Below, piece after piece: positions 1 to 64,000 of a stretch of DNA of 64,000 bases. The stretch comes from Alphaproteobacteria bacterium. Lineage in GTDB: Bacteria > Pseudomonadota > Alphaproteobacteria > SHVV01. The stretch spans positions 4,128,001 through 4,192,000 of the forward strand of contig OZ253470.1 of NCBI GenBank assembly GCA_965261735.1, given 5' to 3'. How positions within the stretch are numbered: the stretch's first letter is position 1; each line of letters opens with the position of its first letter. Position numbers and translations under genes: made by a program. The notes beneath the pieces are model-generated. The model was not told where the DNA came from and made no database searches. It worked only from the letters and a program-made list of their open reading frames with translations.

Positions 1-1281
1 CGAATCAGGATTCCGCGCTCGGCGAGTTCGTCGACGAGATGCCGGCCGCTCCAGGTTTTCTTGGCCTGATGGCGGCTCATGCGCCGCCCCGCGCCGTGGC
101 ACGCGGAGCCGAACGCGGCCTCGGCCACCTCCGCGGGGCCGGCGAGGACGTAGGACGCCGTGCCTATGCTGCCGCCGATCAGTACCGGCTGGCCCGCCCG
201 GCGCAGGGAGTCGGGGATATCGGGGTGGCCCGGAGCGAGGGCCCGTGTCGCGCCCTTGCGGTGAACGAAGAGCTTCCTCGCGTCGCCGTCGACGACGTGT
301 TCCTCAACCTTGCAGGTGTTGTGGGACACGTCGTAGAGCAGGCTCAGGCGCGCCTGCGGCAGCAGCCGGGCGAACACCTCGCGCATGAGATGCGTAATGA
401 TCTGGCGGTTGGCGAGGGCACAGTTGATGGCCGCGCGCATGGCGCCGAGGTAACTCTGGCCGACGTCCGAATCGATTCGGCGCGCAGGCGAGCTCCCGGT
501 CCGGCAGGGCGATGCCGAACTGGCCGGCGCTAGCCGCCATCGAGCGCAAGTACTCGGTGCCGATCTGATGGCCGAGCCCGCGCGAGCCGCAATGGATGCT
601 GATCACCAGGTCGCCGGCCGCGAGACCGAAGGCGCGGGCCGCTTCCGCGTCGTAGATCTCGGCGATTTCCTGAAGCTCGAGATAGTGGTTGCCCGAGCCT
701 AGCGTTCCCATCTCCCGGCGCTGGCGCGCACGATCGGAGACGCGGTCGGACCGGGCCCCGGCGATACAACCCTGTTCCTCGATGCGCTCGAGGTCGCCGG
801 TCTCGCCCCAGCCGCGCTCGACGGCCCAGCGCGCGCCGCCCTCGAGCATGGCGTCCATGGCGTCGTTATCGAGGGTGATGGCGCCGGTGCTGCCCACGCC
901 GGCTGGGATGTGCGCGAACAGGCCGTCGGCGAGAGCCACCTTGCACGACTCGATGTCGGCGGCCCTCAGACCCGTGTGCAGGGTGCGCACTCCACAGGAG
1001 ATGTCGAAACCGACACCGCCAGCCGAGATCACCCCGCCTTCGGCCGGGTCGAAGGCGCCGACGCCACCGATCGGGAAGCCATAGCCCCAATGCGCGTCCG
1101 GCATGGCGTAGGCGGCCTGGACGATCCCCGGCAGGGTCGCGACATTGGTCAGTTGCTCGAATACGCGATCGTCCATGTCGCGCAGGAGCTCGGCCGAGGC
1201 GAACACCACCGCCGGCACGCGCATGTTGCCGAAGGGCTCGACCTCCCACTCGTGGGTGCTGGGCTCGTCTCCCCGCGCCAC
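1..1281 (-). pseudogene. rtcB: RtcB family RNA ligase; +1 frameshift near 476; runs off the window edge
   Basis: Motifs MPDAHWGYGFPIG, GFDISCG, GTLGSGNHY, HCGSRGLG. Removing one base at 476-477 restores ...APIDSDVGQSYLGAMRAAIN...YDVSHN...HRKGAT...CHGAGR. The GTG start at 1281 is tentative. Confidence 0.9.
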
Positions 1282-1289
1282 TGGTACCG

Positions 1290-1532
1290 CTAGCGCTCTT
1301 CGTCCGAGTTTTCCTCGTCGGCCTTCAAGATCTCGTAGACCTGGACGACCGCACCCGCCAGCGGTCGCTCGAGATCGGCGCCGAGGTAGTCCTCCTCGGT
1401 CAACCACGTCCACGCCTCGACGAGCTCTGCCAGCGTGGCCCCGGTTTCGACGATGGCTGCGATGCGGCTATCCTTCAAATCGCCCGTCACCGAGATCACC
1501 TCATCATGCGTCAGCCGCACCGCGCTATTCAT
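1290..1532 (-). CDS. Small acidic hypothetical protein (80 aa) between archease and rtcB
   Basis: ATG preceded by GGGAGG; co-oriented with both neighbours. Confidence 0.75.
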   Translation of the reverse strand: MNSAVRLTHDEVISVTGDLKDSRIAAIVETGATLAELVEAWTWLTEEDYLGADLERPLAGAVVQVYEILKADEENSDEER

Positions 1533-1556
1533 GCCCTACCTCCCTGTCCCCTTGTG

Positions 1557-1974
1557 TCAGACGTCGACCACACATTGCGCGATCCACTGGCCCTCAGCCA
1601 TCCCTATGGACGCTCAGCGCCGTATATGTTGCCCCCTTGGGCTCCACCGCCGGCCGGTGGCGGGCAACGTCAATCGCTTCGCCCCAGGCCGTCGCCACGA
1701 GCTCGCTGCCGTCGATGGCGACGTCGAAACGGGAGAACAGCATGTTTCGCGTGGCCATTTCGTAGATCACGGCATTCAACCAATCCGCGAGTAGGAGCTC
1801 GGCATCGGGGTTGTCGCATGCGATCTCCACCGGAGATGACGGCGCCACCGATTCGAGCTCGGTCACCACGGCGGTGAGCGCGCGCGCGGATTCTGCGAAG
1901 GCCGACGCCTGCGAGTCACCGATGCCGCGAACGCCGATGTCGGCGCCGTGCGGAAAGTGCTCCCATCGGGCCAT
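1557..1974 (-). pseudogene. Archease; +1 frameshift near 1598
   Basis: N-terminal [12 protein letters not shown] and KGATY motifs. Removing one base restores the typical C-terminus [14 protein letters not shown] ending at 1557. Confidence 0.88.
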
Positions 1975-2046
1975 CTCGCCTCCGCGTCACCGCACGGTAG
2001 GAGCGACGCCCTCGGCGGGTCGTTGATTTGGATCAACCGGCATCGC

Positions 2047-2682
2047 CTACTCGCCCGGCACGCCAGGATGCTTGTAGTAGTGCCACAGAAAACGCGCCGC
2101 GGCGCTGCGATGCGGTCGCCAGGGCTCACCCGAAGCCCGCAGCTCTTCGCGCGTGGGCATGCTCGGAAGCCGCTTGAGCCGCTGCAGCGCCTTGCGTATC
2201 GCGAGGTCGTCCGCGGGCCAGATATCGCGCCGGCCGAGCGCGAACAAGAGATAGATCTCGGCGCTCCAGCGGCCGATCCCTTTGGCCCGCACGAGGTGGG
2301 CGATTGCCGCCTCGTCGTCCATGGTGGCAGCCGCGTCGAGGTCGAGGCGGCCCGCCACCAGGTCTTCCGCCAGCGCCATGCCGTACGACATCTTTTGACG
2401 GCTGAGGCCAATCGCCCGCAGCGCGGCGGCGTCGAGGCCGAGGAAGGCCTCGGGCGTGAGCGGGGTTGCCGCGAGCCGCAGGCGGTCGATGATCGCGCGT
2501 GCCGAGGCGGCCGAGACCTGCTGCGCGGCGATGATCCGCATCAGGCCGGCGAAGCCGGGCTCCTGGTGCCGGACGGGTGGCACCCCGCAGGCACTGAATG
2601 CGCTCGCCAAATCGTCGTCGCGGGCCGCGAGCACCTCCAGCGCCGGTCTGAGCGCCTCGTCACATGGCGGCCGCGTGGTCAT
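2047..2682 (-). CDS. DNA-3-methyladenine glycosylase II (AlkA/HhH-GPD family)
   Basis: IIAAQQVS, GLSRQK, helix-hairpin-helix KGIGRWSAE, WPADD, WRPHRS. Confidence 0.88.
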   Translation of the reverse strand: MTTRPPCDEALRPALEVLAARDDDLASAFSACGVPPVRHQEPGFAGLMRIIAAQQVSAASARAIIDRLRLAATPLTPEAFLGLDAAALRAIGLSRQKMSYGMALAEDLVAGRLDLDAAATMDDEAAIAHLVRAKGIGRWSAEIYLLFALGRRDIWPADDLAIRKALQRLKRLPSMPTREELRASGEPWRPHRSAAARFLWHYYKHPGVPGE

Positions 2683-2795
2683 CACCCTGCCACTCTCGCA
2701 CACGCCGTCATCAGCCCTCCCACGCACCTTGATCAATGATGGGGAAGCGGCGATGATGCGGCAAGCCCCGCGGGGGCAGGGAAAGGGAGGAGCAG

Positions 2796-3494
2796 ATGGG
2801 CCTTACCGTCGACGAAACGCTGTCGCGGATCGACGAGATTCACGCCAAGAAGAAGTTCTGGGAGCACCCCATGTGGAAGGGGCTCCTGGACGGCTCGCAC
2901 GATCTGCCCAAGGTCAGGGAGTTCGCGCGCCAGCACGGCATCATCCCGTTGCACAACCACAACTATCACGGCCGGCTCTACGTCGTGTGCCCGGACCCCA
3001 AATGGCGCGAGATGATCGCCGAGGTGGTTTACGAGGAGGGCACCGGCGAGCTGTACGCCAGCGGCGTTCCCCACAACGACCTCTACTACAACTTCGGCGA
3101 GGGGCTGGGCATCAGCCGCGACGAGATGTGGAACACCGACTACTGCGCGGGCGCGCTCGGTTTCAAGGCCTACTTCTCGTACATGTGTGGCAAGAACTTT
3201 CTCGAAGGCGTGGCCGCCCACATGCTGGCGGGCGAGGCGCAAGGGCCAGGCTACTTCGGCACGATCGCGGAGAACTTCAAGAGCAGCTTCGGGCTCGACG
3301 ACAAGGGGGTGGCGTTCTGGACCGTCCACGACGTCGCCGACGAGGATCATTCTGGTATCGGCCGCCAGCTCCTCGACCGCTTCGCCACGACCGAGAAGGA
3401 CCTGGAGACCGTGCTGCACGTCGTTCAGGAAACCGTCGACGTCATGCAGTTGATGGAGGACGACGTCTGGAGCTGCATGCGGAAAGCCAGTTAG
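2796..3494 (+). CDS. TenA/PqqC/CADD-like heme-oxygenase-like diiron protein
   Basis: EEG...H, E and HDVADEDH (HxxxDxxH) putative metal ligands; strong RBS GGAGGAG. Confidence 0.8.
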   Translation: MGLTVDETLSRIDEIHAKKKFWEHPMWKGLLDGSHDLPKVREFARQHGIIPLHNHNYHGRLYVVCPDPKWREMIAEVVYEEGTGELYASGVPHNDLYYNFGEGLGISRDEMWNTDYCAGALGFKAYFSYMCGKNFLEGVAAHMLAGEAQGPGYFGTIAENFKSSFGLDDKGVAFWTVHDVADEDHSGIGRQLLDRFATTEKDLETVLHVVQETVDVMQLMEDDVWSCMRKAS

Positions 3495-3616
3495 GCGCGG
3501 CCGACGCTTTCGCGCTGGGGGCCGCTGGTGGCGGTGGGCAGGCCCGGGCACGCCCGGCCTGAGGCAACGTTCCACCGCGCAGTCGTTGCGCGCCGCCGGA
3601 TGTTCGGGAGGCAGCC

Positions 3617-4891
3617 ATGAAACCGCCCAATGAGCTGAGTGCGCTCGAGGCGGCGGACGCGCTGGCGGCGGGCACCCTCACCAGCGAGCAACTCATGGCC
3701 GCGTGCCTAGAGCGCGTGGCCGCCCGCGACGCCGAGATCGGCGCCTGGATTCACCTCGATCCCGAGCAGGCGCTGGCTGCTGCGCGTGCCCGCGACCGTG
3801 CGCCGCGGCAGGGCCCGCTGCACGGCCTTCCCGTCGGCATCAAGGACATCATCGACACGGCCGACATGCCGACCGCCTACGGCACGCCCATCTACGAGGG
3901 CAACCGGCCGGCGTGGGATGCCGCCTGCGTGGCCCTCGTCCGCGCCGCCGGCGGCGTGGTCATGGGCAAGACCGTGACCACCGAGTTCGCCGGGCACCAT
4001 CCCGGCAAGACCGCCAATCCGCACAACACCGCCCATACGCCGGGGGGCTCATCGAGCGGCTCCGCGGCGGCGGTCGCGGACTTCATGGTGCCGCTCGCGT
4101 TCGGCACTCAAACCGGCGGGTCGGTCATTCGACCGGCTTCATTTTCCGGGGTCGTCGGCTACAAGGCTACGCACGGCGCGCTCAGCCTCGCCGGCGTGAA
4201 GTGGTTCGCGCCCTCGCTCGACAGCCTCGGCGTGATGGCCCGCTCGGTCGCCGACGCCGCGTTGATGCGGGCGGCGCTGGCGGGCGCGCCGGCCACGCTT
4301 GCGTCACTCGAGCGGCCGCCCGCCATCGGCCTGTGCCGGACGCCGCAGTGGGAGCAGGCGGACGCAGCGACCCAGTCGGCCGTCGAGAATTCCGCGCGCA
4401 ACCTCGCCCGCACCGGCGCCGAGGTGCGCGACGTCGAACTCCCGGACCTGTTCGCCGAGTTGATCGAGGTCCACGCGAGCGTGATGACTTACGAGTCGGC
4501 GCGCTCCTTCGCCCACGAGTACCGCGTCCATGGCGGCGCCCTGAGCGAGAACCTGACGCAGGTAATCGAAATGGGGCACCGTACCTCCCTCGCCGAGTAC
4601 GCCGCGGCGCTGGAGCAGGCGGAGCGCGGCCGCCGCGCGCTGGTCGACGTAATGACGGGGCTCGACGTCCTGCTCGTCCCCGCGGCGCCCGGCGAAGCGC
4701 CGCTCGGGCTCGAATTCACCGGCGATCCCCTGTTCAACCGCATCTGGACGCTGTTGCACGTGCCGGCGGTCGCTCTGCCCGGCCATACCGGCCCCAACGG
4801 CTTGCCCGTCGGCATACAGGTCGTGGGCCCGGTAGGCGGCGACGACCGGATGCTGGCCGTGGCCGCGTGGATGGAATCGCGAATACTCTGA
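3617..4891 (+). CDS. Amidase signature family protein
   Basis: GIKD, TPGGSSSGSAAAVA, GTQTGGSVIRPA. Confidence 0.92.
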   Translation: MKPPNELSALEAADALAAGTLTSEQLMAACLERVAARDAEIGAWIHLDPEQALAAARARDRAPRQGPLHGLPVGIKDIIDTADMPTAYGTPIYEGNRPAWDAACVALVRAAGGVVMGKTVTTEFAGHHPGKTANPHNTAHTPGGSSSGSAAAVADFMVPLAFGTQTGGSVIRPASFSGVVGYKATHGALSLAGVKWFAPSLDSLGVMARSVADAALMRAALAGAPATLASLERPPAIGLCRTPQWEQADAATQSAVENSARNLARTGAEVRDVELPDLFAELIEVHASVMTYESARSFAHEYRVHGGALSENLTQVIEMGHRTSLAEYAAALEQAERGRRALVDVMTGLDVLLVPAAPGEAPLGLEFTGDPLFNRIWTLLHVPAVALPGHTGPNGLPVGIQVVGPVGGDDRMLAVAAWMESRIL

Positions 4892-4900
4892 CGCGTGGTC

Positions 4901-6307
4901 TCAGGCCGGCAGCGGAGGCCGGCGCTCGTACAGCGGGTTGGCCGCTTCGTACGCGCGGGCCGCCCTGAGCACCGCCGCATCGGCGTACTTGGCGCCGACG
5001 ATGTGCAACCCCACCGGCAGCCCGTCATCGGTGAAACCGCACGGCACGCTAATCGCCGGCTGGTGCGACAGGTTGAACGGGCTGCAGAACGGCGCAAAGG
5101 CACGCGGATCCTCGCCCTCGAACGCCTCGGGGTACCAACGATCGGCGGCAAAGGCGGGCACCGACACAGTCGGGGTCAGCAGCAGATCGTAGGTCTGATG
5201 GAAGCGTTGCATGTGGTGGCCGAGGGCGGCGCGGGCGTCGTCCGCGGTCAACAGGTCGGCGACGGACAGGCCCACGCCCTTTTCGGCCGCGTCGCGAACG
5301 TTGGGGCCGAGCAATTCCCTCTGTTCGGGCGTGAACTGGCGCACGCGGTATGCGCTGCGGCTGTACAGGTAGGTTTGAAGGACCCATAGCGGCGGCTCGA
5401 AACCGGGATCGGCTTCCTCCACCGTTGCGCCGAGGTCGGCAAAGACCCGCGCCGCCTTGGCGACGAGCTCGTGAACCTCCGGCTCGATGCCCTTGGCGTA
5501 GCCGAGCGCCGGGCTGTAGGCCACGCGCAGTCCGGCCACGCCGCCCTCGAGCCCGGCACTGTAGTCGACCCCGTCGCGCGGCAGCGCCAGCCAGTCGCGC
5601 CAATCCGCCTCGCACATCACCGTCATCATCAGCGCCGTATCGGCCACGGTCCTCGTCAACGCGCCGTAGCAGGCGATGGTGGCGACTCCCGCCGGCGGCC
5701 ATGCGGGTACGCGCATGTTGGTGGCTTTCATGCCGACGAGGCCGGTGAAAGCGGCCGGAATGCGGATCGAGCCGCCGCCGTCGCTGCCGAGCCCCACGTG
5801 GCCCATGCCCGCGGCCACCGCCGCCGATGCGCCGCCGCTCGAGCCACCCGACGTCTTGTCGAGATTCCAGGGGTTACGTGTGATCCCGGTAAGCGGGCTA
5901 TTGGTTGCCGGGCCGAGCGCGAACTCGGGCGATGTCGTCTTGCCCAGAATGACGGCTCCGTAGGCGCGCGCGCTCGCCGTCGTCGATGAGTCCTCGGCGG
6001 CCGGCGCGGGGTCCGACGTCTTCGAGCCAAAGCGGGTAGGCATGCCGGCGACGTGATGCGTGTCCTTGACCGACAGCGGGACGCCGTCGATCAGCCCTTG
6101 CGGCTCGCCCTTGGCCCAGCGCGCCTCCGACGCCCGCGCCGAGGCCATGGCGCCGTCCTCGTCGAGGTGGCAGAAAGCGTTGACGCGGCCGTCATAGGCG
6201 GCGATGCGCTCGAATGCGGCGCGCGTGGCATCGACCGGCGACAGGCTTTTGTTTCGGAAAGCCTCCACCAGCTCGGTGAGGGGCATGTAGGCGATATCGT
6301 CGGGCAT
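4901..6307 (-). CDS. Amidase signature family protein
   Basis: SVKD, TRNPWN, GGSSGGASAAVA, GSDGGGSIRIPA; start taken at MPDDIAY. Confidence 0.92.
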   Translation of the reverse strand: MPDDIAYMPLTELVEAFRNKSLSPVDATRAAFERIAAYDGRVNAFCHLDEDGAMASARASEARWAKGEPQGLIDGVPLSVKDTHHVAGMPTRFGSKTSDPAPAAEDSSTTASARAYGAVILGKTTSPEFALGPATNSPLTGITRNPWNLDKTSGGSSGGASAAVAAGMGHVGLGSDGGGSIRIPAAFTGLVGMKATNMRVPAWPPAGVATIACYGALTRTVADTALMMTVMCEADWRDWLALPRDGVDYSAGLEGGVAGLRVAYSPALGYAKGIEPEVHELVAKAARVFADLGATVEEADPGFEPPLWVLQTYLYSRSAYRVRQFTPEQRELLGPNVRDAAEKGVGLSVADLLTADDARAALGHHMQRFHQTYDLLLTPTVSVPAFAADRWYPEAFEGEDPRAFAPFCSPFNLSHQPAISVPCGFTDDGLPVGLHIVGAKYADAAVLRAARAYEAANPLYERRPPLPA

Positions 6308-6483
6308 GGCGATTCCATTCGCTGGCGAGGAGCACGGGGGCCAGTATTGCGTCACCGGGTGCAGCCGATCAATGTCCTTTCGCGCCCCGACATCGCGATC
6401 CGCGGAGCGCCCGTCGGGTGGGCTTGCGCCGCCAGTCGGCGCGGGTTGTAATCGGGATTCACACTAGCGAAAGGAGCTCCGCC

Positions 6484-7395
6484 TTGCGCCGACCGGCGAT
6501 CATCTCGGTGTGGCTACTCGCCTTCATGGTGCTGAGCGTCGGCGCTTGGGCCGCGGAAGAGCCCGTCGATCTCGAACTCGTTCTCGCCGTCGACGTCTCC
6601 GGCAGCATGGATTTCGAGGAGGCGAAACTGCAGCGCGAGGGCTATGTCGCCGCCCTTGCCCACCCCAAGGTCATCGACGCGATTACCCACGGCCCGCTCG
6701 GGCATATCGCGGTCATCTACGTGGAATGGGCCGGGTTTCAGCACAAGAACATCGCCGTCGATTGGACCCTGATCGGCGACGAGACAAGCGCGCGTACGTT
6801 TTCGCAGGCACTATCAGAGGCGCCCTTGACGAGAGGGCGGCTGACCTCGATCAGCGGCGCCATCGAGTTCGCCATGCCGCTGTTCGACGACAACAGCTTC
6901 GATGGTACCCGCCGCGTGATCGACATATCGGGCGATGGTCCCAACAATAACGGGACGCTGGTGGTTCCCGCCCGTGATCGGGCGGCGGCGAGGCGCGTCA
7001 CGGTCAACGGGCTGCCGATCGTCAACGGTCGGCTCGATCCGTTCGGCCGGCGCCAGCTCCCCGATCTCGACCTCTACTACGTTCACTGCGTCATCGGCGG
7101 GCCCGGCGCCTTCGTCGTCGTCGCCGAGGACTTCACCTCGTTCGCCGCGGCCATCTTGAAAAAGCTGATCCTAGAGATCGCCGGGATGACACCGCCTCCG
7201 GCCGAGCGCCCTGCGGCAACGCCCGTTCGTCACGTATCCTGGCTACAGGGCGCCGAGAGGTCCTGGGGCGCCGCTCGCTATTCCCCAATCGGGCCCGGCA
7301 TTCACCCTGTGTCCGAGGGCTACGCGCCGGGGTGCGACGTCGGCGAGCGCCGCTTCCGCCAGTACTTCCAGAACCGGTTCGATATGCCGTTCTGA
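6484..7395 (+). CDS. DUF1194 / vWA-domain secreted protein
   Basis: Signal peptide, VDLELVLAVDVSGS (MIDAS), RRVIDISGDG, VIGGPGAF; TTG start after AAGGAG. Confidence 0.85.
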   Translation: MRRPAIISVWLLAFMVLSVGAWAAEEPVDLELVLAVDVSGSMDFEEAKLQREGYVAALAHPKVIDAITHGPLGHIAVIYVEWAGFQHKNIAVDWTLIGDETSARTFSQALSEAPLTRGRLTSISGAIEFAMPLFDDNSFDGTRRVIDISGDGPNNNGTLVVPARDRAAARRVTVNGLPIVNGRLDPFGRRQLPDLDLYYVHCVIGGPGAFVVVAEDFTSFAAAILKKLILEIAGMTPPPAERPAATPVRHVSWLQGAERSWGAARYSPIGPGIHPVSEGYAPGCDVGERRFRQYFQNRFDMPF

Positions 7396-7431
7396 GGGCG
7401 GCTCGGCCCGGCCGGCCAAGCGAACCTCGGG

Positions 7432-8307
7432 TCAGGCGATGATCACCTCGTCGCCCTTGATTTGCGTGCGATGCATCAGGCGCCGGTCGGCGGCATCGAA
7501 GGGGTCGCGCCGGTGCATGACGGACAGGTTGTTCCAAATTAGCACGTCGCCGACGCGCCATTCGTGGCTCATGGCGAAGCGAAGGTCACCGGCGTGCGAC
7601 CAGAGCTCGTCGAGGAGGGCCTCGCTCTCGCTCACTTCCATGCCAACGATGTACCCATGCGCCCGCCGGCCGAGGAAGAGCGCCCGGCGGCCGGTACGAG
7701 GGTTCGTGCGCACGAGCGGGTGACGGGCGCCCGGCGTGTCGCGGACATCGGTGATCTCGCCATAGCCCATGCGCCGCATGCCGGCGCTGTTGTGCGCCGC
7801 ATCGTGAATCGCATGGCGACCCTCGATCGCACGTTTCAGGCGCACAGGGAGCGCCTCGTAAGCCGCGTACATGTTTGCGAAGTAGGTGTTGCCGCCGGCG
7901 GCCGGTACCTGCAGGGCATAAAGGATGGCCGCCTTCGGGGGTACGTCGATGTAGGTCATGTCGGCGTGCCACACGGCTTCGCCGGCGCCGAGATTGCCCA
8001 CCGGCCTGCCGCCCTCGACGACGTTGGAGATGACGTTGATCTGGAGAAAGTCGGGAAGGAATGGCTCGCCATAGGGATTGGGCCCGGGCAGGTCGAGTTC
8101 GCCGAAGTTCTCGCTGAAGGCGATAAGCTCGGGGTCGCTCAGACGCTGTTCGCGCACGACCAGGACGAGATGGTCGTGCCAGGCCTCGTGGATCACGGCC
8201 AACGCGCTCGCACCTAGCGGCTTCGACAGATCGGCGCCCTTGATTTCGGCGCCCAGAGGCCGGCCGTTCGGGATGACCGCAATGGCCTCATGGCTTGTTC
8301 GTGTCAC
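7432..8307 (-). CDS. TauD/TfdA family Fe(II)/2-oxoglutarate dioxygenase
   Basis: WHAD, HPLVRTNP, WNNLSVMHRR. Confidence 0.9.
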   Translation of the reverse strand: MTRTSHEAIAVIPNGRPLGAEIKGADLSKPLGASALAVIHEAWHDHLVLVVREQRLSDPELIAFSENFGELDLPGPNPYGEPFLPDFLQINVISNVVEGGRPVGNLGAGEAVWHADMTYIDVPPKAAILYALQVPAAGGNTYFANMYAAYEALPVRLKRAIEGRHAIHDAAHNSAGMRRMGYGEITDVRDTPGARHPLVRTNPRTGRRALFLGRRAHGYIVGMEVSESEALLDELWSHAGDLRFAMSHEWRVGDVLIWNNLSVMHRRDPFDAADRRLMHRTQIKGDEVIIA

Positions 8308-8417
8308 TGGGGCCCCTGGTGCATCGCGACGGCGCCCCGCATCCTAATCCAGATCAAGGCTAGGTGCACCGCGCCCGTCCTATTAGTGGTCAGGAGGAGA
8401 TAGGAACAGGCGGTATC

Positions 8418-8555
8418 ATGAGCGAACTTCTTCCCTATTGGCGGCGGGTTAATTGGCGCGGCGCATTCGCGCTCGGCAGTCTGCTTGTCGTTGCCGTCGC
8501 CGGCTACGTCATTACGCTTATGGCGATCAACGGCGTAACTCACGGCAGCTTCTGA
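8418..8555 (+). CDS. Small single-pass membrane protein (45 aa)
   Basis: ATG downstream of a purine-rich stretch; one hydrophobic helix; fills the gap between the two TauD genes. Confidence 0.5.
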   Translation: MSELLPYWRRVNWRGAFALGSLLVVAVAGYVITLMAINGVTHGSF

Positions 8556-8615
8556 GCGGCGGACCCACGCTGGCAAACCGGGCTAACGGCTCGTTGCACA
8601 TGCTATAGTCGACGC

Positions 8616-9479
8616 ATGAACGATGCGCCGAGTTCGACGGGCGTACACGCGCGGCTCGAAATATCGCGGCCGTGCCCGGCGCTCGGCGTCGAAGTCTCCG
8701 GCATCGACCTGTCGAAGCCGATGGATGACGGCCTGTTCGCCGAGGTGTTGCGGGCCTTCCACGACCATCTGATCCTCGTCTTTCGCGACCAGGCGCTGAC
8801 GCCTGCGGCGCAAGTCGCGTTTTCGGCGCGCTTCGGGCCGGTCGAGCCCCACCCCCTGCGAGCCAGGCGCGGCATGGCCGGCCACCCTGAGGTGCTCCGC
8901 CTCGAGAATCGACCGGGCCAGCGCGGCGCGCGCAACGACTTCTGGCACTCGGATATTTCGTTCATGCCGAATCCGCCGCTCGCATCCATCCTCCATGCGC
9001 TCGAGGTGCCGGCGGGGTACGGCGATACGATGTTCTGCAACATGTACGCCGCGTATGACGCTCTGTCGCCGGGCATGCGGCAGATGCTCAATAGCTTGAC
9101 GGCGCTCCACAGCGGCCAGGCGCTCGCGGCGCGCAACAACGATGGGGCGAGCGACGGGCTCCCGATCACCGACGTGCCGCCGTCGGAGGCGCATCCAGTG
9201 GTGCGCACGCATCCGGGTACGGGCCGCAAGGCGCTCTACATCAACCCCTACTTCGTCGAGCGCTTCACCGGCATGACGGTGGCCGAGAGCCAGCCGCTGA
9301 TCGACTATCTGACGGCCGTTGCGACTCGGCCCGAGAACGTGTTCCGGCACCGCTGGCGCACGCAAGACCTGGTGATGTGGGACAACCGCTGCGCCATGCA
9401 CTACGCCGTCCTCGATTACGGCGAGGATCACGTACGGCTCATGCAGCGCACGACCGCGGGCGGCGAGCGCCCGGCCTAG
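8616..9479 (+). CDS. TauD/TfdA family dioxygenase
   Basis: FWHSD, HPVVRTHP, WDNRCAMH, R near the C-terminus. Confidence 0.92.
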   Translation: MNDAPSSTGVHARLEISRPCPALGVEVSGIDLSKPMDDGLFAEVLRAFHDHLILVFRDQALTPAAQVAFSARFGPVEPHPLRARRGMAGHPEVLRLENRPGQRGARNDFWHSDISFMPNPPLASILHALEVPAGYGDTMFCNMYAAYDALSPGMRQMLNSLTALHSGQALAARNNDGASDGLPITDVPPSEAHPVVRTHPGTGRKALYINPYFVERFTGMTVAESQPLIDYLTAVATRPENVFRHRWRTQDLVMWDNRCAMHYAVLDYGEDHVRLMQRTTAGGERPA

Positions 9480-9505
9480 CCGGCCGCTCCCCGAACCCAC
9501 GTCGC

Positions 9506-10660
9506 TCAGGCCGGGGCGGAGCCGCGGCCGAACCCGCGGACCTCCGTAATCAGCGCGCCGAGGCCGAACGCCAGGGCGGCGATCGTGATCAGCGTACCGA
9601 GCAGCGGAATGAACCCGATCAGGGCGAGGGCTACGAGGCCGATCACCACGAGCAGGATGCGGCCGCCCGGCGTCGCATCGCTGGTGCGCTTGAGAAGGTG
9701 CATTGCCTGCTGGCCGAGGGCCACCGCGCTGACCAGAAACCCGGTCAGGAGCGCGACGACCAGGATGGCGAGAAACACGATCGCGAGCGGAATGCCGATA
9801 ACGGTGATCATGAGAAGGACGATGGCCAGAGGCGTCGCGATCAGGAGCCCCAGGCCAAGGCCGAGCATTCCGAGCACCCGCCGCGGCTTGTCGCTCACCC
9901 GCCGCGCCGCGCCCAGGGTCACGGTCGGCAGGAGTAGGACCTGCACGGCGCCGAGCACCATCAGGCCGAGCAGGATCACGATGCTCGAACCCCCGGTCAG
10001 GGAATGGGCGGTGCCCGTCATGCGCTCGGTCATGTCCGAGCTGATGAAGGTGACGTCGCCAAGAATCTGCGCGTCCGGGTGAATCTCGGCCTCGTTGGGG
10101 CCTCGGTACATCAGATTGCCCTTGATCACGGCCGTGGGGCCGATATCGATGTCCGAGCCATGCAGCGTGGCGTCGCCGCCGATCTCGCCGGAGATTTCGA
10201 TGCGACGCCCGGCGGCATCGAGTTCCTTGGCGATGCTGCCGTCAATCTCGATGTGGGCACCTGCGAGCCAGGCTCGTCCGCCGATGCGCGAATTGGCGTT
10301 GAGTTTCACGTTCCTACCAGCTGCCATAAGGTCCCCGCCCACGCTGCCGCGCTGGTCGACATCGGCGCCGGCAACGCGCACGTCACCATCCACGCTGGCT
10401 TCAACGATCACGTCACGACCGGCGGCCAGGACATCGCCCTTGACCGATTCGCCGACGCTCACCTCGCGACCGAAGGCGACAACGTCGCCCGCGACCTCGG
10501 CATTGACGCTGACGTGCTCGCCGGCGGCGAACAGGTTGTCCTCCACGACTCCACGTTTGGTCACCGTGTTGCCGAACTCCTGTGCGGCGGCGTCCAAGCC
10601 GAGGCCTGGCACCAAGATGGTGACGCTGAGGACCGACCAAACAATGCCTCGTGCGACCAT
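9506..10660 (-). CDS. Bactofilin-like beta-helix repeat protein with C-terminal transmembrane domain
   Basis: Signal peptide, repeated V.GDv.aaG..v motifs, then several TM helices. Confidence 0.8.
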   Translation of the reverse strand: MVARGIVWSVLSVTILVPGLGLDAAAQEFGNTVTKRGVVEDNLFAAGEHVSVNAEVAGDVVAFGREVSVGESVKGDVLAAGRDVIVEASVDGDVRVAGADVDQRGSVGGDLMAAGRNVKLNANSRIGGRAWLAGAHIEIDGSIAKELDAAGRRIEISGEIGGDATLHGSDIDIGPTAVIKGNLMYRGPNEAEIHPDAQILGDVTFISSDMTERMTGTAHSLTGGSSIVILLGLMVLGAVQVLLLPTVTLGAARRVSDKPRRVLGMLGLGLGLLIATPLAIVLLMITVIGIPLAIVFLAILVVALLTGFLVSAVALGQQAMHLLKRTSDATPGGRILLVVIGLVALALIGFIPLLGTLITIAALAFGLGALITEVRGFGRGSAPA

Positions 10661-10690
10661 TTTCGTTCCCCTTACTCCTTCGAACCGTGC

Positions 10691-11917
10691 TCAGGCGCTG
10701 TTCTGTCCACCGCCGCTGATGCGGCGGTAAATCCCCTGTGGCATCATGACGGCCTGGCTCGCCAATCTGCCGAGGTACTCGAGTCCGCGGACGAAGTAGG
10801 TGCCCGCCTGCAAACCACGCTCCTCGCGCTGAGTGGAGCGTTCGCTCTCGGCCTCCTCCAGCTTGTAGGCCAACGTGGCGACGATCCGCGCCGAGAGTTC
10901 TTCTTGGAGCGCCAAAGTGTCGGTCAGCTCGCGGTCGTAGCGCCCGCCCCATAGGTGGTAGCCGCTCGCGGTATCAACGAGTTGGGCCGTGACGCGGAGG
11001 TGATCGCCCGCGGCACGAACGCTTCCTTCGAGCCGATAGTGCGCCGGCGTTGGCTGTCGCCTGCTCGCGTCGCCCCCTGCCGGTCGCGCCGCCCGCGGCC
11101 GTAGTACGATGACCCGCATGCCCGTGTGCGCCGACAGAGCGACGATCAGGTCCTGTGTCAGTCCATCGCTGAATTCGTTCTGAGCCTCTTCATCGCCGAT
11201 AGTGCGGAAAGGGAGCACGGCGATCGTGGGTTCGGCGAGCGTCGGCGGAGAAGGCGGGCTCGTGCCGATCACCCAGGCTACGGAGAACACGACGACCAGC
11301 GCCACCCCTCGGACGATAAGCGGGCGCCAGTTGCGGCGCGGGCCCGTAGGCGCCTCGGATGCCGCATCCGACCGTTCGTCCTCGCGGCGCACCCGGTAGG
11401 TGCGCACCGGATCGGCGATGTTCTTTACGTTCCTTGCGCCGAGGTCCTCGTACGTCAGATCGAGCCTCGCCCGCACTTGGTCGAAGACCGTGCCTGAAAG
11501 ACAGATGCCCCCCGGCGCGGCCAACTCCTGGAGCCGCGCGGCGACGTTGACCCCCTCGCCGAAGAGGTTGTCGCGCTCGACCATGACGTCGCCAAGGTTG
11601 ACGCCAATGCGAAACTCCATGCGCCGTTCGGGGGGCAGGGTCGCGCTCGCGTCCGCCAGACGTTGCTGGATCTCCGTGGCACACCGCACGGCCTCCACGG
11701 CGCTGTCGAACTCGGCGACCAGGCCGTCGCCGGCGGTGCTGAAGATGCGGCCGTGATGGGTGGCGATTCGTTCGTCGATGAGGCGGCGGCTGGCGCTCAG
11801 CGCCCGAAGAGTCCCCTCCTCGTCGGCGCCCATCAGCCGACTATAGGCCGCCACATCGGCGCTTAGGATCGTCGTAAGCTTGCGTTTGACGGATTCAGTT
11901 TCGACGGCGGCCTCCAC
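10691..11917 (-). CDS. Class III adenylate/guanylate cyclase with TM helix and TolB-N-like domain
   Basis: ILSADVAAYS, AGDG, FRIGVNLGD, GVNVAARLQ, then IAVLPF...EGSVR; start position tentative. Confidence 0.88.
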   Translation of the reverse strand: MEAAVETESVKRKLTTILSADVAAYSRLMGADEEGTLRALSASRRLIDERIATHHGRIFSTAGDGLVAEFDSAVEAVRCATEIQQRLADASATLPPERRMEFRIGVNLGDVMVERDNLFGEGVNVAARLQELAAPGGICLSGTVFDQVRARLDLTYEDLGARNVKNIADPVRTYRVRREDERSDAASEAPTGPRRNWRPLIVRGVALVVVFSVAWVIGTSPPSPPTLAEPTIAVLPFRTIGDEEAQNEFSDGLTQDLIVALSAHTGMRVIVLRPRAARPAGGDASRRQPTPAHYRLEGSVRAAGDHLRVTAQLVDTASGYHLWGGRYDRELTDTLALQEELSARIVATLAYKLEEAESERSTQREERGLQAGTYFVRGLEYLGRLASQAVMMPQGIYRRISGGGQNSA

Positions 11918-11983
11918 TTCGGGAGATCGACGCAGACTGGCGGCGAGAGTCCCTCGGTCCGCCGACCGGCACAACGGTACCCC

Positions 11984-12145
11984 TCATCCGCCGACGCCGA
12001 GCATGCACTCGACGAGGGGAATCAGGTTGCTCGATACCATGTTGCAGATGAATGCGGCCTGTTCGACCGTGAGTAGCCCTTGGTCCAGCAATTCCAGTGC
12101 CCGTTGCGCGACGGGATGGATGTCCGGTGGAATTGGGCAGTTCAT
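11984..12145 (-). CDS. Putative 53-aa small protein MNCPIPPDIHPVAQRALELLDQGLLTVEQAAFICNMVSSNLIPLVECMLGVGG
   Basis: Read manually (below the ORF-track length cutoff); ATG to TGA, co-oriented with neighbours, protein-like composition. Confidence 0.5.
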   Translation of the reverse strand: MNCPIPPDIHPVAQRALELLDQGLLTVEQAAFICNMVSSNLIPLVECMLGVGG

Positions 12146-12330
12146 ATCAAACCCCGCGATCTCGCGTCACGCGTGGGGTCGGCGCCACGATTGGCCGCCG
12201 ACCAGCGCCGACAAACTCATGCACGCCATCCCGGAATGGCTGCCCGGCTCCATTGGATGTGGGTATTCTGGTCGCGATTCAAAAGACCCGAGCGATAATG
12301 GGCCGCCGTGCGGGATCGCCGTACCGCCTT

Positions 12331-12633
12331 TTATCCGGCCTCAGGCAATGGCGTCGTCCACACCACCCCGTTTTGCTTGTAGAAGGCGCTGGCTGCTTTT
12401 TTGAATTCCGCCATCTCCTGCTTGTCGCGGTGGAACTCGAACGCGGCCCGATCCTTGTAGCTCTCGAAGAGCATGTAGTGGTTGGGGTCGGCAACATCCT
12501 GATGCACCGCGAATCCGAGGCAGCCGGGCTCCTCGGTACGTGCGCGATAGGCATGAACGCGCATGAGCTTGTCGAATTCCTCGCGGTGCGCGGGGTCGAC
12601 CTGAAGATCGACGAATACGGAAACGACGGTCAC
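12331..12633 (-). CDS. ABM / putative quinol monooxygenase family protein
   Basis: EEPGCLGF...LFESYKDRAAFEFH; GTG start after GAGGAG. Confidence 0.85.
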   Translation of the reverse strand: MTVVSVFVDLQVDPAHREEFDKLMRVHAYRARTEEPGCLGFAVHQDVADPNHYMLFESYKDRAAFEFHRDKQEMAEFKKAASAFYKQNGVVWTTPLPEAG

Positions 12634-12756
12634 GGGCAGAGCTCCTCGATAGGCGCTAGCGAGCCGGCCGGTGGCGGCCGGCTCCCGTTTCGGCAACGCC
12701 CATGATGCACGCGCTGGCGCCAAGCTTCAACCTCGGCCCCGATCGAAGGCCGAACA

Positions 12757-13768
12757 TCACGGTGCCGGCGGCGACATGATCACGAGACCCCAGGGCTGGC
12801 TGCCGACAGGGATTTTCTTGACGACGGTGAGGCGCCGAGTGTCGATGACCGCCACCTTGTTCTCGCCGATAATCGTGACGTAGGCATAGCGCCCGTCGGG
12901 CCGGAACGCGACGTTGGCCAGCGACTGGCCCACCGGTATCCGCGCTACCTCACTGAACGTGGCGCCATCGACGACGGCGACGAAGTTGTCGCCGATGTGG
13001 GTGATGTAGGCGAACCGGCCATCGGGCGTCCACGCCATCGTGACGGGCACGCCGCCGAGCTGCTGCGTGCCGCGTCGCGCCAGGGTCGCCGTCTCGAGGA
13101 CGTCGTTGGTGCCCGCGCGCGCGGTCTGTACCCACACGGTGGCGCCGTCGGGTGCGACACGGAGCATGTGCGGCTTCGAGCCCGCCGGAAAGGTGGCTCG
13201 GTGCGTGATCGTGAAGCTCTGGAGGTCGAGCGCGGCCACGGTGTCCTGATCGCGCTCCGGGAAGAACGCGACCGTGCCGTCGGGCGAAAAGTCGAGGTCG
13301 CAGGGAAAGGCACCCGTCGAAATCTCGCGCACGAGGCGCAGGGTCTCGCGGTCGACGACGGCGATGATGTTCTCGCCGGCCGCGTTGACGAACACGTGGC
13401 GCCGGTCGGGGCTCAGCATGACGCTATGTGCCGGTCCCTTGCCGATCGCGAGCCGGTGCGCGATCTGCATCCGAGCGGGATCGATGGCAATCAGCTCGAC
13501 CGTGCCGGCGACCACATCGTAGGTCCAGATAAGCTTGCCGTCCCAGAACTCCTGTTCGTTCGATAGCCAGCGCACGCTCGCCCCCAGCGGCCGCGTGGCG
13601 ACGACCTCGTGGGTCGCGGTATCGATAATGGTGACATCCTTGGACGCGGCGTTGAAGGCGTAAGCGTAGACCGGCGCGCAGGAGCGCTTGAGCGAGCGCG
13701 GGCGTGGCGCCCGCGAAGAGGCACGCGGCCATCAACAAGCCGAGCCAGGGGCGTATGGTTCTATTCAT
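12757..13768 (-). pseudogene. YncE/YVTN beta-propeller secreted protein; frameshift near 13680
   Basis: Signal peptide MNRTIRPWLGLL...LAQA is in one frame; YAFNAASKDVTIID and the SPDG/TPDG propeller repeats are in another. Confidence 0.8.
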
Positions 13769-14781
13769 GCTCCCTCCGTGGCTGTGGCGGCCCATAGCCT
13801 GTCCTCGTCCTCGACCAGGCGCAGCCCCTCGTCCTCGGTCAGGTAGCGGCGTACATTCTCGGCGCCGACGCGGGCGGCCTCGATCAGGCTGCCCGCGACG
13901 ACCGACGAGTTGTGCGGCGAGCCGATGACATTGGCGAGCTCGAGGAAGGCGTAGTTGGTGCGAAATGCCTCGCCCGCCGCGGGCTCGGTCCACCAACAGT
14001 CGATGGCGGCCCGAAAATCCGGATGGCTCGCGAGGTGGGCGTAGAGGGCGGCCTCGTCGATGATCAGCCCGCGTGCCACGTTGACGAGGATGGCGTGCGG
14101 CTCCATCCAGCCGAGCTCGCGCGCCCCGATCAGGCGATATGTCGTGCGGTTGAGGGCGAGAGCGATCACGACGACGTCGGCGCCGCGGACGACGACCTCG
14201 AGATCGTCGAGCGTCCCCATGAAGTCGACCGCTTCGCTTGTCGTGCCGTTGCGGTTGATCGCGCGAATCGTCATGCCCAGGCACCGCATGAGGCGAGCGA
14301 CGGCCTTGCCGATGCCGCCGAACCCGAGGATCGCGCACGTGCCGCCGCGAAGCGTAGCCGTGCGTTCGTGCTGGTTGAACGAGCGGCGCCTCAGGTTTTC
14401 GTGCTCCGGGATCAGCCTCTTGGCGGCCGCCAGCGCCATCGCGAGGGCGTGCTCGGCAACGGGCTCCGCAAACGCACCGGCGTTTCCGGCGAAGAGGATT
14501 CGGTCGGGCAACTCGGCCACGGGGAAATGGTCGATGCCGGCGGTCAACGCTTGTACGAGCTTAAGGCTCGTGAGGAGCGCGTATTCGTCGCCGCGCAGAT
14601 CACTCGCGAGGTCCCATGCAATCAGCACCTCCGCCGCGGCGATAGCCGCGCCTCGCGAAGCGGGCGGAACATCGGCCAAGAAGGTGACCTGGGCTAACTC
14701 GGCCAGCAAGCCGGCGTAGACCTTGCGGGTGTCCTCTTCAGCCGCGTGCGTGACCAGGACCCGCCGTTCGCCTGCGCTCAA
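13765..14781 (-). CDS. D-isomer-specific 2-hydroxyacid dehydrogenase
   Basis: AGID, VAEH, GFGGIG, NVARG, D.W..EP, SPH; TTG start after GAGG. Confidence 0.9.
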   Translation of the reverse strand: MSAGERRVLVTHAAEEDTRKVYAGLLAELAQVTFLADVPPASRGAAIAAAEVLIAWDLASDLRGDEYALLTSLKLVQALTAGIDHFPVAELPDRILFAGNAGAFAEPVAEHALAMALAAAKRLIPEHENLRRRSFNQHERTATLRGGTCAILGFGGIGKAVARLMRCLGMTIRAINRNGTTSEAVDFMGTLDDLEVVVRGADVVVIALALNRTTYRLIGARELGWMEPHAILVNVARGLIIDEAALYAHLASHPDFRAAIDCWWTEPAAGEAFRTNYAFLELANVIGSPHNSSVVAGSLIEAARVGAENVRRYLTEDEGLRLVEDEDRLWAATATEGA

Positions 14782-14797
14782 TGTCCTCGGCCCCGTG

Positions 14798-14835
14798 AAA
14801 AGAAAAAAGGACCCCGCGCCAACCGTGCGGGGTCC
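14798..14835 (-). terminator. Rho-independent terminator downstream of the binding-protein gene
   Basis: Stem GGACCCCGC/GCGGGGTCC followed by TTTTTTCTTTT on the minus strand. Confidence 0.8.
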
Positions 14836-14854
14836 CAGCGTTTTCGCGCAGTAG

Positions 14855-16015
14855 TTAGCTTCCGGCTTGCCAGAAGTCCTCACGGATGTTGACGATCTCG
14901 CCGTTGAGCCAAGCGACCACGATGATGCCGCTGCGGATGGCTTCGCCTGACCCTTCCCATCCGATGTTTCCGCTCACGGTCTCGATCGACTTGGTTTTCG
15001 AGAACGCCTCGCGAATCGACTCCCGCGACAGGTCCTTGGCCGAGTTCATGATCTTCGCCATTTGCAGTGCCGCGTCGGTCGAGATGGCGGACCAGGTGCT
15101 GGGGTCCTCGTCGTACCGCTTCTTGTAGGCGGCGATGATGTTCTGCACGTAGGGTTTGGGATCGGTCGGGTCCCACATGCCGACGAAGAAGGTGTTGTTG
15201 ACCGCATCACCCGCCATCTTCTTGTAGTCGGGATGGCTGGCACCGGGGCCGGCCACGATGGGCTGATTCATGCCGACATCGCGTGCCTGGCGTACCATGA
15301 TTCCCCCGTCAAAGGGCTGCTGGGCGGTGAAGATGAGGTCGACCCCAGCGGCGTTAATGCGGGTCACCTGGGCCGAGTAATCCGTCTCCTTGCCCTTCGC
15401 CGTCACCTCCACGAGCTCGATCCCGTGCTCCTTGGCGGCATTGCGCATGGCGTTGGCGCGGGCAACCATGGCCTCGTCGTCAACCGACCATACGAGCGCC
15501 GCCTTCCGGACGTTGAATTTCTTCTTCAGGAGCGGCATCAGCACCGGCATCGTCGACCAATCCTGAGGCAGCGACCGGAAGGTCCACTTGTTGAACCCCT
15601 GCTTCCAGCGGCCACCCGAGGAAAACGCGTACATCGGGACCTCGTACTTGTCGGCCAAGTCATGAACGGCTTTGACCACGGTGCCGGCGCCGACGTCGAG
15701 GATGATGGGCACGCCCGGGTCGCGGCCCAGCTTCTTGAACATGGTCACCGCGGTCGGCAGGTCGTCGTAAGGTGCGTCCGCCTTATAGAACTCCAAGGGG
15801 CGGCCGTGAATCCCGCCGGCGGCGTTGATCATATCCTGACCGGCGAGGGCGCCCTGAAACATGATCTTGCCCCAGTCGGCGGCGGCACCGCTGAAGCTCT
15901 CCATGAACGGAACGCGAATGGGATCGGCCGCCTGGGCCGGAGTTGCCAACGATCCGGCCGCGACAAGCCCTAAGGCTGCCAAAACCACCGATGTCGTGCG
16001 ACGAATCGGGTGCAT
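14855..16015 (-). CDS. ABC transporter substrate-binding protein (branched-chain amino acid/LivJ-like)
   Basis: Signal peptide, SGAAADWG, INAAGGIHGRPLE, TDYSAQV. Confidence 0.9.
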   Translation of the reverse strand: MHPIRRTTSVVLAALGLVAAGSLATPAQAADPIRVPFMESFSGAAADWGKIMFQGALAGQDMINAAGGIHGRPLEFYKADAPYDDLPTAVTMFKKLGRDPGVPIILDVGAGTVVKAVHDLADKYEVPMYAFSSGGRWKQGFNKWTFRSLPQDWSTMPVLMPLLKKKFNVRKAALVWSVDDEAMVARANAMRNAAKEHGIELVEVTAKGKETDYSAQVTRINAAGVDLIFTAQQPFDGGIMVRQARDVGMNQPIVAGPGASHPDYKKMAGDAVNNTFFVGMWDPTDPKPYVQNIIAAYKKRYDEDPSTWSAISTDAALQMAKIMNSAKDLSRESIREAFSKTKSIETVSGNIGWEGSGEAIRSGIIVVAWLNGEIVNIREDFWQAGS

Positions 16016-16171
16016 GTTTTTCTCCTCCTCTGCGATTCGGGGCCTGTGCGGGCCTCGCATGCCGGCGACAATGCTTCGCCGCGGCACTTAACCGTCAGTC
16101 TATAGGGGAAATGGGGGCGGGGAAAACGCGAATTCCGCGGCCTTTCCGGTCGCTCGGGCCGTTACTGGCAA

Positions 16172-16203
16172 GACCCCCCCCGCCCACGAGGGGACGGGGG
16201 TTT
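16172..16203 (-). terminator. Possible GC-rich hairpin between the two binding-protein genes
   Basis: Imperfect ACCCCC...GGGGGT inverted repeat with a weak U-tract. Confidence 0.35.
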
Positions 16204-16220
16204 CACGACGTGTGTGTGGC

Positions 16221-17411
16221 TTAGGAGTCCCAGAACTCGGGTGGGACGACGATGACCTTGCCGTCCTTCCAGGTCAGGATCAAGATCGACTCCCTGATCG
16301 CTTCGCCTTTGCCCTGTCCGCCGATGGCCTTGGCCCAGCCGACGTTGCCGCCCAGCGTATTGATGAACCCGGTTTTCGCGAAAGCCCGGCGAATGCCGTC
16401 GCGCGTCAGGTCCTCGGCGTTCCAGTTGATGACCCGGCCCATGGTCAGGGCGCCGTCGGTCGTGATCGCCGCCCAGGTGGTGATCTCCTCACCGTACTTT
16501 TCCTTGTAGCGGCGCTGCATTTCCTTGACCCAGGGCCTCGGGTCGAGCGGGTTGTACAGGCCGTAGAAGAAGGTGTTTTCGACCTTTCCCTGCGACATGC
16601 GCCAGTAGTCGTCGGCCGAGCCACCGGGACCGGCGAGGATCGGCTGGTTCATCCCCATCTCACGCGCCTGCTTGACCATCAGGCCGCCGTCGAAGGCCTG
16701 CTGGGCGGTGACGATGAGCTGGACGTCGGCCGCCTTGAGCCTGGTGAGCTGGGCCGAGTAGTCGGTGTCCTTGCCCTTGGCCGCGGCCTCGATGACCTCG
16801 ATCCCCTCCGCCTCGGCCGCCTTGCGCATGGCGTTGGCGCGCGCGACCATCGCCTCGTCATCGACCGACCAGATCACCCCCGCTTTCTTGATGTTGAACT
16901 TCTTCTTGAGCAACGGCACGAGAATGGGCACCGCCTCGGCCTCCTTGGGAAGCTGCCGGAAGATCCACGGGCTCCACTCGCCGGGCCAGTCGCCGCCAGA
17001 AGAAAAGGCGTAGTAGGGCACCTTGTGCTGCGTCGCCAGGTCGTGGGTGGCGAAGATGACCGTGCCCGCGCCGCCATCGAAGACGAGCGGAATGTTGGGA
17101 TTGCGCGCGAGCTTCTTGAACATGGTGACGGACGCCGGCTTGTCGTCGTAGGGCGCGTCCGCGCGATAGAACTCGAGGCAACGGCCGTGCAGGCCACCGC
17201 GATCGTTGATCATCTCGGCGCCGATCACCGCCCCCTTGAACATGAGCTCGCCCCAGTCCGCGGCGGCACCGCTAAAGCTCGTCATGTGGGGGATGCGCAC
17301 CGTCTTGCCGGCGTCGCACTCGGCTGCCTGCGCCGACGGCGTCGTCACTAGCGCGGCAGCCAGGGCAAACCCTGATGCCGCCAATACCGAGAATACTAGG
17401 CGTGCTCTCAT
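16221..17411 (-). CDS. ABC transporter substrate-binding protein, paralogue of 14855-16015
   Basis: Shares SFSGAAADWG, ADAPYDD and WSVDDEAMVARANAMR with the neighbour; start MRARLVF after AGGGAGG. Confidence 0.9.
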   Translation of the reverse strand: MRARLVFSVLAASGFALAAALVTTPSAQAAECDAGKTVRIPHMTSFSGAAADWGELMFKGAVIGAEMINDRGGLHGRCLEFYRADAPYDDKPASVTMFKKLARNPNIPLVFDGGAGTVIFATHDLATQHKVPYYAFSSGGDWPGEWSPWIFRQLPKEAEAVPILVPLLKKKFNIKKAGVIWSVDDEAMVARANAMRKAAEAEGIEVIEAAAKGKDTDYSAQLTRLKAADVQLIVTAQQAFDGGLMVKQAREMGMNQPILAGPGGSADDYWRMSQGKVENTFFYGLYNPLDPRPWVKEMQRRYKEKYGEEITTWAAITTDGALTMGRVINWNAEDLTRDGIRRAFAKTGFINTLGGNVGWAKAIGGQGKGEAIRESILILTWKDGKVIVVPPEFWDS

Positions 17412-17566
17412 CGAAAACCTCCCTTTGATCCCGCCCGGTTGACCCCGGGAGGGCGTATTCCAAGTCCAGGAGCTGCACCTCGCAGGTCGGAAGCCAGCGA
17501 GTCTATACGCCAACTTTCGCCTAAGGAACCGGAAAAACCGCCGGCTCCGCAGGTCCGGGAACCCCG

Positions 17567-18952
17567 CTAGGAAGCGGCGCGCGCGGCTGCGACCGGCTCG
17601 TCGCTCGCGGGCAGGTCGGCCACCGCGGCAATCGATTCGATCTCGCGCAGACGGTCGAACAGCTCCTCGGCGCGCGGCTTCGCGTAAGCCGGGCCGACGC
17701 AGTCGTAAAACTTGTCCCACAGCTGATCGGCGCGGATCGGGTTGCGGGCGTGACCCAGCGCGTACTCGATCGCGCCGCTGTCGAGGACCTCGCCGGTGCC
17801 GAGGGTCATCGTGACCTGATCGTACGGCGCGAAAATCGCATCGGCCGGATGGCGCTCCTCGGTCGTGGTCATCGCGATCTTCTTCATGAACGCCTGCACG
17901 TCGCCGCGCCGAACGAAGGCATCGGTGAGCTCGGCGAGGCCGGCACGCCCAACAACGACCGGCGCGGTCATCGCGAACTCGAGGCTGAACTTGGCCTCGA
18001 GGCCGGTCTGCGGCTGATGGTTGCGTAGGACGGTGGCTTGCGTGCGCCCAATCAGGACCTCGATGCGGTCGATCTCGTCGGCGGCGAGCGGGCGCCGCGA
18101 CAGCATGTCGAAGACGCCGTCGACGGCGCGATGGACGCAGTAGCACATCGGGTACTTCTTGATGTTCAGACCCTCTTCGATGATGTGCCACTCGCGGCCC
18201 AGAGCCGGGGGCGAGTCGACGTCGACGCGACCCTGCGGCGAGAAGGCGCTGAGGAATCCGAGCGGGTGCTCGAAGGCATCGGCCGCTGCCGTCATCCCCG
18301 CTGCCGCCAGCCGCGTCGCCACGATGCCGCCGCGCGCCGCCTGGCCGGCATGGTAGGGCTTTGTCATGGTGCCGAAATTAGCGCCGATTCCTGACGCGGC
18401 GGAGGCGGCGAGACCAAGTGCCATGGTCGCCACGCCAGAATCGAGCCGCCGAAGCACGGCGCTCGCCGCTGCGGCGGCAATAACGCCAAAGATGGCCGTG
18501 GGATGCCAGCCCTTTTCGTGATGCTGATCGGCATCGCGGCGCGCCAGTTCGTGCCAAACCTCGTAACCGGCCACGAAAGCCGTCACCATGTCCCTACCCG
18601 TGGCGCCCGTGGCCTCGCCCTCGGCCAGGATCGCCGGCACCAGAACGGCGCTCGGGTGACCATTTAGCGCTACGTCGTCATAGTCCAGCGCGTGCGCGGC
18701 GGTAGCGTTGATCAACGCCGCATCAGGTGCCGCAGCGCGGGCCGACGAGAAGCAGAGTCTCGCCTCGCCCGTCGCGTCCTGACGTGTCGTGCTGCGGACG
18801 ATATCGGTTGCAGGCTCCCGGCTGCCGGCGATGAGCACGCCGGCGCAATCGGCGAAACCGGTGCGGACGATGTCGACCGCCGCGCCTGGCAGCTGATCGT
18901 AGCTCACGCCGGCGATGAACTCGCCCATCGCTCGTGTAAGACCTGTAGCCAT
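17567..18952 (-). CDS. MmgE/PrpD family protein
   Basis: NATAAHALDYDD, HPS, GWHPT, KPYHAG, KKYPMC, AKFS. Confidence 0.92.
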   Translation of the reverse strand: MATGLTRAMGEFIAGVSYDQLPGAAVDIVRTGFADCAGVLIAGSREPATDIVRSTTRQDATGEARLCFSSARAAAPDAALINATAAHALDYDDVALNGHPSAVLVPAILAEGEATGATGRDMVTAFVAGYEVWHELARRDADQHHEKGWHPTAIFGVIAAAAASAVLRRLDSGVATMALGLAASAASGIGANFGTMTKPYHAGQAARGGIVATRLAAAGMTAAADAFEHPLGFLSAFSPQGRVDVDSPPALGREWHIIEEGLNIKKYPMCYCVHRAVDGVFDMLSRRPLAADEIDRIEVLIGRTQATVLRNHQPQTGLEAKFSLEFAMTAPVVVGRAGLAELTDAFVRRGDVQAFMKKIAMTTTEERHPADAIFAPYDQVTMTLGTGEVLDSGAIEYALGHARNPIRADQLWDKFYDCVGPAYAKPRAEELFDRLREIESIAAVADLPASDEPVAAARAAS

Positions 18953-19185
18953 GCCGTACCCTCCGCGTTAGCGCGGCCGCGTCATGGCCGCGACGGGCGT
19001 CGCCGGGTCTAGTGCCCGGGCGATGATGCCCGAAATCGGCGCCGAACGCCATGCGACGCGGGTGGCTTGCGTTAGGACCGCCGCAGGCACGGGTTGACGG
19101 GGTGTGTGGCGGCTTGTATCGCTTTATCAAGGGTTCGCGCGGGCGGTCGTTGAGCCGACATGCGACAGGAGGGGAGGGTCGAAAC

Positions 19186-20655
19186 TTGGCCGACTATGAC
19201 GTGATTGTGGTGGGTGCCGGAAACGCGGCGTGCGCGGCTGCCGTCTCCGCGCGCGAGCAGGGCGCGGCACGGGTCCTGTTGCTGGAGAAGGCATCGGAGG
19301 AGATGCGCGGCGGTAACACGCATTACAGCGGCGGCCTGCTGCGGATATTTTTTGACCGAACCGAGGACCTGCTGGCGGTTATTCCCGATGTCGAAAAGCA
19401 GGCGCCCGGCTTCGTCAAGGGCGTCCCGCCCTACCCGAAAGACGAGTTCTGGGCCGACCTACTGCGCGTTACCAATGGCCGAACCGACGCCGAGCTGGCG
19501 GAGATTCTCATTGGCCGTTCGCAGGACACCATCCGCTGGATGTCGGGCAAGGGCATCCGCATGGAGGCGTCCGTTTCGCTGACCGCGATCAAGATCGGCA
19601 ACGAGATCAAATGGCCGACCGGCGCGGTCGTGAGGGCCATTCACGAGGGCGTCGGCCTATCGAAGATGTGGTTCGATATTGCCGCTGAAAACGGCGTCGA
19701 GATCCTCTACGCGACGCGAGCCGGTTCGTTGTTGCAGGACAAGTCGGGCCGGGTCAGCGGGGTCGTCGCGCATGGACCCGACGGCGTGCGCGAGATCAGC
19801 GCCCGCTCGGTCGTGCTCGGCTGCGGCGGCTTCGAGTCGAACCCGGCATGGCGGGCCCGCTATCTCGGCCGACCGTGGGATCACGCCAAGGTCCGCGGTA
19901 CGCCCTTCAACACCGGTGACGGGCTGAGCATGGCGTTCGCCATGGGCGGTCAGCCCTACGGCCACTGGACCGGCTGCCACTCGACGCCGATCAGTGCCGA
20001 TGCACCGGCATACGGCGATCGCAAGCTGACCGACAAGACCAATCGCCTGTCGTATCCGTTCGGTATCCTGGTCAACAATCTCGGCCTGCGCTTCTTCGAC
20101 GAGGGCGAGGACTTCCAGTGGTACACCTACGCCAAGCTCGGCGGCATCATCCTCAACGAGCCGGGCGGGGTCGCCTACCAGATCTTCGATTCCAAGGTGA
20201 CGCACCTGCTCGAAGGCCGCTACAAGACGACCGAGCCGATCGTTGCCGACACGCTCCATGAGCTGGTCGACAAACTTGCGGTCGACCACGCGCAGTGCCG
20301 CACGACGGTCGACGAATACAATGCGGCCGCCGGCAACGGCGCCTTCGACCCGACGATCAAGGACGGGCTCAGCACCAACGGGCTCGCGCTGCCCAAGTCG
20401 AACTGGGCGCAGCGCCTCGATTCACCGCCGTTTCTTGCCTATCCGGTCACCGGCGGCGTCACCTTCACGTTCGGTGGCGTGCGCATCAACGAGCGCGCGC
20501 AGATCGTCGATGTCGGATGGCAGCCGATCCCCGGGTTGTATGCCTGCGGCGAGATGGTGGGCGGGCTATTCCACACCAACTACCCGGGCGGCACCGGGCT
20601 CGTCTCCGGTGCCGTGTTCGGCCGCATCGCCGGGGCCGAGGCGGCCAACGCCTGA
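19186..20655 (+). CDS. FAD-dependent oxidoreductase, tricarballylate dehydrogenase TcuA-like
   Basis: DVIVVGAGNAA, RGGNT, GGFESN, RFFDEGED, TFTFGG, GEMVGGLF..NYPGGTGL..GAVFGRIAG; TTG start after GGGGAGG. Confidence 0.88.
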   Translation: MADYDVIVVGAGNAACAAAVSAREQGAARVLLLEKASEEMRGGNTHYSGGLLRIFFDRTEDLLAVIPDVEKQAPGFVKGVPPYPKDEFWADLLRVTNGRTDAELAEILIGRSQDTIRWMSGKGIRMEASVSLTAIKIGNEIKWPTGAVVRAIHEGVGLSKMWFDIAAENGVEILYATRAGSLLQDKSGRVSGVVAHGPDGVREISARSVVLGCGGFESNPAWRARYLGRPWDHAKVRGTPFNTGDGLSMAFAMGGQPYGHWTGCHSTPISADAPAYGDRKLTDKTNRLSYPFGILVNNLGLRFFDEGEDFQWYTYAKLGGIILNEPGGVAYQIFDSKVTHLLEGRYKTTEPIVADTLHELVDKLAVDHAQCRTTVDEYNAAAGNGAFDPTIKDGLSTNGLALPKSNWAQRLDSPPFLAYPVTGGVTFTFGGVRINERAQIVDVGWQPIPGLYACGEMVGGLFHTNYPGGTGLVSGAVFGRIAGAEAANA

Positions 20656-20661
20656 GGGACG

Positions 20662-21843
20662 ATGACGGTCCAGGTCCGCATCCCCAGCGTCTTCATGCGC
20701 GGTGGCACGAGCCGCGCGTTGATGTTTCGCCGCGAGCACCTGCCGGACGACCCGGCCGACTGGGACGCCATTTTCCTTGCCGCCATCGGCAGCCCCGATC
20801 CCAATGGGCGCCAGCTCGACGGCATGGGCGGCGGCATATCGTCGCTGTCGAAGGTCGTGGTGGTTGGCCCGCCGAGTCGCGACGATGCCGACGTCGACTA
20901 CACCTTCGGCCAGGTCGCGGTCGACAGGCCGATGGTCGACTACAGCGGCAATTGCGGCAACATGTCCTCGGCGGTCGGGCCCTTTGCGGTCGATGAGGGC
21001 CTCGTCACCCGCGCCGATTCCCCGGCCACGGTCCGCATCCATAACACCAACACCGGCAAGCTCATCGTCTCGCAATTCGCGCTCGAGGGGGGTGTAGCCG
21101 CGGTCGAGGGCGACTACGAGCTGCTCGGCGTGGCCGGGCACGGTGCCCGTATCCGATTGGAGTTCCTCGATCCTGGCGGTGCCGCCACGGGGCGCCTATT
21201 GCCGAGCGGACAGGTGACCGACGCGCTCGATATTCCCGGCCATCCCGCGGTGACGGTCTCGCTCGTGGATGCGACCAACCCGTGCGTGTTCGTGGCCGCC
21301 GAGTCGCTCGGTCTCGCCGGAACCGAGCCGGCGGAGGCGCTCGAGGGGCGACCCGAGCTCCTCGAGCTGCTGGAGCACATCCGCGCACACGCGGCCGTGC
21401 GCATGGGGCTGGCGACGAGCCCCGAGCAGGCCAGCGCGGCCTCGCCGAGCAACCCCAAGATCGGCGTGGTCGCGCCGCCGCAATCCGCGGCGACGCTATC
21501 GGGCGCGAGCCTCGATGCGGACGCCTTCGATGTCACGGCACGCATGATGTCGATGGGGCGGCCGCATCGCGCCGTGCCTCTTACCGGCGCCATGTGCCTG
21601 GCCGTGGCGGCGCGCATTCGCGGGACCGTCGTGCACCAGGTGACGCGCGCAGCGACCTCCGCCGAGGCCGACATTCGCGTCGGCCACCCCTCAGGCGTCA
21701 CCGCGTTTGCGGCCGCGGTGTCGGAGGAGGGCGGCTGGCGCGCCGACAAGGTCGTCGTCTACCGTACGGCGCGGCGGTTGATGGAGGGCAGCGTGCTGGT
21801 GCCGCAGTCCAGGCTCACAGACAGCCGACGCGCGACGGCGTAA
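20662..21843 (+). CDS. PrpF family isomerase
   Basis: MRGGTSR, QLDGMGGG.SSLSK, GNCGN, HPSG, RTARRLMEG. Confidence 0.92.
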   Translation: MTVQVRIPSVFMRGGTSRALMFRREHLPDDPADWDAIFLAAIGSPDPNGRQLDGMGGGISSLSKVVVVGPPSRDDADVDYTFGQVAVDRPMVDYSGNCGNMSSAVGPFAVDEGLVTRADSPATVRIHNTNTGKLIVSQFALEGGVAAVEGDYELLGVAGHGARIRLEFLDPGGAATGRLLPSGQVTDALDIPGHPAVTVSLVDATNPCVFVAAESLGLAGTEPAEALEGRPELLELLEHIRAHAAVRMGLATSPEQASAASPSNPKIGVVAPPQSAATLSGASLDADAFDVTARMMSMGRPHRAVPLTGAMCLAVAARIRGTVVHQVTRAATSAEADIRVGHPSGVTAFAAAVSEEGGWRADKVVVYRTARRLMEGSVLVPQSRLTDSRRATA

Positions 21844-21869
21844 CAGGTTCGGCAAGCCCCGAGGATGCC

Positions 21870-22730
21870 ATGAAAGCAACGACCACCCTGCGGGCCATGA
21901 TCGGCCAGGATGAGACCTTCGTCGGGCCCGGCGTTTATGACGGGCTGAGCGCCCGCCTCGTCGAGCGCGCCGGTTTCGACCTCGTCTACGCGAGCGGCGG
22001 CGCCATCGCGCGGAGCATGGGGTTTCCCGACCTCGGCCTGATCAGCATGGCCGAGGTCGCGGCGCGGCTGAACCTCATCACGGACAGCGTTGCCCTGCCG
22101 GTGATCGCCGACGCAGACACCGGCTACGGCAACGCCCTCAACACGCGGCGCGCGATGCGCGAGTTTCAGCGCGCCGGCGTCGCCGGTCTGCACCTCGAGG
22201 ACCAGACCTTCCCCAAGCGCTGCGGCCACTATGACGATAAGACGGTCGTTCCGACGGGCGAGATGGTGCAGAAGATTCGGGCCGCGCGCGACGCGCTCGC
22301 CGACGACGATCTCGTCCTCATCGCGCGCACCGACGCCCGCGCCGTCGAGGGCTTCGACCGTACGATAGAACGTGCGCACGCCTATGCCGAAGCGGGTGCC
22401 GACGTGATTTTCTTCGAGGCCCCGCAAAGTGTCGAAGAGATCGAGCGGATCGGGCGCGAGCTGCCCTACCCCAAGCTCATCAACATGTTCCAGGGCGGCA
22501 AAACGCCGCTCGTGCCAGTGGCGCGCTTGCGTGACTGGGGCTACCGCCTCGTCATTATCCCGTCGGACCTGCAGCGGGCCGCGCAACACGCGATGGAGGA
22601 GGCATTGGCGCTGATCAAGAGCGACGGCAACAGCGCGGCGATGAGCGACCGCCTGACCTCGTTCGAGGAGCGCGAGGCGACCATCGGCACGCCCGAGTAT
22701 CTCGAGCTCGACCGGCGCTATCGCGCCTAA
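21870..22730 (+). CDS. Isocitrate lyase/PEP mutase family C-C lyase (PrpB/dimethylmalate lyase-like)
   Basis: DADTGYG, HLEDQ, PKRCGH with the catalytic Cys, ARTDA. Confidence 0.9.
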   Translation: MKATTTLRAMIGQDETFVGPGVYDGLSARLVERAGFDLVYASGGAIARSMGFPDLGLISMAEVAARLNLITDSVALPVIADADTGYGNALNTRRAMREFQRAGVAGLHLEDQTFPKRCGHYDDKTVVPTGEMVQKIRAARDALADDDLVLIARTDARAVEGFDRTIERAHAYAEAGADVIFFEAPQSVEEIERIGRELPYPKLINMFQGGKTPLVPVARLRDWGYRLVIIPSDLQRAAQHAMEEALALIKSDGNSAAMSDRLTSFEEREATIGTPEYLELDRRYRA

Positions 22731-22748
22731 CCGCGGCGTGGTGGGCGC

Positions 22749-23336
22749 TCAGGCCGCCGCCACCTCGTCGATCGCCGGCCCGCTCGCACTGAAGGGCTCG
22801 CGCGCGAAAATACGGTGCACCATCGGCGCGAAAGCCTCCATCGGCATCGTATCGAAGGCCGGGTCGAAGGCGTTCTGATCGTATCTGTGGCAGAAATCCA
22901 CCGTGGCCTCGAAGCAGGGATGCCCGCGATACCGCTCGCGCACGTTTCGGTCTCCACCCATGTGATGGGCGAAATAGTAGCGCTGGAACAGGCCGTGTTG
23001 CTTGACCAGCCAGGTGTTGGACTCGGAGACGTACGGGCGCAGAATCGTGGCGGCAAACTCGGCGTGGTTGGCGGGCGCCAACATGTCACCGATATCGTGG
23101 AGGAGGGCGACGACGACCATCTCCTCGTCGGCGCCGTCTCGCGAGGCCAGGGTCGCGGACTGTAGGGAATGCTGGAGCCGATCGATCTTGAACCCGGAGC
23201 TCGAATGGGCGAGCGATTCGAGATGGTCGAGCACCCGTTCGGCCGTGCCCTCGATGAGCGGACTGTGCAGCCGCTCCAGCAATTCGTAGTCTTCGCGCGT
23301 GCCTTCCTCCATGCTGGTGAAGCTCACCGTCTCCAT
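22749..23336 (-). CDS. HD-domain metalloprotein (PhnZ-like)
   Basis: HSLQSA, ALLHDIG, NH, HG, YDQ..FDP. Confidence 0.82.
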   Translation of the reverse strand: METVSFTSMEEGTREDYELLERLHSPLIEGTAERVLDHLESLAHSSSGFKIDRLQHSLQSATLASRDGADEEMVVVALLHDIGDMLAPANHAEFAATILRPYVSESNTWLVKQHGLFQRYYFAHHMGGDRNVRERYRGHPCFEATVDFCHRYDQNAFDPAFDTMPMEAFAPMVHRIFAREPFSASGPAIDEVAAA

Positions 23337-23462
23337 CTCGGTCTCCCTTGTGGGGTCGCGAACGGCCGCCTTCCGGACCGCTCGCGGCCACGATAGACTC
23401 CGCCGGGCCGACTTGTCGAGGTAGCGGCTCCGGCCCCCGTCTGCTCCTGTTGGGATGAGATC

Positions 23463-24173
23463 ATGTTCCTGCCGCTGAAGGACGACAACCCGCTCAAGAT
23501 CATCCCCTACCAGTACGCCACGATCGGCATCATCGGGCTGTGCGCGCTGACGTTCCTGTGGCAGCTGTCGTTGACGTCGGCGGACGCGGAGCGCGCCATC
23601 GGCGGACTGGCCGTCGTGCCCGCCGCGCTGTTGGGGGGGCGCACCGACCTCTCGCTCGTGCCGCCAACGGCCACGCTGGTGACGTCGCTCTTCCTACACG
23701 GCGGCTGGCTCCACCTGATCAGCAACATGCTCTATCTGTGGGTGTTCGGCGACAACATCGAGGACGCGATGGGACACGGCCGCTTCGTCGCCTTCTTTCT
23801 CGTTTGCGGGGCCGTCGGCGGCCTCGCTCACGCGATCGTCAATGCGGATTCGACGATACCGACGATCGGCGCGAGCGGCGCGGTCTCCGGGGTGCTCGGC
23901 GCCTACCTCCTGCTCCACCCGCGCGTCCGCGTTCTGGTGCTGGTGTTCAAGTGGTTTCCGATACGCCTGCCGGCCTACGTCGTGCTCGGTGGCTGGATCA
24001 TCTTGCAGGTTATCCCGGTGCTGCGCGGCTCAGGTGCCGGATCGGACGTCGCGTGGTGGGCCCATATCGCCGGCTTTGGCGCCGGCGTCGCCCTGATCGC
24101 GCCGATGCGGCGTAAGACGCTGCCGCTGCTCGACCGCGGCCCCGACGCGCGGCCGGGGCCCTGGGATCGCTGA
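23463..24173 (+). CDS. Rhomboid intramembrane serine protease
   Basis: FLHGGWLHLISNM, GASG, AH..G. Confidence 0.92.
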   Translation: MFLPLKDDNPLKIIPYQYATIGIIGLCALTFLWQLSLTSADAERAIGGLAVVPAALLGGRTDLSLVPPTATLVTSLFLHGGWLHLISNMLYLWVFGDNIEDAMGHGRFVAFFLVCGAVGGLAHAIVNADSTIPTIGASGAVSGVLGAYLLLHPRVRVLVLVFKWFPIRLPAYVVLGGWIILQVIPVLRGSGAGSDVAWWAHIAGFGAGVALIAPMRRKTLPLLDRGPDARPGPWDR

Positions 24174-24359
24174 GGAGGCTCGGGCCACGGCCCTATCCGG
24201 GGCGAAGGTCATTCTGTCGATCTATCGTCGTTTCGAAGCGCTGTACCGCTTCCACGAGGAAGGCCGGATACAGCGCGCAGGCTAGTAGCGGTCGCCATCC
24301 AGCACAGGGGAAGGCCCAACCGGCCGACCACGCAGATCTGGCGTAACATCGACCCGCGC

Positions 24360-24556
24360 CGCGTCCACCAGTTCCCCGATCTCCCAAATGTGGTCAGTCA
24401 CGCGCCCACCGCCATCGCTGGCGTGATCCGTAGCGCCTCGTGGACTCGGCAAAGTTGTACCATGCGGATGCAGTGTCGGCGCTTCACCCGCCTAACCAAC
24501 GAGTTCAGCAAGAAGCTTTCGGAACCACAGGCGGCCATTGCCTTGTACGTCGCTTC
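24360..24556. mobile_element. IS1-family transposase C-terminal remnant, internally inverted
   Basis: + strand TMRMQCRRFTRLTNEFSKK...IALYVA; - strand ...RVHEALRITPAMA...TDHIWEIGELV. Confidence 0.7.
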
Positions 24557-24682
24557 CCGCGGCCTCATCAGGGACACGGGCTTTCCGGCGTCCACTCGCG
24601 GGCTAGGTGCTGGGCCTCGGCGATCTGAGCAGCTGCAACACTGGGGGCTTGTCGTCGGCGTATGCGAGCGCGAGCCTCAACG

Positions 24683-25564
24683 TTAGAACCCGCAAAGTTG
24701 CCGTGTGATCGTTACAGTGCCGATCTCTGAGCCGTCGCGACGCAGATAGACATGCGCGAGCGTTGCGCCTGCCTCGATCCAGGGACGCAGGCCAGAGCAG
24801 TTGCTCTGCGTGAGGCTCGTCCGCATCGAGGTCGAGAGAGCATGCCTATCTACTGATAGCTCGTAGATGTAGCGGAACGTCGATCCCTGCCCTTCGACCT
24901 GTTGAAGAGTCGTTATCTCATCCACCTGCTGCGGCGTTGGAACCTCAGCCGCCATCTGTTGGAGTGCGGCATCAAGACCTTGGCTGCGGATCAGGGAGGC
25001 GAGAAGCACCGATTGCTGCTCAGTGCCTGCCTCGGCAACCCTCCGCTCTACCTCGACCTCGGCGTAGGCGGACAAATAGACGCCTGCGACGATCATGACG
25101 ATACCGGACACGACGCCACGGCCATCTGTTAGCAGGGGAATGGCCGGAATACGGTTCGCGGACACTTCGTTCTTGGAGCGCGTTGCCAGCAGCCAGAGGT
25201 TGCGCGACCGGGATGAACGCGAGCGCAGCCATCCGACCATGCCCATAAGCATCGCGCGACCGTTCCATGGCGATGATCCCGATGAAGTAGCCGACCAATA
25301 CTAGGGTGACGAGCTGCACCGCCAATAAGACCCATAGGTACGCCCCAGCCATCGCGGGCAGTGAATTAAGCCAGATGAGTTGCGTCGCGGCAGCGAAGAG
25401 GAACAAAAGCCCGAGTATGCAAAGTATGGCGCCTGCCGCAATTCACCCTTGCCGCGCGCTACGATGCCCGCGACCACCGCGCCCAGGACAATGAGACCAT
25501 AGCCAATTAATCGAAGGTCGTTTTCTGTCTGAAAGACTAGCTGGATGGCAATATCTTCAAGCAT
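24683..25564 (-). pseudogene. Membrane protein (DUF805-like N-terminus) split by two frameshifts
   Basis: Three overlapping ORFs join into one protein (...YFAYSG / LFLFAAA...RSRDAYG...FIPVA / NLWLL...). Confidence 0.7.
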
Positions 25565-25785
25565 CCGCTTGCCATCTTGATGCTGGCGAGGCACGGCATC
25601 GACGCCCCGCTGGAACTGCTCTAGCTAGCGACCGAACACGACGAGTCTGTAGCGAGAAATACGGCATGTCCGTTCTCGACCGCGTTCTACGGACTACGCC
25701 AACTCATGCTTGGAGAGCGGGCGCGCTTGAGCGTCCTAGTTCGGCGCTCGGTGATCCGCCGGTTTTTCAAATCTGTCGACGCAGC

Positions 25786-26760
25786 CTATGCCGGGCGCGC
25801 CGGGGTTACGCCAACCATGCTGTCGCGGGTGACAAGCGCCGCGAGCTGTGCCGCCGACCATCCCTCGGTGCCCGCGGGCCGCACCGGGATCACGATGTAG
25901 CGGAGGTCGGCCGTGCTGTCGACGACCCTAATCTCCGTGTGCGCCGGGAGCTCGGTGCCGAACTCCTCGAGCACGCCGCGCGGGTCGTTGACGACGCGCG
26001 AACGGTAGGCGCGGCTCTTGTACCAGGCGGGCGGTACGCCGAGCAGGGTACGCGGGTAGCACGAGCACAGCGTACAGACGACGACGTGATGCAGGTCGGG
26101 CGTGTTCTCGAGTGCCAAGACCGGCGGCGATGCGCTCATATCGACGCCCTGGCGTGCCGCGGCGGCCTTGGCGTCGTCGAGAAACTCGGCACGGAAATCG
26201 GGCACGACCCAGGTTCGCGCCACCAGGCCGGCGCCGAGTGCAGGCGTGCGCGTTTCCATGTCGTTGATCTCGCGCTGGACGTCCTCCGCGGTAAAGATCC
26301 TTTTGTCGATGAACAGCTCGCGAAGGGCCTCGGCGAGAATCTCATAGTCCCCCGGCGGCCGATCCGTATGTTCGATGGCCTCGTGCTCGCCCGGCGCATG
26401 AACGTGATCGCCCTGACCGATCATCGCCGCGCCGGGGGCCGTCGCCGCGTGGTCGGCCTCGAGCCGGGCCCTTACCGCCGCTACCTTCAACGCCACCTCC
26501 TCGTCGGTGATGGCCTCGCGCTCTACCATCAGGGTCTTGAGCGAGTTGACCCAGCGCTCGTAGTAGAGGAATCCCCAATAGGTCTCGGCCGGCGTGTCCT
26601 CATTGACGCGCCGTGACTCATCGACGCGAAAGTAGGCGCGCGAGGGATGGGTGAGCAGCATCATCATCGCGTCGACCCGCCGATCGGTGATCGTGGGATC
26701 GTGCTCGGCTGTGTCGATGGGGTCGGCGTCGAGGCCGCCCACGTCATGGTGTCCGCGCAT
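25786..26760 (-). CDS. Fused nitrile hydratase/thiocyanate hydrolase-like protein (beta N-terminal domain + alpha/gamma subunit)
   Basis: N-terminal HDVGG...RR...YYERW (beta-like); His-rich linker; VVVCTLCSCYP, WYKSRAYRSR and DSTADLRY (alpha, Co-type motif). Confidence 0.9.
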   Translation of the reverse strand: MRGHHDVGGLDADPIDTAEHDPTITDRRVDAMMMLLTHPSRAYFRVDESRRVNEDTPAETYWGFLYYERWVNSLKTLMVEREAITDEEVALKVAAVRARLEADHAATAPGAAMIGQGDHVHAPGEHEAIEHTDRPPGDYEILAEALRELFIDKRIFTAEDVQREINDMETRTPALGAGLVARTWVVPDFRAEFLDDAKAAAARQGVDMSASPPVLALENTPDLHHVVVCTLCSCYPRTLLGVPPAWYKSRAYRSRVVNDPRGVLEEFGTELPAHTEIRVVDSTADLRYIVIPVRPAGTEGWSAAQLAALVTRDSMVGVTPARPA

Positions 26761-27009
26761 GAGGAACCTCTTGGCCAAAGATGCGCCGGCGCTCGCGCTG
26801 AGCCGCAAGTATATTTTCCGCCGGCGCGGGGCTCAACGTCCTAACGACCGGCGGGGGTAGGGCCTGGGGCCGCCCCGGTTGGCGCGCGCCGGCTGCGACT
26901 CTATGATCCGGGCCGAACTGGGGGCGTCGCCGTTTCATCACAGGATACAGGACCGGGTGCCGAACCTGCCGGCGGGCGCGAACGCCCGACGCGCTGGGGC
27001 CTCGTCGCC

Positions 27010-28176
27010 GTGATCCTCTTCGCCGGCGTCGCCGCCGCGACGCAGATCGGCAAAGTGCCGCCCGCGATCCCGGACATCCGCGCCGAGCTCGCTCTCGGCA
27101 TGGTCGGGGCGGGATGGGTTGCCTCGATCATCAACCTGACGAGCGCCCTGTTCGGTATCATTATCGGCGCCCTCGCCGATGCGCTGGGTCACGCCCGCAT
27201 GCTGACGACTGGGCTCGCGCTGATCGTCATAGGCTCGCTCGTGGGCGCCAGCGCCGACGCCGGCAGTCTGCTGCTTTTCACACGCTTCCTAGAGGGTGCG
27301 GGCTATGTGAGCATTACCGTGGCGGCACCGTCGCTCCTCCTGAGCGCGACGGGCGGGCGCGGGCAGCGGCTCGTGCTCGGCATATGGAGCGGCAGGTTCC
27401 CGGCCGGCATAGGCGCCATGCTCGTGATCTCGCCACTCTTCCTGACACCTTACGGGTGGCGCGGCCTGTGGTACGCGAGCGCCGCGCTCTTGGCGGTGGC
27501 GCTTGCCCTCGTGGCTGCCGCCCAGCGCCCGCGGCGAGCGCCCGGCGCGCTTACCGCCCCGGCGCCACCACGCCGGATCGCCGAGCTCGGCAGCCCACTA
27601 CGCAGCCGGGGCGCTTGGCTGTTAGCCGGTTCGCTGACGATGTGGAACCTGCAGTGGCTCGCCATCATCGCCTGGCTGCCGACTTTCCTGATCGAGAGCG
27701 AGGGCTATACGACCGCGGCCGCGGCCCTGGTGGTTGCGCTGGTCGTGATCGCCGAATTGCCGGGCAACGTGCTGGGCGGCGTATTGATGCATCGCGGCGT
27801 TCCGTGCTGGGTGCTCTTGGCCCTCGGCACGACGACGGCCGGCGCGGCGGCGATCGGGATATTTTCGGCGGCGGTTCCGGTCGGGCTCAAGCTGGTGTTG
27901 GCGCTGTGTTTCGCGTTCGTGGGCGGGCTCGTGCCGCCGGGCGTGATGGGCGCCGTGCCGACCCACGCGCCGACGCCGGGCCTCGTCGGCACGATCATCG
28001 GGGTCGTGGTTCAGGTCTCCAGCATCGGGGCCCTGACAGGGCCGCCACTGATCGCCGCCGCCGTCGTACTGCTCGGCGGCTGGCATGAGGCGAGCTGGCT
28101 CCTGCTTGGCGCCGGCGCCGTGGGTGCCGTTTTCGCGCTCTCGATCCGCTCGCTCGAGCTGCGAATGCAGACTTAA
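27010..28176 (+). CDS. MFS transporter (CynX/NimT-like); true start probably further upstream
   Basis: About 12 TM helices, GALADALG motif, RFLEG; reading frame open upstream to about 26900. Confidence 0.85.
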   Translation: MILFAGVAAATQIGKVPPAIPDIRAELALGMVGAGWVASIINLTSALFGIIIGALADALGHARMLTTGLALIVIGSLVGASADAGSLLLFTRFLEGAGYVSITVAAPSLLLSATGGRGQRLVLGIWSGRFPAGIGAMLVISPLFLTPYGWRGLWYASAALLAVALALVAAAQRPRRAPGALTAPAPPRRIAELGSPLRSRGAWLLAGSLTMWNLQWLAIIAWLPTFLIESEGYTTAAAALVVALVVIAELPGNVLGGVLMHRGVPCWVLLALGTTTAGAAAIGIFSAAVPVGLKLVLALCFAFVGGLVPPGVMGAVPTHAPTPGLVGTIIGVVVQVSSIGALTGPPLIAAAVVLLGGWHEASWLLLGAGAVGAVFALSIRSLELRMQT

Positions 28177-28249
28177 CCCCGGCACAAAAGGACGTTGGCC
28201 GCGAGCGGAGGCTCGCCTAACATCGCGCCGCCGGGAGGGGTATCGGGCC

Positions 28250-29494
28250 ATTACACAGCACCCAACAGTGGCGCCGCAGGCAGCGTCCGCGGAGCCCGTC
28301 GCGCCGACGCGATGGGGCATTGTGGCCATCGCCGTGGCTGCCGGCGTGGTCGCCGCGACCCAAGTCGGCAAGGCGCCGCCGTCGCTCCCTGACATCCGCG
28401 CCGAACTTGCGGTCGGCATGGTCGGCGCGGGTTGGATCGTCTCGATACTGAACGCCACGACCGCCACCCTCGGTATCGCCATCGGCACCATCGCCGACCG
28501 CGTTGGCCACAACCGGGCGCTCGCCTTCGGCCTCGCCCTGCTGGCCATCGGCAGCCTGCTCGGTGGTATCGCCGGCAGCGCCGGCGCGATGCTTCTCACC
28601 CGTTTTCTCGAGGGCATCGGCTTCGTCTGCATCATCGTCGCGGCACCGTCCCTAATCGCCGAAGCCGCATCGCTCCGCCACCAGCGTCTCGCCCTCGGCC
28701 TCTGGAGCGCCTACTTCCCGGCCGGGATGGGGGCGATGATGGTGGCCTCGCTGTTCGTCCTCGAACCCTACGGATGGCGCAGTCTGTGGTTTGCGTCCGC
28801 GGTGCTGATCCTGGTTTTCCTCATGGTTTTTCTGGTGGTGGCGGCGCGCGGGCGGCGCGGTGGGCGGTTGCCTAGCGGTGCCCGTGCCGGGCGTGGGCGC
28901 GCGCTCGCGGATGTCCGGCGGGCGCTGGCGCGGCCGGGACCTTGGCTGCTAGCGTTTACGTTCACCGCCTTTTCGTTGCAGTGGCTGGGGCTCCTCGCGT
29001 GGCTGCCCACCTTTCTCGTCGAGCAGGGCTACACCCGGGCGACGGCCGCGCTGGTGACGGCGGTGGTCGTCGTGCTCGAGGCCCCCGGCAACCTTATCGG
29101 CGGCTGGCTCCTGCATCGCGGCGCGTCGCGCTGGACCCTGATATCGGTGGCGATGCTCGCCATGGCCACAATGGGCGCGGCGATCCTCGTGCCAGCCGTA
29201 CCGCCCGTCGCGAAGGTCGTCTTGGCCCTCGCCTTCACGCTGATCAGCGGTCTCGTGCCGGCGGCGGTGCTGTCGGGCGCGCCCGTTCATGCCGCTGCGC
29301 CCGGCCTGATCGGCACCGTCAACGGGGTCATCGCCCAAGGCTCGAACCTCGGCAGTCTCATGGGGCCACCAGCGTTCGCCGCCGTCGTCGTGGGGTTCGG
29401 CGGTTGGCAGCATGCGAGCTGGTTGATGCTCGGGGCCGGGCTCGTCGGCGTCCTTCTGGCCCTGGCCATCCGCCTCGTTGAAGAGCGCCTGTGA
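28250..29494 (+). CDS. MFS transporter, tandem paralogue of 27010-28176
   Basis: Shares PTRWG, Q.GK.PP..PDIRAEL and LAWLPTFL; start uncertain (ATT 28250 or GTG 28268). Confidence 0.87.
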   Translation: MTQHPTVAPQAASAEPVAPTRWGIVAIAVAAGVVAATQVGKAPPSLPDIRAELAVGMVGAGWIVSILNATTATLGIAIGTIADRVGHNRALAFGLALLAIGSLLGGIAGSAGAMLLTRFLEGIGFVCIIVAAPSLIAEAASLRHQRLALGLWSAYFPAGMGAMMVASLFVLEPYGWRSLWFASAVLILVFLMVFLVVAARGRRGGRLPSGARAGRGRALADVRRALARPGPWLLAFTFTAFSLQWLGLLAWLPTFLVEQGYTRATAALVTAVVVVLEAPGNLIGGWLLHRGASRWTLISVAMLAMATMGAAILVPAVPPVAKVVLALAFTLISGLVPAAVLSGAPVHAAAPGLIGTVNGVIAQGSNLGSLMGPPAFAAVVVGFGGWQHASWLMLGAGLVGVLLALAIRLVEERL

Positions 29495-29504
29495 GGAGGC
29501 GCGC

Positions 29505-29987
29505 CTACGCCCAGAGCCCGTGGCGGCGGTGCCACGCCTCCAGTGACTCGTCGGGGTAGTCGGCGAACGTCACGTCCTTTGCCCCCTCGGGGATGCGGAC
29601 CCAAGGCGCCGCGGAGCCGGTCATCATGTGAACACGCTCCGGCGGCGCCAGCAGCGGCGTGTCGATGGCCGACGCGAAGGGGTAGATCCACTGCGGGTAG
29701 TGCTCGTTGGCCGCCCACAGGGCGGTGCCGCACGAGCCGCAGAAGAAGCGATGTGCGGTGCCGGTTTCGCCCGGTTTGAGGTCCGGCCGTCGCACGCGGT
29801 AGTCGACGATTCGATCGCCCCCGGTGACCGAGAGGGTTGCAGCCTCTCCCATGATGTTGATGGCGCTACCGCCGCCGCCGCCAACCTTGCGACAGATCGA
29901 GCAATAGCAGTGGAGGAACGGCTGCGGGGCGTGCGACTCGACGGTGAAGCGGACCGCGCCACAATGGCAGGAGCCTTCGAGCTGCAT
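29505..29987 (-). CDS. GFA / CENP-V family zinc-binding protein
   Basis: GSCHCG, CYCSICRK, RFFCGSCGT. Confidence 0.92.
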   Translation of the reverse strand: MQLEGSCHCGAVRFTVESHAPQPFLHCYCSICRKVGGGGGSAINIMGEAATLSVTGGDRIVDYRVRRPDLKPGETGTAHRFFCGSCGTALWAANEHYPQWIYPFASAIDTPLLAPPERVHMMTGSAAPWVRIPEGAKDVTFADYPDESLEAWHRRHGLWA

Positions 29988-30121
29988 GGGCTGCCTCCGC
30001 GGATAAGCCCACGCCAGACGGGACGCGGGCCACCATTCTGCGGAGGGCGGTGGCGCGCCGCAAGGTCAAAGAAGCGTCCCGGGCGAGCTCTCCGTGGCGA
30101 CGGGTCGGCGCGCCTCGCGCG

Positions 30122-30355
30122 TCAGCCGCTCTGGAAGAGCTGGAGAATTGTGCCCGGCCCGGCATTGGCGATCGACAGCGACTGCATGCCGAGCTGCTGC
30201 TTGATCTGGAACGCCTGCAGGTTGGCGCTTTCCTCGGCGAGGTCAGCGTCGACCAGGTTGCCGAGACCTTCCTTGAGAATGTCGACGAGTTTGCCCGTGA
30301 AATCGGCCTGGATTTCGATCCGCTTCGAGGACGAGCCGAGCGCTGCCAGCCGCGT
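30122..30355 (-). pseudogene. Flagellin C-terminal remnant
   Basis: GLGNLVDADLAEESANLQAFQIKQQLGMQSLSIAN...ILQLF; no flagellin N-terminus present. Confidence 0.85.
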
Positions 30356-30594
30356 TTGATCAGGTAGCCGCTGCGTGGAAGGGCGAGCTTCCCTTGCTGC
30401 ACGAGCGGCCATAGCGTTTCCGCGATCAACTCAGCGTTCCTGTCCTGCTTCTGAGCCGTCTGTGACGCAAGCCACTCTGCGAACGCACGCTCGCCGATGT
30501 CCTCGCCGACCGACTTGCGCAGCGCATTCAGCTTGCGGAGCTACCCCTTAGTCAGGGAGTTCACATCAATCACGTTGGAAGACATCTGTGTCAT
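30350..30594 (-). pseudogene. Small hypothetical protein with internal TAG, truncated by the flagellin fragment
   Basis: MTQMSSNVIDVNSLTKG*LRKLNALRKSVGEDIGERAFAEWL...GYLIKRG; RBS GGAG. Confidence 0.55.
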
Positions 30595-30704
30595 GAGTCT
30601 GTCTCCAGCCTCAATGGTGCGGGAATTGCCGAGCCGCATATAGCAGCAAATAGTAGTGCGTGCCAGGATCATGCAGTCTTACCATGGCGACGCAGACACA
30701 ACCT

Positions 30705-31049
30705 CTATTTCATGATGTAAAAAGCCAGCTTGTTTCCATCCAAGTCCCTGAAATACCCGCCGTAGAATCCGCCAGTGCCACGCGGTCCAAGCGCCCCCTC
30801 GTCCTTCCCCCCGAGCTCAAGAGGCGTGGCATATAATGCATTAACCTGCTCTTCGCTTCCTGCTCTGAACGCAATCATCGTGCTATTGCCTACAGTAGCC
30901 GGGTTTCCATCGTAGGGCTTGATTGCGCAGAATGCCGTTTCACCCGATGGGGCCTCCCACTGGATGAAGGTTTCTGCTTCCGCCGTCCGCTTCGCGCCGA
31001 TATCTCCGAGAAGCGCATCATAGAACCGACCGGCGCGTTCAATGTCGTT
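30705..31049 (-). pseudogene. VOC/glyoxalase family protein, 5'-truncated by IS1595
   Basis: GGKDEG..G.R...FYGGYFRDLDGNKL; close paralogue at 56312 has the N-terminus that is missing here. Confidence 0.88.
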
Positions 31050-31067
31050 CCTGCTTATCCGTGACAT

Positions 31068-32003
31068 TCATCCTGCGATGAGGAGGCGGTAGGGCATCGG
31101 GTCGGTTCGGGCGGCGCTATGGACGAAGCGCGGGATCATCGTCTGGAGTTGATAACGGCGGTTGTAGCGCCAGGCGAAACTGACGAGGTAGCGCCCGGTG
31201 TGATCGGGGCCGAGCTTGCGATAGGTCCCGGTGACCGTGCACTTGATGTTGCCGAGCGCCGTATTGACCCATTTGAATGACGCCACGCGGGCCGCCTTGC
31301 GTCTCGAGCCGGTGCGGATTGCCCGATGGCTGCAGGTGGCCTCGTCGAGTGCGCTCCAGCAGCCCAAGCGGTCCGTCACAACCGCCGCGCCGGGGGCCAG
31401 CCAGTGCTTGGCGCCGCGCGCGATCTCGCGCTTGCGGAAGCCCTTGACCGGCGCCAGCTTCAGCTTGCGCGGGCGCCCCTCGGGACTGGTCGAGACCGCC
31501 GCCACGAAGGGCGTTTTGCCCGCCGCGCCGCGGCCCCGCTTGCCGCCGGAGCGCACCCCGCCGAGATAGGCGTCGTCCATCTCGACCCGCCCCGTAAGCG
31601 CCGTCTCCCCCTCGCGCCGCGCCATCACCGCCATGATCTTGTGCTTCACGGCCCAGGCCGTCGGCTGCTTGACCCCGAGACGGCGGCCGAGTTCCACCGA
31701 CGAGATGCCGTTCTTCGCCGTCACGATCAGGTGGATGGCGGCAAACCAGACTGTCAGCGGCAGCTTGGTCGCGTGGAAGATCGTGCCCGCCGTGGGCGAT
31801 GTCTGCTTCTTGCACCGGTTGCATTGATAGAGACCCCGACCCGCCAACACGCAATGCTCCCGATGGCCGCAGCAGGGGCAGACGAAGCCGCCCGGCCAGC
31901 GCAGCCGGACCAGCGCCGCGCGGCACTGCTCCTTGGTGCCGAAGGCCTCCCGAAACGCCTCGTCGTTCAGACCACGCACGCGCGATGCAACCTTGAACCC
32001 CAT
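31068..32003 (-). CDS. IS1595-family transposase
   Basis: RWP.GFVCP zinc ribbon, TAGTIF, VEMDD.YLGG, GRGAAGK. Confidence 0.92.
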   Translation of the reverse strand: MGFKVASRVRGLNDEAFREAFGTKEQCRAALVRLRWPGGFVCPCCGHREHCVLAGRGLYQCNRCKKQTSPTAGTIFHATKLPLTVWFAAIHLIVTAKNGISSVELGRRLGVKQPTAWAVKHKIMAVMARREGETALTGRVEMDDAYLGGVRSGGKRGRGAAGKTPFVAAVSTSPEGRPRKLKLAPVKGFRKREIARGAKHWLAPGAAVVTDRLGCWSALDEATCSHRAIRTGSRRKAARVASFKWVNTALGNIKCTVTGTYRKLGPDHTGRYLVSFAWRYNRRYQLQTMIPRFVHSAARTDPMPYRLLIAG

Positions 32004-32023
32004 AACCGTGACCCCCTCATACA

Positions 32024-32038
32024 GAACATATTGAGAAC
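32024..32038. promoter_or_regulatory. Alphaproteobacterial LexA (SOS) box inside IS1595
   Basis: GAAC-ATATTGA-GAAC (GAAC-N7-GAAC), about 20 bp upstream of the transposase ATG. Confidence 0.65.
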
Positions 32039-32077
32039 ATACATCCCCATAGGCGGAGTGTCACGGATAAGCAGGAA

Positions 32078-32095
32078 ATGTTTTGATGACGGACA
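32078..32095. mobile_element. Orphan IS terminal stub matching the ends at 45050 and 49229
   Basis: TGTTTTGATGACGGACA is identical to 49213-49229. Confidence 0.6.
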
Positions 32096-32175
32096 TGCCC
32101 ATCCGCCCCTCTCGCGCGCAGATTCGCACATCTGCTTGAACCGAAGGCCATATGCTAATGGCGAGCAGTCAAACA

Positions 32176-32790
32176 CTAAGTTGCTTTTGTGTATGGCCCG
32201 AAAACCCAGTAGAAGATTGATACTTTTGTATCGAAAGCCGTTCCTCCAACAATTTCTCCTCCTTCATAGATCGATTGATCGCCAAAATACTTTTTTACGG
32301 CATCCGTCAACGCCATTACGCTGTGCGGCATGCAGCGCTCTATTTCACGCCTGTATTTTACGATCCCTCCTAGTTCTTCTGAAGGAACCGAGTAAGGGTG
32401 TGTGGCTAATAGCAATGTCATAATTTCTGGACTCACGTGTTTACCTTCCGAATAATCTATCATTTTCTTGACATCTTTCTGCACCTTTGTTGGATATTTA
32501 TTTTCCGCTTTATTCGTGAACATATCGAAGGAATACATCGCCTTGGCTTCGACGAGCATGACCGGACTTGAATCTTCAATTATGGCTAAATCAAATCTTT
32601 TCCATTCGCGGGCTATTTGAATGTTCTCTTCATCTCTCATTAAGCTCTGCAGGCTATACGCGATACGGTCGCGGATGGTTAGCTCTATTTTACCGGTTAG
32701 TGCTAGGTAAGCCAATTCGTTGCAGTCGAAGTCTGTATGTAGGTTCTTCATGGCTGAACAGAATAGTTTCGGCCAGTTATGACGTGTCAT
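32176..32790 (-). CDS. Low-GC hypothetical protein with a PD-(D/E)xK nuclease-like motif
   Basis: AREWKRFDLAI...LVEAK; AT-rich relative to its flanks. Confidence 0.65.
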   Translation of the reverse strand: MTRHNWPKLFCSAMKNLHTDFDCNELAYLALTGKIELTIRDRIAYSLQSLMRDEENIQIAREWKRFDLAIIEDSSPVMLVEAKAMYSFDMFTNKAENKYPTKVQKDVKKMIDYSEGKHVSPEIMTLLLATHPYSVPSEELGGIVKYRREIERCMPHSVMALTDAVKKYFGDQSIYEGGEIVGGTAFDTKVSIFYWVFGPYTKAT

Positions 32791-32941
32791 ATTTAAATTA
32801 CCTTTCTGTTATGCGATCTTACTGCAGCAGTTATCTTAAACACTAAGGGTATCCGTCATCATGAGCTGCGCCTGGTTTGGCGGGGGCCATTTCGCTTGAT
32901 TCATGCCGCCATGGCTGACTGCTTGAGCATGGCGTAGTGGC

Positions 32942-33075
32942 GAGCTATTGTCAAAAGTTGGTGACGCAGGTTTCAGGCGGCGCGTTCGGTTAGCTTTTCT
33001 CCGTCCTTGAATTTGACGCCTTGAATGATGTCGGCGATCTGGTGCGAGCCGTCCAGGCGACGCCACTTCTTGCTG
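32942..33075 (-). mobile_element. IS256-family right-end remnant
   Basis: KKWRRLDG...IIQGVKFKDG...AA* followed by an IS256-like terminus GTCACCAACTTTTGACAATAGCTC. Confidence 0.75.
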
Positions 33076-33800
33076 GCCGACTGGCACAGCGGGCCACGCA
33101 GCGCACCGAGGCGCTGGAGCGTCTCGAAGCCGATCTCGAAACACTGATGCAGGTGGAGGGCCTGGCCATGCGCCCCGGCCCTCGCCAACCAATCGACGCG
33201 GCATTGGTCTCGCTCCTGTGCGAGGCCATTCTGACCCGCTGGACGGTGGAATTCCGCTACCTCGCCCAGTCGACAAGGAGATCAAGCCGCCAGCGTGTCG
33301 AGCCATACGGTTTGCTCTACGGCACCCGCGCCTTTCTGGTCGGGCGGACCGACTGGAGCGAGGAACCGCGCCTCTGGCGCCTTGCCAACATCGGCGATGC
33401 CCGGATCACCGGCGAGCGGTTCGAGCGGGACCCGGAATTCGACCTGCAGCACTACTCCAGACGGTCGTTCGGCACGTTCCAGGAAAAACCCGTTCAGGTG
33501 ACCCTGCGTTTCGATGCCAAGGCAGCGCCGGACGCCTCGGCCTTCCTCTTCCACCCGGACCAGTCCATCGAAAAGCACAGCGACGGCACGCTCACGGTGC
33601 GCTTCAAGGCCGGCGGCATCAACGAGATGTGCTGGCATCTGGTCACTTGGGGCGAGAGCGTCACCGTTGAGAAGCCCGTCCGGCTGCGCCACCGCCTGGC
33701 CAGGATGTGCGCATCGCTCGCTGCGCATCCAGGATGTGCGCATCGCTCGCTGCGCATCATGGGGAAGATGCAAGTCCTTGAATTTCTTGGGCCGATTTAA
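33075..33800 (+). pseudogene. WYL-domain transcriptional regulator; N-terminal HTH lost
   Basis: FRY...R.VEPYGLLYG...FLVG...WRLANI, WCX-like C-terminus; fused to the IS256 remnant. Confidence 0.82.
33701..33758 (+). repeat. Perfect 29-bp tandem duplication at the WYL 3' end
   Basis: CAGGATGTGCGCATCGCTCGCTGCGCATC twice. Confidence 0.9.
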
Positions 33801-33874
33801 GGCAATGTCGCGCCGGGCGGATATTCAACATTGCGAACAGAAGAAAATTGTGGGCCCTCCGGAAACGGCGGGAA

Positions 33875-34160
33875 TGAATGGCTCGAACACTACGTTCACG
33901 TGTTGATCGATCCGAGGACCGGCCAGATCTTCTACATCTGCCGGGTGAAGGCGGCAGGGTCTTCGCTCACGCCGATGGCACGGTAACGGAAGACGATAAC
34001 GACGCCGGGGATGGTGACGCGTTGTCTCCCAGGCGCAAGGTCATTCGACCGATAAGAAGCAACAGCCTGGAGCCGATCTACGTCATACACAGGCACGGTA
34101 TGCCGAAGGTCCTTGTCAGCGTTGGATGGACAAGGCCCACCTTGCCCGACAGCGCATCTT
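33875..34160 (+). pseudogene. GIY-YIG (LEM-3-like) nuclease remnant, frameshifted
   Basis: HYVHVLIDPRTGQIFYI / GEGGRVFAH...VIHRHGM across two frames. Confidence 0.65.
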
Positions 34161-34400
34161 GATCAACTGCAGTCCCGGACATTCCGCTTTGTCTTGCGGA
34201 CGATTTTCCGAACAACGCTTCATGTATACGACCGAATATGCCGTATCTATGTGTTAGCGTCCCTCCATTGCATCAATCTGGACTGCGCCATACTGGCCGT
34301 TTGCGAATGAAGCCTGCTCGCCGTTAATCCTGCGAATAAGGCCTCAACTCTTTACTCACAGGCGCTGACGGGAGACGAGGTTGCGACAGGGGGACATCCG

Positions 34401-34949
34401 ATGAATACCGAAGCCGGAAACCCGGACCCAGAACATCCAGGCCCGATCCATGCCGGCTGGAACACATCTGAATTCTTTGAAAATGCCACAGCAGAGGACG
34501 TGGCGCATTGCTTGGGATCCGGCGCGGATGTGCAGGCGCGTGACAAGTACGGATGCTCGCCCCTGCACTTTGCGGCTCGCCTCGGCTCTCTGGAGGTGAT
34601 CGCGGCGTTGCTCGCCGCCGGCGTCGATCCAAAAGCGTCTGCCGAAGATGGACGCATCCCCCTGCATTTTGCGGCTCGCTGGGGCTCCCCGGGGGCAGTC
34701 GCGGCGCTGCTCGCCGCTGGTGCCGACCTGAAAGCATGCGACAGGCGTAGACGCACACCGTTGTTCTGGGCAGCACTTCGCGACTGCTCTTGTGCGGTTA
34801 TGGCGCTGCTCGCCGCCAGCGCCGATCCGAAGGCGTGTGCCGAAGACGGATGCTCGCCCCTGCACGTCGCGGCTCGCTGGGGCTCTCCGGATGCGATCGC
34901 GGCGCTGATCGCCGCGCGTGCTCTTGGTCGTGATGAACGAGGCGTTTGA
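34401..34949 (+). CDS. Ankyrin repeat protein
   Basis: Four G.(S/T/I)PL(H/F).AA..G....V..LL.AGAD units with 99-bp periodicity. Confidence 0.9.
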   Translation: MNTEAGNPDPEHPGPIHAGWNTSEFFENATAEDVAHCLGSGADVQARDKYGCSPLHFAARLGSLEVIAALLAAGVDPKASAEDGRIPLHFAARWGSPGAVAALLAAGADLKACDRRRRTPLFWAALRDCSCAVMALLAASADPKACAEDGCSPLHVAARWGSPDAIAALIAARALGRDERGV

Positions 34950-35296
34950 AACCCTGGAGATCTGGGAAGCAGAGCGTAGCGCAGTCGTGGAAGCGCTGAC
35001 TGCGCCGGGAAGCAAGGCACGCAATAGACGCGGCTCCTTGGCCGTCTCTAAGTTCAAGCAAATTGGGAAACGGGTGTGGCCCAGCAATCATAGGACGGGT
35101 ATGCGGCTCGACCCGGAGTTGACGGGACCGTGTGGCTATTCTGGCGGAGTCTGGCCGGTCTGTTGTCCTCTGAGCTCGACGAGACCGATTCCCAAGCCAC
35201 AAACTATCAACGGCGGCGTGATCTTCTCCCGTTGGATTGGTCGATCCTTAGGTTGTGGATTGAGGAGGGCGGGAGATGGCAAGAAACCGTCAATGC

Positions 35297-35331
35297 ACTG
35301 ACATTCAAACCGGACCACTTTTAGGGGGTCA
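35297..35331 (+). mobile_element. Possible IS3-family right-end stub
   Basis: ACATTCAAACCGGACCAC...GGGGGTCA (LTFKPDH) resembles IS407-group ends from memory. Confidence 0.4.
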
Positions 35332-35389
35332 CTCCAAATTTTATCGGGATTACCAACAGTTTTTCCTTGCTTTCAGAAAGAAACAAGAG

Positions 35390-35848
35390 ATGTGTGCGTA
35401 CTATTCGCCGGCTATCTATTCCCTTATTGATCACCGCGGGGACATGGCCCAATACGGAACGACCGTTGAGGCGTGCCCGGATACTATTGACGAGGTTCTC
35501 AAGGCACGAAACATGGGTGAGACAGTACATGAAGGTTGCTCTCCCTCATCACTTCCCCCGAACAGTCAATCTTTGTCTGATATGATCGCATCGGATGACT
35601 GTACTGCCGCCGCATTACATCTGGCATGTTTTGTCGGTTTCCTTGCCCTCAAATCAGGCTCTGCCACCATTGAGGAAGTACTGGGGGACACCGGCCTCAT
35701 CCATGAGATGGTACACCGCATGTGTAGCGTAGATGAAGAGGATGATTATCCGTTCATCGAGAGCCAGGAGGAATTGGCGGATATGGCTCACCGCATAGAG
35801 CGGACAATACCTGGTTACCCATTCACACCCACTATGTATCGTCCTTGA
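35390..35848 (+). CDS. Hypothetical protein
   Basis: Open frame with protein-like composition; start uncertain. Confidence 0.5.
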   Translation: MCAYYSPAIYSLIDHRGDMAQYGTTVEACPDTIDEVLKARNMGETVHEGCSPSSLPPNSQSLSDMIASDDCTAAALHLACFVGFLALKSGSATIEEVLGDTGLIHEMVHRMCSVDEEDDYPFIESQEELADMAHRIERTIPGYPFTPTMYRP

Positions 35849-35959
35849 CCATCGCAATAGGCGCATTCGTGGTGGTGAGCCAACCACTGGCGGGACCGTG
35901 GCGCATTCGGTGAGGACCATGCACGAGCGCGTGCGTCACCGGAGCCGACAGGCGACGGC

Positions 35960-36316
35960 TTGCCCGAGCACTTCAGCGTGGGGGACCGGGAGAGTCTCGC
36001 CAACCTCGACCCCGGCGCCCGTCAACGGGTACTGGACAAGCACCGGGCCATGGAGGCCGTGCAGAGCGGCGAGATCCTCGAACACCACGCGGACGCCTTT
36101 CAGCATGCAGAGCAGGGACAGATCGCGGCACAGCAGGTGCAATTCGAGCAACAGCGGATCCAGGCCGCGCTCGTCAGCGGGACACCTGCCGCGGCCGCTC
36201 CGCTCACGGGCTATCTGCTCGGCGCGCCCGAGGCCCATTGGAGCGATGCGGTCTCGTTCAGCGTCCGTTTCTTTGCATCGCTCATCCCATGTCCTCCTTT
36301 TCCGCTGTCTGATTAG
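35960..36316 (+). CDS. Hypothetical protein or fragment
   Basis: GC3-rich codon usage; TTG start uncertain. Confidence 0.4.
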   Translation: MPEHFSVGDRESLANLDPGARQRVLDKHRAMEAVQSGEILEHHADAFQHAEQGQIAAQQVQFEQQRIQAALVSGTPAAAAPLTGYLLGAPEAHWSDAVSFSVRFFASLIPCPPFPLSD

Positions 36317-36616
36317 CTGCCGCGCGGGCGGAAAACAGCAGCGCGCAAAGAGGTCTCGCACCTGGAGGCTCGGGTAGACGGGTGTGCCTATTATCGGCAG
36401 GGGGCGGCCTACAAGGAGGGACGAGTGAAGAACCCAGACAAGTTTCGAGAACTCGTGTATGCCCCGCGGATATGTCCAAATATGACGCATCCGCGTGTTA
36501 GTGTCTCTTTTCGCAAATGCCAGCCCCAGATGAATGTGCAGTTGAAGTAACGTCAGGGGTGGACATAGCAAAGTTCGCCGGGCGGCAAGAATCTAAAGCA
36601 CGAAAAGAGGCATGAA

Positions 36617-36877
36617 ATGGATCTAGAAGATACGAAACCTACGCCGGTCCCAGAACCCCATCTCTTCGACAACGACAAATTGCGGCTAGATGCTCCATAT
36701 CGTCTTCTGTCAGTTTCGGGAGTGGACACTCTCCCATCGAAGCAGGCCCTGGCTGTGACTTTGGAATTTTCCGGCCCTCAGGAACCCCTGACTTTTGTCC
36801 TGTCGCTTCCTGCGGCGGCGCAAATGGTGAATCAGCTTCGAATGGCCGTTGACGAGTGTATGTATCAGATTTACTGA
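36617..36877 (+). CDS. Hypothetical protein (86 aa)
   Basis: ATG after AAGAGG; protein-like composition. Confidence 0.6.
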   Translation: MDLEDTKPTPVPEPHLFDNDKLRLDAPYRLLSVSGVDTLPSKQALAVTLEFSGPQEPLTFVLSLPAAAQMVNQLRMAVDECMYQIY

Positions 36878-36927
36878 ATGCAGCCCCCGCACCAGGCCCC
36901 TTAAAGCCGTAACAGGTCCTGTTGCGG

Positions 36928-37205
36928 ATGACCCCTCTCTTGCGCAACGCCCTGCAGAACCTTTTCAGGAACAGGCCAGGTCCGGGCGCCGGGTGACTCC
37001 GATTGGCGTCTGCACTCTCGCGATCCCGCCCGCCATATCGTGGGTGATGTGGGAAGCAACACTGCCGTACGTGCTCGGCGTCGAGGCGCTGTGGGCGGGG
37101 GTATGGGCGTTCGCCGGGGCGGGCGCGGCCTGGAGAGTGTTTCAGTGGGGATTGGTTGCCGCGGTAGTGGCAGCGATCTACTGGTTCCTGTCCAACCTCT
37201 CGTGA
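36928..37205 (+). CDS. Hypothetical membrane protein or fragment
   Basis: Two to three hydrophobic Trp-rich helices; start unclear. Confidence 0.4.
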
Positions 37206-37283
37206 GGCCGCGCTCCGCCCCGGCGGGAGGTTGGGGATGCTGCGCGCCTTGGCCGACGGGACTGTTTTTGAAAGGATCAGATT

Positions 37284-37670
37284 ATGAGCGACGAGAAAAT
37301 CATCATCGGGATTGAACACGCGCTTCTGACTCTCGCGCGGGCAGATCAAATTCTTGAGGACATTACCCCGTCCAGAGAGAGTGATGAGGATGATGAGGGT
37401 GATGATGTGATCCCGTGGCAGGCCGCACACGTGTGGATCTTCAGGGCGATGAGCTTGCTGATAGATTCACTGGATGGTATCGAAACGGTGACCTTTTCGT
37501 CGGATGAAAGAATTCCCATTGCAAAAACCACCCAACCCTATGCGTACTTGCCCGCCCGGTATGCAGCGATAGCGGACAGGTACAAGGACCAAGCCCGCGA
37601 GGTTGAGGATCTTTTTGATGAGATTAAGGATGATTTGCGCGAATCTTCTTCTCTCGATGACGATGAGTAG
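37284..37670 (+). CDS. Acidic hypothetical protein
   Basis: ATG after AAAGGA; 128 aa. Confidence 0.65.
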   Translation: MSDEKIIIGIEHALLTLARADQILEDITPSRESDEDDEGDDVIPWQAAHVWIFRAMSLLIDSLDGIETVTFSSDERIPIAKTTQPYAYLPARYAAIADRYKDQAREVEDLFDEIKDDLRESSSLDDDE

Positions 37671-37701
37671 CCGGCGCCGCGCTCACCAAACTGAGGCGGC
37701 A

Positions 37702-38193
37702 ATGCGGTACGAACAAAGTGGACGGCCACGATTGAAGTCTTCCGTCAGGACCGGGTGCATGTATGCGCTCGCGGCGGTCCTTGTCGCCGGCTTGGCGAGC
37801 CCGTCCTTTGCCGGCAAGCGCCATCGTCATCATCACGGCCACCACCACGGCTATGCTGCGGCAGCCATGGCCGGTTTCGGCATGTTGAGTTTGATGCTGA
37901 GCCGCCCGAGGGCGGACTATTACCGGTATGGAGGGTGGATGCCCACGAGGATCTATGGTCATCCACCAACAGTCCACGTCGTGCCGCAGGTGCGATATGT
38001 CGTTAGGCCAACACCACCATCGCGAATAGCTCCCGTCCGGCAACGCGCAACACTGCCTCCGGGCTGTCTGATGATCCGTGAATATCAGACGCGGATCATC
38101 ATCGGCGGACGAGAGGTTGAGGCCTACGGCGATGCGTGTATGCAGCCCGATGGATCCTGGAGGCGCGGGCCACCCAAGCTTGTGCCTCACTGA
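37702..38193 (+). CDS. Secreted hypothetical protein with His-rich segment and surface-antigen-like C-terminus
   Basis: Signal peptide, HRHHHGHHH, REYQ..I.IGG....YG.AC.QPDGSW. Confidence 0.7.
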   Translation: MRYEQSGRPRLKSSVRTGCMYALAAVLVAGLASPSFAGKRHRHHHGHHHGYAAAAMAGFGMLSLMLSRPRADYYRYGGWMPTRIYGHPPTVHVVPQVRYVVRPTPPSRIAPVRQRATLPPGCLMIREYQTRIIIGGREVEAYGDACMQPDGSWRRGPPKLVPH

Positions 38194-38211
38194 CCTCTGG
38201 ATAGTCGTGAG

Positions 38212-39017
38212 GGTGCTGTCAACTTAACGAAGGCAGGTCGCAGTTGAACGTCTGAACTGAGCGGCTCAAGCAGCAGCGGTCACGGTCCGCCACGTGTTCA
38301 TCGCGTCACCGCGGAATTGGCGCATTGTCTTGCGAGTGATCAGATGACGTTGGACATTGAAGGTGTTGTAGATGGCGGCGTGGGTGGAGAGAAACCTTTG
38401 CGCCGATCCTGATGACTTGAAGCCCTGCATCCTGCGTTCTCGTTGTCGAACCGGCAGGTGCGAATTCTCCGCCCGATTATTGCTCCGTCCGCCGGTAACG
38501 TGTTTCCCCGTCATGTTGAGATCACGCAATGCTGCCCCGTAAGATGGCAGTTTATCGGTCACCACCTTATTCGGCGCATACCCCTGCTTCTTGAGCAGTT
38601 TGCGCATCAGCTTGAGTGCTGCTTTCTTGTTCCTCCGGGACTGAACCGGGATATCCAGCACCTCACCCTCGCTGTCCACCGCCCGCCATAGATACATCCG
38701 TTTTCCGTTGATGGAGGAAAACACCTCATCAAGGTGCCACCGGTCGTCTGGTCGAGGGCGTGATTGTCTCAGTTTTCGGGCATAGGCCTGCCCAAACTTT
38801 AAAGACCAGCGCCGTATCGTCTCGTAAGAAACATCGACACCACGTTCAGCGAGCAGATCCTCCACATCGCGGTAACTGAGCGGAAACCGGAAACACAGCC
38901 AGACGGCGCGCTGGATTATCTCTGCAGGAAACCGATGTCGGCGGTAGCTGATCTTGTTCATAACAGGAAGCTACTCGCCACCCGCAGCTGACACCAGCCA
39001 GTTACCGTGACAGCACC
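38212..39017 (-). mobile_element. IS6-family insertion sequence
   Basis: Inverted repeats GGTGCTGTCAACTTAAC / GGTGCTGTCACGGTAAC; no target duplication. Confidence 0.9.
38266..38961 (-). CDS. IS6-family transposase
   Basis: RHRFP.EII, WHLDE, YLWRAVD, VTDK, NNRAENSH. Confidence 0.95.
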   Translation of the reverse strand: MNKISYRRHRFPAEIIQRAVWLCFRFPLSYRDVEDLLAERGVDVSYETIRRWSLKFGQAYARKLRQSRPRPDDRWHLDEVFSSINGKRMYLWRAVDSEGEVLDIPVQSRRNKKAALKLMRKLLKKQGYAPNKVVTDKLPSYGAALRDLNMTGKHVTGGRSNNRAENSHLPVRQRERRMQGFKSSGSAQRFLSTHAAIYNTFNVQRHLITRKTMRQFRGDAMNTWRTVTAAA

Positions 39018-39135
39018 GATCGCCGAAGCGGTGCCCGAGGAAGATCCGGCCGAGCTCATCCGTGAAGTGCTGATTCTCGAAAGGGAAATCACAAAGGGAC
39101 TCGAATTACTCTTGGCAGAGGTGGAGGGCCAGTAA
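39018..39135 (+). pseudogene. hsdM: Type I R-M methyltransferase (HsdM) C-terminal remnant cut by IS6
   Basis: EEDPAELIREVLILEREITKGLELLLAEV* is a typical HsdM tail; its stop overlaps the next ATG; hsdS lies downstream. Confidence 0.65.
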
Positions 39136-40955
39136 TGGGCGAGCAATCTGCTTTCACGATCGAATCGAACGACTTGGCGATCGCCCAGATTTTCAAGGAT
39201 TTCTACGCCGTCCCCGACTTCCAGCGCGAATACGTCTGGGAGCGCGAGCACGTCGAGAAGCTCCTCGAGGACGTGCTCGATGAGTTCTATGACGAAGATG
39301 CTCGGCTGATCGAAGGCCCAGAATACTTCCTGGGCAGCATTGTCTCCTGCCGTGACCATGAAGGGATCTTTCATCTCATCGACGGCCAACAACGGATGAC
39401 GACCATCTACCTTGTTCTGTGCGCTGCGCGTGACGCCTTGAGAGATGCCGACGATAAGCCCACGCGGGTCCTCGAGGCGCAAATTTCCTACACCTACTCC
39501 GATCCCAAAACGGGCGAAGACGTAGAGCGACATCGGCTCACCCTTCAGTACGAGGACAGCGATGGCATCTTGGAAAAACTCGTAAAGGCTGACCAACCAG
39601 TCTCAGGCCTTCCTGAAACCACGGAGTCCGTGAGGAAGATACTCGCCGCCTATCGGACGATTCGAGAGTTTTTCTCGGTAAACCTGAGGGACGAACCAGC
39701 CGCGATCAAGAGATTCCTGGTGGCCTTCACCGGCCGCATCAAGCTGATCCGCATCCTCACACCGACGATCACCAACGCCCTGAAGGTGTTCGAGACCATT
39801 AACGATCGTGGAGTGGGCTTGAACGCCGTGGATCTCCTGAAGAACCTCCTCTTCATGAAGACGTCCACCGAGGATTATCCGAAGCTCAAGGATCGTTGGT
39901 AAATCCTGATCGACGTTCTCGATGACTGTGGCGAAAAGCCGCTGCGGTTTCTTCGTTACTACATCATGTCGCACTACGAGATCGACTATAGCCGCAGCAT
40001 TCGCGAAGACGAAATCTACGACTGGTTCGTCAAGAATACGGAGGTCTGCGGCATCGACCATGATCCACTCGGTTTTGCTGAAGCGTTAACCGAGTGCGCA
40101 CGGGCACACGCCAATTTCCTCTCTTCCAAGGACCGCCAGGGCAACGACAACCGATATCTTCGGAACCTCACCCTGCTCGGCGGCGCGCTTCGCCAGCAGC
40201 ACATCCTCCTCCTTGCCGGTCGCCATCTCGCGCCCGATCTCTTCGACCAGCTGTGTCGCACCATCGAGAGCCTTTTCTTCTGTTACATCATCACGCGCGA
40301 ACCGACCAAGACCTTCGAGCGAAATTTCGCCCGATGGTCGGGGGAGTTGCGCAGCTGCGAATACGCGGCCGCCCTTGATGCCTTCCTGAACAAATATCTC
40401 ATAGCGGACCTACGGGGGCGCACCGAACGGTTCGACTTCGCCTTCCGGGAACTCACACAATGGAACATCCAGCAGTACCGCATGCGGTACATCCTGGCGA
40501 AGCTCACCGAGTACATCGAGGAACAGGCATGGGGCAGCCCCACCTACGCCCAACTGGACCGCTACACGGACAAATCGGTCCACGTCGAGCACATACTGCC
40601 GCAGACACCCACTGCGGAGGTTCGGGAGGCATTCGACAAACCGGGCGAGTATGATGACTACCTCAGCCGGCTCGGTAACCTTACGCTGCTGGAGAAGACC
40701 ATCAACAGCTCGGTCTCCAACGGCAGCTATACCGACAAGGGGCCGGGGTATAGGCAGTCCTCTTTCCTGCTTACCAAGTCGCTAGCCGAGAAGCCGCACG
40801 TCGGGACCAACACTCAGCTGAACCGGGCGGTGGCCGATCTGATTCAGTTCGATTGCTGGAACTCGCAGACGATCGTACAGCGCCAGGAAATGCTGACCGC
40901 GCTGGCGCGAAAGGTATGGGACATGCCGTCGGGCACCAAGGAGGCAACGGGATGA
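39135..40955 (+). pseudogene. GmrSD-like DUF262+DUF1524 type IV restriction nuclease with in-frame TAA at 39900
   Basis: VPDFQREYVW, IDGQQR, FETINDRG; HVEHILP...LGNLTLL...N (HNH); both ORF halves are in the same frame. Confidence 0.88.
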
Positions 40956-42250
40956 TTTGGCCCCCAGTGCCCCTTGAGAAGCTCGCGCGTGCTTCTGGCG
41001 GAAGCACACCCAAGCGTAACAACGATTCCTATTGGAATGGCGATGTCCCTTGGGTGACCCCTTCAGACTTGCCAGCACCAGGAGCATCGATCGTCGATGT
41101 GGAGGACACCAAGGACCACATCACACAGGAGGGGCTCAATTCCTGTTCCGCCCTGCTCTTGCCGCCTGAAACGGTGCTCTTCTCCTCCCGCGCGACCATT
41201 GGGAAAATCGGTATTGCCAAGGTTCCTTTAGCGACCAACCAGGGCTTTGCGAATTTCACGCCCAACCTTGGTGTTGAGCCAAAGTATCTTGCATATGCGC
41301 TTCGGTATTTTACGCCACAGATCACCGCACTGGCCGGTTCTACTACCTTCAAGGAAGTGAGCCGGGGCGCGATCCGCAAATTCCAGATCCCTCTCCCGCC
41401 CCCTTCGGAGCAGAAGCGAATCGTCGAAATTCTCGATCAGGCCGATGCGCTCCAGCGTGAATGTGCAGAGGCGGACGCAAAGAAACAGCGTATCCTACCA
41501 GCGCTATTCACGAGAATGTTCGGAGACCCGGCTACCAACCCCATGGGGTGGCCGACCGCACCGATGGGTGATGTTGTTGAGATTGGTACAAAACTTGTTG
41601 ATCCAAACGGGAGTACGTATCTCGATCTGCCGCATATTGGTGGAGAAGAAATCGAAAAGAACACCGGCCGCATCCTTTCTACTAAATTAGTACGCGATAG
41701 CAAACTTCGAAGCAGCAAATTTCATTTCACGCGGGAACATATTCTTTATTCGAAGATTCGTCCTTATCTAAATAAAGTTTCCTATCCCGGTTTCGAAGGA
41801 CTTTGTAGCGCGGACATTTACCCTCTACGTCCAAAAGATAACCACACCACAACATGGTATCTTGTAGCGCTTCTTCGCTCAACGTCCTTCCTCTGCTATG
41901 CAAACTTGCATTCAGAGCGGCTGCGAATGCATAAGTTGAATCGCGAGCAGTTGGGAGCGTTCAAAACACCTTTGCCCGATCCTGAGTTACTGGAGGCTTT
42001 CGAGCAACGGGCACAGTCATTGGCCACATTTGACGTTAGTCGTTTTCACCGAGCTCGTGAAACGAAAACATTGTTCCACGTCATCATTCATCGATCCTTC
42101 TCTGGCGAGCTCACCGCCAAATGGCGCGACAGCCACACCGATGAGCTATTGCGAGAAGCTCAGGAACAAGCGGAGGCGCTGGAGACGGTGTGTGCCGGAA
42201 CCTCGACCGGCCCCCGCCGCGGACGGCCTTTGAAAGCGGTGTCATGTTGA
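40952..42250 (+). CDS. hsdS: Type I R-M specificity subunit
   Basis: GGSTP...YWNGDVPWV, IPLPPPSEQKRIV, FGDPATNPMGW, two target-recognition domains. Confidence 0.93.
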   Translation: MIWPPVPLEKLARASGGSTPKRNNDSYWNGDVPWVTPSDLPAPGASIVDVEDTKDHITQEGLNSCSALLLPPETVLFSSRATIGKIGIAKVPLATNQGFANFTPNLGVEPKYLAYALRYFTPQITALAGSTTFKEVSRGAIRKFQIPLPPPSEQKRIVEILDQADALQRECAEADAKKQRILPALFTRMFGDPATNPMGWPTAPMGDVVEIGTKLVDPNGSTYLDLPHIGGEEIEKNTGRILSTKLVRDSKLRSSKFHFTREHILYSKIRPYLNKVSYPGFEGLCSADIYPLRPKDNHTTTWYLVALLRSTSFLCYANLHSERLRMHKLNREQLGAFKTPLPDPELLEAFEQRAQSLATFDVSRFHRARETKTLFHVIIHRSFSGELTAKWRDSHTDELLREAQEQAEALETVCAGTSTGPRRGRPLKAVSC

Positions 42251-43923
42251 CAGCGATTCGCCTCGGCAATTTCAAGGCATTCGGGGCGACCCAACGGGTG
42301 CCTTTGAAGCCCCTCACTCTAGTCTTTGGCCCCAATAGTGCCGGCAAATCGAGCATTATTCACAGTTTGGCGCTCGCACACGAGGCCCGTCGAAGCGGAA
42401 ATCTCGACGCTTTCCGGACCGACGTCGGCGGCACATCGATCGATCTGGGCGGCTTTCGCCAGTATGTGTTTCGCCGCGACCCTTCCCATCGTGTCGAGTT
42501 GGCGATGGAAATCGATGTCTCCAAGCTCTCTGGACGGTTGGCAGAAATACTGGCGCCCATACGCACCGCAGCAGTGTCGGTCAATTTCGGTTTACCTGTG
42601 GATGATCACGGTTATGCGCCAAGCGACGCATTGACTGAATTAGAGAGTTATAAGGTCGAAGGGGATGGGTCCGATCTACTACGTATGAGCAGGCGCCCAG
42701 GCGGCAATCTCCATCTTGATCGTCTGGCGAACGAACATCCAGTGTTTCGCCAAGTCCTCAAGGCGATCGTCGAGACGGGCACTACCACTTCCGAACTCAG
42801 GAACGAAGACCAAAAGGTCCTTGATGAGACCATCGCCGACCTTATTCCGATGCTAAAGGTCAAAGCCGGGCGTTTTCTCCCAGATGGAATAGAGGGCACT
42901 TCGGAACAGGCCGAGAGTGGGGCCGCCGAAGCCATGCTCTTCCCCGTCGGTCGCGGCAGCAGATCAGAGGATCTGGCCGGTGCAGTTCGCTTCTATTTGC
43001 CGCGCATTCTGAATGAGTTGATCGGTGGGCTGGATCATGAGGTCGGTGAACAGATAGAGCGGCTTCAATATCTAGGGCCGCTTCGCTCGTACCCGCCCCG
43101 CCATCTGGCGTTTTCCGAACACGACGACGCGAACTGGCACGCCGGGGGCGGCTATGCGTGGGACGTGCTCCGGCGAGACTGGATGGTCAGGGAGCAAGTC
43201 AACAAGTGGCTTGGGGCTAATTGGCTCAAGACCAACTACCAACTTGTGCTACGGGAATTTGTCGCGATGGATCAACTTGACAAACCGCTTTCAACTGCAT
43301 TCGAGACCTTTGAAGGCGACGACCAAGTCCTTGACCTTGAGGTAGATTACGATCATTCGAGCGGAGAACCTTCAGGTCAATACCCGGTTATTAAAGACGC
43401 TGACGAAGCAATATCTCGCATCCGAACGTGTATCGAAATGTCCGACATCGACAAATTAGCGGAGTTAATCCTTGTCGATCAAAGCACGGAGACCGTGGTT
43501 AGCCACCGGGACGTCGGCATCGGCATCTCGCAGGTTTTGCCGGTCCTTGTCTCGTGCTACGGCCTTCGCGACCAGATCGTCGCGATCGAGCAGCCGGAGA
43601 TCCATCTGCACCCAGCGCTTCAGGCCGAGCTAGGCGATGTCTTTATTCAGTCGGCGCTCGGCGACAATAACAATGCCTTCGTTCTAGAGACCCATTCCGA
43701 ACATTTGATCCTCAGGATCATGCGCCGAATTCGCGACACCGCCGATGATAGACTCCCTTCCGGTGTTCCTGCCGTCAAGCCCGACGACGTTTCGGTGATT
43801 TTTGTTGAACAAACGAAGGTGGGAGCAATCGTTCGGGTGCTCCAACTCGACACCGACGGCGAGTTTACCGATTCCTGGCCAGGCGGTTTCTTTGAAGAGG
43901 GCTTCAGAGAACGGTTCACTTAA
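42244..43923 (+). CDS. ABC-type/AAA_21 ATPase with DUF3696-like C-terminus
   Basis: NFKAF, Walker A GPNSAGKSS, GIGISQVLP, Walker B IEQPEIHLHP, ETHSE, WPGGFF. Confidence 0.9.
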   Translation: MLTAIRLGNFKAFGATQRVPLKPLTLVFGPNSAGKSSIIHSLALAHEARRSGNLDAFRTDVGGTSIDLGGFRQYVFRRDPSHRVELAMEIDVSKLSGRLAEILAPIRTAAVSVNFGLPVDDHGYAPSDALTELESYKVEGDGSDLLRMSRRPGGNLHLDRLANEHPVFRQVLKAIVETGTTTSELRNEDQKVLDETIADLIPMLKVKAGRFLPDGIEGTSEQAESGAAEAMLFPVGRGSRSEDLAGAVRFYLPRILNELIGGLDHEVGEQIERLQYLGPLRSYPPRHLAFSEHDDANWHAGGGYAWDVLRRDWMVREQVNKWLGANWLKTNYQLVLREFVAMDQLDKPLSTAFETFEGDDQVLDLEVDYDHSSGEPSGQYPVIKDADEAISRIRTCIEMSDIDKLAELILVDQSTETVVSHRDVGIGISQVLPVLVSCYGLRDQIVAIEQPEIHLHPALQAELGDVFIQSALGDNNNAFVLETHSEHLILRIMRRIRDTADDRLPSGVPAVKPDDVSVIFVEQTKVGAIVRVLQLDTDGEFTDSWPGGFFEEGFRERFT

Positions 43924-43925
43924 AG

Positions 43926-44894
43926 GTGTTGGAATTGTTTTACGAATACGCGATCACGCCAGAAGTTTTCGACCCAGCCTTCTTAGCAGAAAACGGGGCG
44001 AACCCTGTGGTTATCACTCAGCTTCTCCGTGGAATTTGCGAAAACGAAATGATCGCCGTCCTGCATAAGAACGGATGGAGCAGAGACATTGCACAACGCA
44101 TTGGTAGTGTGCCTTCACAGAAAAACAGAAACAAGCTCATGACGTTGTTGTCGGGTCTCAAGGACCGAAATCGGTTGGTACGGCACCCAAAAGGACCGAA
44201 CCATCCAAACGACAAATTGGAATGGCTGGTATTAGCTCGCGAAGCTCACAATCGTGCGCCACTTGACGCGCTCATGCTCACCCCTGAATTGCTCAAGATT
44301 AGTGGCATGAATGATGAAATTTTGATTGAAGTTGATAGTGCGTTGGATTCGCGGGCTTGGCTTGCTCGAAAACGATCCGAGACAATCAAACAACGAGAAG
44401 AGGATTATCGAGGCTTGTTTCCGAAAATCCTGCGTCACTCAAAACGGCTTTACCTCATCGACCGCTTCTTCAGGCCCGAACTGCGTCAATGGACTGACAC
44501 GATTAAGATTTGCGACTCATTGATGGGGCAACGTGGCGGAGAACCGCTTCAGGGCATTATCGAGATACACACTGGCGATCCTTCAAAGCGATGTTCGCCT
44601 CAACACGAAGCGGCGGCATGGGAACGTTGGAAGAGAGCGGAGTTCGTTCCAAATTTCCGCCACACGTTGTCAGTCGGGATGTGGAAGAGATGCGACGACG
44701 GCAAACGCGTACATGACCGCTTCCTGATAACGGATCAGGTGGGGTTCTCGATTGCTGGTGGATTGGATTGCCTAAGGCCGCCATTTGGCACTCCGTCCGA
44801 TACGATCTGGACACTGATGGATGAAGAGGAGCGACAGCTTTGGCTGAGCAAGTTTAGGGCGGACACAAGCCCTTACGAGAAAATTGAACCGTAG
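43926..44894 (+). CDS. Hypothetical protein with a C-terminal PLD-like 'HDR' domain (putative nuclease)
   Basis: LYLIDRFF and HDRFLITD..GFSI.GGLD; starts 2 bp after the ATPase stop. Confidence 0.7.
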   Translation: MLELFYEYAITPEVFDPAFLAENGANPVVITQLLRGICENEMIAVLHKNGWSRDIAQRIGSVPSQKNRNKLMTLLSGLKDRNRLVRHPKGPNHPNDKLEWLVLAREAHNRAPLDALMLTPELLKISGMNDEILIEVDSALDSRAWLARKRSETIKQREEDYRGLFPKILRHSKRLYLIDRFFRPELRQWTDTIKICDSLMGQRGGEPLQGIIEIHTGDPSKRCSPQHEAAAWERWKRAEFVPNFRHTLSVGMWKRCDDGKRVHDRFLITDQVGFSIAGGLDCLRPPFGTPSDTIWTLMDEEERQLWLSKFRADTSPYEKIEP

Positions 44895-44911
44895 CAGCGG
44901 TGAGCGAAATG

Positions 44912-44957
44912 TGAGGCGGCCTCGCCTTTTCGGACAGCTTGGCGGCTGAGTTAAGGT
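44912..44957. mobile_element. Possible IS3-family terminal stub
   Basis: TGAGGCGGCCTCGCCTTTTCGGACAG resembles IS3 inverted repeats. Confidence 0.35.
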
Positions 44958-45320
44958 GTGACAACTTACAGCCCAAAAGGGCTATCTACACGAACATATA
45001 CAGCGTTGCTCAATCCTCCTGATAATTACGATGTTACAATAGCTTGGCCTGTCCGCCATCAAAACAAATGGGACTGTTAACCGTGTTTCATAAGGGAGGA
45101 TCTGGCTCATCTTTGTTTGATGTTAAGCCGCTTGGCGTTGATGGCCCAAGCGGTGGTTTTGGGTGGTCAGTTTTTGATCCTTTTTCCCTTTTTGTCAACG
45201 GCGGCGGGAATATGTACCGGGGCGGCGCTGCAAAAATGATGGAGTGGACGCCTCCTCCCGACGGCATCTGCATGTGCCAAGGTGGTGTTGTAGTTCGACC
45301 CCCTGAAGGAGGAGGCATCC

Positions 45321-46343
45321 GTGGAACAGGTTACCATCGTCGGGATTGATTTGGCGAAGCGCAGCTTTCAGCTTCATGGTGCTGGGGCGGACGGCTCTGT
45401 CGTGTTCCGCAGGAAGCTGAGCCGGGAGAGATTGCTGGACTTTCTCGCTTCTCAGCCGCGCTGCGTGGTCGCGATGGAGGCTTGCGCGGGCGCTCACCAA
45501 TGGGGCCGCGAGATCGGAGAGCTCGGCCACGAGGTGAGGTTGCTCCCGCCGGTCTACGTCAAGCCGTTCGTGAAGCGGCATAAGAACGACATGGCGGATG
45601 CAGAGGCGATCTGCGAGGCGGCGCAGCGCCCGACGATGCGCTTCGTGGCGGTGAAGACGAAAGAACAGCAGGCCAGGGGAATGCTGTTCCACACGCGCGA
45701 CCTTCTGGTGCGCCAGCGCACGCAGACGATCAACGCGTTGCGGGGCCACCTGGCGGAGTTTGGCGTTGTCGCGCCGCAGGGACCGGCTCATGTCGATCGG
45801 CTGGCATCGGCCCTCCAGGGTCCAGGTTCAGGGCTGCCAGGATCGGTCCGTGAGCTGGGCGCCCTTCTGCTCGATCGGATCGAGGACCTCGATGCGAAGA
45901 TCGACGGATTGAGGAGGGAGCTCCGCGCCCGCGCGTGTCAGGACGAAGAGGCGGCACGGCTCATGACGATCCCCGGCATTGGGCCGATCACCGCAATGGC
46001 AATCCAGGCCTTCGCACCGCCGATGGAGAGCTTCCGACGCGGCCGCGACTTCGCGGCCTGGCTCGGGCTCGTGCCGCGACAGCACACGACCGGCGGCAAG
46101 CCAAGGCTTGGCAGGATATCGAAGATGGGCCAACGCGATCTGCGGCGGCTGTTGATCACGGGCGCCATGGCTGTGGTCAGCTGGGCGGCTCGGCGTGGCG
46201 CGACGAACGACCCCTGGCTGGCCAGGATGCTGGCCCGCAAGCCGAGAATGCTGGTCGCGGTGGCGCTGGCCAACCGGATGGCACGCATCATCTGGGCGCT
46301 GACAACGAAGAAGGAGAGCTACCGGGCTCCCGCCGCCGCCTGA
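45321..46343 (+). CDS. IS110-family (DEDD) recombinase/transposase
   Basis: GIDLAK, MEAC, KNDMADAEAI, TIPGIGP, AAWLGLVP; GTG after GGAGG. Confidence 0.95.
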   Translation: MEQVTIVGIDLAKRSFQLHGAGADGSVVFRRKLSRERLLDFLASQPRCVVAMEACAGAHQWGREIGELGHEVRLLPPVYVKPFVKRHKNDMADAEAICEAAQRPTMRFVAVKTKEQQARGMLFHTRDLLVRQRTQTINALRGHLAEFGVVAPQGPAHVDRLASALQGPGSGLPGSVRELGALLLDRIEDLDAKIDGLRRELRARACQDEEAARLMTIPGIGPITAMAIQAFAPPMESFRRGRDFAAWLGLVPRQHTTGGKPRLGRISKMGQRDLRRLLITGAMAVVSWAARRGATNDPWLARMLARKPRMLVAVALANRMARIIWALTTKKESYRAPAAA

Positions 46344-46600
46344 GAGGACGGCGAAAGGCGGAGAGCCGTCGGGGATGTGGGCAGGTCGGAGGACAGGTAA
46401 GGGCAAACGGTCAATCGAGACGGGATCGGGAAAACCAGTCGTGGTACACGGAGCTTTCAAGCCCGCAAAAATGATCTTGGACCCGGTCCGCGCATCTCCA
46501 TACAGGCCCGCGGCGTCAAACCAGCCGCATCATGAGGCCGGACAGATGACTGCACCTGACCGCATGTGCCGAACCGTCCGAAGAAAGGCTTGCATCAACG
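46344..46600 (+). ncRNA. Putative bridge RNA / seekRNA in the IS1111 3' non-coding end
   Basis: Contains CGTGGTACA and GCAAAAATG (match the target flanks) and CTCCAT and ACAGATGA (match the circle junction), set in stem-loops; exact boundaries unknown. Confidence 0.8.
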
Positions 46601-46750
46601 GAGGCGTCCACAGATGTACCACGGGCTCGGTGGTAGCTTGTCCGCATAGTCCATGGGAGGGACCCGCGCGCGGGGCGACGCGCCCTCCGCGCGGCTGGCG
46701 GCGGCCCGCGCGTGAGAGGGGCGTGTGGGCCCACGCGGGCAAGCGGGGGG

Positions 46751-47515
46751 TTATTCGGACGGTTGCCGGCGTCGTGACCGGCTCTGCTTGAGCCGGTAGC
46801 TCTCGCCGTTCATCTCCAGGATATGGACATGGTGGGTGATGCGGTCGAGCAGCGCGCCGGTGAGGCGCTCGCTGGCGAAGACCGTCGTCCATTCCTGGAA
46901 GGGCAGGTTTGAGGTCACGATGGTGGCGCCGTTCTCGTAGCGCCGGCTGAAGACGTCGAACAGCAGCTCGCTTCCGGTCTGCGACAGGGGCACGTAGCCG
47001 AGCTCGTCGACGATCAGGAGATTGACCCTGGCGAGCTGGGCCTGGAGTCGGAGCAGCCTCTTCTCGTCGCGCGCCTCGATCAGCTCGTGGACCAGGTGGG
47101 GGGCGGTGGCGAAGCGCACGCCGAGGCCCTTCTGGCAGGCGGCGAGGCCGAGGGCGAGAGCGACATGGGTCTTTCCGACGCCGCTCGGGCCGAGCAGGAT
47201 TACGTTCTCGCGGCGCGCGATGTACTCGCCGCGGGCGAGATCCAGCACCAGCATCTTGTTGAGCGCCGGGATCGCCTTGAAGTCGAAGCTCTCGAGCTGT
47301 TTGACGACAGGGAACCCGGCCTGCTTGATACGCCGTTCGACGAGGCGGCGCTCGCGGTCGATCAGCTCCAGCTCCACCAGCCGGGCCAGGAACTGCACAT
47401 GATCCAGGCCCTCGGCCGCGCACTGGCGCGCCAGTTTCTCGTATTCCCGCAGGAAGGTCGGCAGCTTCAGCCTCTTCAGGTGATGTTCGAGCAGGATGCG
47501 GGGGGCCTCAGCCAT
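46751..47515 (-). CDS. istB: IS21 helper ATPase IstB
   Basis: GPSGVGKTH, LIVDELGY, TSNLPF.EW, LLDRITHH. Confidence 0.95.
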   Translation of the reverse strand: MAEAPRILLEHHLKRLKLPTFLREYEKLARQCAAEGLDHVQFLARLVELELIDRERRLVERRIKQAGFPVVKQLESFDFKAIPALNKMLVLDLARGEYIARRENVILLGPSGVGKTHVALALGLAACQKGLGVRFATAPHLVHELIEARDEKRLLRLQAQLARVNLLIVDELGYVPLSQTGSELLFDVFSRRYENGATIVTSNLPFQEWTTVFASERLTGALLDRITHHVHILEMNGESYRLKQSRSRRRQPSE

Positions 47516-49010
47516 GGCCGGCCCCTCCGGCCAGCAGGATGGCGTAGTCGGCGCTCCGCGTGGCGGCGACGAAGGGCTGGGGCAGGTGCGGATAGCGCGA
47601 CAGGTCGAGATGCACGGGCCGCCTCTCGATGCGCGCCAGCAGGAGATGCTTGACCGCATCGAAGCCGATCAGGCGCCGCTTCACCGCGTCGCGCACCGCG
47701 GCCGCCACCTGCCGTTCCGGGAAGTCTTCGTGCAGGCGCAGCACCTGGATGTATTCGCGCTTGCCGCGCGGGCCGAAGCGGGCTTCGAGGAGGCGGCGCA
47801 GCGTGTCGAAGGCGGGATCGAGCTTCCATCCCCGCAGCGGCGCCGCCTGGTCCAGGGCGCCCGGCTTCTTCTCCAGCAGCGACAGATAGTGCAGCGGGTC
47901 GTAGATGACGTCGCCGCGGACATAGGAGCGCCGATGGCGGGCGACGATCTCGGCGCCGAGCGCGATCTCGACCCGGTCGACATAGCCCTTCACCATGACC
48001 TTCTTGTGGGCGTGCGCCGCCGGCGCCGAGTAGTCCACCAGCCGGTAGCGCACCAGGGCCGTGGACGAGATCTGGCCCGGCACATGCTCGCAAGCCTCGA
48101 AGGGAACCGCCGGCAGATCGCGCAGGGCCTCGAGATCGGCCAGCGCCGCCGCCGCCTGCCCCCCTGCCTCCAGCGCGTCGAGCCGCTCAAGGCAGCGCGC
48201 CAGCAGCCGCTCGTTCAGGACCGACAGGTCATGCACCTTCGGGATCGGCACCATGAACCGGCGCCGTGCCGTCTTCACCAGGGCCTCGACCTTGCCCTTG
48301 TCGTTGCCCTTGCCGGGCCGGCCGAAGCGGTCGCGGAACAGGTAGTGCGATTGCAGATGCGTGAACGCCTGCGTGCGCCGACGCGTGCCGTCGCCCAGGA
48401 TCCTCGCCACCGCAAGCGTCGTGTTGTCATAGAGGATCGATCGCGGCACACCGCCGAGGAAGGCGAAGGCGCTGACATGGCCGTCCAGGAAGGCCTCCGT
48501 CGTCTCCCTCGGATAGGCCTTGACGAACCAGACGTTGGAATGGGGCAGGATCAGGCAGAAGAAGGCAACCTTCTCCCGCCTGCCCCCGACCTCCACCACC
48601 GCCTCGCCGAAGTCGACCTGGGCATGGCCCGGCGGGTGATGCAGCGGCACAAAAGCCTCGCGCGTCGACTGCCGCCGAGCCCGGACATAGTCCTTCACGA
48701 TGGTATAGCCGCCGGTGAACCCGTGCTCGTCCCGTAGCCGCTCGAATATCCGGTGCGCCGTGTGGCGCTGCTTGCGCGGCACGTCCGGATCCGTGTCCGC
48801 CTCCAGGATCGCGTCGACGATGCCGGTGAACCCGTCCAGCTTGGGCCGCCGGACCGGCTTCGTCCGGCGGTAGCCCGGTGGCGCCGAGTAGGTCAGCATC
48901 TTCTTCACCGTGCGACGGTCGATGCCGAACCGCCGGCCCGCCTCGTGATGACTCAGACCCTCGTCGACAACCGCCAGTCGAACCGCCGCATAGAGCTCCA
49001 CGCCGTACAT
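47508..49010 (-). CDS. istA: IS21 transposase IstA
   Basis: GHAQVDFG, GGVPRSILYDN, KGKVE. Confidence 0.95.
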   Translation of the reverse strand: MYGVELYAAVRLAVVDEGLSHHEAGRRFGIDRRTVKKMLTYSAPPGYRRTKPVRRPKLDGFTGIVDAILEADTDPDVPRKQRHTAHRIFERLRDEHGFTGGYTIVKDYVRARRQSTREAFVPLHHPPGHAQVDFGEAVVEVGGRREKVAFFCLILPHSNVWFVKAYPRETTEAFLDGHVSAFAFLGGVPRSILYDNTTLAVARILGDGTRRRTQAFTHLQSHYLFRDRFGRPGKGNDKGKVEALVKTARRRFMVPIPKVHDLSVLNERLLARCLERLDALEAGGQAAAALADLEALRDLPAVPFEACEHVPGQISSTALVRYRLVDYSAPAAHAHKKVMVKGYVDRVEIALGAEIVARHRRSYVRGDVIYDPLHYLSLLEKKPGALDQAAPLRGWKLDPAFDTLRRLLEARFGPRGKREYIQVLRLHEDFPERQVAAAVRDAVKRRLIGFDAVKHLLLARIERRPVHLDLSRYPHLPQPFVAATRSADYAILLAGGAGHG

Positions 49011-49292
49011 CTCGTGCCCCTCGTCGCAACCGACAAGGGACCATGAGTGGCACAATTTTGCGCCGCCGCGACCGGACCGCCCGGCCGCCTCGCGTGGAGC
49101 ATTATTCCTCCGCCGTTAACAACCGCCGCTTGAACCATCAAAGCCAAGCGGCTTAACATCAAACAAAGATGAGCCAGATCCTCCCTTATGAAACACGCTC
49201 AACAGTCCCATTTGTTTTGATGACGGACAGGCAGGCCCGCGCGGAAGCACCTTGATCGCCCAGCCGGAAGCGCCTTGTTCGAGTGCGGGGCG

Positions 49293-50537
49293 CTAGGCCG
49301 CGCGCTTATCGAAACGCCGGGTCCGCCTGCGGCGCTTGCGGGGGCTCGGTGCCGGTCGAGGCGCCGCGCCCTTGCCGTTATTGCCCGACGCGGCCACAGT
49401 CTCGTCCGGCGCCTCGCCGACAACCCGCAATGACTCTTTGATCAACCGCTCGATCGCGCGCAGTTGCGGCCGCTCGCTGGCATCGCAGAACGAGATCGCG
49501 ATGCCCGCGGCGCCCGCGCGCGCGGTGCGGCCGATCCGGTGAACGTAGCATTCGGGCTCGTTCGGCAGCTCGTAATTGATGACGTGGGTGACGTCGTCGA
49601 CGTCAAGCCCGCGCGCGGCGACATCGGTGGCCACCAGCACCCGCACTTCTCCGGTGCGGAAGTTTTCGAGCGCCCGTTGGCGCGCATTTTGGGACTTATT
49701 GCCATGCAGCGCATCGGCACTGACCCCGCCAAGGGCGAGCCGTTTGACCACCTGGTTGGCGCCGCGTTTGGTGCGCGTAAATACCAGCACCTTTTTGAGA
49801 TCGGGTGCGGCAAGAAGCTTGGCCAGAAGATCGCGTTTCGAGGCCGTGGCGAGGTGATGGACGTGTTGCTCGACGCGCTCCACCGCCACCCTCTTGGCCG
49901 CGATTTCGACCCGTTCAGGCTCGAACAGGACCTCGCCGGCGAGCTTCGCAACCTCGGCCGGCATGGTCGCCGAAAAGAGCTGTGTCTGCCGCTCATCAGG
50001 CAGCATCGCCACGATCTTACGCACGTCGCGGATGAAGCCCATGTCGAACATGCGGTCGGCCTCGTCGATGATGAGGTATTCGCACTGGCTCAAATCGGCG
50101 CGGCGCTGCTGCGCGAGATCGAGAAGCCGGCCCGGCGTGGCAACCAGAATGTCGACGCTGCGGCGCAGCGCCTCGATCTGGGGCCGCTGGGGGACGCCGC
50201 CCATGACGACCGCCTGGCGAAATTGCAGGTGCCGCCCATAGGTCTTGATGCTGCTGGAGATCTGTAGCGCGAGTTCGCGCGTGGGCGCGAGAATTAGCGC
50301 TCGCGTCGTCCACGGCGAAGCCTTGACGCCGTCTTCGACGAGGTTCTGCAGAAGCGGCAGCGTGAACGCCGCTGTCTTGCCGGTGCCCGTCTGGGCGATA
50401 CCGAGCAGATCCATGCCGTCCAGCAGGTACGGAATGGCGCGACGTTGAATGGGGGTGGGGGTGTCGTACTGCGCGTCTTCAAGCGCGCGTAAAAGCCGCT
50501 CGGAGAGCCCGAGTTCGGCGAAAGCTGAAACTGTCAA
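49293..50537 (-). CDS. DEAD-box RNA helicase (RhlE-like)
   Basis: AQTGTGKT, PTRELA, TPGR, DEAD, SAT, HRIGRTAR; TTG start after AAGGA. Confidence 0.95.
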   Translation of the reverse strand: MTVSAFAELGLSERLLRALEDAQYDTPTPIQRRAIPYLLDGMDLLGIAQTGTGKTAAFTLPLLQNLVEDGVKASPWTTRALILAPTRELALQISSSIKTYGRHLQFRQAVVMGGVPQRPQIEALRRSVDILVATPGRLLDLAQQRRADLSQCEYLIIDEADRMFDMGFIRDVRKIVAMLPDERQTQLFSATMPAEVAKLAGEVLFEPERVEIAAKRVAVERVEQHVHHLATASKRDLLAKLLAAPDLKKVLVFTRTKRGANQVVKRLALGGVSADALHGNKSQNARQRALENFRTGEVRVLVATDVAARGLDVDDVTHVINYELPNEPECYVHRIGRTARAGAAGIAISFCDASERPQLRAIERLIKESLRVVGEAPDETVAASGNNGKGAAPRPAPSPRKRRRRTRRFDKRAA

Positions 50538-50793
50538 AGATACAAATTCCTTGTTACGGAGACCCGGCGCGCGCGGAGGCGAGCGATCAGGGCTAACCGT
50601 GTCCTTCTTTTCCACGCGCACTTAGATCAGACGGGGATTGGATGAAATATCCTCGCGGTAATAAGCCCGTTTCGACGGGCAGATCGCGCGACCGCGAGGA
50701 ACGCTGCCTTTCAAATGAGCCCTCCCGCCTCGAAAGTCAAGGTGTGGGCCGAAAATCGGATCGTCAAACGTCGAGCACCAGGTCGGTCGTAAG

Positions 50794-52179
50794 GGGTGCG
50801 AGTCTCGCATGGCAGTGATGTCTGCGGCTTGGTTCGTTGAGTTCAGGCAGCGATTGCCATGGCTGCTGCACGTGGACTGATGTTGTCGTTGGCCGGTGTG
50901 TCGGTTGCGCTGATCAGGGCCTTCCATGCGCGCTCGAAGCGGCCGGATTTGATCAGGGCGCGGAAGGTCAGAACAGCCTGTCCGCCGACGATCCGCCAGC
51001 GCATGCCGGAGCGCTTCATTTGCTGTGTCACCAGGGTCTTGTTGGCAGCCTCGACCACGCCTGAGCCGATGGCGATGCCCTCTTCCTTCAGGGCGTGGTA
51101 GCGCATGCGATGGCGATGCTTGCGGAAGAAGGCGAGTTCCCGCTCGGTCTCGGCCCGGTCCGGCGCAGCGGCGGCATCGCGAAGGTGGCGCAGCGCCCGG
51201 ATCACCTTGGCGACGCCACGGGGATCGTGACGGAGGATCTCGCGGTACTTCTCGAACCAGCCGGGCGCCACGGCATGGTCGGACGCGGTTTGCAGATGTT
51301 CGCAAGCATGCCAGAAGTCGATCACCTCGGTTTCGGGCGACAGGGTCTCCAGGAAGGTCCAGTTGTCGGCGGCGCCATCGGCGATAGCGACGATCCCGAT
51401 CTCGGGGCGTGCTCGCCTGATGTGTGCGACTTCGCTTGCAAGCTGCGCCTTCAGCGTGAGCTTGCCGCTCTCCGGCATGCGGCCGGGATAGAGGGTCTTC
51501 AGGCGCTTGCCCTCGGCGTCGTGGAAGGGAGACCGTGCCGCAGGCGGCCTCGCGCAAGGAGGCCTTGGCGCGACCGTCCTCGCCGGGTCTCAGCGGCACC
51601 ATGACGCCGTCGAGGGAGACCGAGGCGGTGGTCGCGTCCTGCGGTATGCCCTCGGCCTCACGGATGCTGCCCAGCGTCTCCGGGCCGAGGCTCTCCCAGC
51701 ATTCGTGCATGCTCAGGGTCAGGCGCTGCAGGGTGCTCACCGACGGCGTCATGGCGCCGGTCTTCGCAAAGAACGCCGCCGCTTCCCGGGCCGTGCAGTG
51801 ACCCATCATCAGCAGACCGAGCTCGGCCGCCGGCCGCGTCAGGTAATCGTCGACGAGGCCCAGGCTCTCGTCGACCGGCACCGGCGATGCCCCGCTCGCG
51901 CCGCTGCGGTAACGCGCTCGCCGGTAGGTCACCGGACCGAGCGAGGTCATGATCGTCTTCGGCGTCACCGCGACCCGGAACCAGCTCTGCCCGTCCCGCT
52001 CGATCCGGGAAGCGCCATCGTCCCGGTTCTCGATGACGGCGCCCATGACATCGCGAGCGAACTCGTTCGTGGCCTCACGCACCCGCAACTCGACCTCCTC
52101 GGGCGCCTCGGGGCGCGGCTCGGAACAACCAGGTGGTGAAGTGCCCGCTCGAGGTTCACAAGCCTTGATGGCGAAACAT
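50794..52179 (-). pseudogene. ISKra4/UPF0236-like transposase, multiply frameshifted, with right end near 50794
   Basis: VSLDGV, AIADGA..NW, IDFWHA.EHL, IGSGVVEAA.K, KRSGMRW; fragments lie in different frames. Confidence 0.85.
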
Positions 52180-52331
52180 ATCTGACGCCTCCAACCGGTG
52201 CATTTGGGCAAGGCTGGACTGTTGCGATTATCTTTACGTGGGAGGCTCCGCCGTGAAGCCGCGGTATTGTCGTCCCCGTGTTGGTGTCATGGGGCAGCCT
52301 ATGCCGTGAAGAAGCCCGGCAGCGGTGCCGG

Positions 52332-53696
52332 TCAATTGTCAGGGGCCGCTGCTGTTTCACATCCGGTATGGCTTCCATCGAAATGGCGAATGCCGGGATT
52401 TGGAGTTTCGCCAAGCGGTGCGGCGGGTCCGATGCGCGCCGCCGCCAAGTCCCGCCAGCGAGTGGTGTAGCGCGGGGACAACCGTTCCTGGCGCATTCGC
52501 CACTCTGCATCCCTGGCCGTAAGCCCGAGAGCGATGGAGCCCCGCCCGAAGCGCTCGTTGATCCTGTCCATAGCCTGCATCAACCGGCCGTTCTCCAGCG
52601 GCCCGTCCTGAAACAGCGACCCAACCGCATCGTCGGCCGGCGACAGGTCAAGCAGCATCACGCCGGCCTTGCGGTAGGCAAAGCCCTCGCGCCAGAGGCG
52701 TTCGAATATTCGCAACGCCGCCGCGACGATAACGCGGCTGTCGGCGGTTGGCGCCGGGAACGCTGCAGATGCGGCGGTCGTGTATTGCGGGGCGGCGGTA
52801 TCGAACCTGTCGGTCGCGATGGATACCTGAAGATTGCCACAGACCTGATCGGACTGACGGATCTTCTCCGCCGTCCTTTCCGCGAAGGATACGATGGCGT
52901 CGCGAACCTGTCCCCGATCGGTAATCGCCCGGCTGAAGCTTCGCGAACAGCAGGTGGTCTGTTTGACGGCGGGCTGTGTCTCCAACTCATGACAGGCGAT
53001 GCCGCGCAGCTCGTGCACCGTCCTGAGCCCGGTCACTCCCATGCGCTGGCGCACCCAGCCATCGGGCGCATCGCGCAGGTCCAGCGCGGTCCCGATACCG
53101 CGCCCGGCCAGCATCCTCGACCAACGGCCGCCGATGCCCCAGACATCGCCCGCGGCGGTCCTGGAGAGCGCCGGGCCGACCCAGGCGGGGTTGCCCGACA
53201 GGTCGAGAACCCCTCCCGTCCGTGGCGCGCTTTTCGCGATCCTGTTGGCGATCTTGGCCAGGGTCTTGGTCGGGCCGATCCCGATCGATACCGGGATGCC
53301 GGTCCAGCGGCGGACCCGGGTACGAAGATCGTGGCACCACCGGGTCAGGTCGGGCACCGCCAGGCAGTCGAGATCGAGGAAGCTCTCGTCGATACTGTAG
53401 ACCTCGATGCGCGGCGCCTCGGCGGCCAGGATGCTCATCACCCGTTCCGACAGGTCGCCATAGAGCGCGTAGTTCGAGGACAGCACGGTGACATCGTGGC
53501 GTTCGACGAGGCGCTTCGCCTGGAACAGCGGGACGCCCATGGCGATGCCGAGCGCCTTGGCCTCCTGGGAGCGGGCGACGATGCAGCCATCGTTGTTGGA
53601 CAGCACGACGATGGGGCGGCCGGAGAGCGAAGGTTGGAACACCCGCTCGCACGAGGCATAGAAGTTGTTGCAATCGACCAGGCCGACCGTGGTCAT
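52332..53696 (-). CDS. umuC: Y-family DNA polymerase V subunit UmuC-like
   Basis: [39 protein letters not shown]. Confidence 0.95.
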
Positions 53697-53700
53697 GGAC

Positions 53701-54135
53701 CTAACGCGCGCAGTGCTTGCGGATGCTGTGGGTAACGACGCCCCAGGCCTCGCAACCGGCATCGTCGAGGGCGATATCGGGAAAATCCGGGTTCTCGGCG
53801 TAGAGGATCAGGGCGCCATTGCTCTTTCTCAGGCGTTTGACCGTCAGCTCGCCATGCAGGACGGCGATGACGATATCGTCGGCCTGGGGCACGATGGCGC
53901 GGTCGACAACGAGAAGGTCGCCGTCGAAAATCCCGGCGTCGCGCATGGACTCGCCCTGCGCGCGGATGAAAAAGGTGGCCGCCGGGCGGCGGATCAGATG
54001 CAGATTGAGATCAAGCTTGCCCTCGATATGGTCGTCGGCGGGGCTTGGAAAACCGGCCGGCACCCTGGAGCCGTAAAGCGGCAGGGCGAGTTCGGAGGGC
54101 TGATCGGTGAAACGATGCAAGGGGACGACCTTCAA
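53701..54135 (-). CDS. umuD: UmuD-like S24 peptidase
   Basis: [20 protein letters not shown]. Confidence 0.93.
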
Positions 54136-54144
54136 TATCAATAG

Positions 54145-54159
54145 GAACATAACATGAAT
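54145..54159. promoter_or_regulatory. LexA box upstream of umuDC
   Basis: GAAC-ATAACAT-GAAT (one mismatch from GAAC-N7-GAAC) immediately upstream of the start. Confidence 0.65.
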
Positions 54160-54444
54160 TTAGTGGCCAATTGTCAAGATGGCGTGGCGTGTTGAGGGCT
54201 CTCGCGATCCAAACGCTCTGGCACATAGGCCATTTGCGATTCCATGAGGCCATCTGGACTTGAAATCGCCCCTAAGAGCGGCGTTTCTCGTCGTGTTCGT
54301 GGCCAGGGCAAGGCCGTGCCGTTTCTATGAGGTCGATGAGAGAGGGTGTTAGTTTTGCCGCACGCGTTGCGGCTATTCGCGGCCCATTTCGCGCACAACC
54401 GGCAACAGCCGCCATATCATGCGGGCCAGAGAGGGAAGAAGACC

Positions 54445-54873
54445 ATGAGGAAACGAATGCATGGCATCCGTGCCGGCGCCGTTCTGGCAATCCTTGTGCT
54501 CGCGATGGCTCCGGCGTCGCGGGCGGGCACGCCGTCCTGCCCGGCCGGGTTTGAAGAGTTCACCGAGTACCGGCTGTTCTTCGGGCGTAGCCGGGCAGAT
54601 GTGGAAGTCGTGAGCGACAAGGCCTGGCGGGGATTTCTCGCCGCGGAGATCACGCCGCGTTTCCCCGGCGGTCTGACCGTTCTGGACGCCGCCGGGCAGT
54701 GGCGCGACGGATCAGGCGCGATCATGCGGGAGAGGACGAAGCTGGTGATTGTCCTGGCCAAGCCGGCTGCTGCGGAGGTGCGGCACACGGTGGAGATTGC
54801 GGAGGCGTACAAGCGTTCATTCGGCCAGGAGGCCGTATTGCGTACGATCACGCCGGCCTGCGTGTCGTTTTAG
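54445..54873 (+). CDS. DUF3574-like secreted protein
   Basis: Signal peptide, LFFGRS, W..FL..EITPRFPGGLTVLD..GQW, FGQEAV. Confidence 0.85.
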   Translation: MRKRMHGIRAGAVLAILVLAMAPASRAGTPSCPAGFEEFTEYRLFFGRSRADVEVVSDKAWRGFLAAEITPRFPGGLTVLDAAGQWRDGSGAIMRERTKLVIVLAKPAAAEVRHTVEIAEAYKRSFGQEAVLRTITPACVSF

Positions 54874-55026
54874 GACTTTGCACCCTTCGACCCCGGACGC
54901 GCTGGTCGGCGCGGGCGAGGCTGAAACGCGAGTGGTGAGCGCTGGAGGATGCCGTGAGGCGGCGGCACGAGGCAGCCAGGTGCCTGCCGTCTCTGCGAGG
55001 CCGGAGAGGAGCTGCGCCCGGAGCCG

Positions 55027-56010
55027 CTAGTTGGCTTTGAAGGCGTCGATTATCGCGGCGCCGCCGGCGCCCGCGGCGGCAGACCATTCGGCCGACATGG
55101 TCGCGCCGATCTCCGCGAGGTCGGCGGCGAGCCGCTCACCCGGCGCCAGCACGCTCATGCCGTTGTCCCTTAGCTGTGCCATATACCAATCGGTCAACTC
55201 GCGTGCTCGCGTCGTGCCGGCCGCTTCCGCCAACAACGACGCCGAACGCAGGCAGTTCCGGGTTTGCGCGTCGAGCGCGTCGAAGGCGTCCATGTTCACG
55301 AACACATAGTTGCGCGGCAGCCAGGCCCGGACGTCGTAGAAATAGCTCATATGCTCCCAGACCTTGTGGTCGTAACCGGTCGAGCTCGACGACATGAAGG
55401 CGTCCGCCACACCGCTCGCCAGCGCCTGCCTGAGCTCTGCCGCCTCGACATGCACCGGCAGCATTTTGGCAAGCTCTGCCAGTCTCGCGGTCGCGGCGTT
55501 GTTGGTGCGGAACCTGATCCCGCCCATGTCGGCGACACCGCCGATCTCACGTTTGAAATACATCCCCTGCGGTGGCCAGGGGACGGCGTAGAGCAGTACC
55601 AGATTCTGCTCGGCGAGGATCTCGGTCAACTTGCCCCTGGCCGCCTGCCAAAGCCGATCGGATGCCTCGAAGGACGATGCCAGGAACGGCACCGAGTCGA
55701 ACCCGAAGACGGCATTCTCATTCTGGTGCGCGCTCAACAACCGCTCACCGATGGGAGCCCGGCCGGTCTGTACGGCGCGTTTGATCTCACCGCCCTTGAA
55801 CAGGGTGCCGCCGCCATGCACTACGATCTCAAGATCGCCCCCGGTGCACACGCCCACTGCCTCGGCAAACAGCTTGCCGTTTTGCGTGTGGTAATTGGAA
55901 TCCACATACGCCGTCGGCATGTCCCATTTGTCGGCCGCGTGGACGGTGCCCGCCGAGAGGGCCAAGCCTGCAGCCAGTCCCGTCAACCATTTCATCGTCA
56001 AGTCTCTCAT
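55027..56010 (-). CDS. TRAP transporter substrate-binding protein (DctP family)
   Basis: Signal peptide, WDMPTAY, IKRAVQTG, PWPPQG. Confidence 0.9.
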   Translation of the reverse strand: MRDLTMKWLTGLAAGLALSAGTVHAADKWDMPTAYVDSNYHTQNGKLFAEAVGVCTGGDLEIVVHGGGTLFKGGEIKRAVQTGRAPIGERLLSAHQNENAVFGFDSVPFLASSFEASDRLWQAARGKLTEILAEQNLVLLYAVPWPPQGMYFKREIGGVADMGGIRFRTNNAATARLAELAKMLPVHVEAAELRQALASGVADAFMSSSSTGYDHKVWEHMSYFYDVRAWLPRNYVFVNMDAFDALDAQTRNCLRSASLLAEAAGTTRARELTDWYMAQLRDNGMSVLAPGERLAADLAEIGATMSAEWSAAAGAGGAAIIDAFKAN

Positions 56011-56311
56011 TGTGTGTATGCCGTGCCCGGCGGCGATAACGGCAATCCAAAAGCACTATCGCCGCCTGTAGCGCTCATGGGAACGCCATTCTTGAGCATC
56101 CGAAAGGCCAATTGCGCCACGTTACTGGCGTAATAACCTAAACTTCAACACCTGTCGGATTTTCCGGGGCCACCCCACCATCTGATCAGCAGGGGGGGGT
56201 GCTAGGGTGCGCCGTATTGGTAACTGATTGATATAAAGCTAATTTTTGATATACCTCTTAAAGCAGCTGGAATTCCTGGGTTGCTCCCGCATTTTGAGGA
56301 AGGATCGCGAA

Positions 56312-56683
56312 ATGATCGGAAACTTGATTCTAGGTGCAAACGATATTGAACGCGCTGGCCGGTTCTATGATTCGCTTCTCGGGGATATCGGAGCGAAGCG
56401 GACAACGGAAGCAGAAACTTTCATCCGGTGGGAGGCCCCATCGGGTGAAACGACATTCTGCGTAGCCAAGCCCTACGATGGAGACCCGGCTACTGTAGGC
56501 AACGGCACAATGATTGCGCTCAAAGTCGAAAGCGAAGAGCAGGTGAATGCATTACATGCCAAGGCTCTTGAGCTCGGGGGGAAGGACGAGGGGGCACCCG
56601 GCCCGCGTGGCACTAGCGGATTCTACGGCGGGTATTTCAGGGACCTGGATGGAAACAAGCTGGCTTTCTACATCATGAAATAG
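56312..56683 (+). CDS. VOC/glyoxalase family protein
   Basis: MIG...LGANDIERA..FYD...GGKDEGAPGPR...YFRDLDGNKL. Confidence 0.92.
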   Translation: MIGNLILGANDIERAGRFYDSLLGDIGAKRTTEAETFIRWEAPSGETTFCVAKPYDGDPATVGNGTMIALKVESEEQVNALHAKALELGGKDEGAPGPRGTSGFYGGYFRDLDGNKLAFYIMK

Positions 56684-57405
56684 GAGTTGTGGGAGACCTC
56701 GCTCGGTGGCTCAAACCGTTTTCCTCTGACAACGCCGGTGCGCCGGAAGGCGTGCCGGGCCGTGGGCGGGGTATAGACCGCGCAGCCCGGCCCGACCGGC
56801 CGTCGATCTTCATCTGCCTGCGGCCGCTGAAGATGCAATAGGTCTCCTAGGGCTCGTGGTGATGAAGCAGGAGCTGTGCTTCAGGCGGGATTTCCGCGCA
56901 CAAAGAACTGGGCGTCTATCATGGCGAGCTGGTTGGCAAGAGCGATGTCATGAGGGCGTTCCTGGCCCAATCCGAGGTGAGCGGTGACTATGATTTCTCG
57001 AGGATTACCGCGGTTGTGGACATGATCGTCTCGGATTGTACGGTCCTCAGGGAGTCAGTGTGGATTGCCGACCCGGAGGCGTCGTAGGCGGTGGCTGCAC
57101 CTTGCAAGATCCGGGATTGTCGTGAGGTTGACGGTTCGAGACAGAAGACATCCTCCGGGCGAAGATGTCCCCGGCCTTCCGGAGTGCGCGGTCATAGGCA
57201 GCAAGAAAACCATAGACGAATGAGCCTGATCCCGCCGTCGATGCCTTCCACCCGCCCCGCGTGCGTTCACGAATCGGGGCGTGGCCTTGACGCAGCGTTG
57301 GCATTGAACCGTTCGGCGGGCTCCGGCCATGATTGCTCCATCGGTCCGATCCGGCCCGGCGCGACCCGTACCCGGCGGCTTATCAATTGCCCGGGGATAT
57401 TCGCC

Positions 57406-58830
57406 ATGACCACGATCCGTTGCCTGGCCGCCGTCGCCGGTCTTCTTGTCCTCGCGTGTTGCACGCGCGTCGAGAACACCCATCTGTCATCGCCCGTCCT
57501 GCCGATGCAGGAGCCCACCCACGCCGCGCAGGCACCGGTTCTCGACCTTGACAATATCCTGCTTGTCGGCGCGGCGGCCGCGCCCGCGGTCGATGCGCTG
57601 CCGCCGGCCGCCCGTCACGGCCGGGCTTCCGTTCACCATGGCGAGCTGCCCAACGCTGTAAGGCGGGCCGAACTGGTCGCCTATCTGCATGAGGACGCGA
57701 TTTCTTACGTACCCACCGGTGCCGAGGCGGGCTTCGACGAGCAGCTGTTTCCCGACGGTCTCCTGCTGCGATTTGCGGCTGACCCGCCGATTGTCCGCGT
57801 CGCAGAAGGCACCCCGCCGGAACTCGTCGACGAGGCCGTACGCATTGTGCAGATCCTGAACATGGCCCTGCCGCGTGACTGGCAGATCGGCTTCGGCGAC
57901 GAGCCCGGACCAGCCGGGACGGCCGAGCCGGGCCCCTCGGAGGTCATTATAGCGTTCGCAGCGCAGGAGGATTGGCCGGAAGAGGTCCGGCCCCCTGAGG
58001 GCGAGGACATCGGCCTCGCCCTGCCGCGTTATGAGCTTTATGCAACCGGCGATCCGGATCGGCCCTTTAACCTCGAGATCACGGGCGGGCGAATTTGGAT
58101 CGATCCGACGCGCACCGAGGGCGACGAGCGGCTGGGCGTCATTGCCCACGAGCTCATTCATGTCCTCGGGCGCGCCCATCCCGACCCGGCACGGTTCCCC
58201 GACAGCATCATGGTCGCAGGCGGTGGCGACGGTCCGACGGAGCACATCCTCCACCCGCTCGACCGCGCGGCGCTGCTCGCGGTCTACAGCCGTGTCGAGC
58301 CTGGCGGTACGCCGGACGCCATCGACCTCGGGCCGTGGGCCGACACCTCCACGCATATCTATGGCGTGCTCGGCCTGCCCACGGGCGAGGTCGCCTTCGG
58401 GGCGGCTTTCTCGAACGGCCTCCTACGGCCCTGGGCTTCCGGCCCAGCGCCCGACACCGCACTTGCGGAGAACCCGAGCCTTGCCGGAACCGCGCGCTGG
58501 TCTGGACGTCTACTCGGGCTTACCCCCGCGGCGGAGATTGTCGCCGGGGTCGCCGACCTCGCCGTCCACCTTGAATCCCTCGATGGCGACTTGAATTTCA
58601 CCGGACTGGAATACTGGCCCGAGGGCGCCGCGCCCGGCGCCGTCGGCACGGGGTCGATGTGGCGGGACGGCGATCTCGGCTACCGCGTCGAAGTACGGGG
58701 CAACACCTTCCTCCGGGCCGGGGGAGACGCCGGAACGGTGACCGGTGCGTTCTTCGGACCGGAGCACGAGGGCATGGGCGGCGTCATCGCGCGCGAGGAC
58801 CTCGCGGCCGGGTTCGGCGGTATCCGCTGA
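57406..58830 (+). CDS. Putative surface lipoprotein with HExxH zinc-metalloprotease motif and TbpB-like C-terminal barrel
   Basis: Lipobox LVLAC, HELIHVLGRAH followed by SIM (Met-turn-like), C-terminal GAFFGPEHEGMGG...GFGG. Confidence 0.75.
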   Translation: MTTIRCLAAVAGLLVLACCTRVENTHLSSPVLPMQEPTHAAQAPVLDLDNILLVGAAAAPAVDALPPAARHGRASVHHGELPNAVRRAELVAYLHEDAISYVPTGAEAGFDEQLFPDGLLLRFAADPPIVRVAEGTPPELVDEAVRIVQILNMALPRDWQIGFGDEPGPAGTAEPGPSEVIIAFAAQEDWPEEVRPPEGEDIGLALPRYELYATGDPDRPFNLEITGGRIWIDPTRTEGDERLGVIAHELIHVLGRAHPDPARFPDSIMVAGGGDGPTEHILHPLDRAALLAVYSRVEPGGTPDAIDLGPWADTSTHIYGVLGLPTGEVAFGAAFSNGLLRPWASGPAPDTALAENPSLAGTARWSGRLLGLTPAAEIVAGVADLAVHLESLDGDLNFTGLEYWPEGAAPGAVGTGSMWRDGDLGYRVEVRGNTFLRAGGDAGTVTGAFFGPEHEGMGGVIAREDLAAGFGGIR

Positions 58831-59120
58831 TCCTTTCGGTCTCGGCGGTGCGACGCTCGCTGCTTTGTCAGGGCAGGGCCTTCGCCCCTTCTCGCACGCT
58901 ATCCGCCTAAAGTCCGGCCCGGACACACGAACTGAAGTGGCTGAGACGACCGCCGAGGCAAGACGCGTAGGTCGGACGCCGTGCTACGCGTCAGCAGTCA
59001 CCGTGTAGGGTGATGCGACGCTAAACAATGAAGCGGCCACCGGGAGGGGAGGATGAGGTCCGAACCCGCCCAACAGCCTGGGCACCTGAAGGCACTGATG
59101 GCGCATGGTGTTTGCGGCCC

Positions 59121-59640
59121 TCAGGCGCCTTCCGTGGTCAGGTCGATTAATGTGTCCACGCAGAACTCGGTGTGGGTCCACCCGGTCCAATCCTCAACAG
59201 GTCGGAATTTGTGGTCATATTTCATGGGCCAGACCAACCAAGGACCCTGTTCCAGGTCGGTTTCGATAAAGTAAATCTCGTCCGGAAACTGCAGCTCGTC
59301 CGCGAGCTCCTCCTGTAAGCCAGCAAGCGCCTTTCCTACACCGCTATCTTCTGTGAGCGCGATATCATCGCTCTCCAGCACCAAGACGGTTCGTGCTCCT
59401 TCTTCCTTGCAGTCCTGGAGCTTCGGACACTTTTTGCGAAGCGCCTGTTCCAGTCGCTCCGAGCGCAAATTTTCTATGTCGTCCGGCGCCCGACGCTTGG
59501 CTCCAAGCATCCCCGGTTTCCGCCCGGAAGTAGATGACAGCACTAGGCATTGCAATGTGATTTCATATGGGAACCCCGGCGGCTTCGCTGTGATGGAATC
59601 CTGTCCGTGCAGGTGTTGAGCGTTCTTGCAAACCCACTTA
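59121..59640 (-). pseudogene. Hypothetical protein C-terminal fragment truncated by IS1380
   Basis: Protein-like frame (...ARTVLVLESDDIAL...) running into the IS end. Confidence 0.5.
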
Positions 59641-59876
59641 ATCCCGCATTTCCCACGTGACTGATCCATCTGATGCGATCCTGGTCTGATTCTGGTATAA
59701 GAATCAGCGGCTTATATCAGGTGGAGGTGGCTCGGATGCGGAACCCGGAGGGTGAATCGGATCGCAGCCCACTTCGGCCCTGTTTCGACCGAAGGCTGAA
59801 GCTGGAGTTCCACGGTTCGCGGGTCACATCCGACGCCGGCCTGCTCGCCTACCGCGAACTCGACGATGCCCTGGGC

Positions 59877-61325
59877 GGTCGTGTCCCAGGACGTGGTGTA
59901 GGAGTTGTTGGAGCCTCTGTTAGCTGTGGGTAGGCGGCTTGCCGTAGCGACCGCCGAGAGTCTGGCGTAGGCAAGCCGGCTATCCACAGCGGAGGCCATC
60001 GCGGTTCCGGTTTAGGGTTGGGCTAGTGCAAACCAACCTGACCCGAAGGAGAACCACGATGACCCAGGACATGATGACCCTGCGCGCGCTTTTGGAGAAG
60101 AGCTCCGATGCCGATCTGCTTTGCGAGATGATCGGCTTCACGGCCGAGCGGCTGATGGCACTGGAGGTTGAGGGCCTGACCGGCGCCGGGCACGGCGAGC
60201 GCTCGGCGGATCGTATCACCCATCGCAACGGCTACCGCGACCGGTCCTGGGAGACGCGGGCCGGCACGGTCGAGCTGAAGATCCCGAAGCTGAGGAAGGG
60301 AAGCTACTTCCCGGGCTTCCTGGAGCCGCGGCGGATGGCCGAGAAGGCGCTGGCTGCGGTGATCCAGGAGGCCTACATCCAGGGGGTGTCGACCCGCTCG
60401 GTCGACGATCTGGTTCAGGCGATGGGGATGTCGGGCGCCTCCAAGAGCCAGGTCTCCAGGCTGTGCGGCGAGATCGACGATAAGGTCACCGGCTTCCTCG
60501 ATCGACCGCTGGAGGGCGACTGGCCCTATCTGTGGCTCGACGCCACCTACGTGAAGGTGCGCCAGACCGGACGCATCGTCTCGGTCGCGGTGACCGTGGC
60601 TGTGGCCGTCAACGACCAAGGCCGCCGCGAGGTCCTGGGCGTGGCGATCGGCGCGTCGGAGGCCGAGACCTTCTGGACCGAGTTCCTGCGCTCGCTGGCC
60701 CGGCGCGGGCTGCGCGGCGTGAAGCTGGTGATCTCCGACGACCACAAGGGCCTGAAGGCCGCCGCGACCCGGATCCTCGGCGCCACATGGCAGCGCTGCC
60801 GCGTACACTTCGCCCGCAACCTGCTGGCCCATGCCGGCCGCCAGGGCCGGCGCGTCGTCTCCGCCTTCGTCGCCACCGCCTTCGCCCAGGAGGACGCCGA
60901 CAGCGCGAAGGTCCAGTGGCGCCAGGTCGCCGACCAGCTCAGGCCCAAGGTGCCCAAGCTGGCAGTTCTCATGGACGAAGCCGAGCACGACGTCCTCGCC
61001 TACATGAGCTTCCCCAGGGAGCACCGCCAGAAATTGCACTCCACAAACCCGATCGAACGGCTCCATGCCGAGGTCAAGCGTCGCACCAACGTCGTCGGTA
61101 TCTTTCCCAACGAAGCCGCCATCACACGGCTCGTCGGCGCCATCCTTCTCGAGCAGAACGACGAGTGGGCCGTCTCAAGGAGATACATGACGCTGGAATC
61201 CATCGCTCCGCTGAGCGATGGTGTCCCCATCACGCTGCCCACCGTGGCAGCCTGAACGTCCCGGCCCTACACGCCGGGAGCCGCGTAGAGCGCAACGCTC
61301 TTACACCACTCCGCGGGACACGATC
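59877..61325 (+). mobile_element. IS256-family insertion sequence
   Basis: Inverted repeats GGTCGTGTCCCAGGACGTGGTGTA / GATCGTGTCCCGCGGAGTGGTGTA; no target duplication. Confidence 0.92.
60059..61255 (+). CDS. IS256-family transposase
   Basis: [42 protein letters not shown]. Confidence 0.95.
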
Positions 61326-61461
61326 GATTATCCGGATCGGCGCGAAGATGGCCGTCATTCGAAGACGAATTGCACGTCGCGCGGTTTCGAGCCACACTCA
61401 ACGGGCTGGGAAGGTTCCATATGGGGAATCCAGATCACATAGGAACGAAAGATAAATTGTT

Positions 61462-61956
61462 ATGTGGAACGCGATAAAGAGAGCCGGCCGTGCGATAGAA
61501 CGCGAGACAAAGAAAGCGGGCCGCTGGGTCGCAAGGCAGGATCAAAAAAGTTTGGCGCTGGCAGGGATGGGTCCTTTGGCAGTGTGGATTACTGCGTCTC
61601 GCGGTGCGACGATGGGTGCAGGTGTTAGACCGATACCTTCAGCAATGAGGACAATTTTGGTACCGTACTTTTCACCTCAGTTGCTTGATGGCGTACGTTT
61701 CAGGGTGGGGAAAGGTCCTTGGCTCGCGTTGCCAAGACTAGGATTCGTGTTTGGTGATGCGAAGGCAATGACCTTGGATTACGTCATTGTATTCAAAGAG
61801 CAGGATGGCGCAGCGAATCCTAGGATGTGGGCCCATGAATGTGTGCACGTGCGGCAGTTTCGCGAATGGGGGATTCCGATGTATTCGTACTATTATATTT
61901 TCGACAAGAACAGTGTAGAGAGAGAAGCTCGAGATTTTGCGAATCAGCATTTCTAA
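61462..61956 (+). CDS. DUF4157-like (HExxH) domain protein
   Basis: AMTLDYVIVF...WAHECVHVRQF...EREA; low GC. Confidence 0.75.
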   Translation: MWNAIKRAGRAIERETKKAGRWVARQDQKSLALAGMGPLAVWITASRGATMGAGVRPIPSAMRTILVPYFSPQLLDGVRFRVGKGPWLALPRLGFVFGDAKAMTLDYVIVFKEQDGAANPRMWAHECVHVRQFREWGIPMYSYYYIFDKNSVEREARDFANQHF

Positions 61957-63185
61957 GGGATAGAAATTGGATGTCTGCGAGGGTATTAGAGTGTGGGTTA
62001 GCGCGAGTTCCAGTGGGCAAGTAATTCGACGCGGTGAGGGCAAACCGGATCGGTGGATGAATATGGGCTAAAGGCTCAGACGGAGACAATACCCTTGTGC
62101 AGACGATGGCGGGCCGGCTGAGCAGCTACGCGGCCCGCCTCCGGTTCAGTGCCAGGAATCGTCGCCGGGCTCGGGGGTCTCGGCCCGCATGGACTGGGCG
62201 GCGAGCGCCGTCCAGTCCATGCGCGCTAGGTCTTTCCGAGCTTAGGAACCGACTTCCGACCTCTCGAAGTGAGTGCTCCTCTTACGTAAGCCTCATCCGG
62301 CCCGGAACAATGCATCGAGGTCCTTTTCGGTGACCGCGTTCCCCTCGGTCGACATATCGGATTGCATCTCTGACGCCCGGTACCATGGAGAGGCGCGTCT
62401 GCCGAATTCCGCCAAGATGCTGGCCAAGCACTGAATGCTGTTTGAACGCTGTCGAGCATTTGCACCAAGACCGAAAAAGCGCTGTTCCTGCCTTTTTTGC
62501 CTAGCGGCGCGCACCGACCCGAAGCAGACCTGCCCAACCCGTTGCGTTCCTTCGATTCGCTGCCCCGTCCCAAGAAGCTCCCGCCAGCGCCCGTCATCGC
62601 ATCGCAACCGCATGATTTCAACATCCCGGACCTCACAGGCACCGTCTGTCCAGATTCCTCGGCCGGATCGGAATCAGGACACTCCGCAGCCGTCCGCCAG
62701 TTCCTGACTAGCACGCTACGGTGCCCGGCATCGGCACGAAGGGCGTGCCCCAAGCCTTAGTTGGCGCGGGGTGGCACGACGTTGACGAAGGGAATGAGCG
62801 ACAATCTTTCAAGGTGATAATTCACGAAAATTTTAGTGAAATTTTTCTTCGCCCCACGGGGACCCATCCGGGCTGGACTCTCCCCGCAAACCATAGAGCC
62901 CCAAACCATTTTCGGTTTTCCGCCAGAATAGCCAGGTGCATTGCAGTCATAGGGGGTACCGGGGGGCTGCCTTCATGGTGGGGGGTGGGGTCGCGTGTCA
63001 GTGCGCGTTCGTGCTGTATGGCGCGGAGGCCCTCATCATCGATGTGCTGGTGCACTGCTCGCCGAGATGGGTAACACGCTGCTGCGCAGCGGCCGCTCGA
63101 CGGCGCTCCGCCCGACCGGGCCGTTTCCGGTGCCCACAGGCGTACAGGGTTTGGCAAAGAGCACGTTAATGCTGTCAGGACGCTC

Positions 63186-63420
63186 ATGGAGGAGCAGGAG
63201 GGCAAGACGTGGAAAGGTACGGCGAGCGATCTCTACAACAGGCTGAAAGAGATCATCGGTGAGGCTACAGGTGCTGAGCCGACGGATGAACAGCTCGCCT
63301 CGACATTGTGGCCCTTCGGGATCGAGATCACCCGCCACAAGAGAAGCGGTGGCAGCCCACACTTAAAGATATACGCGCGGCCCGAGAGCGCTCGCAGAAT
63401 TGCGCCCATTGCGCCCATTG
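63186..63420 (+). pseudogene. C-terminal winged-helix-like fragment of a primase/replication protein of a mobile element
   Basis: W.GTASDLY..L...L...L..FGIEI...R pattern, followed by iteron-like repeats. Confidence 0.45.
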
Positions 63421-63542
63421 CGCCCAATGCAGCGGTGGCCGCGGAAAACGTGACGACGGATTGCGCCACAACACGCCCTATTGCGCCCGGCGCATCCGAG
63501 GGTGGAGGCGGAAGAGGGCGCAATGGGCGCAATGGGCGCAAT
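63399..63542. repeat. Convergent 9-bp iteron-like repeats ATTGCGCCC
   Basis: Three tandem copies at 63399-63425, one at 63480-63488, three inverted copies at 63516-63542. Confidence 0.88.
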
Positions 63543-64000
63543 TCCACGGCCTCTTTCCGGGAGACAGATGAAGGTACAAGCCCTCCACCCGCCACTAGCA
63601 ACGCGACCGGCGGGCATTCATGGGCGGGGTGGGGTCGCGTGTCCGTGTGCGTTCGTGCTGTATGGCGAGGAGGCCTTCATCATCGACGTGCTGGTGCACT
63701 GCTCGCCGATCGCGAGCCACCAAAAACTCGACAAGACGATCGATGACGAACAAGGTCGGCGGCGAGGGCGGGCGATGGTGATCACCAATGGGATCGAGCA
63801 TGCGCTCCGGTACTTCCACGTGATCCGCAACTAGCTGGTGGCACCCAAGAGTCGGTATCGAGCCATCTCGCCCTGGGGCTTGCCGCCTGCCAGAGAGCGT
63901 CCAGAATCGCGCGATAGCACCGTTCACAGGGCGTCGTCCACAGGAGTACACATAGTCTCGCCGGATAGCCGGACGACCGGCTTAGCGCAAACCCGTCGCG

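Follow-up and report, generated by a model that had tools for sequence, protein, structure and literature searches.

The window, a stretch of 64,000 nucleotides of alphaproteobacterial DNA, contains an IS1111-family insertion sequence that lies within the end of an IS21-family element. We are highly confident that this element is intact and recently active, that its choice of site is guided by an RNA and that it lives as a parasite of IS21 ends. Observed directly are the anatomy of the element, its specificity for site and orientation, the covariation of guides with target and with donor, the covariation within the RNA structure and the independence of the insertions. The preliminary description had proposed an RNA-guided hyperparasite of IS21 ends and a candidate new recombinase/guide pair. 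Joint variation of target and guide supports the hyperparasite; the mechanism, however, is already known as that of seekRNA or bridge RNA, and the novelty lies in the class of target, the presumed IstA-binding repeats of IS21.

The element occupies positions 45239–46616 on the plus strand and is 1378 bp long, with ends common to all A-type copies, the group of closest copies in the same genome. Limits at 45237–46614 (plus strand) are equally valid if the duplicated core TG is counted to the left end. The 5′ terminus is ATGGAG at 45239 and the 3′ terminus CACAGATG closes at 46616; the flanks are GCTGCAAAAATG up to 45238 and TACCACG at 46617–46623. Two subterminal inverted repeats of 12 bp are found, GTGGACGCCTCC on the left (45244–45255, plus strand) and GGAGGCGTCCAC on the right (46600–46611, plus strand), the latter followed by AGA and the core TG. 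Outside the repeats lie terminal extensions of 7 bp (left) and 3 bp (right) when the duplicated core TG is assigned to the left. Between them lies a DEDD (IS110/IS1111-type) transposase gene on the plus strand (45321–46343) with a GTG start and 340 codons. The non-coding sequence around it is strongly asymmetric, with 82 bp upstream versus 273 bp downstream (46344–46616, plus strand), and the downstream part encodes the predicted guide RNA. Every motif that the preliminary description had placed in this region is found at its position.

For the IS1111 family, the excerpt of PMC11187229 lists a transposase of 330–350 aa with the motif GL-P----S(t)G, subterminal inverted repeats of 11–13 bp, and terminal extensions that measure 7 (or 6) bp at the left end and 3 bp at the right end. 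The 340-aa translation contains GLVPRQHTTG and the domains PF01548 DEDD_Tnp_IS110 (residues 7–146, 1.7e-14) and PF02371 Transposase_20 (residues 212–289, 1.1e-24). The domains, the size and motif of the protein, the repeats, the downstream non-coding region and the single target and orientation are all those of an IS1111 element, and the earlier assignment to this family, which ISfinder lists under IS110, holds for every feature that could be tested. Judged from empty sites, there is no target duplication beyond the shared core TG. The only relatives of the transposase with solved structures are IS621 and ISCro4 (8wt6 and 9t56). We conclude that the element is an intact IS1111-family insertion sequence.

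Its host is an IS21-family element that as a whole extends over 45193–49121 on the minus strand and whose right terminal inverted repeat is split by the insertion. The outer part of this repeat (45193–45238, minus strand) carries the terminus TGTCAACGG, the repeat R1 (ATGTACC, 45212–45218) and the left half of the repeat R2. The same terminus occurs at three other places in the genome, each time preceded by different upstream sequence. The remainder of the IS21 element (46617–49121, minus strand) contains istB (47659–46751), with PF01695 (IstB_IS21) at 1.1e-74, istA (49055–47508), a 515-aa open reading frame with rve and Mu-transpos_C_2 domains, and the left terminal repeat up to 49121. The left half of the target is GCAAAAATG (45230–45238, plus strand), which includes the core TG at 45237–45238 and is identical to one of the guide segments discussed below; the right half, TACCACG (46617–46623, plus strand), is the right half of R2. 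The programmed target GCAAAAA-TG-TACCACG is thus R2 itself, the inner direct repeat of the IS21 right end, and ATGTACC recurs at 45212 and 45236 with a spacing of 24 bp, the second occurrence being completed past the insertion. Two related repeats are found at the IS21 left end. The inner one, GCAAAATTGTGCCAC, is present at 49061–49047 on the minus strand, where the preliminary description had expected it, and is unoccupied.

That removal of the element restores the inner repeat of IS21 had been claimed and is borne out by uninterrupted sites. The same genome contains an unoccupied IS21 right end (2249788, minus strand) that reads GCAAAATTGTACCACG and differs from the restored target by one mismatch. 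In run X16 there is a contig in which 46614 follows immediately after 45235 and 1378 bases are absent. An exact empty target is no longer found in the own genome. In the excerpt of PMC10122671, the terminal repeats of IS21 are described as direct repeats L1/L2 and R1/R2 that lie 23 bp apart, and integration by IstA is said to need two complete repeats. By analogy, the targeted R2 repeat would be a binding site of the IstA transposase. Because IstA needs two complete repeats (PMC10122671, same excerpt), splitting of R2 may disable and immobilize the host IS21.

The genome contains 19 full-length copies of the element, which fall into three groups. The four A-type copies (three at 100% and one at 97% identity) all lie at GCAAAAATG^TACC(A/G)CG in a single orientation, i.e. 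at the IS21 R2 site, and no A-type copy was found at a site unrelated to GCAAAAATGTACCACG. A diverged istB adjoins the single B-type copy (86% identity), whose insertion at CCAAAATTG^ACCCC is at the equivalent place in a diverged IS21; the guides of this copy match its own site partially, at 6 of 7 and 4 of 8 positions. The remaining 14 copies, with 81–82% identity, are found at ..AACCG^(TTCG..) and carry other guides for this other, matching site. Between the three groups, the guide blocks and the donor block differ in a matching way. The three copies at 100% show 0 differences over 1378 bp, and their IS21 flanks differ at 1–3 of 40 left-hand and 2 of 58 right-hand positions. In the 97% copy there are 36 differences, none of them in the guides.

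An explanation in which the IS21-like flanks are part of a larger mobile unit would turn the shared target into sequence that is simply carried along. It could draw on two of the four A-type copies, which lie in short solo IS21 end remnants (40–46 bp of IS21 end on the left and 58–77 bp on the right) that lack an adjoining IS21 body. Only one complete IS21 of the host type is present in the genome. The boundaries of the remnants differ, however: on the left they correspond to window positions 45199 or 45193, on the right to 46674, 46682 or 46693. Flanks differ at 4–5 of 98 positions between copies that are identical over 1378 bp. Further against it stand the uninterrupted sites, one in the own genome, one in the X16 contig and 23 in the related genome G001, as well as relatives with changed guides that occupy correspondingly changed sites. 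We regard this explanation as extremely improbable; the empty sites, like the differences between flanks, contradict a composite mobile segment. The A-type insertions at IS21 R2 are independent of one another.

The predicted core of the guide RNA extends over 46409–46561 on the plus strand and is closed by an outer stem of GGTCA (46409–46413) with TGACC (46557–46561). It contains a target-binding stem-loop (46423–46489, plus strand) with an outer stem of 46423–46430 paired to 46482–46489, whose arms are GGGATCGGG at 46422–46430 and CCCGGTCC at 46482–46489, and with a cap hairpin of 46451–46454 paired to 46461–46464. Guide 1, TCGTGGTACAC (46439–46449, plus strand), includes CGTGGTACA at 46440–46448 and complements the top strand of the core and right flank, TGTACCACG, with pairing at the core and at 7 of the 8 positions in the flank. 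Guide 2, GCAAAAATG (46465–46473, plus strand), has the same letters as the top strand across the left flank and core (7 of 7, plus the core), so that its predicted partner is the bottom strand of the target. A second module consists of a stem at 46505–46539 flanked by two donor segments, 46494–46503 and 46540–46550. The first is a putative left-donor guide within the conserved block ATCTCCATAC (46494–46503, plus strand), where CTCCAT (46496–46501) complements the left end ATGGAG. The second is the right-donor guide GGACAGATGAC (46540–46550, plus strand), which includes ACAGATGA at 46542–46549 and whose ACAGATG is the same as the element's final 7 bases.

Folding of the single sequence and comparison with covariance models had been suggested as a check. 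The stability of the single-sequence fold is not unusual against shuffled sequences (z = −1.07), and a scan of 44500–49800 at E <= 1 against Rfam 15, which may contain no model for such RNAs, returns only three weak microRNA-like chance matches. The alignment of 34 guide lineages, in contrast, supports the structure through covariation. With 36 predicted pairs, 98.3% of the alignment cells are paired, while a control in which the 3′ partners are slid by 1–3 columns pairs 27.6–49.3% of the cells. Eight pairs have changed on both sides, and the covariation score was reached by 0 of 500 shuffles. In the target loop, both-sided changes affect 4 of 8 pairs in the outer stem and 2 of 4 in the cap. 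The claim that both guides lie inside a stem-closed loop is thereby strengthened, as the closing stem itself covaries. We conclude that the non-coding region carries a structure supported by covariation, in which one predicted internal loop holds both target guides.

Comparison among relatives started from 80 related loci. In a set of 99 elements, 74 could be parsed and yielded 38 distinct guide regions; the 25 unparsed elements have right parts that are mostly truncated or longer. The alignment includes 34 of the 38 guide regions and leaves out L045 (almost identical to L044), L058, L072 and L094 (ends mispaired automatically). Across these 34 distinct guide lineages, 313 of 510 position-fixed guide positions match the flank. 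Permuted pairings give 138.3 ± 11.4 matches with a maximum of 192, and none of 10,000 permutations reaches the observed value; chance guide-flank matches are thus rejected. The core in guide 2 is the flank core in 34 of 34 lineages. Under a rigid register, guide 1 reaches a mean of only 4.09 of 8, and several lineages score 0–2 because their register is shifted by one base. The guides therefore match their target flanks beyond chance, as the preliminary description had claimed, and guide changes co-vary with flank changes among homologues, both in the 34 lineages and in the three groups of the own genome. The donor segments had been said to match the predicted circle junction as well. The right end confirms this: its 7-mer recurs in the donor guide of 30 of 34 lineages, with several distinct variants among them. 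At the left end, only 7 of 34 lineages carry the exact 6-mer complement (CTCCAT/ATGGAG), and the segment is conserved (CCAT/ATGG) without covarying. Conservation, not covariation, thus weakly suggests the left-donor match.

This covariation also bears on a reading in which the transposase protein alone recognizes the IS21 repeat and the matches in the non-coding region are incidental. The long subterminal inverted repeats of IS1111 elements may well be read by protein, the left-donor block shows no covariation, and the guide RNA is deduced from sequence. Protein-only recognition is nevertheless scarcely credible, because transposases that are 80–85% identical use unrelated targets, and these targets track the two guide blocks. 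In addition, when the core dinucleotide changes in a guide, it changes along with it in the donor guide, at the element end and in the flank. According to the excerpt of PMC11187229, the RNA is essential and reprogrammable in four IS1111 elements.

Guided by the RNA, the element would act in the following way. RNA from the 3′ non-coding region, a seekRNA or bridge RNA, would fold into the target-binding stem-loop. The 5′ strand of its internal loop (46439–46449) would pair with the top strand of the core TG and the right flank, and the 3′ strand (46465–46473) with the bottom strand of the left flank and the core. The second module would read the joined ends of the excised element, firmly at the right end ACAGATG and weakly at the left end ATGGAG, and the DEDD transposase would recombine donor and target at the shared TG without target duplication.

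Preference for IS21 ends is not restricted to the own genome. All 12 further insertions with flanks outside it (L031–L036, L042, the outer element of L038, and loci of G001 that partly overlap these) lie in an IS21-family terminal repeat motif. This motif occurs two or three times per IS21 end, and the relatives use R1, R2 or L2. The transposases of the elements that target IS21 ends (n = 10) fall into one branch with a support of 97/95. In the related genome G001, the inner left repeat is occupied in 7 of the 30 IS21 copies examined and uninterrupted in the other 23. The seven inserted copies are identical in 21 of 21 pairs, and their host IS21 copies differ at 1–33 of 2200 positions. The occupied IS21 copies are all at different places. 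Different places would also fit an IS21 that is still moving together with its passenger; the identity figures argue against this. We conclude that a single transposase clade comprises the elements that target IS21 ends, and that the guides in this clade track the corresponding repeat of diverged IS21 families. Among annotated plasmids, 906 records contain a match, with at least 120 matches of full length, and the full-length elements among the matches listed are 65.5–69.7% identical and annotated only as 'IS110 family transposase'. The searched literature contains no report of an IS110/IS1111 element that targets IS21 ends, and ISfinder and the supplements of the 2024 papers may list such elements. 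As a separate observation, the guides of six relatives among the 80 loci (L038, L058, L060, L061, L075 and L091) appear to be directed at the guide-RNA gene, the donor loop or the right end of one another.

For the activity of the element, the three identical copies together with the intact frames and guides point to recent movement. It is conceivable that the guides work as described, that the copies in the own genome are now inactive and that the insertion has no present effect on an IS21 that was already decaying. Such a state would agree with the single complete IS21 and the remnants at the other sites, with the missing exact empty target and with the lack of a circle junction among the contigs. 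We consider it unlikely, given three copies without a difference over 1378 bp and four A-type copies that have all kept the full 340-codon frame and unchanged guides. Our preferred reading remains that of a recently active element. The region 46409–46539 is represented in contigs of two metatranscriptome runs from a single study, in A-type form as well as in a variant with the guide-block letters of the B-type copy; DNA may be present in these libraries. In two RNA-library runs of one study, depth over 46388–46555 is higher than over the gene, although contig depth cannot rank parts of a gene. RNA is presumably made from the non-coding region and bound by the transposase. A promoter scan found no sigma-70-like promoter in the integrated element. 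A possible promoter over the circle junction consists of the conserved GCTTGC (46588–46593), 17 bases and GATGAT across the junction, and agrees with 7 of 12 consensus positions. The circle junction is present in no contig of four runs, and contigs cannot show its absence; excision would proceed through a circle.

In 2003 Partridge and Hall reportedly described an IS1111-family element that is found in one position and orientation in the terminal inverted repeat of Tn21/Tn3-family transposons. Our element is similar in entering another transposon at a single position of its terminal inverted repeat and in a single orientation. It differs in having an IS21-family host and in using a presumed transposase-binding motif that is repeated within each end. 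Further known systems are ISEc11, ISKpn4, ISPst6 and ISPa11, for which the seekRNA is experimentally essential and reprogrammable (Siddiquee et al. 2024, PMC11187229, excerpt). Elements of that study, as far as the excerpt describes them, share with ours a DEDD transposase of 330–350 aa, repeats of 11–13 bp and a downstream non-coding region. They further share two short matches to the target whose overlap lies at the junction, natural reprogramming between close relatives and the IS1111 guide order, with the top-strand complement 5′ of the bottom-strand match. For an RNA of this kind, processing to about 70–100 nt and binding by the transposase would be expected. In contrast to our IS21 repeats, their targets in this excerpt are a short linear site, attC and REP, and our RNA is derived from sequence and covariation.

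IS621 and ISCro4 (Durrant et al. 2024; excerpt of PMC11208160) likewise use one RNA with a target loop and a donor part and a shared core dinucleotide, and their guides pair with both strands. IS621 differs in belonging to the IS110 group, in having its RNA in the left end and subterminal repeats of 2–3 bp, and in a reversed guide order (PMC11208160, same excerpt). The IS621/ISCro4 proteins match our transposase only in the C-terminal domain (E = 2.8e-11 and 1.3e-08).

Our data leave the known mechanism, described in 2024, unchanged. They provide a natural data set for the RNA-guided site choice of IS1111 elements, with three related lineages and three targets in one genome, and 34 guide lineages on one RNA scaffold that are usable for a covariance model and for choosing recombinase/guide pairs. 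IS21 terminal repeats become one more entry among the few transposon ends known to serve as targets. Tentatively, and as something less likely than not, one might go further and see in these elements a lineage that has specialized on the transposase-binding repeats of IS21, retunes its guides to them (GCAAAAATG^TACCAC versus CCAAAATTG^ACCCCC) and disables the IS21 copies that it enters. Together with the mutual targeting among relatives, this would amount to a natural anti-transposon system. The finding suggests that some transposons limit others.

The IS1111-family element lies at 45239-46616 on the forward strand (1378 bp) and contains a single long ORF, the transposase gene at 45321-46343 (+, 340 aa), with 82 bp of non-coding sequence upstream and 273 bp downstream of it. 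The transposase carries both IS110/IS1111 Pfam domains (PF01548 at 1.7e-14 and PF02371 at 1.1e-24), and its motif GLVPRQHTTG fits GL-P----S(t)G, the pattern given for IS1111 transposases by Siddiquee et al. (PMC11187229). The only solved relatives found by sequence are the transposases of ISCro4 (E = 2.8e-11) and IS621 (1.3e-08), which match in the C-terminal domain. Subterminal inverted repeats of 12 bp are located at 45244-45255 and 46600-46611. The dinucleotide TG closes the left flank (45237-45238) and also the element itself (46615-46616). Assigning this shared core to the left end gives terminal extensions of 7 and 3 bp, the lengths in the published family description (PMC11187229). By all testable criteria of the family, this is an IS1111 element. 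The preliminary description had placed a series of motifs between 45193 and 46625, and we find every one of them at its position.

The insertion resides in an IS21-family element that extends from 45193 (TGTCAACGG...) to 49121 and measures 2551 bp without it. Both IS21 genes are on the reverse strand: istB (47659-46751) matches IstB_IS21 at 1.1e-74, and istA (49055-47508) contains rve and Mu-transposase C domains. The IS21 right end has two direct repeats, ATGTACC at 45212 and 45236, with a spacing of 24 bp, the second of which is interrupted by the IS1111 element. IS21 ends are described as direct repeats L1/L2 (left) and R1/R2 (right), 23 bp apart (PMC10122671). From this layout and the repeat pair, the insertion therefore lies inside R2. 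Integration by IstA requires two complete repeats according to the same source (PMC10122671); the split R2 would presumably disable the window's IS21. No target duplication is visible at the ends of this IS21. It is flanked on both sides by an inverted repeat of ~116 bp (45040-45165 on the forward and 49121-49232 on the reverse strand), of which the genome has ~10 copies, 84-94% identical, and it may have landed within a small element with long inverted ends. The window also encodes, at 42190-43923 (+), a 577-aa protein with AAA_15, AAA_21 and DUF3696 domains, an ATPase of a type known from some defence systems. After it comes an ORF of 322 aa that has no match in Pfam.

Of the 19 full-length relatives in the window's genome, fourteen are 81-82% identical and one 86%; the remaining four, the A-type copies, comprise three at 100%, the window's element included, and one at 97%. 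These four all sit between GCAAAAATG and TACC(A/G)CG in the same orientation, each within an IS21 right end and each with a whole reading frame. The 97% copy has 36 differences, none of them in the guides. Between pairs of the three identical copies, the left flanks show 1-3 differences in 40 bases and the right flanks 2 in 58. To judge from sequence, the A-type copies are separate insertions and not one larger segment duplicated, because identical elements have differing flanks. Among their host IS21s the window's alone is complete; one copy resides in an internally deleted IS21 and two in short end remnants. No exact empty target is left in this genome. An IS21 right end with a single mismatch to the target is empty, with the uninterrupted site visible, and the IS21 left-end inner repeats, with three mismatches each, are empty in four of four cases.

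The 86% copy (B-type) is inserted at CCAAAATTG^ACCCC, and the adjoining istB is only ~37% identical to that of the window. The fourteen 82% copies occupy ..AACCG^TTCG.. in unrelated places. When the three groups are aligned, the non-coding scaffold is kept and three blocks vary, each as its own flanks or ends require. Guide 1 (46439-46449) reads TCGTGGTACA in the A-type, CGGTGGGTCA in the 86% copy and CATCCGAACG in the 82% copies; guide 2 (46465-46473) reads GCAAAAATG, GCAAAATTG and GCGTAACCG, respectively. The donor block is ACAGATGA in both the A-type and the 86% copy and ACACACGA in the 82% copies.

This covariation extends across lineages. From a contig scan of genomes, the best 80 of 555 relatives (66-86% aa identity) were kept. 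Together with the 19 from the window's genome they make 99 elements; ends and guide region could be parsed in 74, which gave 38 distinct guide regions. One near-duplicate and three whose ends had been mispaired were set aside, and the other 34 were aligned. With the register fixed, the mean agreement is 5.12 of 7 positions between guide 2 and the left flank and 4.09 of 8 between guide 1 and the right flank. Overall, 313/510 positions match, versus 138.3 +/- 11.4 (maximum 192) for guides permuted onto the flanks of other lineages, with 0/10,000 permutations reaching 313. Low scores in several lineages stem only from a one-base shift of guide 1, which the rigid scoring disallows. The core dinucleotide is identical in guide 2 and flank in all 34 lineages. 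The donor segment had been proposed to match both sides of the circle junction, and this holds for the right end: the last seven bases of the element are present in the right donor block (46540-46550) in 30/34 lineages, where they take several different forms. Of the four exceptions, one is a single base off and the others have an end in ..ACA rather than ..ACG. On the left (46494-46503), CCAT in the RNA and ATGG at the element end are invariant, and the exact 6-base complement occurs in only 7/34. The CTCCAT/ATGGAG pairing is thus a putative one, resting on conservation without covariation.

A consensus fold computed on the 34 aligned non-coding sequences has 36 pairs, with 98.3% of cells paired compared to 27.6-49.3% after shifting the 3' partners by 1-3 columns. 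It consists of an outer stem (46409-46413 with 46557-46561), a target stem-loop (46423-46489) and a second stem (46505-46508 with 46536-46539) with an inner hairpin and the two donor blocks on its flanks. Both target matches indeed lie inside a stem, as had been described: between the arms 46423-46430 and 46482-46489, the internal loop comprises guide 1 and guide 2 with a cap hairpin of 4 bp between them. Eight pairs vary on both sides, four of them in the closing stem of the target loop and two in the cap, and the observed covariation score is reached by 0/500 shuffles. Two more predicted helices, with the invariant subterminal repeat, were not counted, as no pair changed on both sides. Folded on its own, the element's sequence shows no exceptional stability (z = -1.07), and no Rfam family matches over the element region. 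The guide order, with the top-strand complement 5' of the bottom-strand match, is that described for IS1111 seekRNAs (PMC11187229).

Contigs covering 46409-46539 are found in two metatranscriptome runs of one study, in an A-type and a variant form; these contigs carry no strand, ends or level, and DNA is possible in such libraries. In the variant form, the guide-block differences (46439-46452, 46471) carry the letters of the 86% B-type copy. One contig joins 45235 to 46614, which represents an uninterrupted IS21 end. A circle junction was not seen in the sequencing-run contigs, which cannot show absence, and a scan of the integrated copy for promoter-like sites found none.

Outside the window's genome, the closest relatives among the best 80 of 555 (loci L031-L036 and L042, ~85% aa) are all in IS21-family terminal repeats. 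IstA and IstB of these hosts are only 31-41% identical to the window's. Their site is the repeated motif GGCGTNCAAWATTG^ACCCCC, with constant orientation to the IS21 terminus; the occupied repeat is R1 in L031 and L033, R2 in L042 and L2 in L032, L034, L035 and L036. In a transposase tree of 73 rows, from which 11 loci were excluded because they were broken or not long enough, one branch (support 97/95) unites the ten transposases from IS21 ends. Genome G001, from the same family as the window's genome, has 14 matches in all, and its 10/10 copies with loci are in IS21 repeats, eight in L2 and two in R1; some of these places carry the same flanks as the fetched loci, and the two sets are not summed. 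The istA region of this type of IS21 is matched 41 times in G001; among the 30 matches with loci, L2 is occupied in 7 and uninterrupted in 23, reading straight across the junction. The seven inserted copies are identical in 21/21 pairs, and their host IS21s differ at 1-33 of 2200 positions. That the inserts are identical while the hosts differ speaks for separate recent invasions rather than for an IS21 moving with its passenger. A recent spread of this IS lineage across phyla is suggested by loci L031-L110, where genomes labelled Alphaproteobacteria, Gemmatimonadota (Longimicrobiales), Acidobacteriota (Vicinamibacterales) and Binatota carry transposases that are 75-85% identical.

Several relatives are nested in other ways. 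L038:569-3002 (also L124 and L130 in another genome, G002) is a triple nest, an IS1111 relative within a B-type IS1111 element, itself in an IS21-family right end. The inner element sits in the guide-RNA gene of the B-type element, in conserved scaffold at GGGCAAACG^GTCAATCG, and its guides fit this site (GCGCAAACG and the complement of CGGTCAA). In Longimicrobiales genomes, L058, L060 and L061 have entered relatives of their own clade at CAAGAGGCCG^GACATACG, which lies in the donor-binding part of the non-coding region; tandem or nested copies result, and the guides (GAGGCCG and the complement of CGGACATAC) fit this site. At L075:60-2796 and L091, two related elements are arranged head to tail; the right subterminal repeat of the first is where the second has inserted (GGGGGCG^TCCATAGACG), and guide 1 of the second matches GTCCATAGA. 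Downstream of one element, L089:2785-3964 has a tandem right-end array in which the repeat core GGCGTCCAC recurs every 131 bp, ten times in all; a 2026 preprint (10.64898/2026.08.14.744561) describes comparable arrays at IS110 loci. A further IS1111 relative, in L066:37-3666, has inserted into an IS21-family element away from its terminal repeat; the site, ACAAGTCCG^TCAAGTCC, falls between the istA and istB matches, and the two guides fit it.

What this analysis shows is the anatomy, the specificity for site and orientation, covariation of the core, of the two target guides and of the right-donor guide, and stems that covary. By analogy with the relatives described in PMC11187229 and PMC11208160, RNA would be made from the non-coding region, bound by the transposase, and would direct recombination of a circular donor with the target. 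The mechanism is the one described in 2024 and is not new. IS1111 elements in recombination sites of other mobile elements are known from published accounts for Tn21 inverted repeats and attC sites. In the papers searched, we found no report of IS21 terminal repeats as an IS1111 target. A record may already exist in ISfinder, a 2003 survey or paper supplements; otherwise the IS21 terminal repeats as target may be the new part. That an RNA-guided IS1111 element resides in an IS21 end is well supported.
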